Source: Candidatus Omnitrophota bacterium (lineage in GTDB: Bacteria; Omnitrophota; Gorgyraeia; Gygaellales; Profunditerraquicolaceae). Taken from it: a stretch of 64,000 bases of DNA. Positions 1 through 64,000 of the stretch are shown piece after piece (within the stretch, counting starts at the first letter, position 1; each line of letters begins with the position of its first letter). Both the position numbers and the translations under genes were made by a program. Where the stretch lies: contig JAQUOD010000007.1 in assembly GCA_028717245.1 (NCBI GenBank), positions 16,988 through 80,987 of the forward strand, read 5' to 3'. The notes under the pieces were generated by a model. It made no database searches. It was not told the DNA's origin and saw nothing but the letters and a program-made list of their open reading frames with translations.

Positions 1-677
1 ATCGTATGTTCTATTGCATCGGGACTGTTAAGAAATTTATCCAGGAATTCCGTAGCTTTAGCGGATAATTCCACGCTGGAATTAAAAAATTTACCAAACA
101 TTCCTGGGGTTGCCGCTGGGTCATCAACAATATCGGAAGCGTAAACTTTGGTGAACCTGACTAAGGCGGGTAACTCATTCCCCTCTTCGTCTTTTTTCTT
201 TGTCCCATCTTCATTTAGCCGATATGCGAAGTCAGCGTCAAAAACTAAAGAAGAACCAAATGCGTCAGGATCGGTCTCAGCCAGATCCATAATATATGTT
301 GCCAGGTCCCCGTTAGGCGTGTTATGCGCCGTTTCATCGATATAAAGGTCTGCGCGGACGAGATCTCCATCCTTCCTGAAATTCTTTGCACGGCCCAAAA
401 ATGTCCCTAGGGCTTCACCGCTTATATTGGGATGGCCAAAACGCGATTTCAGGCCTATATTCTTCTGGTTACCCAGCTCAACAACCTGATCCAGGGAGAT
501 ATCATCCATTTCCCAGTCTCTTATATCCTGGTCATTGAGGGTGCCCTTTGCGATAACCGCATAGCCAAAAATGGCGCCTTTGCCTTTATCGTGCTTAAAA
601 TCCCTATCAACGCCCTTAACATTACCGGAATTTATTCCCCTGGCTATGTCAGCTCTTAAAAAACGCGTCTTTCCCAT
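1..677 (-). CDS. Phage prohead protease/scaffold-like head morphogenesis protein (partial; 3' end lies beyond window start)
   Basis: Minus-strand ORF from ATG at 677 (AGGGGG RBS ~8 nt upstream) reads MGKTRFLRADIARGINSGNVKGVDRDF... with no stop before position 1. It sits directly downstream of the portal gene, which is the lambda gpC/prohead-protease position. Not in the supplied ORF track because it runs off the window. Confidence 0.45.
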   Translation of the reverse strand, partial: MGKTRFLRADIARGINSGNVKGVDRDFKHDKGKGAIFGYAVIAKGTLNDQDIRDWEMDDISLDQVVELGNQKNIGLKSRFGHPNISGEALGTFLGRAKNFRKDGDLVRADLYIDETAHNTPNGDLATYIMDLAETDPDAFGSSLVFDADFAYRLNEDGTKKKDEEGNELPALVRFTKVYASDIVDDPAATPGMFGKFFNSSVELSAKATEFLDKFLNSPDAIEHT

Positions 678-824
678 GCGAGTACCCCCTTTTAAAGGTT
701 AACTTTCTTAACCTTGATGTTTTTTACTTCTTGCAGGCTGATAAGAAAAGTTTTTGGCTTAACCATTGCGTTTAAAGGCACAATAATTATCGGTATCAAA
801 GAAACTGAATGCTGTTTTTTATTA

Positions 825-2468
825 CTACTCTTCTTGGCCATTTGTCGGGACTTCCGGTGGAACTTTTTCCGGTTCAGGATCGGTTTCTTTATTCCCCGGC
901 TGCGATGATTGCGAGGGAGTCATATCGATTCCGTACTTTTCTTCGAGTTCTTTAATTTTTTTCTTTTCCCTGGCCCTTTGCACAAGAACTTCTTCCCAGT
1001 CATATCCCTGGCTGGCCACTTCTTCGGCCAGGGTAGATAAGCCGTTATCCACGGCCTTAATGGATGATTCTATTTCGTTCTTGGGGTCAACCCATTGCCA
1101 TCCGGGGCAGATCCAGCGCGTTTTTATATAAGATTCCCGGTTTGTATAAAAATCAAGGATGGGTAGTTCTCCCTTTAAATAAGCCTCTTCGATAAGCAGC
1201 TCTAAACAGGGCTGCCCGAATTTATCTGCGACAAATTTCTGCTGCATCATAAAGAATCTTCTGGCTTCAAGGAGCGCGCCCCTTAAGTTCGAATAATTTG
1301 ATTGCGAGAAATCTTTTGATAATACTTCATAGGGAATATTCAGGCCGGATGCGATATCCCTCAGGATCCTTACCATAAACGGCGCGAATGATCCTCCTGG
1401 ACGCTGCGGATTGAATGCAGAAATATCTTCACCGGGCTCAAGATATTCAAGTAACCCCGGGCTTAATTCTTCCTGTCGTTTTTCTGTAATAGAATCTTCC
1501 GTTGATCTCCCTACTGCAAATTCAGAGGCATTTTCTTTCTTGATAAATACCGCAAAGCAGGCAGCTACCCGGGCCGCGACAAGCTCTGCCTCCATATAAT
1601 CGAACCTGTCTTTAAATAAATTGATTACCGGGGCCATAAAAGGCTCGCCTCTTGTCTGCCCGGACCTTAGAAGATGATATAAATGGAAAAAATTCTTTGT
1701 TCCGTCAGAGCGTTCAGCTGGATAACGGTTATAATTACTTCTCATATTATTTCCCGTATATCTGCCGTATGTATAATCCCCGGGATGGATTTTTCTTATC
1801 CAATATGCAACTGGTTCGCCGTATTCCCCTATTTCTATACCCTTGCGGATATCTTTATTAGAAACCAAGTCCGAAGGCGTATCTAAACGGTCGGACTCAA
1901 CAGTTTGTAGGGCAAGACTATACAGCCTGTTCTTATTGGTGATTCTTAAGGGAATGATTATCGATTCGCCATTGACAAAGCGTTGGCGTTCTGATAATTC
2001 TTCCAGCTCATAATAATTTGACCGCTTGCCGGCATCGGCTATGGGCACCCAACGTCCCCAGATTTTCTCTATCTGGCGCTGAAGTTGGTCAGCGTATTCT
2101 TCATTGATCTTAAGCGTTTCCATATCCAGGCGGCTCTGGGGTTTAATTCCGGTCCCGATTATATTTGTAATAATGGTGTTTATGGCGCCTGAGGCTATAC
2201 CATCATTCCTTACGAGGTCCCGGCTCTTTTCTCTTAATTTAGAAAGGTCGGCTAATAAGTCCTCGTCCGCTGATCCGCCCCCGGGAATCCAGGACCCACG
2301 CAGCCTTCCGCCTTCCGCGCCGCGGTAAGAATTGAACATGCTCTTAGAAATAAACCTGAACCATCTGCGTTTTGCTGCGATAAAAGGAGAAAAGGCTCCG
2401 ACTATGTTATCTATTCCTTCGGAAAATTTTTCTCCAAAAGATTGTTTTGGTTCTCTTTTATTAATCAT
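825..2468 (-). CDS. Phage portal protein (lambda gpB-like)
   Basis: 547 aa. Sits in the terminase-gpW-portal-protease order typical of lambda-like head modules, with an acidic C-terminal tail. Confidence 0.65.
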   Translation of the reverse strand: MINKREPKQSFGEKFSEGIDNIVGAFSPFIAAKRRWFRFISKSMFNSYRGAEGGRLRGSWIPGGGSADEDLLADLSKLREKSRDLVRNDGIASGAINTIITNIIGTGIKPQSRLDMETLKINEEYADQLQRQIEKIWGRWVPIADAGKRSNYYELEELSERQRFVNGESIIIPLRITNKNRLYSLALQTVESDRLDTPSDLVSNKDIRKGIEIGEYGEPVAYWIRKIHPGDYTYGRYTGNNMRSNYNRYPAERSDGTKNFFHLYHLLRSGQTRGEPFMAPVINLFKDRFDYMEAELVAARVAACFAVFIKKENASEFAVGRSTEDSITEKRQEELSPGLLEYLEPGEDISAFNPQRPGGSFAPFMVRILRDIASGLNIPYEVLSKDFSQSNYSNLRGALLEARRFFMMQQKFVADKFGQPCLELLIEEAYLKGELPILDFYTNRESYIKTRWICPGWQWVDPKNEIESSIKAVDNGLSTLAEEVASQGYDWEEVLVQRAREKKKIKELEEKYGIDMTPSQSSQPGNKETDPEPEKVPPEVPTNGQEE

Positions 2469-2682
2469 CGGCGCCTACAAATTTGGCTTGAGTCTGGCCA
2501 GTACCGGCTGTATCGCTAATTTTCTTTTCTAATTTTCTTCTAAGATCCCACAATTCGGTTAATGTGAAGTATTGGAGGTTTCGGCCGTTAATGCCATAAG
2601 ATTGAACTGCTCCTCCGGTAATGCGGGCATTGATTGCTGTTTTTACTGCATCGAGCATTTCTTGATCGGTAGGTATGGCCAA
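2461..2682 (-). CDS. gpW-like head-tail joining protein
   Basis: 73 aa small ORF between large terminase and portal, the same position and size as lambda W. Sequence is helical and basic/acidic. Confidence 0.5.
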   Translation of the reverse strand: MAIPTDQEMLDAVKTAINARITGGAVQSYGINGRNLQYFTLTELWDLRRKLEKKISDTAGTGQTQAKFVGADD

Positions 2683-2760
2683 TTTTACCTCCTAAAAAAT
2701 GGTGGCAGGAGATGGTGAGGCACCTCACTGCCACCGCGCGGCACCGTCATGCCGCAAAAA

Positions 2761-2806
2761 CAAAAAAGGCAAAACGATGAATCGGCACCGATTTGCCTTT
2801 TTTTAT
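2761..2806. terminator. Bidirectional intrinsic terminator-like hairpin
   Basis: GGCAAAACGATGAATCGGCACCGATTTGCC hairpin flanked by an A-run upstream and a T-run downstream. Lies between the HNH gene stop and the gpW start. Confidence 0.4.
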
Positions 2807-2862
2807 AAATCCGGGGATCGGCCGGAAGTATTCCAGATTGTCTAATTATTATTTTAGAACTT

Positions 2863-3432
2863 TTATTTTAAAAACACAATAGGGTTATTCTGCGTTGCAG
2901 AACGACTTTTTTTATGTAATTTCAGATGTTCGGCGGTATTTTTACATAATTTCAAGTTTTCAAATCTATTATCAGAACGATTACCATTAAGATGGTGTAT
3001 AACTTCTTTTTTATGTAAGGACCGACCTAAATGTTTCTCTACAATTAAACGATGTTCCGCAATATATCCCCATAAATTAGCTGATGGGTGGTCTCTAGGA
3101 ACTTTAACCCAAATATAACCTTTATGATCTTTTATTCTCCCACCTTTCCAAAAAGGACTATTCTTTCCACTTACGCTTTCAATATATTTACGCCTTCGTT
3201 CTTGTGTAATTTTCTCTAATATTTTAGATGCTATTTTACAATCCCTTATAAACTCTTTATCACTTTGTTCAGCCTCTCTTGTCTTAAAATTATATTTGCA
3301 AATTTGGCATTTATAATAACGTATTGGCAGATAAGAACCATAGCAATGTACTTTCCTCGTTCCACATCTTGGACAAGTAACAGGTTTATATAATACGGTA
3401 TTATATATTTTCTTTACTTTATTGCGCCTCAT
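2863..3432 (-). CDS. HNH endonuclease with N-terminal zinc ribbon
   Basis: Zn-ribbon motif CPRCG...CYG...YYKCQICK. C-terminal HHLNGNRSDNRFENL is an HNH motif. An HNH gene next to the terminase is typical of cos/pac packaging modules. Confidence 0.75.
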   Translation of the reverse strand: MRRNKVKKIYNTVLYKPVTCPRCGTRKVHCYGSYLPIRYYKCQICKYNFKTREAEQSDKEFIRDCKIASKILEKITQERRRKYIESVSGKNSPFWKGGRIKDHKGYIWVKVPRDHPSANLWGYIAEHRLIVEKHLGRSLHKKEVIHHLNGNRSDNRFENLKLCKNTAEHLKLHKKSRSATQNNPIVFLK

Positions 3433-3712
3433 TTATATTATTTCTTTCGAAGGCCTTAAATTTAGCTCCACATTTACATTTATAATATCGCGTATCTCCC
3501 TCCGTACCATAGCATCTTATTTTTTTATTTCCGCAAACAGGGCATTTGGGTAGAATAAAAATTACTCCTTTGGCATAGCTATTATTATAATTAATTTTTT
3601 TGCTATCAGCAATAGAAACGATTTGTGTTTCGGGTTGCTTGGTGATAATACGCCGTTCACGCCTTTTAGAATGCGGTATCCATTGTTCTCGTCTTTCTAT
3701 CCAACTACCCAT
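3419..3712 (-). CDS. Zinc-ribbon protein, paralogous to the N-terminal domain of the adjacent HNH endonuclease
   Basis: CPVCGNKKIRCYG...YYKCKCGAKF has the same Cys spacing as the downstream gene. It has no HNH motif and overlaps the next ORF by 14 nt. Confidence 0.45.
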   Translation of the reverse strand: MGSWIERREQWIPHSKRRERRIITKQPETQIVSIADSKKINYNNSYAKGVIFILPKCPVCGNKKIRCYGTEGDTRYYKCKCGAKFKAFERNNINEAQ

Positions 3713-4038
3713 CCTTACCCGGCCTTTTTGTACTATAATTATAGCAACCAGAATAAAATTATTGCGCTTATAAAGAATGCGATTGACAGACTATTTACAA
3801 AGAAAACGATATCTCCTTGAACCCTATAATATTTTTTTATCCATAGTCTTGTCCGTAGCGACCCTGATTGGAATTCTTTTCGTAATTTTAAAAAAGTTCG
3901 TTCATCCAGTAGTAATTTATTTATTTTCCTTTGTAACAGTATGTAGATTAATAATAGGCTTGTTAATATTGTCCTCATTATTTCTATCTTTTGCATGCCT
4001 CCTCCTTTTTAAGAAAAATAGGTGGTATTACCCTGGGC

Positions 4039-5940
4039 TCAGCCATTACGTTTTATCCAGTTTGGTTTTTTCCCTATCCAACTTTCTGGTTTTTTCCCGG
4101 GATCATGGTTTATTATTTCTGTCTGGGGTTTTGGCCTATCTTCTTCTTTTAAAGTAAATACCCGCATCATTTCGGCCGCGGCCATGGCGTATACTTCCGC
4201 ATCCCAGTAATGAGCTTGGGCGTGAGATGAAACCGGCTCCCAAACTTCATAGGTCCTGCCGGTCTTCCGATCACGCTTAATAATCTTATGCTCACCACAA
4301 AACCATCTAAAATACTCTTCGGATGGTTCTTTATGCAAATGCCATGTTGGCGAAGCATGCTCAGTGTGTACAAAGAAACTGATTTTGTCTTTAAAATAGT
4401 TGGTATCAAGGAACCAAAGCTTAAGGCCTCCTTTAATATGCTTCCCATCAGGATATTTATCAATAGTCGCCATCTTATAGGGAACGCCAGTAATTTGATC
4501 CTTCCCTTTAATAGCCCTTGTTAAGGTCGGATATTGACGACAAAAATTATATACTTCACCAGTGCGATAACCGGTATCAAAACAGGTTAACCGCACGCTA
4601 AAAGGCTCAATCCCGGGGATCACTGAGGGATATTGGGTTTTAAATAATATATTCTCAACCTCATTCCAATCATTAACTTTTTCTTCAAGAATTAGCCAAG
4701 ATTGAGGATATGCCCCCCAGGCGCGAATTATTACAATAAAATAATCTTTCTGCATATCAACTCCACCAAACAAGACAATAGCGCCATCAGGGACCGTACC
4801 GCGAGCATAGTCTCCACATAGAATTTTTAATTTTTCCGGTTTTGTTTCTATAGCTTTCTCTTCCCATACCTGGGCAAGCCAGCTGTTGATAAAATTCATT
4901 AACAATTCCGGTCGGTCATGCGAATCAATAAATTCAGCCGTAACATCAGAAAATGTTAACCATGGGGAATATAGCGCATTAAGATGAAAACCTACGTGGG
5001 AGACCTGCGGAAAATCCAATTTATCCGGCAACTGGTCCTTTACATCTAACTTTACTGCTGCGGGGATCCATTTGCCCTTCAAAAGCATATCCTGTTTCAT
5101 TAAATCAGTTATTTTCCCCTGACAATACTCACATTCATACCAGGCAAGGCGCTCCTGCCGGATACGCTCAGGATCTCTTTCCTCTTTAGGGAATTTTACA
5201 TGGTGTTCAAACTCTAATACCTGGTATCCTCCACAATATGGACAGGGCACATAATAACTTCTTTTGTCTGAATGCTCATATTCTCTGTAAATATATCCGT
5301 TTTTTGTTGTAGGGGTTGAGCAATCAATGCTCTTTCTATTCCAGAAGGTATGCGTTCTTTCATTGGATAACTTTATCGGATCGGCCTCTTCTCCTGAAAA
5401 CTTAGGATATTTATCCACTTCATCGCGGAAAACATATCTTACCGGCTTTCCAGAAAGAGCTGCAGGGCTATTGGCTCCGGCAAAGTAGATAAACATCCGA
5501 TTCAATCTCATTTCGAGCTTTGTGATATCATCTGAATCATTTGTAAGATGCTTACTCAGTTCTGGAGAAACCTCAATCATCGGACGAATTCTGCTCTTTG
5601 ATATATATTTGGCATCGGGTTCGCGCGGCATAACTACTAATGCGGGGGCCGGATCCTGGTCTATTATATAAGCCAGCATGTTTAACCATGATTCTGTTTT
5701 ACCTACCTGGGTACAAGACATAATCGTAATTTTCTCTACCAAGGGATTATTAAAAGAATCCATTATCCCGCGCAAATAGGGAGTGCGGTCCGTTCGCCAT
5801 TGCCCCGGTTCGGCAGAAATCATCGGGTCAAGCTTGCGGTATTTATCCGCCCATTGAGATACTGTCAGTTCGTTGGGGATCTGCCAGGCGCTACGAACTG
5901 CTGGCGTCCAAAGCTTTAATGTTGCCAGTTGGGTTTCCAT
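4039..5940 (-). CDS. Phage terminase large subunit (GpA-like)
   Basis: 633 aa. Walker A-like QVGKTES near the N-terminus, a C-terminal nuclease-like region, and lambda-like gene order. Confidence 0.85.
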   Translation of the reverse strand: METQLATLKLWTPAVRSAWQIPNELTVSQWADKYRKLDPMISAEPGQWRTDRTPYLRGIMDSFNNPLVEKITIMSCTQVGKTESWLNMLAYIIDQDPAPALVVMPREPDAKYISKSRIRPMIEVSPELSKHLTNDSDDITKLEMRLNRMFIYFAGANSPAALSGKPVRYVFRDEVDKYPKFSGEEADPIKLSNERTHTFWNRKSIDCSTPTTKNGYIYREYEHSDKRSYYVPCPYCGGYQVLEFEHHVKFPKEERDPERIRQERLAWYECEYCQGKITDLMKQDMLLKGKWIPAAVKLDVKDQLPDKLDFPQVSHVGFHLNALYSPWLTFSDVTAEFIDSHDRPELLMNFINSWLAQVWEEKAIETKPEKLKILCGDYARGTVPDGAIVLFGGVDMQKDYFIVIIRAWGAYPQSWLILEEKVNDWNEVENILFKTQYPSVIPGIEPFSVRLTCFDTGYRTGEVYNFCRQYPTLTRAIKGKDQITGVPYKMATIDKYPDGKHIKGGLKLWFLDTNYFKDKISFFVHTEHASPTWHLHKEPSEEYFRWFCGEHKIIKRDRKTGRTYEVWEPVSSHAQAHYWDAEVYAMAAAEMMRVFTLKEEDRPKPQTEIINHDPGKKPESWIGKKPNWIKRNG

Positions 5941-6655
5941 TCTTTATCCTATTAACTAAGGCCTTACCATCAGCAATTGCTTCGATTACCTCTTTAATGC
6001 GTGCGGTAAGTAAGGCGTCTATCTTCCGTGCCTCAAGGCCTACGAGCTGGGGTGCCACCTGCTGGGGAAGCGCAAGGAGCGCACGTTTAATGCCTATGCT
6101 GATTTGAATAAGCTCTTTTTCCACAATATCCCTAGGGATAAGCTCGCCTATTACTTTCTTTAACGCTATTTCTGCTAATTTGGCCTTATATTCGCGATAT
6201 GTTGCGTCAGCTGTGTCTTTTCTATCTTGTAAATTATTCTTTTTTCCTGATTTGTTGTTTCTACGTTTCTTAAATTCTCTCCATGCGCGGATATCGAGAA
6301 GGTCATATTTCTTATCAGGAGTGATTGGCATGCCATCCTTAACCCAGCGTTCTACTGTTCGCCAAGCTACTCCAAAGATTTTAGCGACTTTTTCACGGCT
6401 ATCGACAACACCTGGAGTTGCGGGATCTCCTTCGTATCTCTCTAATTCGTGGATTTCGGCCTTGGAAAGGGTGGGTGTGGCAGATTTTCCTCTGGCGAGC
6501 TTCTCAACCAAATGTAGGTGTCTGCGCTTTTTGGCCATTTCAATAAGATTGGGTTTAAGCTTAACTTGTTCTTCCATCTCCACATGATAGGCATTGACAA
6601 ATAAAAAACTACCGCTTAAAATGCCTCTTAGCGCATAAGCGGCTGGAAAAACCAC
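5891..6655 (-). CDS. Phage terminase small subunit (Nu1-like winged HTH); true start probably an internal Met
   Basis: KIFGVAWRTVERWVKDGMP matches the Nu1 DNA-binding HTH (IFG...RTI..W...GMP). The gene is immediately upstream of TerL and overlaps it by 50 nt. Confidence 0.6.
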   Translation of the reverse strand: MVFPAAYALRGILSGSFLFVNAYHVEMEEQVKLKPNLIEMAKKRRHLHLVEKLARGKSATPTLSKAEIHELERYEGDPATPGVVDSREKVAKIFGVAWRTVERWVKDGMPITPDKKYDLLDIRAWREFKKRRNNKSGKKNNLQDRKDTADATYREYKAKLAEIALKKVIGELIPRDIVEKELIQISIGIKRALLALPQQVAPQLVGLEARKIDALLTARIKEVIEAIADGKALVNRIKNGNPTGNIKALDASSS

Positions 6656-6771
6656 ATGCCATTATCATGTGGTGGCTCGGTATTACTTATCGGGCCCGGC
6701 CGCCCATATTTTTATAAAGACTTTTTGCCTCCACTTTGTGCATCCCTGCTCGGTTTGCGTGGAGGATTTTC

Positions 6772-6993
6772 TTACTTCTCGACAAAATAGAAACCGTGAG
6801 CTTCATTATTTTCATTTTTTCTCGACAAAGAAGTCACGTGTTCTATTTGCCTACCGTAGGAATCTTCACGCCCGGGGTCATTACTCACAATCACGATATT
6901 AATTAATTCTTGATTGTGAACGTGCTGAACCAAAGCATTCCGTTCCTGTCTGACGGTATCAACATAAAGCACTGCATCGCCGATTTTAACCAT
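6772..6993 (-). CDS. Hypothetical phage protein
   Basis: 73 aa ORF in the phage region with no recognisable motif. Confidence 0.3.
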   Translation of the reverse strand: MVKIGDAVLYVDTVRQERNALVQHVHNQELINIVIVSNDPGREDSYGRQIEHVTSLSRKNENNEAHGFYFVEK

Positions 6994-6997
6994 ATTC

Positions 6998-8290
6998 TCA
7001 CCTCCTTTCAGCTTTCTTTCCTGTAAATTCTTCCCACCTGCGTACTGCTACATCGCAAAATACAGGCTCTAGTTCCATAGCAAAACATCTTCGATTGAGC
7101 CTCTCAGCTGCTATAATCTGTGAACCGGACCCGCTAAACGGCTCATAGCAAATATCCCCTGGCTTTGTATGCACTCGCATAGGAATCGCAAAAATTTCAG
7201 TAGGTTTAACTGTAGGATGCTCTAGCCCGGTATTACGTTTCTTTCCTTCCCAGTCCACTTCCCAGATATCACTATAATATTCAGGGCTTTCCGGATCCCC
7301 TATGCGTAACAAACCCACAACCCATACCGAACCTATTTTGCTTTGAGAAACCTTAAAATAGGGCTTATTACCTTGCTGCCAACCAAAAAGACAAGGTTCA
7401 TGCCCCCAGGGGTAAATTGAATAAGTTAGGACCGTGGCCGGCTTCTTCCAGATAATATGTTGATGGACCAATATATTTAACTCGTGAAGGATCTTAAGGA
7501 TAAGTTCAATCCGCTTAGAGGCATGCCAAAGATAAATTGCTGCATTTTTATCTACATGCTTTAAACCGATAGAATAAAAATCCCTTAGGAATTGTTCGGC
7601 ATTGGGGATATCCACCTCATGATAAACACCGGACCAGTCTTTTCCACCCCCTTCTGGACGATTAGCTCCGGTATAATCCACCATATAGGGCGGATCCGTA
7701 GCAAATAACTGCGCTTTTTGGCCATCCATAAGCCGCGCCACATCCGCTTCGTTAGTGCTGCTGCCGCATAAAAGCCGATGGTCACCAAGGATCCATAGAT
7801 CCCCAAGCTTAGTTATGGCTTCCTTAGGAGCTGGAGGGATATCATCAGGAAGCGTATTCCCAAGATTTTCGGTTTCAAGCTCTGCGCATTCTTCGCGCAG
7901 CTGTTTAAGCCGCAAGTTGAGGTAATCATCAGGCATCTCCTGGCGTAAACGCTCTAAAATCGGTATAAGTGCCTGCGTCCAGTATCCAGCGATTGCCTGG
8001 TTATTAAGCGTGATATTCATGGTCTGCTGCATTAAATCATCAACATCCACCATAATACAGGTTACGGTCTCAATACCCTCAGTCTGTAAAATCTTGAGCC
8101 GTTGGTGGCCGGCAACCAATTCCATGTTGCGCTTATTGACTATCAAGAGGTCAACATAGCCAAATCTTTCTAGACTGGACCGTAAGCCAGACAGTGCTTC
8201 ATCGGTAATATCACGTGGGTTACCTATGTAGGATTTTATATCTGATATATTTATTTCCTGAATGTCAGGTTTGATATTAATTTTAGCCAT
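6998..8290 (-). CDS. ParB-like nuclease domain fused to an N6-adenine/N4-cytosine DNA methyltransferase
   Basis: N-terminal ParB/Srx-like region. It carries a DPPY motif (LFATDPPYMVDY) and motif I (EPFSGSGSQ). This is a common phage orphan methyltransferase architecture. Confidence 0.8.
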   Translation of the reverse strand: MAKINIKPDIQEINISDIKSYIGNPRDITDEALSGLRSSLERFGYVDLLIVNKRNMELVAGHQRLKILQTEGIETVTCIMVDVDDLMQQTMNITLNNQAIAGYWTQALIPILERLRQEMPDDYLNLRLKQLREECAELETENLGNTLPDDIPPAPKEAITKLGDLWILGDHRLLCGSSTNEADVARLMDGQKAQLFATDPPYMVDYTGANRPEGGGKDWSGVYHEVDIPNAEQFLRDFYSIGLKHVDKNAAIYLWHASKRIELILKILHELNILVHQHIIWKKPATVLTYSIYPWGHEPCLFGWQQGNKPYFKVSQSKIGSVWVVGLLRIGDPESPEYYSDIWEVDWEGKKRNTGLEHPTVKPTEIFAIPMRVHTKPGDICYEPFSGSGSQIIAAERLNRRCFAMELEPVFCDVAVRRWEEFTGKKAERR

Positions 8291-8394
8291 ATTTTTTCTC
8301 GTTTTACCGTCGGGTCAGATTATTTCACGTGGAATAATATTTATGACCCTGACATCCCGAAAAAATGAGTTTACCATCAGAAAGTCCGAGCACT

Positions 8395-8661
8395 TCAGCT
8401 GACCCTCGAGTACCGACGCCCGTCGGAAGGACCCATAATTTCATAATATAAATTCAATAACGACTTCGGGTCTTGTGATACAGCGCGCATATATCGATGA
8501 CGCACTGCTCTCCCCACTCCTTGTTTACTAAGAACATAATTAAAAGCATTTAGCATAATAATAGTATGCTCAATCATCTTTAAAACTTTACGATGCTCTC
8601 TCCATTGTCTAAATCGTTTAAAGATATTCATTTTAAAATAACTGTAACTGTTTACCTTCAT
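8395..8661 (-). CDS. Hypothetical phage protein
   Basis: 88 aa ORF in a tight co-directional array of small phage ORFs. Confidence 0.3.
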   Translation of the reverse strand: MKVNSYSYFKMNIFKRFRQWREHRKVLKMIEHTIIMLNAFNYVLSKQGVGRAVRHRYMRAVSQDPKSLLNLYYEIMGPSDGRRYSRVS

Positions 8662-8866
8662 CGGGAAAGACTATCCTATCTTTACTAAACTTTTTAAGTA
8701 ATGCTTTGCTCATCTGCGTAGTATTGTCTTGTGCTTGCTTTAAACCAGCGCCGTGATTATGTCCTCCACATACGCATATACATTTTGAATCTAATGCTTC
8801 ATAACACTTAGCATCGCATCTACCTACTAAGCCGCTACTATTCCTTATTTCAATTAGTGTTGCCAT
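8633..8866 (-). CDS. Hypothetical Cys-rich small phage protein
   Basis: CDAKCY...CICVCGGHNHG is a putative metal-binding cluster. Confidence 0.35.
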   Translation of the reverse strand: MATLIEIRNSSGLVGRCDAKCYEALDSKCICVCGGHNHGAGLKQAQDNTTQMSKALLKKFSKDRIVFPDEGKQLQLF

Positions 8867-9080
8867 CAGCTAACTTAGGTTTAAGTTTTACTTCTGCATA
8901 TACTACAGGTTTAACAAGCAATAGGTGGCTTACTTTGGATGGTTGATTTGGGATTAGAAGCTTTTCTTCTTTGACAAAAGTAATATCAATAGCTGTTCCT
9001 TCCTTCATTAAGTCATGCAATCTAACAGCGTGCTTTCCTATCTCGTTTAAGATATCTCGCAATTCTTCTTTATCAGACAT
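8850..9080 (-). CDS. Hypothetical phage protein
   Basis: 76 aa, packed against its neighbours with overlaps. Confidence 0.3.
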   Translation of the reverse strand: MSDKEELRDILNEIGKHAVRLHDLMKEGTAIDITFVKEEKLLIPNQPSKVSHLLLVKPVVYAEVKLKPKLADGNTN

Positions 9081-9081
9081 A

Positions 9082-9294
9082 TTATTTCCTCCGCAGCGAC
9101 TCTATAAAATTTATTATGTCCTTTAAACATCCTGAACTAAATACGCAATCAGATTCGGGAAAAAAGCAATATTGCCTCCAAGGCCCATACCATTCGATAT
9201 ATCCAATAATAGCTTGCGACTTTATATTCCTTACTTCATAAACTGCTGTCTTAGGTTTTTGGAAAACAATAGTGAATTTTATATATTTACTCAT
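9082..9294 (-). CDS. Hypothetical phage protein
   Basis: 70 aa ORF, co-oriented with its neighbours. Confidence 0.3.
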   Translation of the reverse strand: MSKYIKFTIVFQKPKTAVYEVRNIKSQAIIGYIEWYGPWRQYCFFPESDCVFSSGCLKDIINFIESLRRK

Positions 9295-9296
9295 TC

Positions 9297-9533
9297 TTAT
9301 CTCTTATCCTCCAAGGCTATAAATCCTTTCTGTTCAATCTTCTCATAAAGTGTCTGTCCGGATATCGTCATTTGAATATAAGGCATAAAGACTTCTTGAA
9401 TCTTAACCATATTAGTTTCAACTAAGGCCATCTGCGCCTCTACCCACCGCAAGATCTGTCTCCAAGCTACGCGTTTGGCTTGCTGAGCAATCTTATTGTT
9501 ATTTCTCAAACGCTTCCTCCGCGAGGATAACAT
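9297..9533 (-). CDS. Hypothetical phage protein (basic N-terminus)
   Basis: 78 aa ORF. Confidence 0.3.
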   Translation of the reverse strand: MLSSRRKRLRNNNKIAQQAKRVAWRQILRWVEAQMALVETNMVKIQEVFMPYIQMTISGQTLYEKIEQKGFIALEDKR

Positions 9534-9548
9534 TCTATCTATTGCTTC

Positions 9549-9779
9549 TCACCGGCAGGGCAACCGAAAGGGAATATCTTTACCATTAACATCGATCTTG
9601 AAGGCAACTCCGATAACTTCTCCCTTAGCGTATTCTGTTAAGATTCCCCCAGCGCCATATTTGCCTAAAATCCTTTGAATCTCTGCTACTGTCTGTTCAG
9701 GTTCAATCTTAGTTGTTTCCATAAATAAAGTTTTCATTTCAGCTTCTCCGAGAATTCCTGCCTTAATTCTTCTTTCCAT
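9549..9779 (-). CDS. Hypothetical phage protein
   Basis: 76 aa ORF. Confidence 0.3.
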   Translation of the reverse strand: MERRIKAGILGEAEMKTLFMETTKIEPEQTVAEIQRILGKYGAGGILTEYAKGEVIGVAFKIDVNGKDIPFRLPCR

Positions 9780-10426
9780 ACCGGTCTAAGGTTATCCTTT
9801 AAGAATACCGGGACTTTAAGCTTAGCGGCCTTGGCTATGATATCCCTGATCCACTCTAACTTAGGCCTTAAGAGGTCGGCGTCTTTGCCTGTATAGGCGC
9901 CTATAATAATCCACCTTAATCCTTTCAATTCTTCCGGTTCAATATTCATCCGCGAAAGTAGTGGCTCAAAAGAAACGAATAAGCGTTTTAAGGAATATTG
10001 CTTGGCTATAAAGAGAAAGGCTTTTAGGCGGCTTAAGTACTGTGCTTGTTCGACTGTCACCCCTACCCATATATTAGGCTTGCGCAGGGCATCGGTAAAG
10101 TGGACTATTCTCTCCGGACATTTAGTGAGGAGTTGGAAGGTATGTTGAGGGCACTGGTGGATAGTCCACAGGACCTGTTTTATCCAGTCTTCTATAACCC
10201 ACTCTCCGAATAAATCAGCGGTTGAGCAGACAAAGATCCTGGCGGGTTTCTTTAGCTTAATAGGTTCGCTTAGGCGCTCCGGGTGAAAATGCGGCTGCAT
10301 ATTGTAGCCCCTGAGGCGTTTGACGTAGCAATACCAGCAGTTGCGCTGGCAGCCAGTTACAGGTGTCCATGTGTAATCGCACCAGCCAATGGAGTTATTG
10401 GGTCCGTTCATCTTCCTAACCCCCAT
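9734..10426 (-). CDS. Phage Gp37/Gp68 family protein (DUF5131)
   Basis: N-terminal IGWCDYTWTPVTGCQRNCWYCY matches the IEWTD.TWNP.TGC...C..CY signature of this family. Confidence 0.7.
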   Translation of the reverse strand: MGVRKMNGPNNSIGWCDYTWTPVTGCQRNCWYCYVKRLRGYNMQPHFHPERLSEPIKLKKPARIFVCSTADLFGEWVIEDWIKQVLWTIHQCPQHTFQLLTKCPERIVHFTDALRKPNIWVGVTVEQAQYLSRLKAFLFIAKQYSLKRLFVSFEPLLSRMNIEPEELKGLRWIIIGAYTGKDADLLRPKLEWIRDIIAKAAKLKVPVFLKDNLRPVWKEELRQEFSEKLK

Positions 10427-10523
10427 ATTTGCCGGGTTAAGTTATATTTTGGTGCGTATGGCCAGAATCTGATTTGGTTTAGGATAACCCCAGTGATATA
10501 TGTAACCATACAAAGCATTTTAT

Positions 10524-10931
10524 TTAATACCCCCCCCCCGCTGTTTCGAGCACAGCTTCAACTTTTTTCAGGAAACCCCTCTTATATAACTGGTAGGCCT
10601 GGATAATAAGCTGGGTTAGTTCATCTTGATCCTCATGGTCACATATCTTTATCTTTTTAGCATATTTGCGCTGAGCGGACCGGCGTCTTGGGTTCTCTGC
10701 GGATGCTATCCCGTATTTCTTTAGGTGGACTGCCCGGGATATCTCGCTTTCATCTAATTTTATTTTATAGGTATTCCAGAAAAAATCTATTATCTCCCTG
10801 CCTTTTTTACCATCTGCCTTCATGTTCTTGATCTGTATGATATTCGCTTCTGATAGCTTACTCACATTCCCTCCTTTTTGGCCAGGCTGCCGGCTGGCTG
10901 ATTGCTCGGTATCGCCATGGATTAACCTCAT
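10524..10931 (-). CDS. Hypothetical phage protein; 3' end contains a C9/G9 homopolymer
   Basis: 135 aa. The C-terminal GGGY is encoded by the poly-C run at 10531-10539. Confidence 0.3.
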   Translation of the reverse strand: MRLIHGDTEQSASRQPGQKGGNVSKLSEANIIQIKNMKADGKKGREIIDFFWNTYKIKLDESEISRAVHLKKYGIASAENPRRRSAQRKYAKKIKICDHEDQDELTQLIIQAYQLYKRGFLKKVEAVLETAGGGY

Positions 10932-10956
10932 ACCATGCCGGCATGCGCTGGGTTAT

Positions 10957-11109
10957 TTAAAAAATTCTTCTTATTTTCTTAATTAATAAACTAATAAGTA
11001 TACTTGCCAGGAATATACAAGAAGCCACAAGAAGGCCGAATGTTATCAATAAGGTAATCTGGTCGCCTCTACTAAAGCAGATCATTCCTGGCATGCAGGT
11101 AGTATTCAT
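10957..11109 (-). CDS. Small hydrophobic protein (possible holin-like or membrane peptide)
   Basis: ATG sits directly after the RusA stop (TAGATG). About 50 aa with one transmembrane helix: MNTTCMPGMICF...LLVASCIFLASILISLLIKK. Below the ORF-track size cutoff. Confidence 0.25.
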   Translation of the reverse strand: MNTTCMPGMICFSRGDQITLLITFGLLVASCIFLASILISLLIKKIRRIF

Positions 11110-11487
11110 CTATGCCTCCGATATAATGACTGTGGTCCCTTCCTTCTCTCCGTTTACAAATTGCACCTCTATGGCTTTAAGATGAGCGGCGTCATCGCGG
11201 AAGAAAAAGGTCTTCTTTAAGGCATCTGTGATGAATTTGGTGCCTCCGATGTAGTTATCTAAATCCCGGGTCCGGTTGGAATTGAAAGTGATGATGTATA
11301 GGACCTTTATCGGCTTGAGGAAGATGAACTTATTGCGCGCCATCCACTGCGCCCATGCCCATTGGTCCCAGAGTTTCTGTTCCTTTGTGCGGCCTACCCA
11401 ATGGGTTCTGAGCATGTCGTTAAGAGAGGGCGGTACCCGGGGAATTGTGAAGGAAATTTGGTTAAGCTTTCTTTTTGTCTGTGACAT
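11110..11487 (-). CDS. rusA: RusA-family Holliday junction resolvase
   Basis: PPSLNDMLRTHW, RTRDLDNYIGG, DALKK and FRDDAAH match the conserved RusA blocks, including the catalytic Asp residues. Confidence 0.75.
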   Translation of the reverse strand: MSQTKRKLNQISFTIPRVPPSLNDMLRTHWVGRTKEQKLWDQWAWAQWMARNKFIFLKPIKVLYIITFNSNRTRDLDNYIGGTKFITDALKKTFFFRDDAAHLKAIEVQFVNGEKEGTTVIISEA

Positions 11488-11710
11488 AGGTTATGATGTC
11501 CTGAACGGTTAAGAATTTTGCCGCGTCCTCATCCGGTATTTCGATTCCGAAGGCCTCCTCAAGGGCCATGATGGCTTCGATGCGGTCAAGGTCATCCATG
11601 GCGAGGTCATCGTTGAGGCTATCGGTGAGTTCGATATCCCCGGGTTCTCCCCCTGCGCCTAAGGCAGAGGCGAGTGCTTCTTTGACCTTTGTTTCTATTG
11701 TTGTGTCCAT
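11462..11710 (-). CDS. Acyl carrier protein
   Basis: 82 aa, acidic, with the LTDSLNDDLAMDDLDRIEAIMALEE motif carrying the phosphopantetheine-attachment Ser. Confidence 0.75.
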   Translation of the reverse strand: MDTTIETKVKEALASALGAGGEPGDIELTDSLNDDLAMDDLDRIEAIMALEEAFGIEIPDEDAAKFLTVQDIITYVTDKKKA

Positions 11711-11810
11711 ACCCCCTCCATTTAGTTATAAGGCCTGCGCCGGGATTTGACCACGTTCTTAGAGATAAAGATATTAGTAATCTTCGGTACCTTGTCAGTA
11801 CGCACAGGCC

Positions 11811-12569
11811 TCAACAATATTGCACCCAATCATTTAAGTTATGCTTCTTAAAAAGCATTTCCCTGAATTCATTATATTGACGATTACGGTATTTCAGGTA
11901 TTCTGCCGGCTTGTAGTCGATATAGTTGGCGGTGATGTCAGGTGTCCAGCAGACTTTATGGCCGGATTGCTTATAGCGCCAGAAGAAGTCTTCATGTTCT
12001 CCAGTCTTAAGGGCTTCATCCCATTTGACGGAAAGGATAGTATTTATTTTGGCTAAGAAGAATTGCCGGCAGATGTCGCAGTGCTTGATGCGCAGACCGG
12101 TTGTAGGGTCTGTTTCGATTGTGTCGTTTCTTTTAAGTAGGAAGCGGTTGTCCTGGATATCCATAAAGTATTCCCAGGGGATGCGGTCATTAAGGTCAAA
12201 ACCCAGGATGCCTATGTTTGGGTTGTTTTCCAGGAAGTGGACGGCTTTGTCGAGATTGGTAATGGTTTCGGGAATGAATTCGATTGAGTCGGCGGTTAGG
12301 AGGCAATAGTGGAGGCCTTTCCCAGCTGCTGCTTGTATAAGATAATTGCGTGCATAAGACACTCCGCAATCAAAAGGAAGAGGTTTCCAAGTCTTCGCCT
12401 CTTTAATAAAAAAATCAAAGAACTCTCTTTCATTTTCTGAATCTTCTCTTCCCTGATCTCCGACAAATAAATCAAATCCTGGTATCCAATTTTTAACGAT
12501 GCTAATTATGGTCTTCTTAGCCAGCCAATCCCGTAAGAATGTGGTATAGATAATTGCTATTTCTTCCAT
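11811..12569 (-). CDS. Putative glycosyltransferase-like protein
   Basis: 252 aa. Weak GT-like features only, and it sits in a cluster with other sugar and methyl transfer genes. Confidence 0.35.
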   Translation of the reverse strand: MEEIAIIYTTFLRDWLAKKTIISIVKNWIPGFDLFVGDQGREDSENEREFFDFFIKEAKTWKPLPFDCGVSYARNYLIQAAAGKGLHYCLLTADSIEFIPETITNLDKAVHFLENNPNIGILGFDLNDRIPWEYFMDIQDNRFLLKRNDTIETDPTTGLRIKHCDICRQFFLAKINTILSVKWDEALKTGEHEDFFWRYKQSGHKVCWTPDITANYIDYKPAEYLKYRNRQYNEFREMLFKKHNLNDWVQYC

Positions 12570-13138
12570 TAAAAGTATCCTTTACTTTTAAGCCAAGCTG
12601 CCAACGGTGCGGGAGACTCATAGTGAACATGTTTATCACCCAAATCCTTACACATAAAACCTTCTGCATCCGCGTAATCATCAGCTATGTCGACTACAAG
12701 GAACGGCCCCTTTCTCAGAAGTTCATTCATATAGCGCTGATAAGCTAAGCGCTCATAGTCAGAACTCACAAAGGGGACATCAGGATTCTCCCATGTATCA
12801 GTTCTGCGAGGTGGAGGAGGAATACTGTAAACCCAAATATTAGGGTTAATCTTTCTATTCAGCTCAATAGCCTCGAAATACTTCTCCACCAACATCTCCA
12901 CGGTGGATTTCCAGGGAGGGTGTTTACCCACATGACAACGACAGTCTATCTCTCCAAAACAAAAGCACACCGGGCAATCCGCAGGGAAGTCCTTCACAAT
13001 AATATCCTTATCCCTACCAAGTCGGAACATAGTATAGCTTCCAAGAGTATTGTAACTTACAAATGGAAAATTATTCCAAGGATGCCAAGAATGGCTATCA
13101 CCCACAGTATAAATCCTAAACTTCTGCCTCTCTTCCAT
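12569..13138 (-). CDS. SGNH/GDSL-like hydrolase
   Basis: N-terminal YTVGDSHSW matches the GDSL block I serine motif. Confidence 0.45.
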   Translation of the reverse strand: MEERQKFRIYTVGDSHSWHPWNNFPFVSYNTLGSYTMFRLGRDKDIIVKDFPADCPVCFCFGEIDCRCHVGKHPPWKSTVEMLVEKYFEAIELNRKINPNIWVYSIPPPPRRTDTWENPDVPFVSSDYERLAYQRYMNELLRKGPFLVVDIADDYADAEGFMCKDLGDKHVHYESPAPLAAWLKSKGYF

Positions 13139-14169
13139 TAAACAGGCCTCCCATTAACGCAATATCCCTTTAAACTGTTGGCAGGGTTCATGTCGTGCAG
13201 GCCCCCGGGTTCCTGATCCATTGGCCAATAAATATGCGGTGAATGTGAAATCGCTGCCAGGTTCGCTCCTTTGAATATTTCGGCGTAATGCTTATTCCAT
13301 CCTCCGCAGTGCAGACGCATTGCGCAATGAATGCAGGGTTCGGTTTGGATGGCGGTGCTTTCTCCTAATGCTAAGGCTGCCGGCCAGACTTCACCCCAAG
13401 AAGGCTTATAATATCCATAATCCCACTCCCAGGGGTCATATAGGACGTAGCGCGCATTAACTACGTACTTCCAGTATTCAGGGCTTAAGTGGCAGAAAGG
13501 ATGATACCGGATAGTAAAGAATTTGCCTGAGGCGATTAATAAATCCGCGGCTTTCTCTATATAGGGGCGCAACTCTTGCGGGTGGACCGCAACCTCAGCC
13601 GCGTGCTGCTTCCATTCATAATGAGGAAGAAATCCCAAGAGGGCGATGTGAAAGGCGCCTTTCTCTATAAGACATTGAGTTATTTCGGGGAGCTGTTTAT
13701 AGTTGAGTTGCTGCAAGGATGTATTGGTGCGAAATGGCAGCTTATTTTCTTTTAGCCAGGTTATGAGTTCACCTTGCCTTATCCCGGCGCCTTGGCATTC
13801 CATAATCATTTCCAAGGCCTCTCCAATGGCATGGACGGATATCTGCAGATGGTTAAGGCCGAGCTTAAAAAGGGCTTCGTAGTTTTTGATGGGTAAGGTG
13901 CCGTTGGTGATGATATTGCTCTTTAGGCCTTCACAAGCTGCGGCTAGGATTATTTCGTTGATCTGCGGGTGCAGCATAGGCTCGCCTTCCCCGATTAAGA
14001 CGATTCTATCTATTCCCCGGAAGAGGCCTTTGCGCATTTCCTGGATTATCTCCTGCAGGGGCTTATGGATATTCTTATGCAGGTTGGGATTGCGCCTGTA
14101 AAAGCAGTGCTTGCAGCTGACGTTGCAGGCCCAGGTTACATTAATTCCCAAACACCCACAGGGATTCAT
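13138..14169 (-). CDS. Radical SAM protein
   Basis: CNVSCKHCF is a Cx3Cx2C motif near the N-terminus. Additional C-terminal Cys residues suggest a SPASM-like region. Confidence 0.75.
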   Translation of the reverse strand: MNPCGCLGINVTWACNVSCKHCFYRRNPNLHKNIHKPLQEIIQEMRKGLFRGIDRIVLIGEGEPMLHPQINEIILAAACEGLKSNIITNGTLPIKNYEALFKLGLNHLQISVHAIGEALEMIMECQGAGIRQGELITWLKENKLPFRTNTSLQQLNYKQLPEITQCLIEKGAFHIALLGFLPHYEWKQHAAEVAVHPQELRPYIEKAADLLIASGKFFTIRYHPFCHLSPEYWKYVVNARYVLYDPWEWDYGYYKPSWGEVWPAALALGESTAIQTEPCIHCAMRLHCGGWNKHYAEIFKGANLAAISHSPHIYWPMDQEPGGLHDMNPANSLKGYCVNGRPV

Positions 14170-14794
14170 TTTCAGGTTCCTTTCTGATTATGGCTATGCT
14201 GGACCTAAAAGGCTTGACTATCTCCTGTAAAGCAAATACATCCATGACGGCGGTCACTACTCCGATATGGTCCCGGCTGTAATTGAAGTCGTGTGCGAGA
14301 AGAACTCCTCCGGTCTTTAATTTAGGCCAGTAATCGATGAAGTCATTCTTTGCCGCTATATAGCTATGATCACCATCTATAAAAATCATGTCCAGGGAAT
14401 TGTTCGGGAAACTATCTTTTACCAGGTGCGAATGTTTCTGGTAGTGCGTTGCCTTGATGTGCTCTGTGTTTTTTCTGAATTGGTCTGCTATTTCGGCCAT
14501 CATATCTTTAGGCCCGGAAGTGAAAGGGTCTATTGAGATGAAATTAATGCTTTTACCGGAAGCCTTGGCGGACTCATAGGCGCAGACTAAAGATCCGCCC
14601 AAGTGGCAGCCTATCTCCAGGTATGTGCCGCCTTCGGGGATCTGCTTTACTGCCTTGAATATTTCGAACATATCCCAGATAGTTAGCAAGGCTTTCTCCC
14701 CAATAGTTTCGATGATAGCTTTAGTGAACCCCTCTTTTAAAAATTTGCCTTGGTGGTTTTCGAATTCATTCATTAGCTTGGCTAAGCTCGACAT
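14141..14794 (-). CDS. Class I SAM-dependent methyltransferase (O-methyltransferase-like)
   Basis: LEIGCHLGGS motif I and a GGVLLAHDF motif. Confidence 0.6.
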   Translation of the reverse strand: MSSLAKLMNEFENHQGKFLKEGFTKAIIETIGEKALLTIWDMFEIFKAVKQIPEGGTYLEIGCHLGGSLVCAYESAKASGKSINFISIDPFTSGPKDMMAEIADQFRKNTEHIKATHYQKHSHLVKDSFPNNSLDMIFIDGDHSYIAAKNDFIDYWPKLKTGGVLLAHDFNYSRDHIGVVTAVMDVFALQEIVKPFRSSIAIIRKEPENESLWVFGN

Positions 14795-16103
14795 AATAAT
14801 CCCCTCTTTTGATTATCTGATTGAAGATTTCTTTTTGCTTTAGGTTGGTAATCAAAGTTTCGATGGCTTCGCTCTTCATGCCCATGTTCCCTGCCTTGTC
14901 GCGGATAAGGTCCTGCCAGGACTTCTCTCCGCGGCCAGGATATCTTATTTCTGAAATATGCCTGACCAGGTCGATGTCTACGTTGTATATCCGGTTATTG
15001 CAGGACTTGAAATCGACTCTCTCAAAATCGAGTTCTATTAATCCTACGGTGCCTAAGACCATGTTTAAGTGCAGGATGTGGTGAAGGATTATGGGGTTAT
15101 CCTCCAGTATTGACCCATAAACCCACTCGGCTACTTCGCCTACCCGGGAACCGCGGTATTCGATGATCTGGTGGAAGCGCGGGAAGAAGTCTCCCAGCGC
15201 GTTAAGGACCAGGAAGACGCCATCGGGGTTCATGCGCATATCGAACTTATACCTGCGGTTCTCATATACAAACATGCTGTCGGGGCCGCGGTTAGGGTTG
15301 CATTCGATTAAAATCCCTTTCCTGATTAATTCCCTCCGTAAATTTGCCCCCTCAATGTATTCCATGTCGGGCTTGGCCCTTTTAAAGACTGCGGTGGCCC
15401 TGCCGAGGCCATTATCGCAATGCCTGACCAGTTCGAATTGCGGCTTGAGGTATTCTTCGTATTGGGCGAAGGTATAAAGGCTTTTTACGTAGCTTGACCA
15501 TGACCCTTCGCGGGATAGTTTGGTGACTGCGGGATCGGATATTTCAAAAGGGCCGTCAATGATGAGGTATTTGTCGCATATCCCCGCGAGCTTCTTTAAA
15601 AAGAGCAGTGGCGGCGCGTAAGATTTAGCGCAGTCAAAGAAGAAATAGTGATGGCAATTCCCTATGTAGACAACATCGTATTTATGCTGGAATGGCACGT
15701 CCCTGAATTCTCCGTGCCAGAAGTCTATATTTTTGATGTTGTGGGCTGCTGCCAATTTTATGGAGAAGTCGATATATTCCTTGGCCTTGTCGAATCCCGT
15801 TACTTTCTCGTATTTATCGGCCAGCTTAATACAGAAATATCCTTTATTGGATCCGATTTCCAAAAGAGATTGGCCGCCGGCGAATAGTTCGGGGGCGTTG
15901 TTTTTTAATATCTCTAACCTATGGATAGTCTTTCCCTGCGGCTCCAATGTCTCGGGATCGAAACAGTGGTTATCGGGATAGCTTAATAGCTTGAGCTCTT
16001 CTCTTAATTGATTAAAGGGCATTGCGGCTCCTTCGTTACCAGCGGATGATTTCTGATTGCTTCCGGTAATTCGTTTATGGTGATTTCTTTTATCTTCTGC
16101 CAA
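14766..16103 (-). CDS. SAM methyltransferase fused to a kinase-like (APH/choline-kinase fold) domain
   Basis: N-terminal LLEIGSNKGYF methyltransferase motif. C-terminal HHILHLNMVL...IELDFERV resembles the HxDxxxxN and DFG/DxE blocks of kinases. Confidence 0.45.
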   Translation of the reverse strand: MAEDKRNHHKRITGSNQKSSAGNEGAAMPFNQLREELKLLSYPDNHCFDPETLEPQGKTIHRLEILKNNAPELFAGGQSLLEIGSNKGYFCIKLADKYEKVTGFDKAKEYIDFSIKLAAAHNIKNIDFWHGEFRDVPFQHKYDVVYIGNCHHYFFFDCAKSYAPPLLFLKKLAGICDKYLIIDGPFEISDPAVTKLSREGSWSSYVKSLYTFAQYEEYLKPQFELVRHCDNGLGRATAVFKRAKPDMEYIEGANLRRELIRKGILIECNPNRGPDSMFVYENRRYKFDMRMNPDGVFLVLNALGDFFPRFHQIIEYRGSRVGEVAEWVYGSILEDNPIILHHILHLNMVLGTVGLIELDFERVDFKSCNNRIYNVDIDLVRHISEIRYPGRGEKSWQDLIRDKAGNMGMKSEAIETLITNLKQKEIFNQIIKRGDYYVELSQANE

Positions 16104-16792
16104 CTCTTCTCATAGCCGATTGAGGGATGAAAATTCTCTACGTTGGGGATAGCTGACCAGATGCGCTTAAACCAATCCGGGTGGGATGGCACGTTATCTC
16201 CTATGGATGAGGTATAGAATTTAAGGCGGATATCAGTTTCGCTTTCGCGCACGTAGGTGAAATGGTGCATATAAATGTCGTCAAGATAGGCTTTATCCTG
16301 GATGCTTAAGCCCCGGGGGCCGAAGATGCCATGGGCGCGGGACATATCTATTCCTACTACCGGCCGGCAGGTTTCCGGGGGGTCTATCCTGTAAAAAGGG
16401 CTTTTGATATAGGTGTGCATCCTGCAGCAATATGCCGCGGCTTCCTTGCTTTCCAGGGCTGCTTTTAATTTTACGATATCGGGCTCTTCCCAGATTTCGT
16501 CCGTATCGATAAGCAGGAGCTTTACGTTGCCATATAGCCTTTTTATGATAGTAAAGCCGGTTTCGTATTGCTGGTCCTGCGTTAAAAAAAGGCCGGTGTA
16601 TTGGATAACCGGTATAGAGTGCTCTTTATTCCATTCCATTATCGGCTGCAGGCAATTATTTCCGTAGGCGCCTCCGCCCCAGACCACCTGAGAATGGATA
16701 AATATTATGGCGTCCACGTGCTTATAAATCGAATCCAGGCTGGCTTTGAGCCATTCTCCCCCGCGCAGGGTCTTATATAAGGCGATTAGCAT
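16004..16792 (-). CDS. Hypothetical protein, possible glycosyltransferase
   Basis: 262 aa with a DTDE acidic motif, sitting in the glycan-like cluster. Confidence 0.3.
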   Translation of the reverse strand: MLIALYKTLRGGEWLKASLDSIYKHVDAIIFIHSQVVWGGGAYGNNCLQPIMEWNKEHSIPVIQYTGLFLTQDQQYETGFTIIKRLYGNVKLLLIDTDEIWEEPDIVKLKAALESKEAAAYCCRMHTYIKSPFYRIDPPETCRPVVGIDMSRAHGIFGPRGLSIQDKAYLDDIYMHHFTYVRESETDIRLKFYTSSIGDNVPSHPDWFKRIWSAIPNVENFHPSIGYEKSWQKIKEITINELPEAIRNHPLVTKEPQCPLIN

Positions 16793-17360
16793 AGGTCCTT
16801 TCGAAATATTCCTTGTTTTCCTGCCAGTACTGGCTCTGGCGTTTCATTTCATTTAAGTGCACTACCTTAACCAGGTTATTGATGATGATTTTAGGGCCCA
16901 TGTCAAGGCAGAAGGCGTCGTCCTCGAATCCGCTGCCCTTAAAGTTCTCGTCAAATCTTATTGCGGTCTGGCGAAAGGCAATACAGGCTGTCGGGATTTT
17001 CATTACTATTTCATAGTCATGGCCCAGGTCATATTTACTGGACATCATGGGAGCAGGTGTTGCGTCTTTACGGATAAGGCGGGCTGAAACAATACTCACC
17101 TTAGGGCATACTTCTAAGAGTGAAATTAAAATCTCATTCCAACCTTTGAATAAACCTGTTATGTCGTCATCAACCATAATGACATAGGGAGCGGCTGAGA
17201 GCATGAGGCCGGCATTGCGGTTCTTGGCGGCACTATATTCCGGGTTTGAGGCGATGATCAAATTAAAGGCGCCGGTAGATGTGGCATACACTTCTTCTAT
17301 AAGAGGCAAAAGCCCTTTTGTTTTACAGCTAGGGATGATGATATCTATTTTAGGTTCCAT
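16773..17360 (-). CDS. Family 2 glycosyltransferase (start reassigned to the internal Met MEPKIDIIIPS)
   Basis: KIDIIIPSCK...VIMVDDDI is a GT-A DxD region. The longer ORF in the track overlaps the upstream gene by 160 nt, so the internal start is preferred. Confidence 0.5.
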   Translation of the reverse strand: MEPKIDIIIPSCKTKGLLPLIEEVYATSTGAFNLIIASNPEYSAAKNRNAGLMLSAAPYVIMVDDDITGLFKGWNEILISLLEVCPKVSIVSARLIRKDATPAPMMSSKYDLGHDYEIVMKIPTACIAFRQTAIRFDENFKGSGFEDDAFCLDMGPKIIINNLVKVVHLNEMKRQSQYWQENKEYFERTYANRLI

Positions 17361-17970
17361 CGCGAGTGATAATAATTCCTTGTTTTCCGCATTCTTTGGC
17401 AAGGCAGTCAAACCAGTGCCGTTCATTTGTCCAGCGTCTGTCAGTATGCTGGGTGCGGTAATTCTCCAGGCCCTCAATGAAATACCCCTGGCCGCCCATG
17501 TCCGCTCCATATAACCGGATATCCCTGGCCCCGCTTAATATCGCCAGGGCGATTGCGGGGAAGATGGTAGATTCGCGCCAGTTGATATAATGGCCGAAGG
17601 GGATGATTTGGTTAAATGCTTCTATTGACTCTGCAGGAAAGGCCTCTTTATAAAAGACCTGGAAGTGAGAATTTAACCTGTCATAATCTTTAGGGATATC
17701 AATAAGCCAGCGGCGCGGGATCCAAAGGCGGGTTGCATAGAACCGGGAGATATCGGCCTTTTTGATTATGGTCTCGAAGACTTCGATATCCTGCATGACC
17801 CAGTAATCGAATTTAAAGGCATCCAGGAGTATGGCTCCGTTTACCGCAACCAGGCAGGCAGGGTTATCCTGCAGTATTTTCTTCTGTGTTTTATAAAGCC
17901 CCAGGGAGGGCCCGGGGCAGCAGATGCCCCAGGCTGAGGGTGTAATTATTTTTTGTCCGGGCCTTTCCAT
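17350..17970 (-). CDS. DUF115/Maf-like protein (putative glycan-modifying enzyme)
   Basis: 206 aa with ICCPGPSL...LVAVNGA, resembling the DUF115 N-terminal block. Confidence 0.3.
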   Translation of the reverse strand: MERPGQKIITPSAWGICCPGPSLGLYKTQKKILQDNPACLVAVNGAILLDAFKFDYWVMQDIEVFETIIKKADISRFYATRLWIPRRWLIDIPKDYDRLNSHFQVFYKEAFPAESIEAFNQIIPFGHYINWRESTIFPAIALAILSGARDIRLYGADMGGQGYFIEGLENYRTQHTDRRWTNERHWFDCLAKECGKQGIIITRDGT

Positions 17971-17986
17971 TTATCTCCCTATTTTA

Positions 17987-18070
17987 TTGCGGGGACCGGA
18001 TTCGAACCGGTGATGTCCTTACGGATACAGGGTTATGAACCCTGCGGCCTCGCCACTGGCCAACCCCGCG
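17987..18070 (-). tRNA. tRNA-Met-like (anticodon CAT) with initiator-type features and an unusually long variable arm
   Basis: Minus strand reads CGCGGGG-TT-GGCC...GGCC-G-CAGGG-TTCATAA-CCCTG-TATCCGTAAGGACATC-ACCGG-TTCGAAT-CCGGT-CCCCGCA-A. It has a canonical GGTTCGAATCC T-arm. C1:A72 is mismatched, and three G:C pairs close the anticodon loop, as in bacterial initiator tRNA. The variable region is ~16 nt with its own TCC/GGA hairpin, and no CCA is encoded. Confidence 0.6.
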
Positions 18071-18074
18071 AAAG

Positions 18075-19379
18075 TTAATCCTCCCAAAAAATCAGGAAAC
18101 GGAATATCTCCTCGAGACCGAGCGATTTATTTCCCATGAAATATTCCAGGGCCGATTTTTTGCTTTCTACCTTTTTGGGCGCGAGCTTATATGCAAAAAT
18201 AGCCGCATCAACTTCTTCATCATGATATCCCCTGCCAAATTCTTTAGCGAGGATACCGGCGAAGAAGGCGCGGTCCATTTTAGCCTTGGCGGCCTTGGCC
18301 TTTATTCGTTCGATATTTTTAAGCTTTTCTTGTTCGGCTTTTTTCTGCTCAGCCTCTTCGTGCGCCTTATTCTTTTGCTCAAAACACTCCTTATCCAGGC
18401 AGAGCTCTTTTTTTACCTTTTTGTTTCCGCTGCCATATTGATCCTTAACCAGGGCGACTTTGCGATTAGCGCATTTAACGCAGGCCTTGATATCAAAGCG
18501 GGCATGCCTTAAATCCTGACAGTCTTTGGGGAGCGCGTCTTCTTTAACTACCCTGCCGGAATCAATAGCCTTTTTTATGCGCGTGCTCTCTTCTTTAACC
18601 TTAACGCCCTGTTTCTCTTTCCAGCAATCCGGATTAAAGCAGCGCTTTTTCTTGCCTTCCCAGCCTATATCTACCAGGCGGTTAAGGCCGCATTTTTCGC
18701 AGGGAGTTAAATCGAATTTGGGATCGTCTCCGCCATACTGGCTTTTATATAATGGCTTGGTATGCCTGCGGATGACGTCCTTGGACATGTCGTCAAACTG
18801 GCGCACCGTGATATCCCCGTATTGTTTTATCTGCTCCTTAAGCCGGGTAACCAGGTTATCAATGATCTTCTTGCCGGCATTCTTAAAGATAAGCAGGTAT
18901 TTCGCGTGCCCGGGAAGCAGGGTGCCATTCTCAAGAAAGGCCATTAAGTCCTGCGGGATGTCCAAAAGCGCAAGGCGCAAAGCGATATAACTTTGGCTCT
19001 TGCCTATCTTGGCGGCAAGGGCTTCCTGCTTTAGTTTGCAGATATCAATAAGCTGCTTAAATCCAGTTGCCTCTTCTATGGGCGTTAAGTCATCGCGTTG
19101 GATGTTTTCGATAAGCTGCAATTCGATGACTTCGGAATCGCTAAATTCCTGTTCTATTGCCGGGATAACGGTCAGCTTAGCCTCTTTTGCCGCCTTGAAG
19201 CGCCGCTCCCCGCAGACAAGCTCAAAGCGGTGAGGTATGCCCTTTTTGGGGCGCACAAGAACTGGCTCAAGGACCCCGCGGCGTTTTATAGACTCTACCA
19301 GTTCCTTGAATTTTTCCTCATTGACATGCTTCCTTGGATTTGTTCCGGTTAAACTAATATATTCAAGCTTTAGATCCAT
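18075..19379 (-). CDS. ParB-like nuclease domain protein with C-terminal Zn-ribbon and coiled-coil region
   Basis: N-terminal VRPKKG...ELVCGERRFKAAK and IENIQRDDLTPIEEA match ParB box motifs. C-terminal Cys pairs (CEKCG...CFNPDC, CVKCA...C) are present. Confidence 0.7.
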   Translation of the reverse strand: MDLKLEYISLTGTNPRKHVNEEKFKELVESIKRRGVLEPVLVRPKKGIPHRFELVCGERRFKAAKEAKLTVIPAIEQEFSDSEVIELQLIENIQRDDLTPIEEATGFKQLIDICKLKQEALAAKIGKSQSYIALRLALLDIPQDLMAFLENGTLLPGHAKYLLIFKNAGKKIIDNLVTRLKEQIKQYGDITVRQFDDMSKDVIRRHTKPLYKSQYGGDDPKFDLTPCEKCGLNRLVDIGWEGKKKRCFNPDCWKEKQGVKVKEESTRIKKAIDSGRVVKEDALPKDCQDLRHARFDIKACVKCANRKVALVKDQYGSGNKKVKKELCLDKECFEQKNKAHEEAEQKKAEQEKLKNIERIKAKAAKAKMDRAFFAGILAKEFGRGYHDEEVDAAIFAYKLAPKKVESKKSALEYFMGNKSLGLEEIFRFLIFWED

Positions 19380-20304
19380 TCCCTTCCCCTCCTTTTTCTA
19401 TAACAGTTGCTACCAGTCCTGCAAGCTGGTTTTGGTTTTTCCTGCCTTCTTCTATAAGTTCACGCTGCGCCTCCAGAAACCCCCTACCGCTATCTTGCGG
19501 CCACCGGCGCTTTAAGAAACGCTCCACCTGCCCCCAGGATTCCCTGGGGATATCGCGTAAAAAGGCCTTTATCATATCTTTAGTCGCGATCCTGCCAAAG
19601 CGGACGTTAAGCGCCTCTTCGGATATGATTGGAGCATTAGCGAATTGAGTTGATTTGGGATGGTTGAGCCAATTTACTATAAACCTTTTAAAATCTCGTT
19701 TCTGTTTATCCGGCCGGGTATTAGATATAAGCCAGGCATGCGCCTTATTAAGCTCTTCTTCAAGGTTTACTTTTGGATAAAACTTCTTAAGGCTGGTTAG
19801 CCAGGCCTGGTCAGGGTTGTTAAAGAACCTGTTTACCCCTTCTATATACTTATCTATAGTAGATGTATCTATAGTAGAAGGATCTATATGGTCTTGACAC
19901 TTGAGTCCAGACCCTCTTGACATTTGGGTCAAGACCCTCTTGACATTTGGGTCAAGACCCCCCCTTGTTTTGTTACTTAGTAGGCAGGCCAGGATTTCCC
20001 CATTAAACCGGTAAAAAGTGCGGTTTCCGGCCCCCTGGAAGACCTTAAATTCCACGATTTTAGCCTGTTCAATATTACGTAACCTGCGGCGCAGGGCCAT
20101 CTTATTGTTTATTCCCAGGATAGGGATATCTTCTATGACGGTCTGGTAATTGACCCAAAAATACTCTTTTTCTTCCCAGTAGTGCTTCTCCATCCTGTTG
20201 GTATTGTAGAAGTCCAGCATCCAGCGCAGCAGGACCAGGTCTATGGCATCTAAGCCTAGCCTTAATGCTATCTCCTGCGAAAAGCCTTCTATGGTATATT
20301 TCAT
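19363..20304 (-). CDS. Replication initiator-like protein (lambda O-like organisation, with iterons inside the gene)
   Basis: N-terminal HTH-like region. A central low-complexity linker is encoded by 15 bp and 23 bp tandem repeats. A basic C-terminal domain follows. The gene lies next to a ParB-like gene. Confidence 0.4.
   Translation of the reverse strand: MKYTIEGFSQEIALRLGLDAIDLVLLRWMLDFYNTNRMEKHYWEEKEYFWVNYQTVIEDIPILGINNKMALRRRLRNIEQAKIVEFKVFQGAGNRTFYRFNGEILACLLSNKTRGGLDPNVKRVLTQMSRGSGLKCQDHIDPSTIDTSTIDKYIEGVNRFFNNPDQAWLTSLKKFYPKVNLEEELNKAHAWLISNTRPDKQKRDFKRFIVNWLNHPKSTQFANAPIISEEALNVRFGRIATKDMIKAFLRDIPRESWGQVERFLKRRWPQDSGRGFLEAQRELIEEGRKNQNQLAGLVATVIEKGGEGNGSKA
19850..19959. repeat. Iteron-like direct repeats (putative ori) inside the rep-like gene
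   Basis: TATCTATAGTAGA occurs twice, 15 bp apart, followed by a degenerate third copy (GATCTATATGG). Three 23 bp units follow, a degenerate first copy (GTCTTGACACTTGAGTCCAGACC) then two perfect copies of CTCTTGACATTTGGGTCAAGACC (19891-19959). Each unit carries an internal inverted repeat TCTTGAC/GTCAAGA. Confidence 0.6.
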
Positions 20305-20307
20305 AGC

Positions 20308-20667
20308 CTAAAATATTACCAGCTGGCCGGAAGACTGGACTAGGAATTCCGGTTGGTTTACCTGATCCCTTATCTTTTTTATGGCGCGTTTTTGGATATT
20401 GTAGGTATGCAGCATGTCAAATAATTCACCCCTGAAAGTATCCAGGCATTCGTTGGCTTCTTGTTCGGTAGAAGGTATATAATACCCGCAAGGGGGTTCC
20501 TTAGAGGACCCTATAAAATAGCCTTCCTTGCGCAACAGGCGCACCATTTCGTTTACTTCTCGGATATTTAAATCGAATATAACGGCGAGGTCTATTGCCC
20601 TTTTTGCGGAACTGCGGCCATAACAATGGGACCTTAGGTATTGGTATACTGCGTCTTTCGTCAGCAA
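20308..20667 (-). CDS. Hypothetical protein (possible HTH regulator)
   Basis: 119 aa directly downstream of the rep-like gene. Confidence 0.3.
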   Translation of the reverse strand: MLTKDAVYQYLRSHCYGRSSAKRAIDLAVIFDLNIREVNEMVRLLRKEGYFIGSSKEPPCGYYIPSTEQEANECLDTFRGELFDMLHTYNIQKRAIKKIRDQVNQPEFLVQSSGQLVIF

Positions 20668-20969
20668 CTCTTCACCATAAATTTATTAGTTTGTCTTTTT
20701 CTTTATTGAAATAGGATTATAATATGTTATAGGGCAAGGGTGGGAGTCAAGCCCACCCCCGTAAACGATGCGCCGATAAGAGGGTAAAACTCTTCCAAGA
20801 ACTCGTTTTTCTTGGATAGGCGCGTCGCTGCCCTTCTCTCCTATCTTTTATTTAAAAGAGCAATTAAAATAATAATGCTGGAAACCGCAAAACAAATCAA
20901 TATGACTATTGCGTTGAAAATATTATCTCTTAATCGGCGCTGATAATAAGTGGACATTTTTCTCCCCTC

Positions 20970-21530
20970 CTATCGTTTCCGGGCAAACAATGTAGCTTTA
21001 AGATGAATAGAATTTTTTACATATTGCAAATTAAGCCCTTTGCCCGGGCACTTTTCATGATGGGGGAATATTTCTTTAACACCCAAATTATTTAACAAAA
21101 AAACCAGGCTCTTTGTTTGGGTGGGGGTAAAGGTATCGTATCCGGTTAAGCAGATACCTATGTAATGATTCCTGCCCTTTGCATGCGCGCCTTTTTTAGA
21201 GAGTGGCCTTCCCTTTTCGATTTTGCCGTCCACCCTGATTACAAAATGGTATCCGATTCCGCTCCAACCTCTTTCCTTGTGCCATTTATCGATAGTTTTC
21301 GCGGATACGTCCGGACTTGCTGAATGATGGATAACTGCCCTGGTTAAATCCATCTCCTCCGCGCATGCTATTGCCGAAATCATAAATAAGATAAATAAAA
21401 TAACCCCGGCGCCTGGGAGCTTATGCAACCTTTCGGAAGCATAAAAAAACCGCAGAATTCCGTTAAAAGAATTGCGGTCTTTAACCGGGGCGTTTAATAG
21501 CTTATTTTTGACTCCCAGGGCTTTCTGCAT
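20970..21530 (-). CDS. N-acetylmuramoyl-L-alanine amidase (Amidase_2/PGRP fold) with N-terminal signal/TM segment
   Basis: HHSASPD...GIGYHFVI...GAHAKGRNHYIGICLTG are the Zn-binding His and conserved blocks of AmpD/PGRP-type amidases. Confidence 0.7.
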   Translation of the reverse strand: MQKALGVKNKLLNAPVKDRNSFNGILRFFYASERLHKLPGAGVILFILFMISAIACAEEMDLTRAVIHHSASPDVSAKTIDKWHKERGWSGIGYHFVIRVDGKIEKGRPLSKKGAHAKGRNHYIGICLTGYDTFTPTQTKSLVFLLNNLGVKEIFPHHEKCPGKGLNLQYVKNSIHLKATLFARKR

Positions 21531-21610
21531 TAGTACCTTTTTATTTTACAATTCCCCCTCCTTTTCCTTTTTTTTCTTTACCAATCAATATTTTAGATTA
21601 TAATAAGGCT

Positions 21611-23488
21611 ATGCTTTACGACCGTTTCCAGCAAGAAGCGATTGACTATATCAACCAGGGCCACTCCGTAATCGTCTCAGCCCCCACAGGCGCCGGCAAG
21701 ACCGCCATAGCAGAACATGTAATTTCCGAATGCATCCACTGTAAAGTCGGGGTCATCTATACCGCTCCCATCAAAGCCCTCTCCAACCAGAAATTCCGCG
21801 ATTTTGAAAGCCAATTCGGGGATGATATCGGCATCTTAACCGGAGACGTATCCTTAAACGCGGGCGCGCCGGTGCTCATCATGACTACGGAAATATTCCG
21901 CAATAAAATCCTGGATGAACCAGAGAGCCTGAAGCGCTATTCCTGGGTTATCTTTGACGAAGTGCATTACCTGGATAACCCCGAACGCGGCACGGTCTGG
22001 GAAGAATCCCTGATGCTTTTACCTGCCCACATGAAGATACTCTGCCTCTCTGCCACCATACCCAATATCAATCAGTTGGCTGCTTGGATTGAATCCATAC
22101 ACAATAAGCCCGTCGAGAAAGTCATCGAAGAAAAGAGGCCTGTGCCATTACATTTCTTCTTTCAGTGCCAGAACGAAATCGTAGATAATATCAATGCCTT
22201 AAAAAAATTGGGGCCCGGCCGGCCGAATAAAATGGCCGCGCTGATTAACTACATCCGCCAGAAAGAAGGCCTGGCCTGCATCTATTTTGTTTTCGGAAGA
22301 AGAAGGGCCGAAGAACTGGCACAGGAACTATATAGTTACGATTTCCTGAATGTTAAGCAGAGGCAGGAGATTTTATCTTTGTATGATTCCCTCTGCGAAC
22401 GCTTTGACTTAAAACACGAAAAATCCGCGCAGGAATTATATTCCCTGATCCAAAAAGGCGTTGCTTATCATCATGCCGGAATGCTGCCCACCTTAAAAGA
22501 AGTAGTGGAAAGATTATTTACCAGCCGGCTCTTAAAAGTTATCTTCACCACCGAAACCTTTGCCTTGGGTATTAATATGCCCAGCCGAACGGTCGTCTTT
22601 GATGACTTAAGGAAATTCTACGGCCGTTATATGCGCACCTTAAAAACGCGCGACTTCTATCAGATGGCCGGGCGTGCCGGCCGGCGCGGAATAGATAAAG
22701 AGGGCTTTGTTTACTGCCGGGTCAATCCGGCGCGGATAAATATGGAGGAAGTAAAACGCATCATCTACGGAAAATCAGAGGAAGTAAAGAGCCAGTTCAA
22801 CACCTCTTATGCCACAATCTTAAACCTGTACGAGAAACATCAAGAAGGCCTTTATAAAATTTATCCTCTCTCCCTGCATTATTTTCAGTCCAAGAAATAC
22901 GAGCAGAAAGAAGCGCTGCGTTTAATTGAGGCAAAATTAAAACTACTCAAGGAGCTGGGTTACATAGAAAACAACGCCTTGACCCAGAAAGGCCAATTCG
23001 CCAAAACCGTCTATGGTTATGAATTAATCCTCTCTGAACTCTATGCGCAGAATATCTTAGAGCAGCTGGATGAATTCGGCCTGGGGATTCTGGCAGTAGC
23101 GGCGGTCTTTGAGCCCAGAAAGAACCAACATATGCCGCACCTCTCTAAGGCCGCGCGCAAAATAAAGCGGGTCTGCGAAGAGATATACGAAAAGATAAAA
23201 GCCAAGGAATTAAAATACCGGATTTATCCTTTCAGTAAACAGCCTACCTTTAATTTAAGCGGCGGTATTGAAGGGTGGCTGCGCGGGACAAACTTCGATA
23301 AAACCCTGCAATTCACGGATACCGACGAAGGCGAGGTCGTGCGTTACTTCCGCATGGCTATCCAGATTTTAAGGGAAGTTTCCGACGCGCCGGTTGCCTC
23401 TTATGTCCTCAAAGAAAAAATCAAAGAAACCGTCCGCGTGATTAACCGCGATATCGTAGATGCGGAAAAGCAGCTGCGCGAAGGTTAA
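21611..23488 (+). CDS. DEAD/DEAH-box SF2 helicase (Ski2/Lhr-like)
   Basis: Walker A APTGAGKTAIAE, DEVHYL (DExH), SATIPN, a C-terminal HAGM...TTETFALGINMP block and MAGRAGRRG motif VI. This is the only long plus-strand gene in the window. Confidence 0.8.
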   Translation: MLYDRFQQEAIDYINQGHSVIVSAPTGAGKTAIAEHVISECIHCKVGVIYTAPIKALSNQKFRDFESQFGDDIGILTGDVSLNAGAPVLIMTTEIFRNKILDEPESLKRYSWVIFDEVHYLDNPERGTVWEESLMLLPAHMKILCLSATIPNINQLAAWIESIHNKPVEKVIEEKRPVPLHFFFQCQNEIVDNINALKKLGPGRPNKMAALINYIRQKEGLACIYFVFGRRRAEELAQELYSYDFLNVKQRQEILSLYDSLCERFDLKHEKSAQELYSLIQKGVAYHHAGMLPTLKEVVERLFTSRLLKVIFTTETFALGINMPSRTVVFDDLRKFYGRYMRTLKTRDFYQMAGRAGRRGIDKEGFVYCRVNPARINMEEVKRIIYGKSEEVKSQFNTSYATILNLYEKHQEGLYKIYPLSLHYFQSKKYEQKEALRLIEAKLKLLKELGYIENNALTQKGQFAKTVYGYELILSELYAQNILEQLDEFGLGILAVAAVFEPRKNQHMPHLSKAARKIKRVCEEIYEKIKAKELKYRIYPFSKQPTFNLSGGIEGWLRGTNFDKTLQFTDTDEGEVVRYFRMAIQILREVSDAPVASYVLKEKIKETVRVINRDIVDAEKQLREG

Positions 23489-23687
23489 ACCAACAGGGAC
23501 TGTCCCCGCAGATATCAAACCTAATTAGAAACCAACAGGGACTATCCCTAATTTTTTAGCGGGTCCTGTCTTGGCTTGTTCTCGCAACGAGGTAGCGGGT
23601 CCTGCCGAGCAGGACGAAGCGAACCTTGCCCGCTCAAATTTTCAACGTGCTGTTCAAAGCCCGCCTCGTCACCCGCTAAAAAATAAA

Positions 23688-23726
23688 AAATCCCAAGCAG
23701 AATTCAGCTTGGGATTACAAATTAGT
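23688..23726 (-). terminator. Intrinsic terminator downstream of the YjbQ-like gene
   Basis: AATCCCAAGC-tgaattc-GCTTGGGATT hairpin followed by TTTTTTATTTTTT on the minus strand. Confidence 0.55.
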
Positions 23727-23768
23727 AAAATAGGGAAACACGACGTTTTATCAGGAAAGAAACGCGTC

Positions 23769-24212
23769 CTAATCGCCTATTATCTTTATTAAGACCCGCT
23801 TTTTGCGCTGGCCGTCGAATTCGCCGTAAAATATCTGTTCCCACGGGCCAAAGTCAAGCTTGCTATTGGTAATTGCCACGGTAACTTCTCTGCCCATTAT
23901 TGTTCTTTTCAGGTGGGCATCCCCGTTATCCTCACCAGAAAAGTTGTGCTTATATTTATCTTTACCGTATGGCGCGAGCTTTTCCAACCAGCTGCTGAAA
24001 TCGCTATGCAGGCCTGACTCGTCATCATTGATAAAAACAGAACTGGTTATATGCATGGCATTAACAAGGCAAAGCCCTTCCTTAACTGCGCCTTCCTTAA
24101 CTGCTTCTGCCACCTGCGGGGTTATGTTTATAAATTCCTGCCGGTTTTTTGTATTAAACCATAAATATTGAGTATGAGACTTCATTTTTCTTTCAACGCC
24201 CTGATCGCCCAA
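23769..24212 (-). CDS. YjbQ/UPF0047 family protein (secondary thiamine-phosphate synthase-like)
   Basis: [28 protein letters not shown] is the characteristic YjbQ block. Confidence 0.55.
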
Positions 24213-24466
24213 AGGACAAAACGAATAAAGGCAATAACAGGATAACCAAATATAGCTATGTTTAAGCCAAAAGACATCATCCTGATATATGGAGTATAAC
24301 CCAGGAGGGAATATTGCATATTTTGCATGACTTTGAATTTGGCTTCCTGGTGCTGGATGAGATAAACATTATTGAAATGCCTGGCTATAAAATATACAGC
24401 TAGTCCTGTGATTACGATTCCCAATAAAATTAACCCTTCTCTTGCTACGGTTTTCTTATTGTTCAT
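24182..24466 (-). CDS. Small membrane protein
   Basis: 94 aa with two predicted TM helices. Confidence 0.3.
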
Positions 24467-24526
24467 CTGATTATGCTCCTCATATTGTACAGGTTTATTG
24501 TAACGCTAAGTGAGCATTTGTCAAAC

Positions 24527-24557
24527 AAATAAGGCGCCGATTTCCGGCGCCTTATTG
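24527..24557. terminator. Intrinsic terminator hairpin
   Basis: AATAAGGCGCCG-gaaat-CGGCGCCTTATT perfect stem, followed by TTTGTTTG on the minus strand downstream of the lipoprotein gene. Confidence 0.55.
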
Positions 24558-24584
24558 TGGCTTTAAACCAATTACTTCTTATGC

Positions 24585-25004
24585 TTAAGGGTTTACAGGT
24601 GCAGGTTCTGTTGTGGGTGTTTGAGGCAATTCCGGCGCTGGCGTAGGAGTTGATGCCGGGGCTTGTTCCGAAACCGGCGCTGATTCAGGTGCTGGTGCCG
24701 GCGCTTGAGCTGGTGCGGGTTCAGAAGCTGGTGTCACAACTGAAACGCTAATACTCTGTTTTACCGCATCCAGTTCTTTCTTAACATTAGCCAATTCTTC
24801 TTTAGTGCCGGACAGTTCCTTTTCTTTAACATCCAACTGATCAGTAAGCGTCTTTATCTGGGTGTCTTTCTGCTGGATTACCTGATTCAACTGGCTGACT
24901 TCACTCTGAAGCTGCTTTACCTTTCCCGCTTCACATCCGTTAAAAAGAAGTACGGCTACTGCTAAACCTAAAACCATAAACATAATTCCCTTGCTCTTCA
25001 TCAT
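24585..25004 (-). CDS. Lipoprotein with coiled-coil region and Pro/Ala-rich C-terminus
   Basis: Signal peptide with lipobox LLFNGC, a heptad-like Q/L/K region, then PAPAQAPAP repeats. Confidence 0.45.
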   Translation of the reverse strand: MMKSKGIMFMVLGLAVAVLLFNGCEAGKVKQLQSEVSQLNQVIQQKDTQIKTLTDQLDVKEKELSGTKEELANVKKELDAVKQSISVSVVTPASEPAPAQAPAPAPESAPVSEQAPASTPTPAPELPQTPTTEPAPVNP

Positions 25005-25153
25005 TGCTCCTCCTTTATTGTAGGTTTTATTTTAGCGCTAAATAATGTTTTGTCAATGAAGTTTATAACTAGTAGGTTTTTAGTCTATTTTAGCAGAGTG
25101 TACCCTGCCTATGCCATTTGGTTTCTGGCGGAATTTCCGGATAAACGAAGCTC

Positions 25154-27136
25154 TTATTTTCTGAAAGGGGCCAATAACAGCGAGGTATTGGACTTTCTGA
25201 TTACAGCGTGCGCTACGCCTCCAATGAATACTTCTTCAATCCAACCTCGTCCCTGCGTACCCATAATAACCAAATTATAATCCTTACTGTTAATTTCATT
25301 GATAATCAATTGCTTAGTGTGGCCCGTTTCAAGTTTTGTAATTACATTTTTTGCCCCCGCGTTCAACAAAGATTCTTTTAACGTATTTAGCCTCCCGGTA
25401 TCTATGCGATTAAATTCCTCTAATTTGTGGCTAAGATGCGGGAATAAAATGTTTTTGTCCTGGATATGGTATAGGGTAACTATAGGATTGTAGTTACTAA
25501 CAACGTTTCCTAGAGTAGCAAAGGCGGCTTTTGCGTTTTCTGAAAAATCCGTAGGGAAAAGTATATTCCCGGAGAATACGAGAGGGCAAACCGTATGTTT
25601 TTCTCCTTTACATTTAATAAGGAGGGCGGGTACGGTAAGGTTCCTTATGATGCTGTCCGAAACGCTACCCAAGAGCATTTCTTTGCCTAAACTTTTACTA
25701 TGCGAACCCAAGACTAATAATTGATAATTTTCTTCGGCGATAAGGCGGTTTATTTCCATAAAAGGGATACCATACAAAAACTCATAAGATGCATCTATCC
25801 CTGTGACTTTTAACCTTTCAACCTGTTCTTCAATAACCGGCTTATGCGCTTTTTCAATCACATCCTCAATGCCCCCGGCAGTTTCTACAGAGATAACGTG
25901 CACTAATTTCGCTGTTTTCGTAAAATCTTTCCCTTCCTTTGCAACGCACTCCACAACTTCGTTAGAGGCTTCGGATAAATCAGTAGCAATAAGTGTTTTT
26001 TTCCAAAGGAGTTTTCTTCCTTTTATCATTGTCACCTCCGGGTGTATTCTTTCTCCTGCGGCGAACCAAAGACGGGTCCTATTGGAAAATTTGACCAAGC
26101 TAAGCATTATGGGCACCTCTGTTAAAACCCCTACTACAGTAGCCAAGGCCGCACCGCTCTTTAAACCGAAAAGAGAAATAGCAACTGCTACTGCCAGCTC
26201 AAAAAAGTTGCTTGCGCCAATAAGCGCTGCCGGAGAAGCAATTGAATGCTCCACTCGCCACTTCCTTGCCCAGAAATAACCGACGGCAAAAATAAAATAT
26301 GTCTGGATAGTAAGAGGAATGGCGATTAAAAAAATGTGTAACGGGTTTTCGATTATAATCTTGCCCTGAAACGCAAAGAGCAAGATCAAAGTCAAAAGGA
26401 GCCCTAAAATCGTGACTGGTTTTAATATCTTCAAGAATACATTTTCGAACCAGGCAACACCTTTATGCTTTATAAGCTGCTGCCTGGAAATATAACCACT
26501 CGCTAAAGGCACGACAACAAAAAGAATGGTAGAATATATTAGGGTATCATAAGGCACCGTTATTTGGTTTACCCCCAGCAGAAATTTAACGATAGGGACA
26601 AAAGCTATTAAAATTACAAGGTCATTAACAGCAACTTGAACCAGCGTATGGGCAGGGTTTCCTTTAGTCAAATAACTCCAGACAAAAACCATTGCCGTAC
26701 AGGGAGCGGCGCCCAAGAGGATTGCCCCGGCTATATATTCCTTAGCCAATACAGGATTTATAAATGCGGAAAATAAATATTTCAAAAAGACCACGGCAAA
26801 TACAGCCATGGTAAATGGTTTTATAATCCAATTAACCACCAAAGTTATTGCCAATCCTTTTGGTTTTTTACCGACTTTGACAATACTTGAAAAATCAATC
26901 TGCACCATCATAGGATAGATCATTAACCAGATAAGAATAGCAACCGGTATGTTAACTTTAGCTACCTCAATCCGATTCAAAAAATCTACTGCTTGCGGAA
27001 ATACTTTACCGAAAAGAATACCGCAAATAATACACAAAATTACCCATATAGAAAGATAACGTTCAAAAATAGGCAACTTTACACTAACGCTATTTGCCGA
27101 CATAAGGACCTCCTTAAATTCCCAAAGCCCCTGCAA
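25154..27136 (-). CDS. acr3: Arsenite efflux permease ACR3 fused to two universal stress protein (UspA) domains
   Basis: N-terminal ~350 aa is polytopic with ACR3/BART-superfamily features. The C-terminal ~300 aa has two Usp-like repeats (LVLGSHS...GSVS and LVIMGTQGRG...GGVAHAV). Confidence 0.7.
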   Translation of the reverse strand: MQGLWEFKEVLMSANSVSVKLPIFERYLSIWVILCIICGILFGKVFPQAVDFLNRIEVAKVNIPVAILIWLMIYPMMVQIDFSSIVKVGKKPKGLAITLVVNWIIKPFTMAVFAVVFLKYLFSAFINPVLAKEYIAGAILLGAAPCTAMVFVWSYLTKGNPAHTLVQVAVNDLVILIAFVPIVKFLLGVNQITVPYDTLIYSTILFVVVPLASGYISRQQLIKHKGVAWFENVFLKILKPVTILGLLLTLILLFAFQGKIIIENPLHIFLIAIPLTIQTYFIFAVGYFWARKWRVEHSIASPAALIGASNFFELAVAVAISLFGLKSGAALATVVGVLTEVPIMLSLVKFSNRTRLWFAAGERIHPEVTMIKGRKLLWKKTLIATDLSEASNEVVECVAKEGKDFTKTAKLVHVISVETAGGIEDVIEKAHKPVIEEQVERLKVTGIDASYEFLYGIPFMEINRLIAEENYQLLVLGSHSKSLGKEMLLGSVSDSIIRNLTVPALLIKCKGEKHTVCPLVFSGNILFPTDFSENAKAAFATLGNVVSNYNPIVTLYHIQDKNILFPHLSHKLEEFNRIDTGRLNTLKESLLNAGAKNVITKLETGHTKQLIINEINSKDYNLVIMGTQGRGWIEEVFIGGVAHAVIRKSNTSLLLAPFRK

Positions 27137-27920
27137 TCTCGTTCATAATTTTTCTGTTTTCAGAGAATTCCTGCTCGTGCGACAATGGTATACAATTATC
27201 TAGTTTCTGTTCCCCTTGAAGGAGTCTCACCGCAAATGCAAGGCAGGTTGCTTCACCGCAGGCCTTACAATTGGTTTTGGGAAGCCAGCCGTATATCTGC
27301 AGAGCGGTTACTTTAACTTTCTCTTCATAATTAGGTTTTATCTTATCCTTATCCCGGAAGGTTTTATTTACCAATTCTTTAATTTCATTTAAGATATTCC
27401 AAGTATCAATAATGTCGTCTGCCTTGGCAATCGCTACCTTAATATTATAAAGATTAATCATCCTGCGGCCTTTAGTATAGGTCAATACAGGAAGATTCTT
27501 GTTGTAAGAAGCGCCTTTTATTATTGCATTAAGATAGGGTAAGATTTCTGAGATATCATAGTAAAAATAAGCAATGAGGCGAATTTTTGTTTCATCTGCA
27601 ATACAAGGAGCAACATAACAAAGGGTAATCGATTTTAAGAACTCTTCTTCTACGGCAGAGGGTTTATAGCCTTGCGCTTTCCTAAAAAAATCTTCTTCAT
27701 AATCACGGTACAAAAATTTATAATAACCGCTAATAATAACACCTTCATCTATTAGAAGGCGGCAGACTTCTTGGCGCCTTCCCTCCGGGACAACAACTGC
27801 TAAAGTAGATATGTGTTTAAAGCCTACTTGTCTTGTAACCAAAATCTGTTGAGCCTTTAGCCCTACGTCTTGATTAGGTAAAACTATTATTTCGTAATTT
27901 TTATCTCTATCTATTTCCAA
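27114..27920 (-). CDS. Uncharacterised protein with C-terminal RnfB/AcsC-type putative Fe-S domain
   Basis: C-terminal LPKTNCKACGEATCLAFAVRLLQGEQKLDNCIP matches the Cx2Cx4C...C 'FeS' domain found at the N-terminus of RnfB and the corrinoid Fe-S protein. The N-terminal 220 aa is not recognised. Confidence 0.4.
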   Translation of the reverse strand: MEIDRDKNYEIIVLPNQDVGLKAQQILVTRQVGFKHISTLAVVVPEGRRQEVCRLLIDEGVIISGYYKFLYRDYEEDFFRKAQGYKPSAVEEEFLKSITLCYVAPCIADETKIRLIAYFYYDISEILPYLNAIIKGASYNKNLPVLTYTKGRRMINLYNIKVAIAKADDIIDTWNILNEIKELVNKTFRDKDKIKPNYEEKVKVTALQIYGWLPKTNCKACGEATCLAFAVRLLQGEQKLDNCIPLSHEQEFSENRKIMNEIAGALGI

Positions 27921-27929
27921 TTTTAATCC

Positions 27930-28619
27930 CTAAAATATCTTTAGCAAATATACCCTTGCATAATACAGGCCAACAAGTATAAATACGATACCGGTGATCT
28001 TTCGCATGTAATATTCCAGCTTTGTCATTCGGTTAAACCAAGGCTTAAGTGATGTTACCCCAAGCGTAATCACAAAGGCAAATAACAAAACCGGTAAACC
28101 CGTTCCAAGGCCGTAAATAAACGGAAGCGTTGTTCCTAATTGAGATTTAAGCGCAAGCGGTATGAGGCTGCCGAAAAAGAGGGCCGTAGAGATTGGACAA
28201 AAAACCAGGGCAAAAATCAGGCCTAAAGCAAATGCCCCACCCGCTCCTGCTTGGGCAAGCCTATTTTGATGTTTTTCAGAAAGCGAGAAACTGGGGATAT
28301 TGAATTTGATCATGTCTAATAAAAACAACCCTGTAAAAATCAGAATCGGGCCGAATGCCTTATTCATGTATTTCTGCAAGAAATTTGCCATCACCGGTAC
28401 GCTAAGAATAGAACTTATAGTGACAAAACCTAACGTAGCATACGAGAGCATCCTGCCAATTGTATAAGAGAACCCCGATATTAATACTGCTTTGGGATGA
28501 ATGATTTTCTTAGATAGGAAAGAAATAGCAGCGATATTTGTAGCAAGAGGGCAAGGGCTGATAGAAGTTAATATGCCCAGCCAAAGCGCTGATATTAACC
28601 CGACAAATATACTGTCCAT
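27930..28619 (-). CDS. CcdA/DsbD-family transmembrane thiol-disulfide electron transporter
   Basis: Polytopic membrane protein with conserved Cys in SPCPLA and FCPIS, as in DsbD_2/CcdA. Confidence 0.65.
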   Translation of the reverse strand: MDSIFVGLISALWLGILTSISPCPLATNIAAISFLSKKIIHPKAVLISGFSYTIGRMLSYATLGFVTISSILSVPVMANFLQKYMNKAFGPILIFTGLFLLDMIKFNIPSFSLSEKHQNRLAQAGAGGAFALGLIFALVFCPISTALFFGSLIPLALKSQLGTTLPFIYGLGTGLPVLLFAFVITLGVTSLKPWFNRMTKLEYYMRKITGIVFILVGLYYARVYLLKIF

Positions 28620-29059
28620 TAAAGCTCCTTTAAAAATGCAGCTATTTCATCCCGGACATAATTGTAAAATCTCTGCTTATTACCGGCATATCCCCATATC
28701 TTTGTAAGATTCTTAAATTTTTCTTCCTTACCACCCCTTACGAGGGAAATCATCAGCGATTTGGTGTAAAGTTGATAATCGTTAACAAAATGCTCGTTGG
28801 ATTTTTCGTCAACATTAACTGTTTTAAACACTATCTTTCCGGATGTAAGCTCATCCTTGAAGTTAGCCTCTATTGCCTCCTTTGAGTATTGTTCTAATTT
28901 GTGACAAGTCGGGCAACGGAATGTACCGTGGAAATAATAGGCCATAACATAATTCTTCGGCACAAAAGTAGCGGCTTCTTCGGAAAAACATTTAAGCGTA
29001 AAGATAACGGCAAAAAAGAACAAAAAGGAAAGTATCATAAAGAGAAGCTTGCTTCGCAT
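28619..29059 (-). CDS. Membrane-anchored thioredoxin-fold protein (CxxC)
   Basis: N-terminal TM/signal anchor, then FRCPTCHKLE with a CPTC active-site-like motif. Confidence 0.5.
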   Translation of the reverse strand: MRSKLLFMILSFLFFFAVIFTLKCFSEEAATFVPKNYVMAYYFHGTFRCPTCHKLEQYSKEAIEANFKDELTSGKIVFKTVNVDEKSNEHFVNDYQLYTKSLMISLVRGGKEEKFKNLTKIWGYAGNKQRFYNYVRDEIAAFLKEL

Positions 29060-29078
29060 GTCAACTCCTTTTAACTTA

Positions 29079-29438
29079 TTACGGATTATTTTTGATTATT
29101 TCTTTTATGGCTGAAACCGCCTCTTCCGTGGTTTTATTTCTGATATCTAGTGGGATATGCTTTGTTTTATCAAAACCCACTGCCTCAAAGGCATCCCTGA
29201 ACATCTTCTGCTGCATTAAAGGGTCGCATGCCGCGACATACAGTTTATCTATATCCTTATTATCAAGTAAAATTTTAAGATATTGGTCGCCGTCATCCGC
29301 GCAAAGCTGGGGGTGCAAAGAAACAAAATCTACAATTTTCTCCCTACGGATAGCATTTAGAACTTCTATAGTATCCATTTTCTTAAACGATGGGCAGGTG
29401 CCTTGGCAGATACAAAGAATTAAACCTTTTTTAGCCAT
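29079..29438 (-). CDS. Small Cys-rich putative redox protein (distant MvhD/FlpD-like?)
   Basis: LILCICQGTCPSF and a VAACDP motif. The family assignment is uncertain. Confidence 0.3.
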   Translation of the reverse strand: MAKKGLILCICQGTCPSFKKMDTIEVLNAIRREKIVDFVSLHPQLCADDGDQYLKILLDNKDIDKLYVAACDPLMQQKMFRDAFEAVGFDKTKHIPLDIRNKTTEEAVSAIKEIIKNNP

Positions 29439-29439
29439 G

Positions 29440-29655
29440 CTATTTGCCTCCTTTTCTATCGCCGAAAAATTTTATTGCCTTCTGATCGCAGATTTTGCCG
29501 CACCCTTTACAGAATTCTACACAGTTTTCCGGATGCGAAACTTTAGACTTTCCATCAGGCCCTATTTCGAATACTCCGTGCGGGCAAAAATTATAACATT
29601 GCATACATCCGGCGCATTTAGTATAATCTATTATAGGATACCAGTTCTTAGCCAT
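29440..29655 (-). CDS. 2x[4Fe-4S] ferredoxin
   Basis: CAGCMQCYNFCP and CVEFCKGCGKIC are two Cx2Cx2Cx3CP-type motifs in 71 aa. Confidence 0.7.
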   Translation of the reverse strand: MAKNWYPIIDYTKCAGCMQCYNFCPHGVFEIGPDGKSKVSHPENCVEFCKGCGKICDQKAIKFFGDRKGGK

Positions 29656-29666
29656 TTATCGTTCCT

Positions 29667-29903
29667 TTACTTTGCCAAGATCCATTTTTTTATTTCATCC
29701 GGCGTAGGGATTCTGCCCGCAGCCTTCACCTCGCCGTCTATCGCAATCGCAGGCGTTGTCATAATACCGTAACCAATGATTTTCTGTATATCTTCCACTT
29801 TAACCACCTCTGCCTGCGCATTCAGCTCCTTTATTGCAACTTGAGCGTTTTCGTAGAGTTTCTTGCATTTTGGGCAACCCATGCCTAGAATTTCAATCTT
29901 CAC
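29667..29903 (-). CDS. Thioredoxin-family 'redox-active disulfide protein 2'
   Basis: 78 aa, MKIEILGMGCPKCKKL with CPKC in a thioredoxin-like fold. The size and motif fit the small thioredoxin-like proteins recurrently linked to ars and DUF318 permease genes. Confidence 0.7.
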   Translation of the reverse strand: MKIEILGMGCPKCKKLYENAQVAIKELNAQAEVVKVEDIQKIIGYGIMTTPAIAIDGEVKAAGRIPTPDEIKKWILAK

Positions 29904-29922
29904 CTTGCTCCTCCGTTTAACG

Positions 29923-30393
29923 TTAAAGCGCCACTACTTTACATCCTTTATCTTTAATGATCAAAACAGCGCACGAAGCTTTTCGTGCTACCTTTTCTGC
30001 TGTAGAGCCCAAGAGCGCGTGTTTTATGTCGCTTCTACCCCGGCTTGACATAACAATCAGGTCCATACATCTACTCCTAGCAAACTTCACAATCTCCACA
30101 AAAGGATGGCCTTCCTTTATCAGGCCACCGACATAAAGGTGTTTTGGGATATAGGATTTAAACTCTTCAAGCCTTTTTCTGTTTTCAACTATAAAATCTT
30201 TATGGATTTTATTGCAAATGCCTTCCAATGGAGGGTGGACTTTATGGATTTGCTCCATATGGAATAGGTCTTCTTCCACGTGAAGGAGAAAAATCTTTCC
30301 GCCACAGCATTCGGCTAACTTTACCGCTTCAGCCAATGCCTTTCTTGAAAAATGCGAAAAATCAATCGGCACTAATATCTTCTTAAACTGCAT
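29923..30393 (-). CDS. Universal stress protein (UspA family)
   Basis: 156 aa with ILVPIDFS...LIVMSSRGRS...GSTAEKV blocks. Confidence 0.7.
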   Translation of the reverse strand: MQFKKILVPIDFSHFSRKALAEAVKLAECCGGKIFLLHVEEDLFHMEQIHKVHPPLEGICNKIHKDFIVENRKRLEEFKSYIPKHLYVGGLIKEGHPFVEIVKFARSRCMDLIVMSSRGRSDIKHALLGSTAEKVARKASCAVLIIKDKGCKVVAL

Positions 30394-30406
30394 TTGGCTC
30401 CTCCTT

Positions 30407-31201
30407 TTATTTTTTTACAGCCGAAACTTTTATGCTTACTACCACATCTTGAGCGGCCTTAAGATTATCAAACATGGCATCCACCGGATAGCTCGATTCG
30501 TTAATCACCTCAACATCCCGAAAACCTGCCATTGTTATTAGATTTAAATATTTATCCTTCTTGATCGCTCCGGCAAGACAGCCTACATACGCCTCAACTG
30601 AATCCTTAATCTCTTTAGGCAGATCTTTAGCAAGCGCCAAATCTGAAACCATCAGTCTTCCTCCAGGCCTTAAAACCCTAAAGGCTTCCTTAAAGACACT
30701 TTGTTTATCCAGAGATAAATTAATCACGCAGTTGGAAATAATCACATCGATAGAATTATCCTCGACTGGCAATTTTTCAATCTCGCCAAGCCTGAATTCA
30801 ACGTTTTTATAGTTGCCTTTCCTGGCATTTGCGTTAGCCTTTTCTATCATTTCAGGGGTCATATCAACGCCAATAACTTTGCCTGTATTTCCGACGCGAG
30901 ACGAGGCAAGAAAAACATCAAACCCGGCACCGCTACCTAAGTCAAGCACAACATCGCCTTCTTGAAGCGAGATGACAGCCACCGGATTGCCGCAACCTAA
31001 TCCGAGATTAGCGCCTTCGGGGACAATATTTATTTCTTCATCGCTATAACCTACGCTTTTACTTATAACCTTGGACGAACCGGTATTTCCACAGCAAGAG
31101 CTGTTTGGACAACACGAAACACCTTGTGTCGCAACTTTAGCGTATCCTTCTTTTACAATTTTTTTTATCTCATTCGATTTGTTTTTCATAGACCGCCTCA
31201 A
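30407..31201 (-). CDS. arsM: Arsenite S-adenosylmethionine methyltransferase
   Basis: VLDLGSGAGFD SAM motif I plus the N-terminal Cys pair (CCPNSSCCG) and later Cys residues typical of ArsM. It sits in an ars context. Confidence 0.75.
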   Translation of the reverse strand: MRRSMKNKSNEIKKIVKEGYAKVATQGVSCCPNSSCCGNTGSSKVISKSVGYSDEEINIVPEGANLGLGCGNPVAVISLQEGDVVLDLGSGAGFDVFLASSRVGNTGKVIGVDMTPEMIEKANANARKGNYKNVEFRLGEIEKLPVEDNSIDVIISNCVINLSLDKQSVFKEAFRVLRPGGRLMVSDLALAKDLPKEIKDSVEAYVGCLAGAIKKDKYLNLITMAGFRDVEVINESSYPVDAMFDNLKAAQDVVVSIKVSAVKK

Positions 31202-31204
31202 TAG

Positions 31205-32377
31205 TTATTTAACGATAAAACCAAAAACCATTCCGGTTATTGTAGCCATAATCACCACTAAACTTACATAAACAGCCGTCTTTTTTATACCCATTATGCT
31301 GCGAAGAACAAGCATACTCGGTAGGCTTAAGGTCGGGCCTGCTAAAAGTAGCGCTAAGGCCGGCCCCTTGCCCATACCCGCATTCATCAAACCCTGCAGT
31401 ATTGGCACCTCAGTAAGCGTAGCAAAATACATGAATGCTGCGACGATTGACGAGAAAAAATTTGCCCAAAGAGAATTACCACCTACGAGCGCCATTACAT
31501 AACGTGAGGGAATGACACCTTCGTGACCTACCCGCCCAAGCAGAAAACCGGAAATAAGCACTCCGCCTAATAATAAAGGAAGGATTTGTAAAGCAAAACC
31601 CCACGTCGCTCCAGTCCACTCTTTTAATTCTTCTTTTTTGAACCATTTAATAAACATAACGGCTAAGCTCACAAGCGAAAAACCGGCAATCCACCATTTG
31701 TACTGGTAAATTAATGACCATATCCCATTATTACCCTCAAGAGGCTTCCCCCAGTTAGCAAATACGAGGAACGTAACCATCGAAGCAAAATAAAGAACCG
31801 TTTTACCTAAAGAACGAGCCTCTTTTATTTCACCTGTATTAAAATCGCCGTTTGCATGGCGCGCTCTTTCTTCTTTTAAGAATATCAGGTGCATTAATAA
31901 ACCAATAATTACACTAAATGCCACCGCGCCTATTGCCCTAGCTAATCCAAGCTGCCATCCGAGGATACGCGCAGTCAAGATAATCGCGAGAACGTTTATA
32001 GCCGGTCCGGAATAAAGGAATGCAATAGCAGAACCAAGCCCGGCTCCTCTTTTATAAATACCGGCAAAAAGCGGCAGGACCGTGCAAGAACATACTGCTA
32101 AGATTGTTCCTGAAACAGAAGCAACGCTATAGGAGAGGAATTTATTTGCTTTTGTGCCGAAGTACTTCAAGACAGACGCCTGACTGACAAATACTGAAAT
32201 GGCCCCTGCGATAAAAAATGCCGGAATAAGACAAAGAAGCACGTGTTCTCTGGCATACCATTTCACCAATGCCAATGCTTCAAATATCGCATTACTAAAA
32301 CGCACGTTCTCTATGGGCAGGTAAAAACATGCCAGAAATATAGCGGTAATATATAAGAATTTCTTCCATTCTTTCAT
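31205..32377 (-). CDS. arsP: DUF318/ArsP-like permease (putative organoarsenical efflux permease)
   Basis: Polytopic membrane protein of 390 aa with a CSC motif in a TM segment (ILAVCSCTVLP). Adjacent to arsM and to the redox-active disulfide protein. Confidence 0.55.
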   Translation of the reverse strand: MKEWKKFLYITAIFLACFYLPIENVRFSNAIFEALALVKWYAREHVLLCLIPAFFIAGAISVFVSQASVLKYFGTKANKFLSYSVASVSGTILAVCSCTVLPLFAGIYKRGAGLGSAIAFLYSGPAINVLAIILTARILGWQLGLARAIGAVAFSVIIGLLMHLIFLKEERARHANGDFNTGEIKEARSLGKTVLYFASMVTFLVFANWGKPLEGNNGIWSLIYQYKWWIAGFSLVSLAVMFIKWFKKEELKEWTGATWGFALQILPLLLGGVLISGFLLGRVGHEGVIPSRYVMALVGGNSLWANFFSSIVAAFMYFATLTEVPILQGLMNAGMGKGPALALLLAGPTLSLPSMLVLRSIMGIKKTAVYVSLVVIMATITGMVFGFIVK

Positions 32378-32679
32378 TTTTTTCTCCTACCTACAACTTT
32401 GCAACAACCGCCTTCGATACGAATGGCCTTAATATTAACCAGGCCATCGGCGATTTTCCTGTGAGCTGATGTTATAATACGCGAGAATGTCGGGCGCGAG
32501 ATCTTCATCTTCTTCGCAGCATCAATTTGTTTTAAGCCCTCTAAGCACCCAAGCCTTATCGCTTCAAATTCATCAAGGGTTAAATATACGCCCTCTAATT
32601 TATTTAAAGGCCTGCAACGCGGCTTAAAACACCGCTCGCCAGGCATACACTTTATCCATCTCGTCTTTTTAGGCCGCAA
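32374..32679 (-). CDS. DUF134/UPF0251 family predicted DNA-binding protein (putative operon regulator); TTG start
   Basis: LTLDEFEAIRLGCLEGLKQIDAAKKMKISRPTFSRIITSAHRKIADGL has the sigma-70 region 4-like HTH typical of DUF134. AAAGGAG RBS is present. It is the first gene of the operon and overlaps arsP by 4 nt. Confidence 0.6.
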   Translation of the reverse strand: MRPKKTRWIKCMPGERCFKPRCRPLNKLEGVYLTLDEFEAIRLGCLEGLKQIDAAKKMKISRPTFSRIITSAHRKIADGLVNIKAIRIEGGCCKVVGRRKK

Positions 32680-32694
32680 AATATACTCCTTTAG

Positions 32695-32714
32695 TTATGA
32701 ACACATGTTCATAA
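32695..32714. promoter_or_regulatory. Perfect 20 bp palindrome (putative operator) in the promoter region of the ars/redox operon
   Basis: TTATGAACA-CA-TGTTCATAA lies 15-35 nt upstream of the DUF134 start codon. Confidence 0.5.
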
Positions 32715-32792
32715 CAATTTTACCATAATAAGCTATTTTGTCAATAAAGAATTATTGGAATTAAATTTGTAATGCGGGTTTTAAATAGAGGG

Positions 32793-33740
32793 CTAGAAAG
32801 GATCCTGGCCTTTTTTGTATTTCAAATAGTCCTGCAGGATTTCCTTATGGTCAAAAACGAAACTCAACTTTTCAATTTCATCTATTTTTACTACTTTTAA
32901 TGCTGCTGCGTCGTCTCCAGCCTTAGGTTTACCCTTGCCTTTTGCGATAAATACCGTGCCTATGGTGTGAAAGCGCGGGTCGCGCTCAGCCTTAGAATAA
33001 GTATGGAATTGTTTTAAACCTTCTAAATCCAAGCCGGTCTCTTCCTTTGCTTCTCTGGTTACTGCCTCTTCTAAACTCTCCCCGTAATCCACAAATCCTC
33101 CGGGGATAGCCCAGCCAAAAGGAGGATTACTCCTCTCTATGATTACTATGTCCTCGTCAATTTCAATTATGGCATCCACGGTAGTAAAGGGTCCGCTCTG
33201 TAACTTCTGGGTAATATATTCCAGATAGCTTGTCACGCCTTTATGAAAAATATCAAATGCTTCTTTATCGTAAAGACAAAATATAATTTCCTTGAGGCTG
33301 GGCCCGTCTTCCCTCAAATGCCTGAACACCTCCTGGGACATTATTTTGGCAGCCGCTAATAAAGAAAAACCCCCCACTCCGCAGCCTAAGGCCGGAAAGG
33401 CAACAGATCTTATTTTTAAATCCCTGGCTGCCCGCAGCGCGTTTTTACAGGATTCCCGGATTTTTATTTCATCGGTTTTGAAATCCATACCCATGGTGGC
33501 AGCGTGAATTACATATTTAGCGGATAAGTTACCCGCAGAAGTAAAAATTGCCTCGCCTATTTTTATCGGCCCTTTTTTTACTGCCTCATCTTCAATTGCT
33601 TTACCGCCCTTCTGTTTGATGGCGCCGGCAACACCCCCGCCCATCACCAGTTTATTATTAGCGGCATTCACTATGGCATCAACCTTTAACGCGGTAATAT
33701 CACCCTGGATAATTTTTATTTCTGTATCTTTAATAAACAT
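32793..33740 (-). CDS. Macro domain (ADP-ribose/O-acetyl-ADP-ribose processing) fused to NUDIX hydrolase
   Basis: N-terminal [32 protein letters not shown] is a macro domain. C-terminal [24 protein letters not shown] is a Nudix box. Confidence 0.8.
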
Positions 33741-34108
33741 TCTCCACCCCGTTTATTTTTATATTTAAGGAAAAGATAAAACCCGATTATCCCCAAGGTA
33801 TCAATGATGACGTCCGGAATATTACCGGACCTGCCGAAAACAAAGAGTTGATGTATTTCATCCGAAACGGCATATAAAAACGTTAAACTAAAAGGCCAGA
33901 AAAATAAACTCCAGAAAGAAAGGCGAAAAGTCCCTTTAAACGCGCGGTATAAGAGAAAAACCAGAATAAAATATTCGCTCATATGCGCGAGCTTCCTGAA
34001 AAACAAATCCCAAATCCCCCAGCCCGTGCTTAATTGCGGGATACTGGAAAGAAAGAAGATGGCCGCGCACCAGAAAAAAACCGGTAACCATAACTTAATA
34101 AATTTCAT
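33716..34108 (-). CDS. VanZ-like family membrane protein
   Basis: [14 protein letters not shown]...[25 protein letters not shown] matches the VanZ conserved blocks. Confidence 0.6.
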
Positions 34109-34214
34109 AAATTAATATTTTATAGATAATATTATATTTAGCGGGTGGCACTAAGGATGCCTCGAGCCAAATTTGGCGAGAGGCGCCCCGTGTGACAGGA
34201 CCCGCTAAATATCA

Positions 34215-35648
34215 TTATTTAATAAATTTTCTGGCTAATTTTAGGGCTTCCTTTTTAGTCTTTATTTTACCGATTGCCTGCAATTCCTCGATCTCGCGCA
34301 GGATCTTCCCAATTAAAGGCGAAGGCTCCAGTTTAAAATTCCTGATCAGGTCATCGCCGCTAACGAGGCGCGCGGGTTTCTTCTCTTTTTTTCTTTTAAA
34401 ATATTCCTTAAGTAAATCTAAGGCGACTTTTTCATGCTGCAGGCGCGATTTCCTGGAAGTTAACGGCCCTCTTGTTGAACGCTGGTCAGCCAGAGAGATT
34501 AAAAGGATGCTTGCTGCCTCATTACCCGTATCGCGAAAATAGCGGAATATGGCACGGCTAGTTAAACTCTGGTTATCCGCAAGATAACCCGGCCTTAAAT
34601 GCCAAAGGACCATCTTTTCCAAGGAACTCAATTCATCATTAGAAAGTTTCAGGCGCTGGGCAACTGCCCTGGTAATATCCCTGCCTATCCTCTCGTGGCC
34701 GTGAAACTTGGTCTTGCCGTCTTCGCGGCGCAAGGCAGCGGGTTTTCCTGTATCATGCAGGAGCGCGCCTAATTTAATAATCGTGCGCCTGCGGCGGTTA
34801 ACCGAAATAAATTCATCCAGATAATCCTGCACCTGGCGGTTATTTTTTAATTCCGTAATTAAAAGCTCAAGCTGCCTCAACGTCTCTAAGGTGTGCCCCC
34901 AGACATCCAAATGATGATACGGCCCCTGCCTTAACTTACGCATCACTTCAATTTCAGGGATAATGATTCTCAGGAGTTTTAATTTATCCAACTGCAAAAT
35001 ATAAATGAAAGAATCCGGCCTCTCCAGGATTTTATATAATTCATCGCGTATGCGTTCAAAAGAAACGCCTGATAAACGCCTGGCCTTTAATTTTACGCCC
35101 CTTAGCGTGTCTTTATCTATTTTGAAACCTAAAGTAGCTGCCAAACTAAAGGCGCGTAATAAGCGTAGAGGATCTTCATCAAATGCTTTCTCATTCACCA
35201 ACCGGATTATCCTGGCTTTTAAATCTTCCCTGCCCTGGTAAGGATCAATGAGCAGCTCCTCTAATCTATTATCCCGCAAAGACTCTCCCAATTCCACAGC
35301 CAGGGCATTAATGGTAAAATCGCGGTGTTTAAGGTCATCCTCCAGGGTCTTTCCGCGAAAATCCGTAAAATCCAGGGTATAGGTTTTATCCTTTATTTTC
35401 TTTACTAGACGCGCGCAGCCATGCTCCTTATCCAAAACCACAAAACCCGCCCGGATTTCTCTGGCAAGGTTCCTGGCAAAATTTATCGCGCCTTTTTTAA
35501 GGCAGAAGTCAATATCCGGGTTGTCTTTTTCTCTCTGAAGGAGCGCATCACGCAGATATCCTCCTACCAAATAGAGTTTTATCTTTTTAGTTTGAGATAA
35601 CTTTAAAATTATTTTTAGCAGATTGCTTACGGCAGGTGGGAATTCCAT
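34215..35648 (-). CDS. cca: CCA-adding tRNA nucleotidyltransferase with HD domain
   Basis: LVGGYLRDALL...DIDF is the pol-beta NT motif, and HDTGK is the HD domain. Confidence 0.8.
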   Translation of the reverse strand: MEFPPAVSNLLKIILKLSQTKKIKLYLVGGYLRDALLQREKDNPDIDFCLKKGAINFARNLAREIRAGFVVLDKEHGCARLVKKIKDKTYTLDFTDFRGKTLEDDLKHRDFTINALAVELGESLRDNRLEELLIDPYQGREDLKARIIRLVNEKAFDEDPLRLLRAFSLAATLGFKIDKDTLRGVKLKARRLSGVSFERIRDELYKILERPDSFIYILQLDKLKLLRIIIPEIEVMRKLRQGPYHHLDVWGHTLETLRQLELLITELKNNRQVQDYLDEFISVNRRRRTIIKLGALLHDTGKPAALRREDGKTKFHGHERIGRDITRAVAQRLKLSNDELSSLEKMVLWHLRPGYLADNQSLTSRAIFRYFRDTGNEAASILLISLADQRSTRGPLTSRKSRLQHEKVALDLLKEYFKRKKEKKPARLVSGDDLIRNFKLEPSPLIGKILREIEELQAIGKIKTKKEALKLARKFIK

Positions 35649-35660
35649 AGAGAAAGGTAT

Positions 35661-36077
35661 TTATTCTATCGGTTTTTTGTTAAAGACCTCTGACTGTTTA
35701 ATGATATCGTCCTCGACGAATATCGGCGCGTGCGCCCTGACTGCCAAGGCAATGCTGTCTGAAGGCCGGGCATCAATGACCTTAGTTTCTCCGGAACGCG
35801 TCTTGATTACGAGTTTAGCATGAAAGGTATTTTCTTCCAGTTTATCGATAATAACCTTTTCAATATTCGCTTCCAGGTTTTCAATCATAGTATGCAGCAA
35901 GTCGTGGGTTAAGGGGCGTGGCGGCACAAAACCACTGATCTTCAATTTTATCGCCGAGGCCTCATGCAGCCCGATAACGATAGGCAGAATCCTGTTTCCT
36001 GCCTTCTCCTTTAAAACGATGAGCTGGTCATGCCTCTTCTCATCAATCACGATTTTGTTTAACTCCATCTCAACCAT
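35661..36077 (-). CDS. Bifunctional nuclease family protein (DUF151/BFN)
   Basis: ARPSDSIALAVRAHAPIFV is the characteristic DUF151 motif. Confidence 0.65.
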   Translation of the reverse strand: MVEMELNKIVIDEKRHDQLIVLKEKAGNRILPIVIGLHEASAIKLKISGFVPPRPLTHDLLHTMIENLEANIEKVIIDKLEENTFHAKLVIKTRSGETKVIDARPSDSIALAVRAHAPIFVEDDIIKQSEVFNKKPIE

Positions 36078-36095
36078 CGATTATTACCTCTTATA

Positions 36096-36590
36096 TTATT
36101 TAGCCAAACGGCCGCCGGATTTCTGCGCCGGGCGCTTCTCTTTGCCTAAGATATCTTTTAACTCTACCATAAACTGCCCGACATCCTTAAACTGCCTGTA
36201 TACCGAGGCAAACCGCACATAAGCCACGTCGTCTAAAGACTTTAATTTTTCCATAACCAGTTCACCTATCTTAGAAGAAGGCGCTTCGCGGTCGGATTTC
36301 TTCTGCAGCGCCCGCTCCACCAGTGTCACAATCTCTTCCATCTTCTCGGTGCTAATCGGCCTCTTCTCGCAGGCCTTGGCCACTCCTGATAAAAGCTTTT
36401 TGCGGTCAAAGGGCTCTCGCCGGCCGTCTTTTTTTATCACTAATAAGGAAACCTCTTCAATGTATTCGTAAGTAGTAAACCGCTTGCCGCATTTTAAACA
36501 TTCTCGCCTGCGCCGGACAGCGGATTCCTCTGCGGTAGAGCGCGAATCTACAACCTTATCTTCTTTATAGCCGCAATAGGGACATTTCAT
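36096..36590 (-). CDS. nrdR: Transcriptional repressor NrdR
   Basis: [17 protein letters not shown]...[12 protein letters not shown] Zn-ribbon plus ATP-cone. Confidence 0.9.
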
Positions 36591-36606
36591 TTAGTTTTAG
36601 ATAATC

Positions 36607-36680
36607 CGTTATTGCGTTTTTGCGTTACTTGCGTTATTGCGCTCAAACGCTATAACGCTATAACCCTATAACGCAATAAT
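36607..36680. repeat. Long imperfect palindrome built from three tandem 8-9 bp units per arm
   Basis: One arm is TTATTGCGTT / TTTGCGTTAC / TTGCGTTATTGCG. The other arm is CGCTATAACG / CTATAACC / CTATAACGCAATAA. It lies between the dCMP deaminase stop and the nrdR start. Confidence 0.55.
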
Positions 36681-36685
36681 CTTTT

Positions 36686-37156
36686 TTATTTCTTAATTCT
36701 TCTTACCTTTATCTTCGCCTCTTTTAGGAACTGCTTGGCTAATTTATCCGGATAATCCCCAGAGATGACAATCTCTTTGATCCCGGCATTAATGAGCATC
36801 TTGGCGCAGATGATACAGGGTTGGTTGGTGATATAAAGGGTGCTGCCTTTTGTGCCTACCCCGTATAATGCTGCCTGGAGCAAGACATTTTGCTCCGCAT
36901 GCAGCCCGCGGCAGAGTTCGTGGCGTTCTCCCGACGGAATTTTTAATTTATCGCGCAGGCAGCCGATATCCAAACAGTGCCCTAATCCCGACGGAGCGCC
37001 GTTATATCCGGTAGCCAGTATTTTTTTATCCCTGACCAGGACCGCTCCTACATAACGCCGCAGGCAGGTTGCCCTCTTAGAGACCAGTTGCGCTACCTCT
37101 AAGAAATATTCATCCCAACTAGGCCGTGTATGTATCTTTTTTTTCTTTTTCATCAT
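36686..37156 (-). CDS. comEB: dCMP/cytidine deaminase (ComEB-like)
   Basis: HAEQNVL...[14 protein letters not shown] is the zinc-binding H(A)E...PCxxC deaminase motif. Confidence 0.8.
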
Positions 37157-38397
37157 AAGAGGCCCGGGTATAAAGGAAAGCGCCCGGTAAGTTTTAGGAC
37201 TTCTTTTTTTATGGCTTTTAATTTCCCGGGGTCATCGCTAGCTTCAAGTGCCTCGTGGATAAACCGCGCTATCAGGCGCATATGGGATTCTTTCATGCCC
37301 CGGCTGGTTACGGCAGCAGTCCCTAAACGTATGCCGCTGGTGGTTGCCGGGCTCTTCCTGTCAAAAGGTATAAGATTTTTATTCACCGTGATATTCACCT
37401 GCTCTAATATCCGTGAGGCATCCGCGCCGATAATGCCCTTATCGCTTAAATCTACGAGCAATAAATGCGTATCTGTGCCTCCGGAGACAATCCGAAAACC
37501 ACGCCTGGTTAAACCCCTGGCGAGTTCCCGGGCGTTTTTCACTACCTGCCTCTGGTAATTCCTGAATTTAGGAGTCATGGCCTGGCGAAAGGCAATGGCC
37601 TTGGCGGCAATCACATGCATCAAAGGCCCGCCCTGGATTCCCGGAAAGACTTCCATATCAATTTTTTTGGCAAATTCTTTTTTACAGATGATAAAACCTC
37701 CACGCGGCCCGCGTAAAGTCTTATGGGTAGTAGAGGTGACAAAATCCGCGTAAGGGACCGGCGAAGGGTGCACACCGGCAGCCACTAAGCCGGCGATGTG
37801 CGCCATATCCACAAATAAATAAGCGCCTACTTTATCCGCAATTTTACGCAAGGCCTTAAAATCCATTCTTCTGGGATAGGCAGAAGCACCGGCTAAAATT
37901 ATTCTGGGCTTATGTTTTTTAGCCAGAGACAGGATGTTATCATAATCCAGCATCTCGGTTTTCTTATCTACCCCGTAAGTCACTATGTTATAAAACATCC
38001 CGGAAAAATTATGCGGGTGGCCGTGGCTTAAATGCCCTCCGCAGGCTAAATCCATAGCCAGGACCGTATCTTTTAATTCCAGGGCGGCAAAATATACGGC
38101 CATATTCGCCTGCGTGCCTGAATGCGGCTGGACATTGACGTGTTCGGCGCCGAATAATTTCTTGGCCCGCTCAATGGCCAGGCGTTCTGCATCATCTACG
38201 TATTCGCAACCACCATACCAGCGCGCGCGAGGATAACCTTCGGCGTATTTATTAGTCAAGACCGAACCCTGGGCTTCCAATACCGCCAGAGAAGTAAAAT
38301 TCTCAGAAGCAATCAACTCCAGGTTATCGTCCTGTCTCTTAATCTCGTTCTTTATGGCAGCGTAAATTTCCGGGTCAACAGTTTTTATGTGTCTCAT
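37153..38397 (-). CDS. glyA: Serine hydroxymethyltransferase
   Basis: [12 protein letters not shown] is the PLP-Lys motif. Full-length 414 aa. Confidence 0.95.
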
Positions 38398-38855
38398 CTT
38401 TTATTACCCCGTAGTTTCCTTTCCATTAATTTTATCTGGTCCAAGCGCCGCTTGTGCCTGCCTCCTGAAAATTTAGTATTTAGCCAAACATTAAGGATTC
38501 TTTTGGCTGAATCCGTCTTTACGAAAGTAGAGCCTAAAACTAAAACATTACTATCATTGTGTTCGCGGGAGAGGCGGGCGGCCTTGGCATTATAACATAA
38601 GGCAGCGCGCACTCCGGAAAGCCTGTTTGCCACAATAGAGTTACCGATGCCGGTCTTACAAATCAGGATGCCTTGTTTGTACCTTCCGTGCGAGACCTCT
38701 TCTGCCAGGCGGTAAGCAATCGGAGGATAATCGCAACGCTCTATTGAATAGGCACCTAAGTCTTTTACCTGAAAATTCTTCTTCTCAAGAAAAGACCTTA
38801 TCTTTTCTTTGAGGCGAAATCCGCCATGGTCAGAACCAATAATTATTTTCTTCAT
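38394..38855 (-). CDS. rpiB: Ribose-5-phosphate isomerase B
   Basis: [12 protein letters not shown]...ILICKTGIG matches the RpiB/LacAB blocks. Confidence 0.85.
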
Positions 38856-39913
38856 ATTAATTTACTCACCCTTTCTACGGCCTCTTTTATTATCCTTAAA
38901 GAATCGGCATAAAATTCCGGGGCCCTGCCGATAGGGTCAGCAATATCCAAGTTATTATCTTTTATTTTAGCAAATTCTTTTAATAAAAACAGTTTATTTT
39001 TTGCCTCCGGGGCCATTTCCAGGATTCTCTGTTCATGCAGCCTCTCCATAACCAGGATAAGGTCAGCCCTGGCGAGCATCTCTTTATTTACTCTTTGCGA
39101 ATGATGCGCGGATACATCCATGCCCTCCTGTTTCATCAACTCCCGGACTTCTTCTGTGGCGCCTAAACCTTCTACTGCCATTATCCCCGCGGATAAAACT
39201 TCTATATCCTGGCGGCTTTGTTCTTTAAGCTTCTTCTCAAGGAGGGCTTTGGCCATAACCGAACGGCAGGAATTTCCTGTGCAGAGAAAAAGGATAACTT
39301 TCTTCTTTAACGCTGCCTCAATCTCTGCTTTTTTTATTGCCCCCTCCCTTAATATCCGTAACTGAGCGCCGGTTAAATCTACAACTGATGACTCCAGGCC
39401 CAATCTTGTATGGCCTGCGTCAATGGCAAAATCCACCAGGCCATCTAAATCTTTTATCGCCTCCGGAAAATTTATAGGCGCGTTTCCCCCGGAGATATTT
39501 GCCGACGGACAGACTACAGGGACCCCGGATAAGGCGATTACCTTTAAGGCAACAGCGTCATCAGGCATACGTATGCCGATGGTGCCTTTATCCTTAGCTT
39601 TTAAAATCAGGGTCAATGGCCCCGGCCAAAATTTAGCCATAAGTTTATACGCCAAAGCCGGTACATCCTGGGTGAACTCTTCTATTTTTTCTTTTTTATC
39701 TATGTGCAGAGAAAAAGGCTTATCCTGCGGGCGTTTCTTTATGGCATAGAGCCTCTTTACTGCCTGCTCATCTGCCATATGCGCGGCAATACCATAGACT
39801 GTTTCAGTAGGAATAACCACTAAGCCCCCTTTTGCCAGGATAGCGGCTGCTTCCTGGAGATGATTCTCATCGGGATTAAGGGGGTCTACTTTAACTATCT
39901 TGGTAGAATTCAT
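38852..39913 (-). CDS. L-threonylcarbamoyladenylate synthase (TsaC/Sua5/YwlC) fused to low-molecular-weight protein phosphatase (YwlE-like)
   Basis: N-terminal YrdC-like region (VVIPTETVYGIAA). C-terminal LFLCTGNSCRS is a CX5R P-loop. The ywlC-ywlE-rpiB-glyA neighbourhood resembles Bacillus. Confidence 0.75.
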   Translation of the reverse strand: MNSTKIVKVDPLNPDENHLQEAAAILAKGGLVVIPTETVYGIAAHMADEQAVKRLYAIKKRPQDKPFSLHIDKKEKIEEFTQDVPALAYKLMAKFWPGPLTLILKAKDKGTIGIRMPDDAVALKVIALSGVPVVCPSANISGGNAPINFPEAIKDLDGLVDFAIDAGHTRLGLESSVVDLTGAQLRILREGAIKKAEIEAALKKKVILFLCTGNSCRSVMAKALLEKKLKEQSRQDIEVLSAGIMAVEGLGATEEVRELMKQEGMDVSAHHSQRVNKEMLARADLILVMERLHEQRILEMAPEAKNKLFLLKEFAKIKDNNLDIADPIGRAPEFYADSLRIIKEAVERVSKLI

Positions 39914-40395
39914 ATCTTGAGTTTTATTCTTTTAATTTTAGACTGCATTTCTTTTTTGTAAACCATGAGTTTTGCCTGTATTTTCTTATCGGCAATGCCT
40001 AAAATCTCTAAGGCAAATATGGCGGCGTTTTTAGCGCCTGCCTTACCTATACTCATAGAAGCTACCGGAATGCCTGAAGGCATCTGCACCGTTGATAACA
40101 ACGAATCCAGGCCCTTGAGGCTCTTTGTCTCAATGGGTATGCCGATAACCGGTAAAGTGGTATGAGCCGCGATTACCCCGGCCAAGGCTGCAGCGCCTCC
40201 GGCAGCAGCGATAAAAACTCTTATGCCTCTTTTAGGCGCTTCTTCTACGTATCGGGCTAATTCTTGGGGCGTCCTGTGCGCGGACAGAACCCTAACCTCA
40301 AAACTTACCCTGAATTTCTTTAATAAATCTATCGCCTCTTTTACTATCTCTAAATCCGACTGACTGCCCATGATTATACTTATCGGTTTACGCAT
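39910..40395 (-). CDS. purE: N5-carboxyaminoimidazole ribonucleotide mutase
   Basis: PISIIMGSQSD...AAGGAAALAGV motifs. Confidence 0.9.
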   Translation of the reverse strand: MRKPISIIMGSQSDLEIVKEAIDLLKKFRVSFEVRVLSAHRTPQELARYVEEAPKRGIRVFIAAAGGAAALAGVIAAHTTLPVIGIPIETKSLKGLDSLLSTVQMPSGIPVASMSIGKAGAKNAAIFALEILGIADKKIQAKLMVYKKEMQSKIKRIKLKI

Positions 40396-40445
40396 TATGC
40401 CTCCATTTCTAATTTTAACATTTTAACATTCAAACATTAAAACTT

Positions 40446-41720
40446 TCAAACTAAAATGGCTTTCCCCCCGATATCGCGACGATAATGCATCCCCTCAAAA
40501 TGAATCTTCCCTACTGCCTGGTATGTCTTGTCAATGGCATCTTTTATATTATTACCTAAACCCGTTACCCCTAACACCCTTCCTCCGTTAGTAATATATT
40601 TATCTGACAACTTCTTCGTGCCGGCGTGAAATACGACTACGTCTTTAACCTTTGCGGCGTCTTCTAAACCAGAAATCTCTTTTCCTTTTTCATAATTACC
40701 CGGGTATCCGCCTGATGCGCAGACCACGCAGACACAGGCGCGGTTATCCCACTTCAGGCCCTGGAAACGGGATAATTTTCCCTCGCTGGCAGCCAGCATC
40801 ACTTCTACTAAGTCCGACTGCATCCGGGGTAATATCGCCTCTGTCTCAGGATCGCCGAAACGCACGTTAAACTCCAGGGTCTTCGGGCCATCTTTAGTAA
40901 TCATTACGCCGGCGTACAAAACGCCTTTATAAATAATGCCTTCTTTGGCTAAACCGCCTATAGTCCTATAGATAATCTTATCTAAAATTTCCAGTAATAA
41001 TTCTTTTGTTACTACCGGGGCAGGCGAATATGCCCCCATACCTCCCGTATTGGCGCCCTTATCGTCATCAAAAATTCTTTTATGGTCCTGGCTAGAGGCT
41101 AAGGCAATAACCTTATGGGGATCAGTAATCACCAGGATAGAAGCCTCCTGCCCCTCTAAACAATCTTCAATGATGACTTTATTCCCGGCAGGGCCAAAAA
41201 TCTTTTCTTCCAGTATGGAGGATACTGCCTGCTTTGCTTCATCTGGAGTCTTAGCCACTACTACGCCCTTACCTTGGGCCAGGCCGTCTGCTTTTATTAC
41301 GCAGGGCCCGCCTACCTTCTCGATATATTTCTTTGCTTCTGAGGCATCGGTGAAAATTTTAAAATCTGCGGTAGGAACATGATATTTAGCCATCAGCTCT
41401 TTGGCAAAAACCTTGCTTGCCTCTAATTGCGCTGCGGCTTTAGGGGGGCCGAATATCTTTAATTTATAATTACTGAACTCATCAACTATCCCGGCGGCCA
41501 GAGGCGCCTCCGGACCGACGACGGTTAAGCCTATCTTTTCTTTTCTGGCAAAATCCAATAAGGACGCCGTATCTTCTGCTTTAATCTCCAGGCACTCGGC
41601 GAGATTCGCGATACCGCCGTTTCCGGGCGCGCAGAAAATCTTATCTGCCAGCTTGGACTGAGCAATCTTCCAGACTAAGGCGTGTTCCCTGCCGCCTGAA
41701 CCAATAACTAAAACTCTCAT
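40446..41720 (-). CDS. purD: Phosphoribosylamine-glycine ligase
   Basis: MRVLVIGSGGREHAL and ATP-grasp blocks. Confidence 0.9.
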   Translation of the reverse strand: MRVLVIGSGGREHALVWKIAQSKLADKIFCAPGNGGIANLAECLEIKAEDTASLLDFARKEKIGLTVVGPEAPLAAGIVDEFSNYKLKIFGPPKAAAQLEASKVFAKELMAKYHVPTADFKIFTDASEAKKYIEKVGGPCVIKADGLAQGKGVVVAKTPDEAKQAVSSILEEKIFGPAGNKVIIEDCLEGQEASILVITDPHKVIALASSQDHKRIFDDDKGANTGGMGAYSPAPVVTKELLLEILDKIIYRTIGGLAKEGIIYKGVLYAGVMITKDGPKTLEFNVRFGDPETEAILPRMQSDLVEVMLAASEGKLSRFQGLKWDNRACVCVVCASGGYPGNYEKGKEISGLEDAAKVKDVVVFHAGTKKLSDKYITNGGRVLGVTGLGNNIKDAIDKTYQAVGKIHFEGMHYRRDIGGKAILV

Positions 41721-41731
41721 AACTGGTTATA

Positions 41732-42415
41732 TTATTCTAATTTAGTTCCGTCCCAGGGACAGAATTTGTAAGCGCCGCTTATTTTTTCGCCACAGGTAGG
41801 ACAAATCTTAGATGGCAACAATGAACCCAGGGGCAATTTCCATCTAAACTCTCTCTCGTCTAATTTTACTAAGAATATTCCGTCTTTTTTGGCATCCGCA
41901 ATACTCCGGCCCTCTTTGTTCTGACCAGGAAAGAGAAAAAAATGCATATTCTGACCGATTGGTCCGAAGTTATTTGCCCATGCCGGCTTCATCATGGCCA
42001 ATAAACCCTTAATATCTGCATTAATCTCTTCTTCGCCTAAAGGTAAATATTTATTACCTGCGCTATCAATAACACTTAGATTACCGCGAATCTCTGCTTC
42101 GGTTTTATAGGTAACCGTCCCGAAGCTACCCATATTTCCGTCAACTGCCGCTACCAGCGTATATGGCCTAAAGACTTTAAGAAAATCATCGATCTGGGCA
42201 GGGGTCATGCTCGGATTCTGGGTGAAGCTTGCCTGCCAGTATTCTTCAGGGATCCACCAGATAAAGGTCATCTCGCCTGGTTTATCTGAGCGCTTCTGAG
42301 TCTCCTGGCCTAAGGCATTCAGATCTACCTGCTCTGTCTGGGCAAAAGAAGATACCCCGGCTGCGGCCAGAAAGAATGCCACGGCGATAAAACAGCGGCA
42401 AATTATTTTTTTCAT
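41732..42415 (-). CDS. Secreted hypothetical protein with C-terminal zinc-ribbon-like motif, embedded in the pur operon
   Basis: Signal peptide followed by CPTCGEKISGAYKFCPWDG at the C-terminus. It is wedged between purM and purD with spacers under 20 nt. Confidence 0.4.
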   Translation of the reverse strand: MKKIICRCFIAVAFFLAAAGVSSFAQTEQVDLNALGQETQKRSDKPGEMTFIWWIPEEYWQASFTQNPSMTPAQIDDFLKVFRPYTLVAAVDGNMGSFGTVTYKTEAEIRGNLSVIDSAGNKYLPLGEEEINADIKGLLAMMKPAWANNFGPIGQNMHFFLFPGQNKEGRSIADAKKDGIFLVKLDEREFRWKLPLGSLLPSKICPTCGEKISGAYKFCPWDGTKLE

Positions 42416-42434
42416 TCCCTACCTCCTCAAAAGC

Positions 42435-43466
42435 CTATAATATTCTTACCTGTCTCCTGCCTTTAATTATCTCCCCAATAACCCAGGAACGTAGGTGGGA
42501 TTTTTCTAAAGCGGATTTTATCCTGGATACGCTCTTTGGCTTAACTATTAAAACCATGCCAATACCCATATTAAAAGTTCGGTACATTTCCTCTTGTGGC
42601 ACATTGCCCTTTTTCTGCATTAGCCGGAAAATCTCCAGGGCTCTCCAGGAATCCTTGTCTATAACTACATCTACACCCCCCGGAATAACTCTGGCAATTT
42701 TATTGTAAAAAGCGCCGCCGGTGATGTGCGCTATCCCTGTAACCTGTAACCTGTAACCTGTAACCTGTAACAACGATAAAATGGGCTTGACATAAATACG
42801 CGTAGGTTTCAGTAATTCCTTATGCATACGCTTTAATTTATTTTCAGAAAAGATCTTCCTGACTAAAGAATAGCCGTTAGAGTGTATGCCGCTGGATTCT
42901 AAGCCGATAACTTTATCCCCGGGTGAGATTCTAGAGCCGTCAATAATCTTTTCTCTCTCTACCACCCCCACGCAAAAACCGGCGACGTCATAATCTCCGG
43001 CATTATACATCCCCGGCATCTGGGCAGTTTCACCGCCCACCAAAGAACAACCTGCCTGGATACAGCCGTTATTTATACCCTTGACTACGTCAAAGAGCAC
43101 ACCTGTCTCTAATTTGCTGTAAGCAATATAATCTAAGAAAAACAGAGGTTCTGCGCCGACGCATAATATATCGTTGACGTTCATAGCTACGGCGTCAATG
43201 CCTATTGTATCGTGTTTATTGGCCAGGATGGCAATCTTTAATTTTGTGCCTACTCCGTCAGAAGAAGAGACCAGGACCGGGTCTTTGTATTTTTCTTTGG
43301 GGAACCTGAAAAAACTACCGAAACCGCCGATGTCTTTTAGGACTTCTTTACGGAAAGACTTCCTGGCTAAAGTTTTCAACCGGCCCTTGAAGGCATCGGC
43401 CTTTTGGATATCTACGCCTGATTTTTGATAGGTCAAGCTCCTCATGGATGCCTCCCGGTCCAGCAA
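42435..43466 (-). CDS. purM: Phosphoribosylformylglycinamidine cyclo-ligase (AIR synthetase)
   Basis: AHITGGAF block and N-terminal PurM fold. It contains an in-frame heptanucleotide repeat insertion. Confidence 0.9.
   Translation of the reverse strand: MLDREASMRSLTYQKSGVDIQKADAFKGRLKTLARKSFRKEVLKDIGGFGSFFRFPKEKYKDPVLVSSSDGVGTKLKIAILANKHDTIGIDAVAMNVNDILCVGAEPLFFLDYIAYSKLETGVLFDVVKGINNGCIQAGCSLVGGETAQMPGMYNAGDYDVAGFCVGVVEREKIIDGSRISPGDKVIGLESSGIHSNGYSLVRKIFSENKLKRMHKELLKPTRIYVKPILSLLQVTGYRLQVTGIAHITGGAFYNKIARVIPGGVDVVIDKDSWRALEIFRLMQKKGNVPQEEMYRTFNMGIGMVLIVKPKSVSRIKSALEKSHLRSWVIGEIIKGRRQVRIL
42737..42771. repeat. In-frame heptanucleotide microsatellite (CTGTAAC)x5 inside purM
   Basis: Encodes the duplicated peptide LQVTGYRLQVTG immediately before the conserved AHITGG block. 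Confidence 0.8.
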
Positions 43467-44839
43467 TACAAACAGATCTTTTCTTTAGGCAGGCCTATGG
43501 CAGAAATCATATCATTGAGCCTCTGGTATTTCAAAGTAGTTGCGCCCAAATCTTTGGTAATCCACTCTACCAACTTCTTATGCTTGGAAGAATTCTCATC
43601 CAGGTATTCTTTAATGTCCTTTATATCTTTGCCTTCTATTGCCTTTATCGCCCGGCGCGCCACCAGTTCCTGTATGCTGCGCGTAGAATAATTGAATTTA
43701 CAGGGAAACATCAACGGCGGACAGGCAATCCTCAGGTGTATTTCTTTTACCGCGCATTCCTTGAGTTTCTGGATGGTATAATTTTTCAGTTGCGTGCCCC
43801 TGACAATGGAGTCGTCGCAACAGACAATACTTTTGCCATTGATTATTTCCGGGATAGGGATAAGTTTCATCTTGGCAATCAGGTCGCGCCTCTCCTGCGA
43901 AGCCGGCGTGTAACTACGGTCAAATCCCGGCGTATATTTTACCAGCGGCCTGCGAAAAGGGACCTTGGATTCCATGGCATAACCGATGGCATGTGTTGTC
44001 CCTGAATCCGGGATGCCTGAAACGATATCTGCCTTAATGTTATCGCGCTTGGCCAGGAACCTACCACATCTTTCCCTGACTACCTCCACGGTTATACCCT
44101 CATAAGAGGAACCGGGAAACCCTGTATATATCCATAAAAAGGAACAGATTTGATTTGTGTTATCGCCTTTGCGCTTAGATTTTAAACCGGATTCATCCAA
44201 CAAAATAACCTCTCCCGGCTGGATATATTTTATGGTCTTAAATCCTAAATTCCCAAAAGCCGTAGTCTCCGTAGTTACCGCATAGTCTTTGCCCCTCTGG
44301 CCCAAAGCTAAAGGCGTATAACCATACCTGTCCCTGGCAGCATAAATCCCTTCCTTGTTTAACAAAAGCAAAGAACAGGAACCGTCAATCTTGGAGAACA
44401 TATATTCAATACCACTCATGATAGTCTTCTCGCGGATGATCAATTTTGCCACCAGCTCCGTTAAATTAATCCTTCCGTCGGTCACTTCACTGAAGGATTT
44501 GCCCTCCTTAAAGAGCTCTTTAGCTAACTCATCGGCATTATCAATAAAGCCGTTAGTCATAATGGCAAAGGGCCCGAACTTAGAGTTAACGCATACGGGC
44601 TGTTCGTCCCTGGCGCTGATTACGCCTATGCCTTTATTGCCCGGCATCTTCTTGTAATCTTCGTAAAACTTTGCCTTGAACTGGCTTCCTCTAATATCGT
44701 GAATTTTACGGCTTAAACCTTCACTGCCATAGACTGCCAGGCCCGCAAATTGCGTGCCCAGATGCGAATGGTAATCCGTGCCATAAAAAAGGTCTTCCAG
44801 GCAATCACTCTTGGAGACCACGCCAAAAATACCGCTCAT
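43442..44839 (-). CDS. purF: Amidophosphoribosyltransferase
   Basis: MSGIFGV with Ntn Cys2 and a PRTase motif. Confidence 0.9.
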   Translation of the reverse strand: MSGIFGVVSKSDCLEDLFYGTDYHSHLGTQFAGLAVYGSEGLSRKIHDIRGSQFKAKFYEDYKKMPGNKGIGVISARDEQPVCVNSKFGPFAIMTNGFIDNADELAKELFKEGKSFSEVTDGRINLTELVAKLIIREKTIMSGIEYMFSKIDGSCSLLLLNKEGIYAARDRYGYTPLALGQRGKDYAVTTETTAFGNLGFKTIKYIQPGEVILLDESGLKSKRKGDNTNQICSFLWIYTGFPGSSYEGITVEVVRERCGRFLAKRDNIKADIVSGIPDSGTTHAIGYAMESKVPFRRPLVKYTPGFDRSYTPASQERRDLIAKMKLIPIPEIINGKSIVCCDDSIVRGTQLKNYTIQKLKECAVKEIHLRIACPPLMFPCKFNYSTRSIQELVARRAIKAIEGKDIKDIKEYLDENSSKHKKLVEWITKDLGATTLKYQRLNDMISAIGLPKEKICLYCWTGRHP

Positions 44840-44849
44840 ATTACCCCCT

Positions 44850-45656
44850 TTAAAAGTTTTTCCTTATATATTCTACCCCGTTTCTAAATATTTGTAAACC
44901 ATCTCCTTCGCTTTTCTTCTTTGCTGTCTGCCATTTCCGGGGATGCTGGAAGGCTTCGATGTGCCTCTCCGGATGAGGCATAAGCCCTAAAATCCTGCCG
45001 CTATCGTCAATAATCCCGGCAATATTATCCTGCGAGCCGTTAGGGTTATATGGATAGCCCGTAGATCTTCCTTGTTCATCGCAATACTGAAAAACAATCT
45101 GGTTATTATCTCTAATCCTCTGTAAAACTGCTTTATCCTTAGTAATAAACTTCCCTTCGCCATGCGCCACGGGCAGGTAAATTATTTCCGGTAGATTTTT
45201 TGTCCAAATGCATTTATTTTGGGATTTGGGATTTGGGATTTGGGATTTCTTTAGATACACCCAGCGGTCCTCAAATTTACCCGAATCGTTGATCACAAGC
45301 GAAGCCTCCTGCGTTAATTCATTATTGCCGGGCAATAGGCCGCTTTTTACCAGGACCTGAAAACCGTTACAGATACCGATGATTATCTTGCCTTCCTGGA
45401 TAAATTTTTTTATATCGCCTGTTAATTTATGCCTTAGTTCATTGGCTAAAATTTTTCCCGCAGCGATATCGTCTCCGTAAGTAAAGCCTCCGGGTATAGC
45501 TAAAATCTGATAATCCCTAAGGCGCTTTCTTAGTCTGATGAGGCTATTAATATGCAAAAGCTCGATAGCTGCTCCCGCCTTATGAAAGGCAAAAGCTGTC
45601 TCTCGGTCGCAATTAGTACCGGCGGTTCTTAAGATACAGGCCTTAGGTTTTTTCAT
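44850..45656 (-). CDS. purQ: Phosphoribosylformylglycinamidine synthase glutaminase subunit
   Basis: GICNGFQVL with the catalytic Cys, and HPER. It contains an in-frame TTTGGGA x4 repeat. Confidence 0.85.
   Translation of the reverse strand: MKKPKACILRTAGTNCDRETAFAFHKAGAAIELLHINSLIRLRKRLRDYQILAIPGGFTYGDDIAAGKILANELRHKLTGDIKKFIQEGKIIIGICNGFQVLVKSGLLPGNNELTQEASLVINDSGKFEDRWVYLKKSQIPNPKSQNKCIWTKNLPEIIYLPVAHGEGKFITKDKAVLQRIRDNNQIVFQYCDEQGRSTGYPYNPNGSQDNIAGIIDDSGRILGLMPHPERHIEAFQHPRKWQTAKKKSEGDGLQIFRNGVEYIRKNF
45218..45245. repeat. In-frame heptanucleotide microsatellite (TTTGGGA)x4 inside purQ
   Basis: Encodes KSQIPNPKSQNK. Confidence 0.8.
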
Positions 45657-46302
45657 AGAATCTATCTATGACGCCCACTGCTTCTTTGGGGCTGTCTACT
45701 ACTTTAAAAATGTTTAAATCCTCCTTACTGATATTGCCGTTTTTCAATACCGTGTCTTTAAGCCAGCTCAGCATGCCCTCCCAATATTCGCTGCCAAATA
45801 ATACCACGGGAAACTTAGAAATCCTCAACGTCTGGATAAGATTGATGGCCTCGGTAAATTCATCTAAAGTGCCGTAGCCTCCGGGCATAATCACAAAGGC
45901 CTTGGCGTATTTGACAAACATGACTTTACGCACGAAAAAATAACGGAAATCTAAAAGCGTATCCACGTAACTATTAGGTTTCTGCTCGCTGGGAATCTGG
46001 ATATTCAAGCCTACGGAACGGCCGCCGGCCCTCTTTGCGCCTTTATTGGCTGCCTCCATAATACCCGGGCCGCTACCGGTAATGACGGCATAGCCTTTTT
46101 TCGCCAGAAGATAGGCGAGCTCTTCGGCGAGCTTATAATATTTATCCTTCGGGCTCATACGGCTTGAGCCGAATATGGAAACCGCCTTGCCTATCCTGGA
46201 AAGAATCTCAAAACCGTCTACAAATTCAGACATGATGCGGAAGACCCGCCAGGGGTCTTCCTGGGTAAAATCGTCTTTAATAATAACTTTTGTTTTTTTC
46301 AT
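45643..46302 (-). CDS. LOG-family nucleotide 5'-monophosphate nucleosidase (lysine decarboxylase-like)
   Basis: PGGYGTLDEFTEAINLIQT matches the PGGxGTxxE signature. Confidence 0.75.
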   Translation of the reverse strand: MKKTKVIIKDDFTQEDPWRVFRIMSEFVDGFEILSRIGKAVSIFGSSRMSPKDKYYKLAEELAYLLAKKGYAVITGSGPGIMEAANKGAKRAGGRSVGLNIQIPSEQKPNSYVDTLLDFRYFFVRKVMFVKYAKAFVIMPGGYGTLDEFTEAINLIQTLRISKFPVVLFGSEYWEGMLSWLKDTVLKNGNISKEDLNIFKVVDSPKEAVGVIDRFYEKT

Positions 46303-46303
46303 C

Positions 46304-49243
46304 CTACCACCTCAATGGTTTTTGCCAGGCCTCTTTTAATGCCCCAAGTTCGGCTTTCAGGCAGACCTTATTATCCAATCCATAAACCTTAAACTCTTTA
46401 TTTTTATTCACGCAACCGATTAAGCCGAAAGGGACGCCTTTCAAAATCTTCTCAAATACTTTCTGTTTTTTCTTTTCTACCTCCACGATAAAACGTGAAT
46501 TTGACTCTGAAAATAGAATATAATCATTTCTCAAGTTTGGTCGTTGGTCGTTGGTCGTTGGTCGTTGGTCATATGGCACTTCCTTTAAGAATATCTCCAT
46601 CCCTAATCCGCCGGAAAAAGCCATCTCTGCCGCAGCAACGCCTATGCCGCCTTCTGAACAATCATGCATGGCTTTAATCAGGCCTAACGAAGATGCCCTG
46701 CTTAATGCCTCAAAGGTCAACCTTGCCTCACTGGGAAATACCTTAGGCACATCATTACCTATAAAACCTAATGTATCATAATAATGCGAGCCCCCTAATT
46801 CATCATAAGTAGGGCCGGCTATATAAATTAAATCACCTGCTTCTCTGGCATACGTGGAGATGGCCTTTTCGGTATCTTCCATTACTGCGATTGCGGAAAT
46901 CAAAAGTGTCCCCGGTATAGCCATAGATTTGTTTTTTACGGCGTATTCGTTGTTAAGGCTGTCTTTACCGGAAATAAAAGGCGCCCCGAAGGCCTTGGCA
47001 ATATCGTAACAGCCGTAGGCTGCCCTGACCAGGCCCCCTAACCTATCCGGTTTGTCGGGATTACCCCAGCAGAAATTATCCAAGAGCGCCACTTCTTTTA
47101 ATGAGCCACCGACGGCAATAACCTGGCGCAGGGCCTCGTCAATACACCCGGCAGCCATCCAGTAAGGGTCAATAAAACCAAACCTGAAGTTTATGCCGTT
47201 GGAAACGATGACGCCTTTTTTAGAATTTAAAATCGGCTTAACCACGCTAGCATCGGCAGGGCCGTCATTAGCAATGCCGACCAGGGGTTTTAAAACCGAG
47301 CCTCCCTGCACCTCATGGTCGTATTGCCTGATAACCCATTCCTTAGAACAGACGTCATAATGAGAAAGTAATTGTAAGAGGCAGGGCGTAAGGTTCCTAG
47401 GACAGCTAAACTCCGGTTCTCTGTGTTTAGGCTGGATGAATACGGCTTTTTTTTCTATTTCCGGCAGGCCCTCATGCAAGAACTGCATATCCAAATCACA
47501 GGTTAAACTGTCTTTATAGTAAAGTTTTAACCCTCGGCTACCGGTAAATTCTCCGATAACCGTGGCCTCAACATCTTCTTTATGAAAAACATCCATAAGG
47601 GCACCGAGCTTTCCCTTAGGGACCGACAGCACCATCCTTTCCTGCGATTCCGAAATCCAGATTTCGGTGTAAGAGAGGCCGGAATATTTTAAAGGGACTT
47701 TATCCAAGTCTATACGGGCCCCTAAATCGCTCCCCATTTCTCCGACAGCGCTGGATAAGCCTCCTGCGCCGCAGTCGGTAATCGCATTATACAGATTTCT
47801 ATCGCGGGCCTGTAATATCGTATCTACCATCTTTTTTTCCTGGATAGGATTGCCGATCTGCACTGCGCCGCTGGATATCTTTTCGGATTCATGCGTCAAT
47901 TCTCCCGAAGAAAAGGTAGCCCCGTGTATCCCGTCCCTGCCTGTCCTGCCTCCTACTACTACCACGAAATCACCTTTTTTTACCTGTTTAAACGATTTAT
48001 CTTTAGGCAGGATACCCGCGGTTCCGCAGTAAACTAAAGGGTTACCTGTAAAACCTTCATGGAAGAGTATTGCGCCGTTTACCGTCGGAATGCCCATTTT
48101 ATTTCCGTAGTCACGTACGCCCGAAACTACGCCCTTCATTATGCGCTTAGGGTGCAGCGTGCCGGTTGGCAGCTTGCTAAAAGGATAATCAGGCGGTCCA
48201 AAACAAAAAACATCGGTATTCAAAAAAGGCCTTGCGCCTAAACCCGTACCTAAAGGGTCACGGATTACCCCGCCTATACCTGTGTTCGCGCCGCCAAAAG
48301 GCTCCAGGGCCGACGGATGATTATGCGTTTCTACTTTAAAACAGACATTGTATTTATCGTCGAACCTGATCACTCCGGAATTATCCTGAAACACAGAGAC
48401 ACACCAGGGCTTATCCAATTCTTTAGTCACCTTCATTATCGTGGATTTAAGAAGATTATTTATTAATTTTGGCGTTAGGTTTTTGGTGTTAGGTTTTTGG
48501 TGTTTATCCTGACACCTCTCATAATATTTTATCTTACCGCGAAACGTCTTATGCCCGCAGTGCTCAGACCATGTCTGGGCAATAGTTTCTAATTCACAGT
48601 CAGTGGGGTTACGTTTTAATTTTTTGAAGTAATTCTTTATCTGCTGCATCTCCGTCACATTCAAAAATAGCTGCCCATCCTGAGAGATTCTCTTCAACCT
48701 CTCGCTTGAGGCACCCAATAAATCTACGGTGATTAAATTAAACCGGTAGCTTGATTGCGCGACGGACGAAGGGCGGCGGGCGGCGGACGAAGGATTAACA
48801 ATATGCTGGATTAATTTATTATAAAGCAGCTTCTCGGAAACCGTCTTTAACTGGTGGCGGTTGAGCCTGCCTTTGATAATATATTTTTTGGCAGTCCTTA
48901 TTGATTCTACCCCTTCTATGCCGAGATCTCTTATTCCTTTTAACACGGATTCTTCGGCGGGATCCATTACGCCCGTATTATAAGCTATTTCTATAGTGTG
49001 GTATTGCTTGGGGTCGCGGATAAGCGGCAGGAGGTTAAAGTCCTGGGTAATTTTATCTGCCAGCAGTTCTTGCGAAATCAGTCTTATTTTTTCCTCGGCT
49101 ACCCTGCCTTCAATGGCATAAACCTGCACAAAACGGACCTCTTCCACAGAATTTATCCCGAGGTCGCGGATATCCCTTTCGATGCCGCTGCCGACGGCAT
49201 CAAAGATACCCGGTTTATCGCTTACTTCAATGTGCCAAAGCAT
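46304..49243 (-). CDS. purL: Phosphoribosylformylglycinamidine synthase, PurS-PurL fusion
   Basis: 979 aa. The N-terminal ~80 aa is PurS-like, and the remainder is PurL (AIR synthase-related) domains. It contains two in-frame microsatellites. Confidence 0.85.
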   Translation of the reverse strand: MLWHIEVSDKPGIFDAVGSGIERDIRDLGINSVEEVRFVQVYAIEGRVAEEKIRLISQELLADKITQDFNLLPLIRDPKQYHTIEIAYNTGVMDPAEESVLKGIRDLGIEGVESIRTAKKYIIKGRLNRHQLKTVSEKLLYNKLIQHIVNPSSAARRPSSVAQSSYRFNLITVDLLGASSERLKRISQDGQLFLNVTEMQQIKNYFKKLKRNPTDCELETIAQTWSEHCGHKTFRGKIKYYERCQDKHQKPNTKNLTPKLINNLLKSTIMKVTKELDKPWCVSVFQDNSGVIRFDDKYNVCFKVETHNHPSALEPFGGANTGIGGVIRDPLGTGLGARPFLNTDVFCFGPPDYPFSKLPTGTLHPKRIMKGVVSGVRDYGNKMGIPTVNGAILFHEGFTGNPLVYCGTAGILPKDKSFKQVKKGDFVVVVGGRTGRDGIHGATFSSGELTHESEKISSGAVQIGNPIQEKKMVDTILQARDRNLYNAITDCGAGGLSSAVGEMGSDLGARIDLDKVPLKYSGLSYTEIWISESQERMVLSVPKGKLGALMDVFHKEDVEATVIGEFTGSRGLKLYYKDSLTCDLDMQFLHEGLPEIEKKAVFIQPKHREPEFSCPRNLTPCLLQLLSHYDVCSKEWVIRQYDHEVQGGSVLKPLVGIANDGPADASVVKPILNSKKGVIVSNGINFRFGFIDPYWMAAGCIDEALRQVIAVGGSLKEVALLDNFCWGNPDKPDRLGGLVRAAYGCYDIAKAFGAPFISGKDSLNNEYAVKNKSMAIPGTLLISAIAVMEDTEKAISTYAREAGDLIYIAGPTYDELGGSHYYDTLGFIGNDVPKVFPSEARLTFEALSRASSLGLIKAMHDCSEGGIGVAAAEMAFSGGLGMEIFLKEVPYDQRPTTNDQRPNLRNDYILFSESNSRFIVEVEKKKQKVFEKILKGVPFGLIGCVNKNKEFKVYGLDNKVCLKAELGALKEAWQKPLRW
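46538..46572. repeat. In-frame heptanucleotide microsatellite (TGGTCGT)x4 plus TGGTCAT inside purL
   Basis: Encodes YDQRPTTNDQRPN. Confidence 0.8.
48467..48504. repeat. In-frame 14 nt tandem repeat (GTTAGGTTTTTGGT, ~2.5 copies) inside purL
   Basis: Encodes HQKPNTKNLTPKL. Confidence 0.75.
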
Positions 49244-49286
49244 AAAGTTTTTAAAGATAGGGGGGTTATTTCGCGGCGGGTCTTAA

Positions 49287-50579
49287 TTATAACCCGACTT
49301 TTCGGAAAATCTTATTTACGTTACGCAGATAATAATCTAAATCAAAAATCTCATTTAACGCCTTCCGGTTGAGATAGCATAAAACTTCTTTATCCCTTAA
49401 AAGCGCTTCTTTAAAGTCCAGACTCTCCTTCCAAGACTTCATGGCATTCCTCTGTACCAGCTCATAAGCCTTCATGCGGACGATGCCTTTATCCATCAAT
49501 GCCAGAAGGACCCTCTGGGAAAAAATCAGGCCTCTCGTTTTTACTAAATTCGCCAGCATATTTTCCGGATAAACCACCAATCCCTCTATAACCTCAATAA
49601 ATTTATTCAGCATATAATCTAAGGCAAGGGTAGAATCCGGTATGATTATCCGCTCTACGGAAGAATGGCTGATATCGCGTTCATGCCACAAAGCCACATT
49701 TTCCATCGCTGCCAGGGCATTGCCGCGTAAAAGACGGGCCAGCCCGCAGATGCGTTCGCAGATAACAGGGTTACGCTTATGCGGCATGGCAGATGAACCC
49801 TTCTGTCCCTTACCAAAAGGCTCTTCCGCCTCTAAGACTTCTGTTCTCTGTAAATGCCTGATTTCAGTGGCAAACTTTTCTAAACTTGCGCCAATAACAG
49901 CTAAGGTAGCCATATATTGGGCATATACATCTCTTTGTATAACCTGGGTAGCAATGCGCGCGGGTTTAAGTCCAAGTTTCCCACAGGCATAGGCCTCTAC
50001 TTCAGGAGAAACATTGGCATAGGTACCGACTGCTCCGGAAATCTTACCGACTGCTACTTCTTCTTTTGCCAGTTTAAGGCGCTCTAAATTGCGCCTGGTC
50101 TCATCAAACCAAAGAGCGAATTTTAGGCCGAAGGTAGTAGGTTCTGCGTGCACCCCGTGGGTCCTGCCGATACAAACCATCTCCTTATATCTCTTGGCTT
50201 TCTTAGCAAGCAGATTAAGCAGATTGCTTAAGTCATTGAGTAATATATCCGAGGCTGCTTTCAGCTGTACCCCTAAAGTTGTATCCAAAAGGTCGGAAGA
50301 AGTCAGGCCAAGATGCAGGTATTTGGCATCCGTCCCAATATATTGTGCCACGTTAGCCACAAATGCCACTATATCGTGTTGCGTCTTGGTTTCTATTTTC
50401 TTAATCTGGCTTAGGTTAAACTTTGCTTTTTTCCTGACTCTCTTCGCCACATCTTGCGGGATTTTCTTTTCTTTAGCGAGGGCTTCTAGGGTGAGTATTT
50501 CTATATCCAGCATGGTTTTGAATTTAAACTCATCCTGCCAGATACTATTCATCTTGGGTAGGGTATATCTTTCGATCAT
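49287..50579 (-). CDS. purB: Adenylosuccinate lyase
   Basis: GSSAMPHKRNP fumarate-lyase signature. Confidence 0.9.
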   Translation of the reverse strand: MIERYTLPKMNSIWQDEFKFKTMLDIEILTLEALAKEKKIPQDVAKRVRKKAKFNLSQIKKIETKTQHDIVAFVANVAQYIGTDAKYLHLGLTSSDLLDTTLGVQLKAASDILLNDLSNLLNLLAKKAKRYKEMVCIGRTHGVHAEPTTFGLKFALWFDETRRNLERLKLAKEEVAVGKISGAVGTYANVSPEVEAYACGKLGLKPARIATQVIQRDVYAQYMATLAVIGASLEKFATEIRHLQRTEVLEAEEPFGKGQKGSSAMPHKRNPVICERICGLARLLRGNALAAMENVALWHERDISHSSVERIIIPDSTLALDYMLNKFIEVIEGLVVYPENMLANLVKTRGLIFSQRVLLALMDKGIVRMKAYELVQRNAMKSWKESLDFKEALLRDKEVLCYLNRKALNEIFDLDYYLRNVNKIFRKVGL

Positions 50580-50605
50580 ATCTCCTCCTTAGTGCAGAGA
50601 GGATT

Positions 50606-50633
50606 ATTATAACAAAAATTTTAAATTTAGCAA
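50606..50633 (-). promoter_or_regulatory. Sigma70-type promoter for purB with extended -10
   Basis: On the minus strand: TTGCTA, 16 nt spacer, TGTTATAAT, then AAGGAGGAG RBS and the purB ATG. Confidence 0.5.
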
Positions 50634-50635
50634 AT

Positions 50636-50675
50636 AAAAAACCCGCCATTTTTCCGATATCCTTGGCGGGTTTTT
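50636..50675. terminator. Bidirectional intrinsic terminator
   Basis: AAAAACCCGCCA-N15-TGGCGGGTTTTT. Confidence 0.6.
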
Positions 50676-50776
50676 CTAAGTTGCGGGGGCAAGATTTTCC
50701 CGCTGTTGCTACCTTTTATCACCAGCGGGATCCCGCCTCTTGACAGTATGACTATTAAGGCGGGAGAACTTGCTGA

Positions 50777-50816
50777 TTATATTTATTTGCGGGGAGAGGA
50801 TTTGAACCTCTGACCT
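50777..50816 (-). pseudogene. Orphan 3' half of an initiator-type tRNA-Met gene (anticodon loop through acceptor 3' strand)
   Basis: Minus strand reads CATAACCTGAAGGTCAGAGGTTCAAATCCTCTCCCCGCAA. This matches position for position the 3' half of bacterial tRNA-fMet (CAUAACCCGAAGGUCGUCGGUUCAAAUCCGGCCCCCGCAA), with compensatory changes in the T-stem. The 35 nt upstream cannot form an acceptor or D-arm. Confidence 0.55.
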
Positions 50817-50948
50817 TCAGGTTATGCTTACCACTACAGTTTTCACTGCTCCGCCACAAATCTTGGCGGATTTGTAGTCTGGACTATACCTTAATCCCAA
50901 AATTCAGGACCTCTGCCATCTAGTCTCTACACCTTCCCGTCGTAAAAC

Positions 50949-51488
50949 TTAACGGGCTTGGCTCGGTATTACCTTAGAACCTTGAGGCTCCACCGAATTT
51001 GGCAGACTATCCTTCAGTCGTCTCCGGCTGAGGAGCCCATTGAATAACAAATCCCAACGTTCCCTGTATTCAGCTGACTTTGGCTTACGCTGCCTTTTAT
51101 CCGTCTCTATCAGACTTGTAGTACTACCGTAAGCTGAAAATATAGAAATAGGCATGACGTAAAACACATGCAGGGAATCAAGATACAGGATTGCGAAATC
51201 AAAATCATCTTTATCATAACGGTCCCTCAACATATGTCGGCGATTAGTCTTAGTTCTTCTTACATCAACCCCGTAAGATTTCGTCTTACGATTAAACCAA
51301 GCGCTCTTCACTTGTATGCGGATAAGTTTGCCATTAAGGTCAAGCGCTAAATCGTAGGGAAGACGATCCCCTATAGGCTTTAGCACTTTAAAGCCCCTTC
51401 TTAGCAATTCCGTTATGACTGCTGATTCCGCAATATCTGCCTTGAGCTTTGTATCCATTGAGCCTGACGAGCTACCAGACTGCTCCAC
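50949..51488 (-). CDS. Hypothetical protein, PD-(D/E)xK nuclease-like
   Basis: ESAVITELLRRGFKVL...DRLPYDLALDLNGKLIRIQVKS resembles the YraN/Hjc-like PD-(D/E)xK pattern (E...G...D...hxhQ/ExK). Confidence 0.3.
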   Translation of the reverse strand: MEQSGSSSGSMDTKLKADIAESAVITELLRRGFKVLKPIGDRLPYDLALDLNGKLIRIQVKSAWFNRKTKSYGVDVRRTKTNRRHMLRDRYDKDDFDFAILYLDSLHVFYVMPISIFSAYGSTTSLIETDKRQRKPKSAEYRERWDLLFNGLLSRRRLKDSLPNSVEPQGSKVIPSQAR

Positions 51489-51594
51489 CCCGCGAAAATC
51501 ACTTGCTATAACTTAACGAGCTAACAAAGAACAATTTACTTCTACCTATCTATATGATTATGATACCGTAACCATCCTGATAACGCAAGGATTA

Positions 51595-53138
<1,544 letters not shown>

Positions 53139-53227
53139 TTAATAATAAGCAGAAAAATTCTATCACGAATAATCCTTTAGTCAATAGAAAACAATTTTTA
53201 AGGCAAGGGACAGGTACAAGATTGAAT

Positions 53228-53279
53228 CCGCACCAGGTGCCCGATTAGCTTCGCACCAGGTGCGAAAGATAGGTTGACA
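53228..53279 (+). promoter_or_regulatory. ftsH promoter region with two GCACCAGGTGC palindromes upstream of TTGACA
   Basis: CGCACCAGGTGC occurs twice, 23 bp apart. It is followed by TTGACA, a 17 nt spacer, then TATTTT just before the ftsH start. Confidence 0.4.
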
Positions 53280-53305
53280 GGGGTATAAAATTATGATATT
53301 TTATT

Positions 53306-55015
53306 TTGCATAGGATAAATATGAACTGGCGAAAGATTAAATTATTTATTAAGTTGCACTGGATCGGCATCACCATAGCCGCTTGTGCTGCTATTATCGG
53401 CATATCCCTCATAATATTCCTGCGCAATGCCATTATCGCCTGGCAGACCTCCGAATCCTATTTCAAAAAAGCCACCCTCGCCCAATCAGTAATAAGTTTT
53501 TACATCTGGATAGTAGTTTACATCATCTCTATGCCGCTAATGGGCTTGACTTGGATGTGGATAATGTCAGGCGGGGTCGCCAAATTCGGCCGCCTGCATA
53601 AAAAGGCGGTAAGCGGCGAAGATATCCGTATACACTGGGCAGATGTCATCGGCATGGAAGAATCCAAGGAAGAGGCAAAGGAAGTAATGGGCCTGATTAC
53701 TGACCGCGCCCACCTGCAGCGCATCGGAGGGCAGATTTTAAGGGGCATACTGATGATCGGGCCTCCGGGTTGCGGAAAAACTTACCTGGCCAAGGCCATT
53801 GCCACAGAAGCGAACCTGCCCTTTATAGCTATGTCAGGCTCGGAATTTATCGAGATGTTTGTAGGGGTTGGCGCAAGCCGCATCCGTAAGCTTTTTAAAC
53901 AGGCGCGCCAACTGGCTTACGCTGAAGGCGGATGCATCATATTTATTGATGAATTAGACGCCGTAGGCGCGCAACGCGCGGTTGACCGGGGTTTCGGCGG
54001 GCAGACAGAATCTAACACTACCTTAAACCAGCTCCTCATAGAAATGGATGGGATGAAAGAAAAGGATTGCAACGTCGTGATCATCGGCGCCACTAACGCC
54101 CCTGAAGGGTTCTTAGACGCTGCCCTTATGAGGCCGGGCAGGTTCGACCGTAAAATCTACATTGACCTGCCTAATTTAGAGGAACGCGAGAAATTATTCG
54201 CCTATTATTTAAAAGACGTAAAATATGACCCCTCCATTGACCGTATGAGGCTAGCCAGGTTAACCGTGGGCAACAGCCCCGCGGATATTGCTAACCTTAT
54301 TAAAGAATCGGCGCTTATTGCCGTCCGGAATAAAAAAGAAGTAATCTCTATGAAAGAAATCTCCGAGGCCTATGACCGCGTGGAGATGGGCATTAAACAC
54401 AAAATCGTATTTAGCCAAAGGGACCGGGAAAAGATTGCCTATCATGAAGCAGGGCATGCTATTGCCATGTATTTCTTTGCCCCGCATCAGGACGTATTCA
54501 AGGCTACGATTTTATCCAGGGGCGGCGCCTTGGGATTTGTCATGCCGCACCCCCGCGAAGAAATACACGTGCGCAACAAAGAACAGTATCTGGGGGATAT
54601 CAAGGTAAACTTAGGTTCCTATGCGGCGGAAAAACTGAAATTAAATATTACCACTTCCGGCGTAAGCCAGGACTTCACCACAGCCATGTGGATTGCCAAG
54701 CGCATGGTCTGGGAATGGGGCATGGGAAAATCCGGCCTGGTAGGCAATTATAGTCTATTAGAAACGATGAGTTCGGATTACGGGATATTTAGAGGAGAGA
54801 ATGTTTCCTTCGTCTCGGAAAAAATCAAAGAGCAATTAAATAATGAAGTGCAGGAGATACTACAGGAATGCCTTAAAGAAGTAGAAGGTTTGCTCAAAAG
54901 GGAATCTGCCCTGCTTGACCGCTTTGCCCAGGAGCTGCTCGCCAAAGAAGAACTCAATTATGATGAAATTGAAGCTATCTTTAAAGAATTCGGTAAGGCC
55001 CGCCCTCCTTTTTAG
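53306..55015 (+). CDS. ftsH: ATP-dependent zinc metalloprotease FtsH (short N-terminal region; start may be the Met at 53321)
   Basis: AAA+ Walker A GPPGCGKT, Walker B IIFIDELD, SRH, and HEAGHAI as the M41 HExxH motif. Confidence 0.85.
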   Translation: MHRINMNWRKIKLFIKLHWIGITIAACAAIIGISLIIFLRNAIIAWQTSESYFKKATLAQSVISFYIWIVVYIISMPLMGLTWMWIMSGGVAKFGRLHKKAVSGEDIRIHWADVIGMEESKEEAKEVMGLITDRAHLQRIGGQILRGILMIGPPGCGKTYLAKAIATEANLPFIAMSGSEFIEMFVGVGASRIRKLFKQARQLAYAEGGCIIFIDELDAVGAQRAVDRGFGGQTESNTTLNQLLIEMDGMKEKDCNVVIIGATNAPEGFLDAALMRPGRFDRKIYIDLPNLEEREKLFAYYLKDVKYDPSIDRMRLARLTVGNSPADIANLIKESALIAVRNKKEVISMKEISEAYDRVEMGIKHKIVFSQRDREKIAYHEAGHAIAMYFFAPHQDVFKATILSRGGALGFVMPHPREEIHVRNKEQYLGDIKVNLGSYAAEKLKLNITTSGVSQDFTTAMWIAKRMVWEWGMGKSGLVGNYSLLETMSSDYGIFRGENVSFVSEKIKEQLNNEVQEILQECLKEVEGLLKRESALLDRFAQELLAKEELNYDEIEAIFKEFGKARPPF

Positions 55016-55832
55016 CCTCCTTATCTGTTTTAATCTCACCGGCTGCCAGTGCCGGCCTATTGAACCTACCTATAAGGAAGAAAACCTCATTTCCACGGTA
55101 AAACAAATCTGCAAGGACGAATATAGCCTGGATGTGGCCACCGGAAGGACCCCCACCACCCTCTGGGTTTATGCGCCCGTGGATAAAATCCTGCATAAAG
55201 ATTATGGAAAACAAGAAGACAAAATATTCGATGATGAGATAACAGAAAAATTAAGGAACATACTCATCACTATCGGCCGGGTATTACTCAGCTCTGACCA
55301 TACCCCGGAATTTTTCGTGCTGGTAATCTCGGATATAAAAATCGGCATAGATTATGCTATTTTCGCCAATGTGCTGGATATCAAAAAGACTTACGCCGAC
55401 TCCATGCCTTTTACCGAAACCCAAAAAAGGTACGTCTTCAGGTTTGCCCTGGCCCCGCAAGCCATAGGAGATAAGACCGGAAAACACATCCAGATATACG
55501 ATATCAAGTTAGGGGATTTTCTCGCCCAACAAATAACGCAAAGGGTCTCTATTATTTTTCAGGGGGAAGATTTTAAGAAATATTTTAAATTAGAAAAAAT
55601 TGACGGGCTCTTCAATAACGGAAATTTTATCTTCGCGTATTCCATACGGGAGACAACCAGGCCTGACAAAGGCATAAACGCGATGAAAGAAATATTGGAT
55701 ACAGCCGCCTATTGCATCAGGACGTATGAATTCGGGGATTTTAACACTCTGGAAATAAACGATTTACTCAGGCAGGACAAGCTGATCTTAAACCGGCAGG
55801 AAATTTTAACCCGGCCCCTTTCTCCTAAGTAG
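54960..55832 (+). CDS. Lipoprotein (start reassigned to the MMKLKL Met; overlaps ftsH 3' end by 56 nt)
   Basis: Signal peptide MMKLKLSLKNSVRPALLFSLLICFNLTGC with lipobox LTGC. No in-frame start codon exists downstream of the ftsH stop. Confidence 0.45.
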   Translation: MMKLKLSLKNSVRPALLFSLLICFNLTGCQCRPIEPTYKEENLISTVKQICKDEYSLDVATGRTPTTLWVYAPVDKILHKDYGKQEDKIFDDEITEKLRNILITIGRVLLSSDHTPEFFVLVISDIKIGIDYAIFANVLDIKKTYADSMPFTETQKRYVFRFALAPQAIGDKTGKHIQIYDIKLGDFLAQQITQRVSIIFQGEDFKKYFKLEKIDGLFNNGNFIFAYSIRETTRPDKGINAMKEILDTAAYCIRTYEFGDFNTLEINDLLRQDKLILNRQEILTRPLSPK

Positions 55833-56427
55833 AGGCCAAAACTCTCCTCCCTTCTATTTTTAATTTACCTTCCGTATAAAGCCTGATTGCTTCAGGATAA
55901 AGACGGTGTTCTATGCTGTGGATTTTTTTCTCTAAAGATTCCGGCGTCTCATCATTCTCTATATTTACGGCTTTTTGTAAAATTATCGGGCCATGGTCCA
56001 TCTTTTCATCCACAAAATGCACGGTAACGCCGGTAACTTTGACCCCATAATCAAAGGCGTCTTTTATTGATTCCGTGCCCTTAAAGGACGGCAGCAAAGC
56101 AGGATGGATATTTAATATGCGGCCCAAATATTTAATCACGAATTCCGGGCTTAAAATGCGCATAAAACCCGCCAGGACAATTAAATCTATTTTATTTTCT
56201 TCTAAATGCCGGATAATTCCGGCTTCAAAATCCTTTTTGTCCGCGCAGTCCTCTCTTTTGAGCAAAGCTACCTTTATCCCTGCCCGTTTTGCCCGCCCAA
56301 TCGCGCCGGCTTTAGGATTATCGCAGACTAAAAGCGCTAAATTGGCCTTGATCCTGCCTTTCTTTACTGCCCTGATGATAGCGCCAAAATTCGTGCCTCT
56401 TCCTGAAGCAAAAACGGCAATATTCAT
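55825..56427 (-). CDS. purN: Phosphoribosylglycinamide formyltransferase
   Basis: MNIAVFASGRGTNF...NIHPALLP motifs. Confidence 0.9.
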   Translation of the reverse strand: MNIAVFASGRGTNFGAIIRAVKKGRIKANLALLVCDNPKAGAIGRAKRAGIKVALLKREDCADKKDFEAGIIRHLEENKIDLIVLAGFMRILSPEFVIKYLGRILNIHPALLPSFKGTESIKDAFDYGVKVTGVTVHFVDEKMDHGPIILQKAVNIENDETPESLEKKIHSIEHRLYPEAIRLYTEGKLKIEGRRVLAST

Positions 56428-56579
56428 TTTTCCAATTCCTTTCTCAAAAACCTTTCATTCACCGGGCCAAAATCTTCGGCCTTATCCGGGTTATTCATCA
56501 AAGAGGCGATTACCGGACGGATATAATTTTTGTTTCCGCAGCAGCCGTGAATGTAATTTACCCGTGGGACTTTTCCCAC
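56424..56579 (-). CDS. Possible small ORF (~51 aa, GTG start) translationally coupled to purN
   Basis: Reads VGKVPRVNYIHGCCGNKNYIRPVIASLMNNPDKAEDFGPVNERFLRKELEK. Its stop TGA overlaps the purN ATG (ATGA). It is in the same frame as, and directly after, the metzincin stop. There is no ATG start and it is below the track cutoff. Confidence 0.2.
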   Translation of the reverse strand: MGKVPRVNYIHGCCGNKNYIRPVIASLMNNPDKAEDFGPVNERFLRKELEK

Positions 56580-56597
56580 TAAATCACCCCACCACTC

Positions 56598-57167
56598 TTA
56601 CGCTTCCTCTTTAGTAGTAGCACAGTTAGGCGGGCCGGGTGGACAAAGCTTGCCACAATCAATGCACTCATCGCGCAGGCCCAAAGAATGCCCTAATTCA
56701 TGCAAGAACCCCTTGGAGAAACTCTGCGCATTAGCATATCTGGCTCTGCCTAAAATAACCAAGGAGAGTTTATCGCGCGAAGATAGCTCCGCGCAGGAAA
56801 CCGAACCTTGCGCATCAATTATAATCAATTTATATTCGGATTTAAGCTTATTCTTGATGCCGTCCAAAAAATCCTGGCGTACCTTTAGCGGCGGAAAGCC
56901 CTGGGCTTTTTTAAAATTCTTCTCTCCTTCATCCAGCGGCATCTGCACCTGCCAAGCATTTATTACATCCGTGAATTCATCAAAGGGCCTGGCCTTTTTT
57001 AATCTCTCCAGAATTACGCCGATATCCTTTGAAGAATCATCCCTATCAGAATAATGCAGCGGGCAAAAGACTAAATTAAGCCGCGGCTTATTCTGCTCTT
57101 TATTTGTCGGCTCTATGGTCCAACTAAGGCCATTATTTAAGAAAGAGGCCAAGAAAAAAAACAACAA
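56598..57167 (-). CDS. Secreted zinc metalloprotease, metzincin-like
   Basis: HELGHSLGLRDE is an HExxHxxGxxD/H motif. There is an N-terminal hydrophobic signal-like segment. Confidence 0.55.
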   Translation of the reverse strand: MLFFFLASFLNNGLSWTIEPTNKEQNKPRLNLVFCPLHYSDRDDSSKDIGVILERLKKARPFDEFTDVINAWQVQMPLDEGEKNFKKAQGFPPLKVRQDFLDGIKNKLKSEYKLIIIDAQGSVSCAELSSRDKLSLVILGRARYANAQSFSKGFLHELGHSLGLRDECIDCGKLCPPGPPNCATTKEEA

Positions 57168-57268
57168 GAATAATTACCTTCATCATATAAATCCCCCGTT
57201 CCACCTGCGATGTGGAACGGGTGTGGAACGATCTATCTTAAAACAATTTCGTAGGATTCGTAGGATTT

Positions 57269-57922
57269 TTATTGTTTCTGACACCATTGCTCGCAAAAAC
57301 CGCCGGTGTAGGTCAATGTGCACGCATTACTGCCGCTGTCAGCCGTGTTTGGTGTTGTATGCTGATGGGTAAATGTGGTTATACAGCCCCCAAAATCAGT
57401 AACTGGAATCCAGCCTGTTGGACACTCTGGAGGAGTACAGGACGATTCACCGGTACAATGATATTGTGTAACATACGCGGCACAAGCCGAACAATTACGC
57501 TGCCACCCACACTTTAAAGAAACCATTGCGCCGCCGCCTCCCTGTGTCACCCAGCCTCCAGCACCATAATAATAGAATGCTCCAGGAGTAGAGTCAGCGG
57601 GATTATTGTCTATATAAACCAACTCACCCTCTTTAGCATTAGATTCCGGGAGTTCACTCTGCGGTTTATAGATTACGCTCCTGGCCACATACAGCTGGCC
57701 ATTCTCCGGCGGCTGGTCATTGGCATCTAAGCTGCCACCGCTATCGTTTGTATCACCCACGGCAAACCTGTTGGTCTGTAGTTGGTTGTAGACACCGTAA
57801 GGCGAAGGGTAATAGGTGGTAATAGTGAAAGTTTCTCCTTCGTCTTCTGGGGCTCCTTGGGCAAGACAAGGCAAACTAAAGAAAACTAAAATGAAACCTA
57901 AGGCTAAACCTTTTTTTAGCAT
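57269..57922 (-). CDS. Secreted Cys-rich protein, paralog B (tandem duplicate)
   Basis: Signal peptide MLKKGLALGFILVFFSLPCLAQG. The N-terminal ~95 aa is nearly identical to the ORF at 58052-58714. The C-terminus is divergent with 10 Cys. Confidence 0.6.
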   Translation of the reverse strand: MLKKGLALGFILVFFSLPCLAQGAPEDEGETFTITTYYPSPYGVYNQLQTNRFAVGDTNDSGGSLDANDQPPENGQLYVARSVIYKPQSELPESNAKEGELVYIDNNPADSTPGAFYYYGAGGWVTQGGGGAMVSLKCGWQRNCSACAAYVTQYHCTGESSCTPPECPTGWIPVTDFGGCITTFTHQHTTPNTADSGSNACTLTYTGGFCEQWCQKQ

Positions 57923-58051
57923 CGGTCACCTCCTGATTATACATTTTACCGGACAGGCCTCTATACACTTACCGCAGGATGTACATTTATTATATTTCTA
58001 TCCCCTATTTCCTTAAAAAATAGAAACGTCCCCTATTTCATATATTAAATG

Positions 58052-58714
58052 CTATTTGCAACAAATCGCCTGGCTGCTGAGATAGTTCCAGCTGCTGGTG
58101 CAATCGCCGAAAGCCCTACTGCACTTTGACGAACACTGCTCTACTCCATCCAGCCTAAGCGACTCAAAAGATTCTAGGCACGATCCACCAGCATAATACG
58201 ATGCGCTGGTGATGGTTACGCTCCAGTTTCCACCCCAGGCAGGCTTATTCCCAAAATCTTGACCAGCACACCCATTCCCGCTTGCGTACGTTACCATGGT
58301 CCATCCCTCTCCCAGCGAGGAACAGGTTGGGTTGTTATCGCTAAAACAAAGACCTTTACATGTCGAATAGGGAATCTCGGCTTCTCCCAATAGTTTCCAA
58401 CCCGAGCTAGTGTAGAAATAAAACTTTTCATCATTACCATAAACCAGTTCGCCTCGTTGAGGGTTGGCAAGCCCATCTTTATTCACAGGGTTGTAGATAA
58501 CACTTCTGGCCACAGCTATCTGTCCCTTCTCCGGCGGCTGGTCAGTATCGCCTACGGCGAACTTATTGGTCTCTAGTTCATTATACGAGCCGTAAGGCGA
58601 AGGGTAATAGGTAGCAATAGTGAAAGTTTCTCCTTCGTCTTCTGGGGCTCCTTGGACAAGACAAGGCAGGATAAACAAAAGTAAAAAACCTAAGATTAAA
58701 CCTTTTTTCAGCAT
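58052..58714 (-). CDS. Secreted Cys-rich protein, paralog A, translationally coupled to rnfB
   Basis: ATG lies 4 nt after the rnfB stop, using an AGGAGGTGA RBS inside rnfB. It has a signal peptide and a C-terminus with 10 Cys and no CxxCH motif. Confidence 0.6.
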   Translation of the reverse strand: MLKKGLILGFLLLFILPCLVQGAPEDEGETFTIATYYPSPYGSYNELETNKFAVGDTDQPPEKGQIAVARSVIYNPVNKDGLANPQRGELVYGNDEKFYFYTSSGWKLLGEAEIPYSTCKGLCFSDNNPTCSSLGEGWTMVTYASGNGCAGQDFGNKPAWGGNWSVTITSASYYAGGSCLESFESLRLDGVEQCSSKCSRAFGDCTSSWNYLSSQAICCK

Positions 58715-58717
58715 CGG

Positions 58718-59503
58718 TCACCTCCTGATAATACATTTTACCGGACAGACCTCTATACACTTACCGCAGGATGTACATTTATTATAGTCTATTATTGCCA
58801 GATTGTCTATGACATGTATAGCGTCAACCGGACAAACCTGTTCGCACTTACGGCAGGCAATACAGCCTACCGGACAGACTAGCCGGGTATCTTTTCCTAA
58901 ATCATGGGAGCTGCAGGCAACATAGACATCATGTGTTACAGGCACAAGGGTGAATAATTTCTTCGGGCAGATGAGCACGCATTTATTACAGGCCTTGCAT
59001 TTATCCTTATCCACTACGGGTAAACCTGTATCAGACATCTTGATGGCGTCAAAAGGGCAAACTCTCACACAACTACCAAATCCTAAACAGCCCCAAACGC
59101 ACTCCTTCTGTCCGCCTAAAACTAAATTAGCAGCCACACAATCTTCTATGCCCGAATACAGGAACCTGTCCTTTACTTTTGTGCCGCCAGCGCAGTGTAA
59201 AACCGCAACTGCCTTTTCTATTTTTTGCAGCTTCCTGCCTAAAGCCTCGGCAATTTGCTTCTTGGTTTCATCGCTGCTGACCCGGCAGGCATCTATTTTC
59301 AGCTTACCGCTGAGCACCGATTCCGCAAAGCCAAAACAACCTGCCCCGCCGCAGGCGCCGCAGTTTGAACCCGGCAGCAAACCATGGATTTTTTCTAAAC
59401 GGGCATCCACATGGACTGCCAGCTTTTTAGAAGCGAGTGCCAAACCCACCCCAAATAAAAGGCCCAAAACACCCAAAGTTAAAATCGGTATCAGAATTTC
59501 CAT
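58718..59503 (-). CDS. rnfB: Rnf electron transport complex subunit B
   Basis: N-terminal TM, a CGACGGAGC...C 'FeS' domain, then several CxxCxxCxxxCP ferredoxin motifs. Confidence 0.85.
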   Translation of the reverse strand: MEILIPILTLGVLGLLFGVGLALASKKLAVHVDARLEKIHGLLPGSNCGACGGAGCFGFAESVLSGKLKIDACRVSSDETKKQIAEALGRKLQKIEKAVAVLHCAGGTKVKDRFLYSGIEDCVAANLVLGGQKECVWGCLGFGSCVRVCPFDAIKMSDTGLPVVDKDKCKACNKCVLICPKKLFTLVPVTHDVYVACSSHDLGKDTRLVCPVGCIACRKCEQVCPVDAIHVIDNLAIIDYNKCTSCGKCIEVCPVKCIIRR

Positions 59504-59622
59504 ATAAAATTTAAATTAAATCACTTGTAACCTACAACATAATTAAGATTTTTTACCCCCTAAAACCTTCCCGCCAAACTACCTTTATACGATAGCGGGA
59601 TCCCGCTTGCTAATTAATTAGC

Positions 59623-60231
59623 TTAGCGGGAAAATCCATTAAACCCCAAGAAACTCAAACTCATAATTGAGGCAATAATAAAAGCAAGCGGAAATTCTTT
59701 TAAGGCCTTTGGGCAATTACAAAAATCCAGCCTCTCCCTTATCCCCGACATTAAAAGCATGGCCAGGGTATAGCCTAACCCCACGCAGATACCCTGGAAT
59801 AAGGAATAGTAAAAACTGCCTGCTATGGCCTTGCCGTTCCTAAAAAACATATCTATATTTAAAACTGCTACGCCCAATACCGCGCAGTTTACCGTAATCA
59901 AAGGCAGGTATATGCCGAAAAACCTGTATAAGGATGGGCTAATCTTCCTAATAGCCATCTCCACCAACTGCACAAAGGTAGCAATGACTAAAATAAAAGA
60001 TATGGTGCGCAGGTATGTAAGTCCAAAGGGGATGAGTAAAAAACGGTAGATAAACCAGGTAATAATAGATGACATGGTGACTACAAACATTACCGCAAGA
60101 CTCATCGCCAGGGCCGGCTTGGTTTCTTTGGAGATAGCGATAAAAGAGCATAATCCCAAAAAGCGGGAGAGTATGACATTATAGACAAAGACCGCGGAGA
60201 TAAATATGCTTAAAAACTGCGCCACATTCAT
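59623..60231 (-). CDS. rnfA: Rnf complex subunit A
   Basis: ~200 aa polytopic membrane protein of the RnfA/E family, sitting in the A position of the C-D-G-E-A-B order. Confidence 0.8.
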   Translation of the reverse strand: MNVAQFLSIFISAVFVYNVILSRFLGLCSFIAISKETKPALAMSLAVMFVVTMSSIITWFIYRFLLIPFGLTYLRTISFILVIATFVQLVEMAIRKISPSLYRFFGIYLPLITVNCAVLGVAVLNIDMFFRNGKAIAGSFYYSLFQGICVGLGYTLAMLLMSGIRERLDFCNCPKALKEFPLAFIIASIMSLSFLGFNGFSR

Positions 60232-60821
60232 ATTTTCTTACTCTTTAAGACATTAAAAAAGCCGAGCAAAAGCCCAATTACCAAAAGCGCGCCCGAGGGC
60301 ATACCCAAAACAAATGCCGGTTCATAACTTTTAATCAGGTTATGCCCCATAATTGTCCCTGCGCCTAAGAACTCCCTTATGCCGGAGATTAAGATTAAAG
60401 CCAGGGTAAAACCAATGCCCATACCCAATCCGTCAAACAGGGAATTTAAGGCCGTCTGCTTCTGGGCATAAGCCTCAGCGCGGCCTAAGACCATACAATT
60501 GACGACGATTAAAGGCACATAAATGCCCAGGGCGCGGTTTAACGCCGGGCTGTACGCCTTCATAGTCAGTTCAGCAATAGTCACGAAGGTGGCAATGACT
60601 ACAATAAAACAGGGAATGCGGATCCTCGCAGGGACAATATTCTTAATCAGAGAAACAATTATGTTAGAACCTACAAGCACAAAAGTAGCGGCAATACCCA
60701 TGCCTAGGCCATTCGTTACTGACGTAGATACTGCCAGGGTAGGACATAAGCCCAAGGCCAAAACAAAAGTGGGGTTCTCTTTAATAATACCTTTTAAGAA
60801 TTCAGCAAATAAATTTTTCAT
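60228..60821 (-). CDS. rnfE: Rnf complex subunit E
   Basis: RnfA/E family paralogue, assigned by its position between rnfG and rnfA. Confidence 0.8.
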   Translation of the reverse strand: MKNLFAEFLKGIIKENPTFVLALGLCPTLAVSTSVTNGLGMGIAATFVLVGSNIIVSLIKNIVPARIRIPCFIVVIATFVTIAELTMKAYSPALNRALGIYVPLIVVNCMVLGRAEAYAQKQTALNSLFDGLGMGIGFTLALILISGIREFLGAGTIMGHNLIKSYEPAFVLGMPSGALLVIGLLLGFFNVLKSKKI

Positions 60822-61810
60822 CTTGTCCCGTAGATACGATTTTTTGTATACCTGTCAATTATAGGTGTAGCAGCGTTCATCATCAATATAGCATAAGAGA
60901 CACCTTCCGGGTAACCGCCCCAGAGCCGGATTACCGCAGTAATTATCCCGCATCCTATGCCAAAGATAATCTGCCCCTTACGCGTCAGAGGCGAGGTAAC
61001 ATAATCCGTAGCCATAAAAAAAGCGCCCAGGATAAGGCCGCCGGATAAAATATGCAATAGCCAATCGCCGCTAAAAAGGCCTTGCGGAGCGAATATATAG
61101 GTAAATAATCCTACGGTAATTATATAAGGTACAGGGATGTGCCAGGAGATATAACCCTTAATCAAAAGAAACGCGGCACCCAATAAAAGCGCCGCTATAC
61201 AGACCTCGCCGATACAGCCGCCTCTTTTGCCTAAAAATAAATCCAGATAGGAGATGTTTTCTAACACCTTGCCTTCTTTTAATAAGGCAAGGGGCGTAGC
61301 TGAAGTGATGGCGTCAAAATTTAAGGGCTTGGTAAACCCCGCTCTTCCTCCAAATATACTGTAACTGTGAAGGAAGGGCGGGGTAAAATTAGTCAGATAT
61401 TTCGGCCAGGAGGCCATCAGGAATACCCTGCCCACCAGCGCAGGATTAAAGATATTCTGCCCCAAGCCGCCGAAAACCTGTTTACCTATAATCACGGCAA
61501 AAAACGAACCAATAACGGGTATCCAGAAAGGAACTTTAGGCGGCAGATTATAGGCAAGCAATAATCCCGTAAGCACTGCGCTGCCGTCTAAAATAGTGAT
61601 TTTTCTTCTGGTGAATACCTCTATCAACCACTCTGCGGCTACTGCCGAAAAAATACCTAAGATAATCACCCGGAGCGCATCTAAACCAAAAATAAAAACA
61701 CCGGCTGCACCAGCGGGTATCAGACTGGCTACTACTAGCCACATAATCTTACTGACTGATTCATCTTTATGCAGGTGCGGGGAAATAGAAACAATAAACT
61801 TATTTTGCAT
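60818..61810 (-). CDS. rnfD: Rnf complex subunit D
   Basis: 330 aa polytopic membrane protein of the NqrB/RnfD family, with the C-terminal SGGL...T FMN-attachment region. Confidence 0.8.
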   Translation of the reverse strand: MQNKFIVSISPHLHKDESVSKIMWLVVASLIPAGAAGVFIFGLDALRVIILGIFSAVAAEWLIEVFTRRKITILDGSAVLTGLLLAYNLPPKVPFWIPVIGSFFAVIIGKQVFGGLGQNIFNPALVGRVFLMASWPKYLTNFTPPFLHSYSIFGGRAGFTKPLNFDAITSATPLALLKEGKVLENISYLDLFLGKRGGCIGEVCIAALLLGAAFLLIKGYISWHIPVPYIITVGLFTYIFAPQGLFSGDWLLHILSGGLILGAFFMATDYVTSPLTRKGQIIFGIGCGIITAVIRLWGGYPEGVSYAILMMNAATPIIDRYTKNRIYGTR

Positions 61811-62354
61811 TTTTTGTTAACTCCTGGATGTCTTTTAATTTTTCCCGGACCGAATCCATTACTGCCTTGGAAGAAATAGTAGCGCCGGTAATCGCCTGGA
61901 CTTCGCTTAATCCTCGGATATCTTTGTTGCTGAACTGGCTGGTAAAGGCAGGCTGGGCCACGCGGCTCCCCAGGCCAGGGGTTTCATTCTGGTTTAATAT
62001 CTTGATATTAGTAATCTTTCCGTCGCTGGTTACCCCTGCCATAGTTTCGATCTGGCTGGAATAGCCTTTAGCGGATGCCTTAAATACTGTGCCGATTATT
62101 TTTTCCTGTTCATCGTAGGCATTATAATAAACAATTGCCTCGCCTGATTTCGCTGCCTCAAAACGAACGGCTTGCGGCATTACTTCCTTAAGGCCTGCCT
62201 CTTCTTCGGCCTGGGCCTGGGCAATAATCCTGGATTTAGTCAGAGAATTCACCGATGCCAAAAGCCCGGCTGCTACCGCGCATATTAACGCCAGGATAAG
62301 ACCGTAACGCAACATCTCTTTCACCCCGCTCTTCCTCCTTATCTCTACCCCCAC
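61800..62354 (-). CDS. rnfG: Rnf complex subunit G (FMN-binding)
   Basis: Single N-terminal TM and a C-terminal TGATISSKAV FMN-binding motif. Confidence 0.8.
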   Translation of the reverse strand: MGVEIRRKSGVKEMLRYGLILALICAVAAGLLASVNSLTKSRIIAQAQAEEEAGLKEVMPQAVRFEAAKSGEAIVYYNAYDEQEKIIGTVFKASAKGYSSQIETMAGVTSDGKITNIKILNQNETPGLGSRVAQPAFTSQFSNKDIRGLSEVQAITGATISSKAVMDSVREKLKDIQELTKNAK

Positions 62355-62373
62355 CCGTCAGGAAGGGCGGGGT

Positions 62374-63645
62374 TCATTTTATCGCCTCTAATTTCGCCCT
62401 TTTTATATGTTGGACTAACCTGATATTTGCCGGGCAGACATAGTTACATAAACCGCATTCAATACAGTCAAGGGCGCCGTAAATCTTAGCCTGCGGCCAA
62501 AGCTCTTTTTGAGAAGCCAAACTTATTAAAGTGGGCATAAGAAATACCGGACATTCCCTGACGCAGGCGCCGCAACGGATACAAAATTCTTCTTCCTGCA
62601 AGGCAGCCTCTTTTTTATTTAATAAGATAACTCCTGTGGTAGATTTTATCACCGGCACATCCAGCGTATATTGGGCGATCCCCATCATCGGTCCGCCCAT
62701 AATTACCTTTACGGGTTCTTCTTTTAAGGGTGTGCAGAAATCAATTAACTCTTTAATAGGCGTGCCGATTTTTGCTAAAAGATTCTTAGGCTTTGAGAGG
62801 CAACTGCCTGTTACCGTAACCACGCGTTCGTATAAAGGCTTATTCTTATAAACTGCCTCATAAATAGCAAAACAGGTGGCAACGTTATGCACGGCCACGC
62901 CGATATCAAAGGGAAGCTTAGCCTGCGGGACTTCTTTATTCAGGATATTTTTTATTAATTGCTTCTCTCCTCCTTGCGGATAAGCTGATTTTAAAACTTT
63001 TACTGCGAACTGTGAACTATGAACTGTGAACTCTTTTATCGCTTCAGGCTTATTATCCTCAATAGCTATATAAACTTTCTCAACCCCCAAACATCTTGCG
63101 ACAAGCCCTACGCCTTGTAAAATCTCTTTAGTCTTCTCTACCATCAAGCGGTAATCGCCGGTCAGGTAAGGCTCGCATTCTGCGCCGTTAATAATTAGGG
63201 TATCTACCGGTTTAGGGGGATTAAGTTTTATATGCGTGGGAAAACTTGCCCCGCCCATACCCACAATACCCGCTTCAAAAACAAGATTACGAATTTGCTC
63301 TGGCGTCAAATTCTCTATTTCGGTTTGTGATTTAGGGATAGCAGGATATGCTTTATCGCTTCGCTCACCATCAATAATTATTGACTTACAGCGGCCTGAA
63401 AACGGATGAGGCCAATCTTGAATTGAGATAACTTTACCCGATATGGACGCATGTATGGGGCTGGACACATTCGCCTGGACCCCGGCAATCTTCTGGCCGG
63501 CCAAAACAGTATCGCCTATTTTTACTTCAGGGCTGCAGATCCTACCTATATGCTGGCTTAAAGGGATATAGGCCCTGCCGGGTGAGGGCATCTTCTCTAT
63601 GGCCTTATTTTCCGTTTCTAGCTTATACTCTTCTAATCTAACCAT
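62374..63645 (-). CDS. rnfC: Rnf complex subunit C
   Basis: Two 4Fe-4S motifs (CIRCGACVRECP and CIECGLCNYVCP) and a GGASFPTH NADH/FMN region. It contains an in-frame GAACTGT-type repeat. Confidence 0.85.
   Translation of the reverse strand: MVRLEEYKLETENKAIEKMPSPGRAYIPLSQHIGRICSPEVKIGDTVLAGQKIAGVQANVSSPIHASISGKVISIQDWPHPFSGRCKSIIIDGERSDKAYPAIPKSQTEIENLTPEQIRNLVFEAGIVGMGGASFPTHIKLNPPKPVDTLIINGAECEPYLTGDYRLMVEKTKEILQGVGLVARCLGVEKVYIAIEDNKPEAIKEFTVHSSQFAVKVLKSAYPQGGEKQLIKNILNKEVPQAKLPFDIGVAVHNVATCFAIYEAVYKNKPLYERVVTVTGSCLSKPKNLLAKIGTPIKELIDFCTPLKEEPVKVIMGGPMMGIAQYTLDVPVIKSTTGVILLNKKEAALQEEEFCIRCGACVRECPVFLMPTLISLASQKELWPQAKIYGALDCIECGLCNYVCPANIRLVQHIKRAKLEAIK
63007..63033. repeat. In-frame heptanucleotide repeat GAACTGT/GAACTAT x4 inside rnfC
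   Basis: Encodes EFTVHSSQFAV. Confidence 0.75.
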
Positions 63646-64000
63646 GGAATTTTACGGTGATAGATAAAATTTATGACGCCTAAAAAGCTGAATATTATCC
63701 CCACAATAACCAAAATCAGGACGTGAGAAAACTTATCCGCCAGCACGCTGCTGATAAACATAAATAACAAAAACCCCAAATGCATGATAATCTCCATGGA
63801 ACTAAAAATCTTCCCCCTCATTTCGCTATCGCTTGCATTATGGATAATGGTATTGGAGGCAATCATAATGGGCGAGACCAGAAGCCCTAATAAAAATGAA
63901 AGTGCTGCGGCAATAAAAAAATCAGGATAACGCTCTATAACCAGGGCAAAAATAACGAGCATTATACCGCTTAAGACAAGAGATAAAAATATTATTTTAT
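63633..64000 (-). CDS. Polytopic membrane protein (transporter-like), 5' end beyond window
   Basis: The ORF stays open in frame to the window edge, and the visible part contains only TM helices. Confidence 0.4.
   Translation of the reverse strand, partial: KIIFLSLVLSGIMLVIFALVIERYPDFFIAAALSFLLGLLVSPIMIASNTIIHNASDSEMRGKIFSSMEIIMHLGFLLFMFISSVLADKFSHVLILVIVGIIFSFLGVINFIYHRKIPWLD

Follow-up and report, generated by a model that had tools for sequence, protein, structure and literature searches.

Tandem cysteine-rich secreted proteins behind rnfB in an Omnitrophota genome: members of a phylum-specific variable exported family, most likely without a functional tie to Rnf

The Omnitrophota are uncultivated nanobacteria that are thought to depend on other cells or to prey on them. 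In the genome considered here, the rnf cluster is followed by two genes for secreted, cysteine-rich proteins, designated paralogue A and paralogue B. A sequence-only reading of this DNA had described both as hard-wired to Rnf, possibly as a redox partner, and had named a diversifying surface or adhesin-like protein as a fallback idea. This raises the question whether A and B take part in energy conservation or are exported proteins of a different kind that came to lie behind rnfB. Here, we report an analysis of the surrounding 64 kb of DNA (the whole stretch analysed, hereafter the window), of the protein family to which A and B belong, and of related loci in other genomes. The features of the window are collected in Table 1.

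Table 1. Features of the rnfB-proximal region, in window coordinates.
Feature	Position	Strand	Basis and remarks
rnfB	58718-59503	(-)	NCBIfam rnfB models and Pfam Fer4/FeS matches
Sigma-70-like promoter match TAGACA-17-TATAAT	58781-58809	(-)	Consensus scan, 11/12 positions; pattern match only
Repeat copy 1 (last 72 nt of rnfB, Shine-Dalgarno sequence, first codons of A)	58686-58786	(-)	Repeat search
Paralogue A, 220 aa	58052-58714	(-)	ORF; signal peptide, TIATYYPSPYGSYNEL motif, stalk, head
A-B spacer	57923-58051	(-)	57-nt unique AT-rich tail (57995-58051), then 72-nt rnfB remnant (57923-57994)
Paralogue B, 217 aa	57269-57922	(-)	ORF; N-terminal module as in A, other 10-Cys head
Hairpin, 10-bp stem with 7 GC pairs, then GGATTTATAT	57195-57221	(-)	Between B and the zincin gene; z = -3.8 folded as DNA
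M64/IgA-peptidase-like zincin gene, disrupted; HELGHSLGLRDE	56424-57186	(-)	ORF directly downstream of B; homologues and fold

The rnf genes, with the other Rnf subunits identified as well, are arranged as rnfC-G-D-E-A-B, which replaces the order rnfCDGEAB proposed earlier and leaves rnfB in the last position. The close junction with A was described correctly: the TGA of rnfB is followed by 3 nt (ccg) and the ATG of A, the Shine-Dalgarno sequence of A, AGGAGGTGA, lies inside the last rnfB codons, and no terminator is predicted between the two genes. Judged by this arrangement, A sits where it could be co-transcribed and translationally coupled with rnfB, and the site probably provides it with read-through transcription. 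The promoter-like match in the 3' end of rnfB, 67 nt upstream of the start codon of A, may offer an alternative to the putative co-transcription; the duplicated segment described below begins with the bases of its -10 hexamer. The 3-nt gap, the embedded Shine-Dalgarno sequence, the missing terminator prediction and the ten Cys of each protein all favour the view that A and B are accessory Rnf components fixed in the rnf operon, for example as an extracellular or periplasmic redox partner. Comparative data largely refute this view. With all six subunits (RnfA-E and RnfG) as tblastn queries, matches among 126 sources were confined to the window, and no rnf gene was found in any of the 125 other loci with a family member or its zincin partner, so that the survey of rnfB-adjacent homologues suggested by the sequence-only reading yielded none. 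A third paralogue (P0002), located elsewhere in the same genome, adjoins an unrelated gene. Neither A nor B contains a redox-cofactor motif (heme CxxCH, Fe-S) or a Pfam or NCBIfam domain, the Cys positions are not conserved between them, the sole CxxC is found in B and is not conserved in A, and their homologues are targets of diversity-generating retroelements (DGRs) or fibre-like proteins. A hard-wired redox role is not supported, and an accessory function in Rnf is regarded as highly improbable; as far as can be judged from the sequences compared, the position behind rnfB is most likely an accident of this genome, without a functional tie to Rnf.

The anatomy of the two proteins points in another direction. 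Both have a signal peptide of the classical n-h-c type and an AxA-like site (between ..FA and EE or between QGA and PE), after which [TS]I[TA]TYYPSPYG[SV]Y occurs within about 10 residues. In A, a stalk (GELVY..FYFYTSSGW) leads to a 116-aa head with 10 Cys that ends in ICCK and has just three credible relatives among 1.84 billion representative proteins; the head of B belongs to the subclass '...GYCE[RQH]WC[YQ]K'. Several earlier observations hold, namely the motif pair VARSVIYKP / VARSVIYNP, the number of Cys (10 counted in each mature protein), and the absence from both of heme CxxCH (motif scan) and of a pilin signal (no prepilin motif). A type IV pilin or pseudopilin was rejected (no class III signal and no G-F-T-L-I-E motif), as was a lipoprotein, since the signal peptide has its Cys at position -5 (LPC) directly after Pro, and the family does not conserve this residue. 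The first ~95 aa were said to be nearly identical, which overstates the similarity: BLASTP gives 60% identity over 119 columns (18 gap positions); for the first 58 aa the figure is about 81%. The C-terminal halves, reported as completely different, indeed give no BLASTP alignment, but both retain the scaffold of the family, C..C[PS]xGW[TI] ... G..C..C.K. No domain was detected in A or B with Pfam (including Peptidase_S74), NCBIfam or PHROGs, and a sequence profile search of the PDB returned noise only. AlphaFold2 predicts an all-beta structure for B with moderate confidence (pLDDT 78.5, pTM 0.48), and this model has no significant Foldseek match in the PDB or BFVD that would support a C-type lectin fold of the VR domain or a fibre fold.

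The family in which both A and B fall is uncharacterised, consists of secreted proteins, extends across the Omnitrophota and comprises at least 1,499 protein clusters. A single-sequence search retrieved 24 homologues and a profile search 1,499, all of them unnamed or annotated as 'hypothetical protein', and where organism names are given these are Omnitrophica or Omnitrophota only. In GTDB species genomes, the pattern YYPSPYG[SV]Y yielded 289 stretches and 240 relatives, and the 80 matches listed are from Omnitrophota or from mislabelled 'Planctomycetales' MAGs. The family is defined by an invariant motif after the signal peptide, TITTYYPSPYGSYNEL, in which Y36, Y37, P38, S39, P40, Y41 and G42 do not vary in a 24-sequence alignment; a set of 115 sequences shows the same invariant columns. 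This motif is followed by a short beta stalk (GELVY...LYxYNGSxWVxQGGG) and a hypervariable Cys-rich head. Searches of the literature for the YYPSPYG motif, PF26696 and PTL_trimer found nothing, and the family is not mentioned in a 2026 preprint on Omnitrophota.

Longer members of the family resemble tail fibres. Six of ten exceed the Pfam threshold for Peptidase_S74, PHROG tail-fibre matches reach 1e-29, there is a weak precomputed match to PF26696 ('PTL_trimer'), and the stalk contains repeats of the type G[NS]VGIGT..P..KL.V.G. The hairpin motif GELVY..LYxYNGSxW is likewise reminiscent of fibre motifs, with weak support from DUF2793 and PTL_trimer hints. Unlike S74 tail-fibre proteins, A and B are only about 200 aa long and have neither S74 nor stalk repeats, and since all members of the family carry Sec signal peptides they are cellular exported proteins and not parts of virions. 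Because the same module also heads the long S74 tail-fibre-like proteins, the TITTYYPSPYGSYNEL segment probably serves as base or anchor in an oligomeric fibre. The hypervariable Cys-rich head would probably form the ligand-binding tip.

How two such genes came to stand in tandem may be reflected in the repeat that separates them. As noticed earlier, B is preceded by a duplicate of the rnfB 3' end with the same ribosome-binding site as A. The direct repeat (57894-57994 / 58686-58786) has 95% identity across 101 nt, and within it 57923-57994 is a copy of 58715-58786 (97% over 72 nt, blastn). The remnant reads NKCTSCGKCIEACPVKCIIRR followed by a stop and retains, in addition to the Shine-Dalgarno sequence, a TATAAT at ~57989-57994 (a copy of the -10 hexamer at 58781-58786); the only hairpin predicted in the spacer is weak and AU-rich. 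From the remnant onwards, the DNA identity between A and B drops from 97% to 84% and then to 81%. The similarity is also mosaic. While the rnfB remnant and signal peptide are 92-97% identical between A and B, P0002 is matched at 92% identity by the middle of the N-terminal domain of B and at 78% by the segment that follows in A. The head of A is found behind another N-terminal module in P0245 and P0247 (head shuffling). Diversity in the window would thus stem from gene duplication and mosaic recombination among paralogues, with no DGR within the 64 kb. An unequal crossover, probably between diverged alleles and starting inside the 3' end of rnfB, may have stacked two alleles in tandem and carried along 72 nt with the Shine-Dalgarno sequence and the -10-like element.

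The tandem could alternatively have arisen during assembly, if the alleles of a single rnfB-adjacent gene from two strains had been joined at the 5' repeat that they share. In favour of such an artefact, the sequence comes from a MAG, the boundary of the repeat falls within a conserved gene, and there is no independent assembly on record, as exact-protein look-ups for A, B and RnfB were negative; the exact junction pattern had no match in metagenome contigs. Such a mis-joined or collapsed repeat, which the sequence-only reading had named as grounds for dismissing the duplication, is nevertheless very unlikely, because exact runs common to both copies reach about 36 nt at most, judging by their alignment, too short to mislead an assembly with typical k-mers. 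Moreover, the junction between A and the remnant is flanked by unique sequence on both sides, and tandem family genes occur in at least eight other loci.

In many relatives, a DGR (RT, Avd, TR/VR) is situated between the family gene and the zincin gene. Among the related loci, 14 contain homologues of RT and/or Avd, and eight contain both. Mismatches between TR and VR fall predominantly at TR adenines (13/14 in L084, 5/6 in L104, 5/7 in L018 and 5/8 in L093), and the DGR mutates the last ~40 codons of the head, which is the C-terminal region in which A and B differ. The combination of a conserved N-terminus and a hypervariable C-terminus, earlier considered unexplained, is therefore a family-wide property for which retroelement mutagenesis in relatives accounts. 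Known cellular DGR targets, for instance Treponema TvpA, Legionella LdtA and the cellular target clusters of Roux et al. (2021, PMC8144416), resemble A and B in having a signal peptide or anchor at the N-terminus and a hypervariable, ligand-binding region at the C-terminus, the ligand-binding role being putative for A and B. [quoted passage not shown] Direct homologues of the two proteins are bona fide DGR targets with an adenine-mutated VR next to RT and Avd, whereas the copies in the window lack RT, Avd and TR and have heads that differ by non-homologous replacement.

These relatives bring up the possibility that A, B or both are orphan DGR targets, the heads of which are hypermutated by a TR supplied in trans from a DGR elsewhere in the genome. 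Proven DGR targets are among the close family members and have their VR at the aligned position; A and B have the N-terminal module, the stalk, C..CPSGWT and the terminal C.C.[KQ] in common with DGR-linked members of L084, L018 and L104. B also fills the target slot directly upstream of the zincin gene and is followed by a strong hairpin. Hairpins downstream of the VR are reportedly features of DGR targets (Guo et al., 2011, cited in PMC8144416). A classical hairpin of this kind was not found after the VR of the DGR-bearing relatives, so the GC-rich hairpin 3' of B is read as terminator-like. In the 64-kb window, tblastn searches with RT and Avd sequences from relatives were negative, no TR-like repeat of the 3' half of A or B was detected, and the only candidate for an RT motif, YVDD, sits in an ordinary enzyme and was rejected. 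The sequence that follows the VR in DGR-bearing relatives (CCAGTAGTTAA, a T-run and CTGG[TA]ATC[TC]GGTAT) is missing at the 3' ends of both A and B, and the two genes differ by non-homologous sequence instead of substitutions at adenine sites. Hypermutation in trans is for these reasons considered rather improbable, and duplication with recombination is retained as the preferred route to the diversity in the window.

The recurrent partner of the family is not Rnf but a secreted M64-like zincin encoded immediately downstream, often together with a DGR. It adjoins a family gene in eight GTDB loci, and in metagenomes a same-strand family gene lies upstream in 20 of 27 testable zincin loci, immediately so in 14. 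The zincin has homologues in 224 clusters (52-67% identity for the best 120 of 224) and possesses the zinc site HExxHxxGxxDE; HELGHSLGLRDE is invariant in 118 homologues. The AlphaFold2 model (pLDDT 89, pTM 0.87) matches BF3526, BACOVA_00663 and the Thomasclavelia ramosa IgA protease in Foldseek with probability 1.0 and TM scores of 0.61-0.68 (9qdi, 4df9, 3p1v, 9ekk). It thus has the active site and catalytic-domain fold of M64 peptidases, but differs from them in being minimal (roughly 256 aa, ~230 mature residues, no accessory domains), in scoring below the gathering threshold of Pfam PF09471 (14.3 bits against 26), and in being restricted to Omnitrophota, syntenic with a variable-protein gene and, in the window, disrupted. 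Here, its start, ATGATG at 57186, lies in a different frame from the body owing to a T8 run at 57154-57161, where the frame shifts by +1 relative to a 118-sequence consensus, and an in-frame TAA (56598-56600) precedes the conserved C-terminal segment (56424-56597), the stop codon of which overlaps the start of purN (ATGA). Sequencing errors may be responsible for the broken frame. In the literature found, the YYPSPYG module and an M64 zincin partner are absent, and a search for DGR together with metallopeptidase gave no title or abstract containing either term.

The tight linkage to a secreted metallopeptidase also lends some appeal to the idea that A and B are secreted toxins or bacteriocin-like effectors, with the zincin as maturation protease or as co-effector against prey or host cells. 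Small, disulfide-rich and fast-evolving exported proteins would suit bacteria for which a predatory or host-dependent life has been proposed. Neither toxin nor immunity domains were detected, and the zincin gene is broken in the window, in contrast to the intact A and B. The N-terminal module is common to tail-fibre-like structural proteins, and DGR targets are typically binding proteins (PMC8144416). An effector function is accordingly judged rather unlikely.

The pairing of motif and enzyme further recalls sorting systems such as PEP-CTERM/exosortase, LPXTG/sortase and T9SS CTD/PorU. The resemblance, by analogy only, is that a short invariant motif recurs in hundreds of exported proteins of a single phylum that are otherwise unrelated, and that a conserved enzyme gene is repeatedly found beside one motif-bearing gene. 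On this analogy, TITTYYPSPYGSYNEL might be a phylum-specific N-terminal signal for sorting or anchoring a whole set of fibres and variable binding proteins at the cell surface, the zincin its dedicated processing enzyme, and the DGRs a means to diversify a tip for attachment to host or prey. Unlike in those pairs, the motif directly follows the signal peptide at the N-terminus, and the enzyme is a soluble zincin and not a membrane transpeptidase; we regard the proposal as speculative and doubtful.

Taken together, A and B are best explained, with a probability of roughly 0.6, as tandem paralogues of Omnitrophota-specific, Sec-exported, disulfide-rich binding proteins that lie behind rnf by accident and have diversified by duplication and recombination. 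Their most likely function, as far as sequence can tell, is that of variable binding or adhesin proteins, so that the fallback idea of a diversifying surface or adhesin-like protein is the one favoured by the evidence, and the tempting but unsupported link of A and B to Rnf energy conservation is removed. The locus points to a large unnamed exported family (at least 1,499 clusters) in which one N-terminal module is combined either with tail-fibre-like shafts or with hypervariable Cys-rich heads. One branch of this family is a preferred target of DGR hypermutation and is syntenic with a minimal M64-type metallopeptidase; where the DGR is absent, this branch would diversify by paralogue stacking and recombination. 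For the Omnitrophota, the family yields candidate host-attachment proteins and a candidate enzyme-substrate pair.

Two exported-protein genes, A (220 aa) and B (217 aa), follow rnfB as tandem paralogues, and the tandem with its copied rnfB end is real and far beyond chance. AGGAGGTGA serves both as the end of rnfB and as the Shine-Dalgarno sequence of A, in agreement with the sequence-only reading, which had placed the ribosome-binding site of A within the last rnfB codons and had noted that B is preceded by a copy of the rnfB 3' end with the same site. The remnant before B encodes NKCTSCGKCIEACPVKCIIRR and a stop, and its Shine-Dalgarno sequence is that of A. Mature A and mature B contain 10 Cys each, and both CxxCH and prepilin motifs are absent, as described earlier. 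The N-termini are indeed similar, but "nearly identical over ~95 aa" was too strong: the proteins share 60% identity across 119 aligned columns (18 gap positions) and do not align past them. In a repeat search, identity falls stepwise from 95% (101 nt) to 85% (142 nt) and 81% (57 nt), and then ends. The rnf order, previously given as CDGEAB, is C-G-D-E-A-B according to NCBIfam. With these corrections the observation is confirmed. A (PHC54_05075), B (PHC54_05080) and a third paralogue, P0002 (PHC54_04975), all belong to one Candidatus Omnitrophica MAG, in which they are annotated as hypothetical proteins.

Coordinates of features in the window and in related loci (L###). DGR, diversity-generating retroelement; TR, template repeat.
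Feature	Position	Strand	Remarks
rnf cluster rnfC-rnfG-rnfD-rnfE-rnfA-rnfB	59623-63645	minus	NCBIfam; 119-nt gap before rnfB
rnfB	58718-59503	minus	3' end ...ATC AGG AGG TGA
Sigma-70-like promoter match	58781-58809	minus	TAGACA-17-TATAAT, near-consensus (consensus scan, 11/12 positions); inside rnfB coding 3' end
A	58052-58714	minus	ATG three bases past rnfB end
rnfB 3'-end copy	57923-57994		last 72 nt of A-B spacer; 97% identity
B	57269-57922	minus	129-nt spacer separates A and B
Zincin ORF	56598-57167	minus	downstream of B; motif HELGHSLGLRDE
Disrupted zincin gene	56424-57186	minus	damage at two places; stop codon overlaps purN start (ATGA)
Complete DGR cassette	L084:2548-5771		TR-adenine mismatches 13/14
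Complete DGR cassette	L104:2826-5732		TR-adenine mismatches 5/6
Complete DGR cassette	L018:5899-8660		TR-adenine mismatches about 5/7
Complete DGR cassette	L093:174-3205		TR-adenine mismatches 5/8
23S_rRNA_IVP/bAvd-type gene	L081:2214-2594		5.4 kb upstream of family-zincin pair
P0245	L126:1010-1864		A-head, TM-helix N-terminus, Dockerin_1 domain

The assignment of A and B to the Rnf system is not supported. When all six Rnf subunits were searched by tblastn against 79 GTDB, 43 metagenome and 4 further loci, each with a family gene or its partner, matches occurred only in the window. The P0002 gene is located on another contig, downstream of an unrelated gene whose product we read as the C-terminal domain of an isopropylmalate-/citramalate-synthase-like enzyme. 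Among the loci searched, the rnfB adjacency is therefore peculiar to this genome. Co-transcription of rnfB and A is plausible because the gap is 3 nt and no terminator is predicted between them. The duplicated 72-nt segment begins exactly at the -10 hexamer of the promoter match, so that the copy upstream of B has TATAAT without the -35 element.

The two copies are 97% identical in the non-coding rnfB remnant versus 84% in the coding N-terminus. A simple, ancient duplication with later drift would give the reverse pattern. A three-way DNA alignment of A, B and P0002 is a mosaic: A and B are 92-97% identical in the remnant and signal peptide, B then has a block with 92% identity to P0002, and the block after that in A has 78% identity to P0002. 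The explanation we prefer is that diverged alleles or strains underwent an unequal crossover whose upstream breakpoint would lie inside rnfB. In that case each 72-nt copy would have formed the end of a functional rnfB, subject to purifying selection, before the event, which would explain their conservation as well as the stacking of two different heads (the variable Cys-rich C-terminal parts). Family genes in tandem are likewise present in L007, L009, L015, L028, L043, L063, L072 and L113. Misassembly is improbable, since in the alignment the two copies share no exact run longer than about 36 nt; no independent assembly with the A-B junction was found.

No Pfam or NCBIfam model matches A or B. 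Homologues number 24 in a single-sequence search and 1,499 clusters in a profile search (E <= 1e-5). No homologue has a functional name: where a source names one, it reads 'hypothetical protein', and the organism names supplied are all Omnitrophica or Omnitrophota. A scan for YYPSPYG[SV]Y in one genome of each GTDB species returned 289 stretches, 240 of them confirmed relatives; the 80 listed come from MAGs assigned to Omnitrophota or bearing the label 'uncultured Planctomycetales'. The family alignment comprises a signal peptide with the end ..FA|E(E), an invariant [TS]ITTYYPSPYG[SV]YNEL, an optional TNKFAVGDT..DQPP segment, GE[LI]vY....LYxYNGSxWVxQGGG, C..C[PS]xGWT, and a variable Cys-rich stretch of 40-100 aa with the end C.C.[KQ]. 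One fibre-like branch (300-530 aa) lies in the housekeeping context smc, GAF-like gene, family gene, recA, recX, alaS (L016, L021, L025, L031, L033, L038, L042, L045, L075); many Omnitrophota may thus share an orthologous core gene for a fibre.

Longer proteins (300-614 aa) with the same N-terminal module have repeated G[NS]VGIGT..P..KL.V.G stalk motifs. A Peptidase_S74 intramolecular-chaperone domain exceeds the Pfam threshold in six of ten long members, one long member has PHROG tail-fibre matches (best 5e-29), and some short members have a weak precomputed match to PF26696 'PTL_trimer'. The module is therefore the common N-terminus of a set of exported proteins that resemble tail fibres and are probably trimeric, with A and B as its short representatives. 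Among 1.84 billion representative proteins, only three are credible relatives of the 116-aa head of A, one of them with the YYPSPYG module. The other two (P0245 and P0247, 38-41% identity) differ at the N-terminus, where a TM helix is followed by AWTEPT..PP.GNV..PLN, a motif we take to resemble one common in Patescibacteria/CPR surface proteins. Heads are therefore exchanged between anchor modules. For B, the AlphaFold2 monomer model (pLDDT 78.5, pTM 0.48) shows an all-beta structure with long hairpins and low confidence in the YYPSPYG segment; since Foldseek gave no significant match in PDB or BFVD, the model establishes neither a C-type-lectin nor a fibre fold.

In many zincin loci, where an M64/IgA-peptidase-like metallopeptidase gene is the partner, a reverse transcriptase (RT) and a four-helix Avd-like gene lie between family gene and zincin. 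By tblastn, 14 loci have RT and/or Avd, 8 of these with the two together, and complete cassettes in this position also occur in L019, L089, L091 and L116. The family gene 3' end, the variable region (VR), is repeated as TR 0.3-1.25 kb downstream, with mismatches almost only at TR adenines, the pattern that marks a DGR. It follows that family members are variable proteins of DGRs, hypermutated in their last ~40 codons. Cellular DGR targets are described in general as having a signal peptide or TM domain at the N-terminus, together with binding domains and a VR at the C-terminus (PMC8144416), and the YYPSPYG family fits this description. A and B align to the scaffold of the DGR-linked members, with divergent tails at the VR position. 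The 64-kb window contains no RT, Avd or TR, and the 3' flanks of A and B lack the sequence conserved past the VR, which in three cassettes consists of CCAGTAGTTAA after the VR stop, a T-run and CTGG[TA]ATC[TC]GGTAT. The bAvd-type gene of L081, with no RT nearby, could be what is left of a DGR, or else encode an unrelated protein with a four-helix bundle.

The conserved neighbour of the family genes is the zincin ORF, which recurs beside them in 8 GTDB loci. In 20 of the 27 metagenome zincin loci whose upstream sequence was long enough, a family gene precedes the zincin on the same strand, and in 14 it does so directly. Its homologues (224 clusters, about 256 aa; 52-67% identity among the best 120) are unnamed or 'hypothetical', and all organism names given are Omnitrophota or Omnitrophica. 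The AlphaFold2 model (118-sequence alignment; pLDDT 89.4, pTM 0.87) matches the M64 peptidases BF3526 (9qdi, 4df9), BACOVA_00663 (3p1v) and Thomasclavelia ramosa IgA protease in Foldseek (probability 1.0, TM 0.61-0.68); the Pfam PF09471 match is below threshold. In the window, the ATGATG start at 57186 opens a signal peptide whose frame is shifted by +1 relative to the body at a T8 run (57154-57161). Further on, a TAA codon in frame (56598-56600) stands before the conserved C-terminal segment WWGDLVGK..RVNYI.GCCGNK..., which runs on in the same frame to 56424. The zincin is broken while both A and B are intact; this reflects either a decaying gene or sequencing errors. In a related Omnitrophota MAG (L013, JAZDLA010000073.1; PurN 80% and zincin 87% identity), the order is zincin, family gene, purN, and in the window (55825-57922 compared) family, family, zincin, purN, so the stretch preceding purN has been rearranged between relatives.

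Homology to DGR targets and fibre proteins supports the fallback suggestion of the sequence-only reading, a diversifying surface protein. A and B are most likely variable, exported binding or adhesin proteins, possibly with a role in attachment to other cells, and their expression from the end of the rnf cluster would be a chance result of where they lie. Neither the phylum-wide YYPSPYG module nor its M64-like zincin partner appeared in any paper that the literature searches returned.
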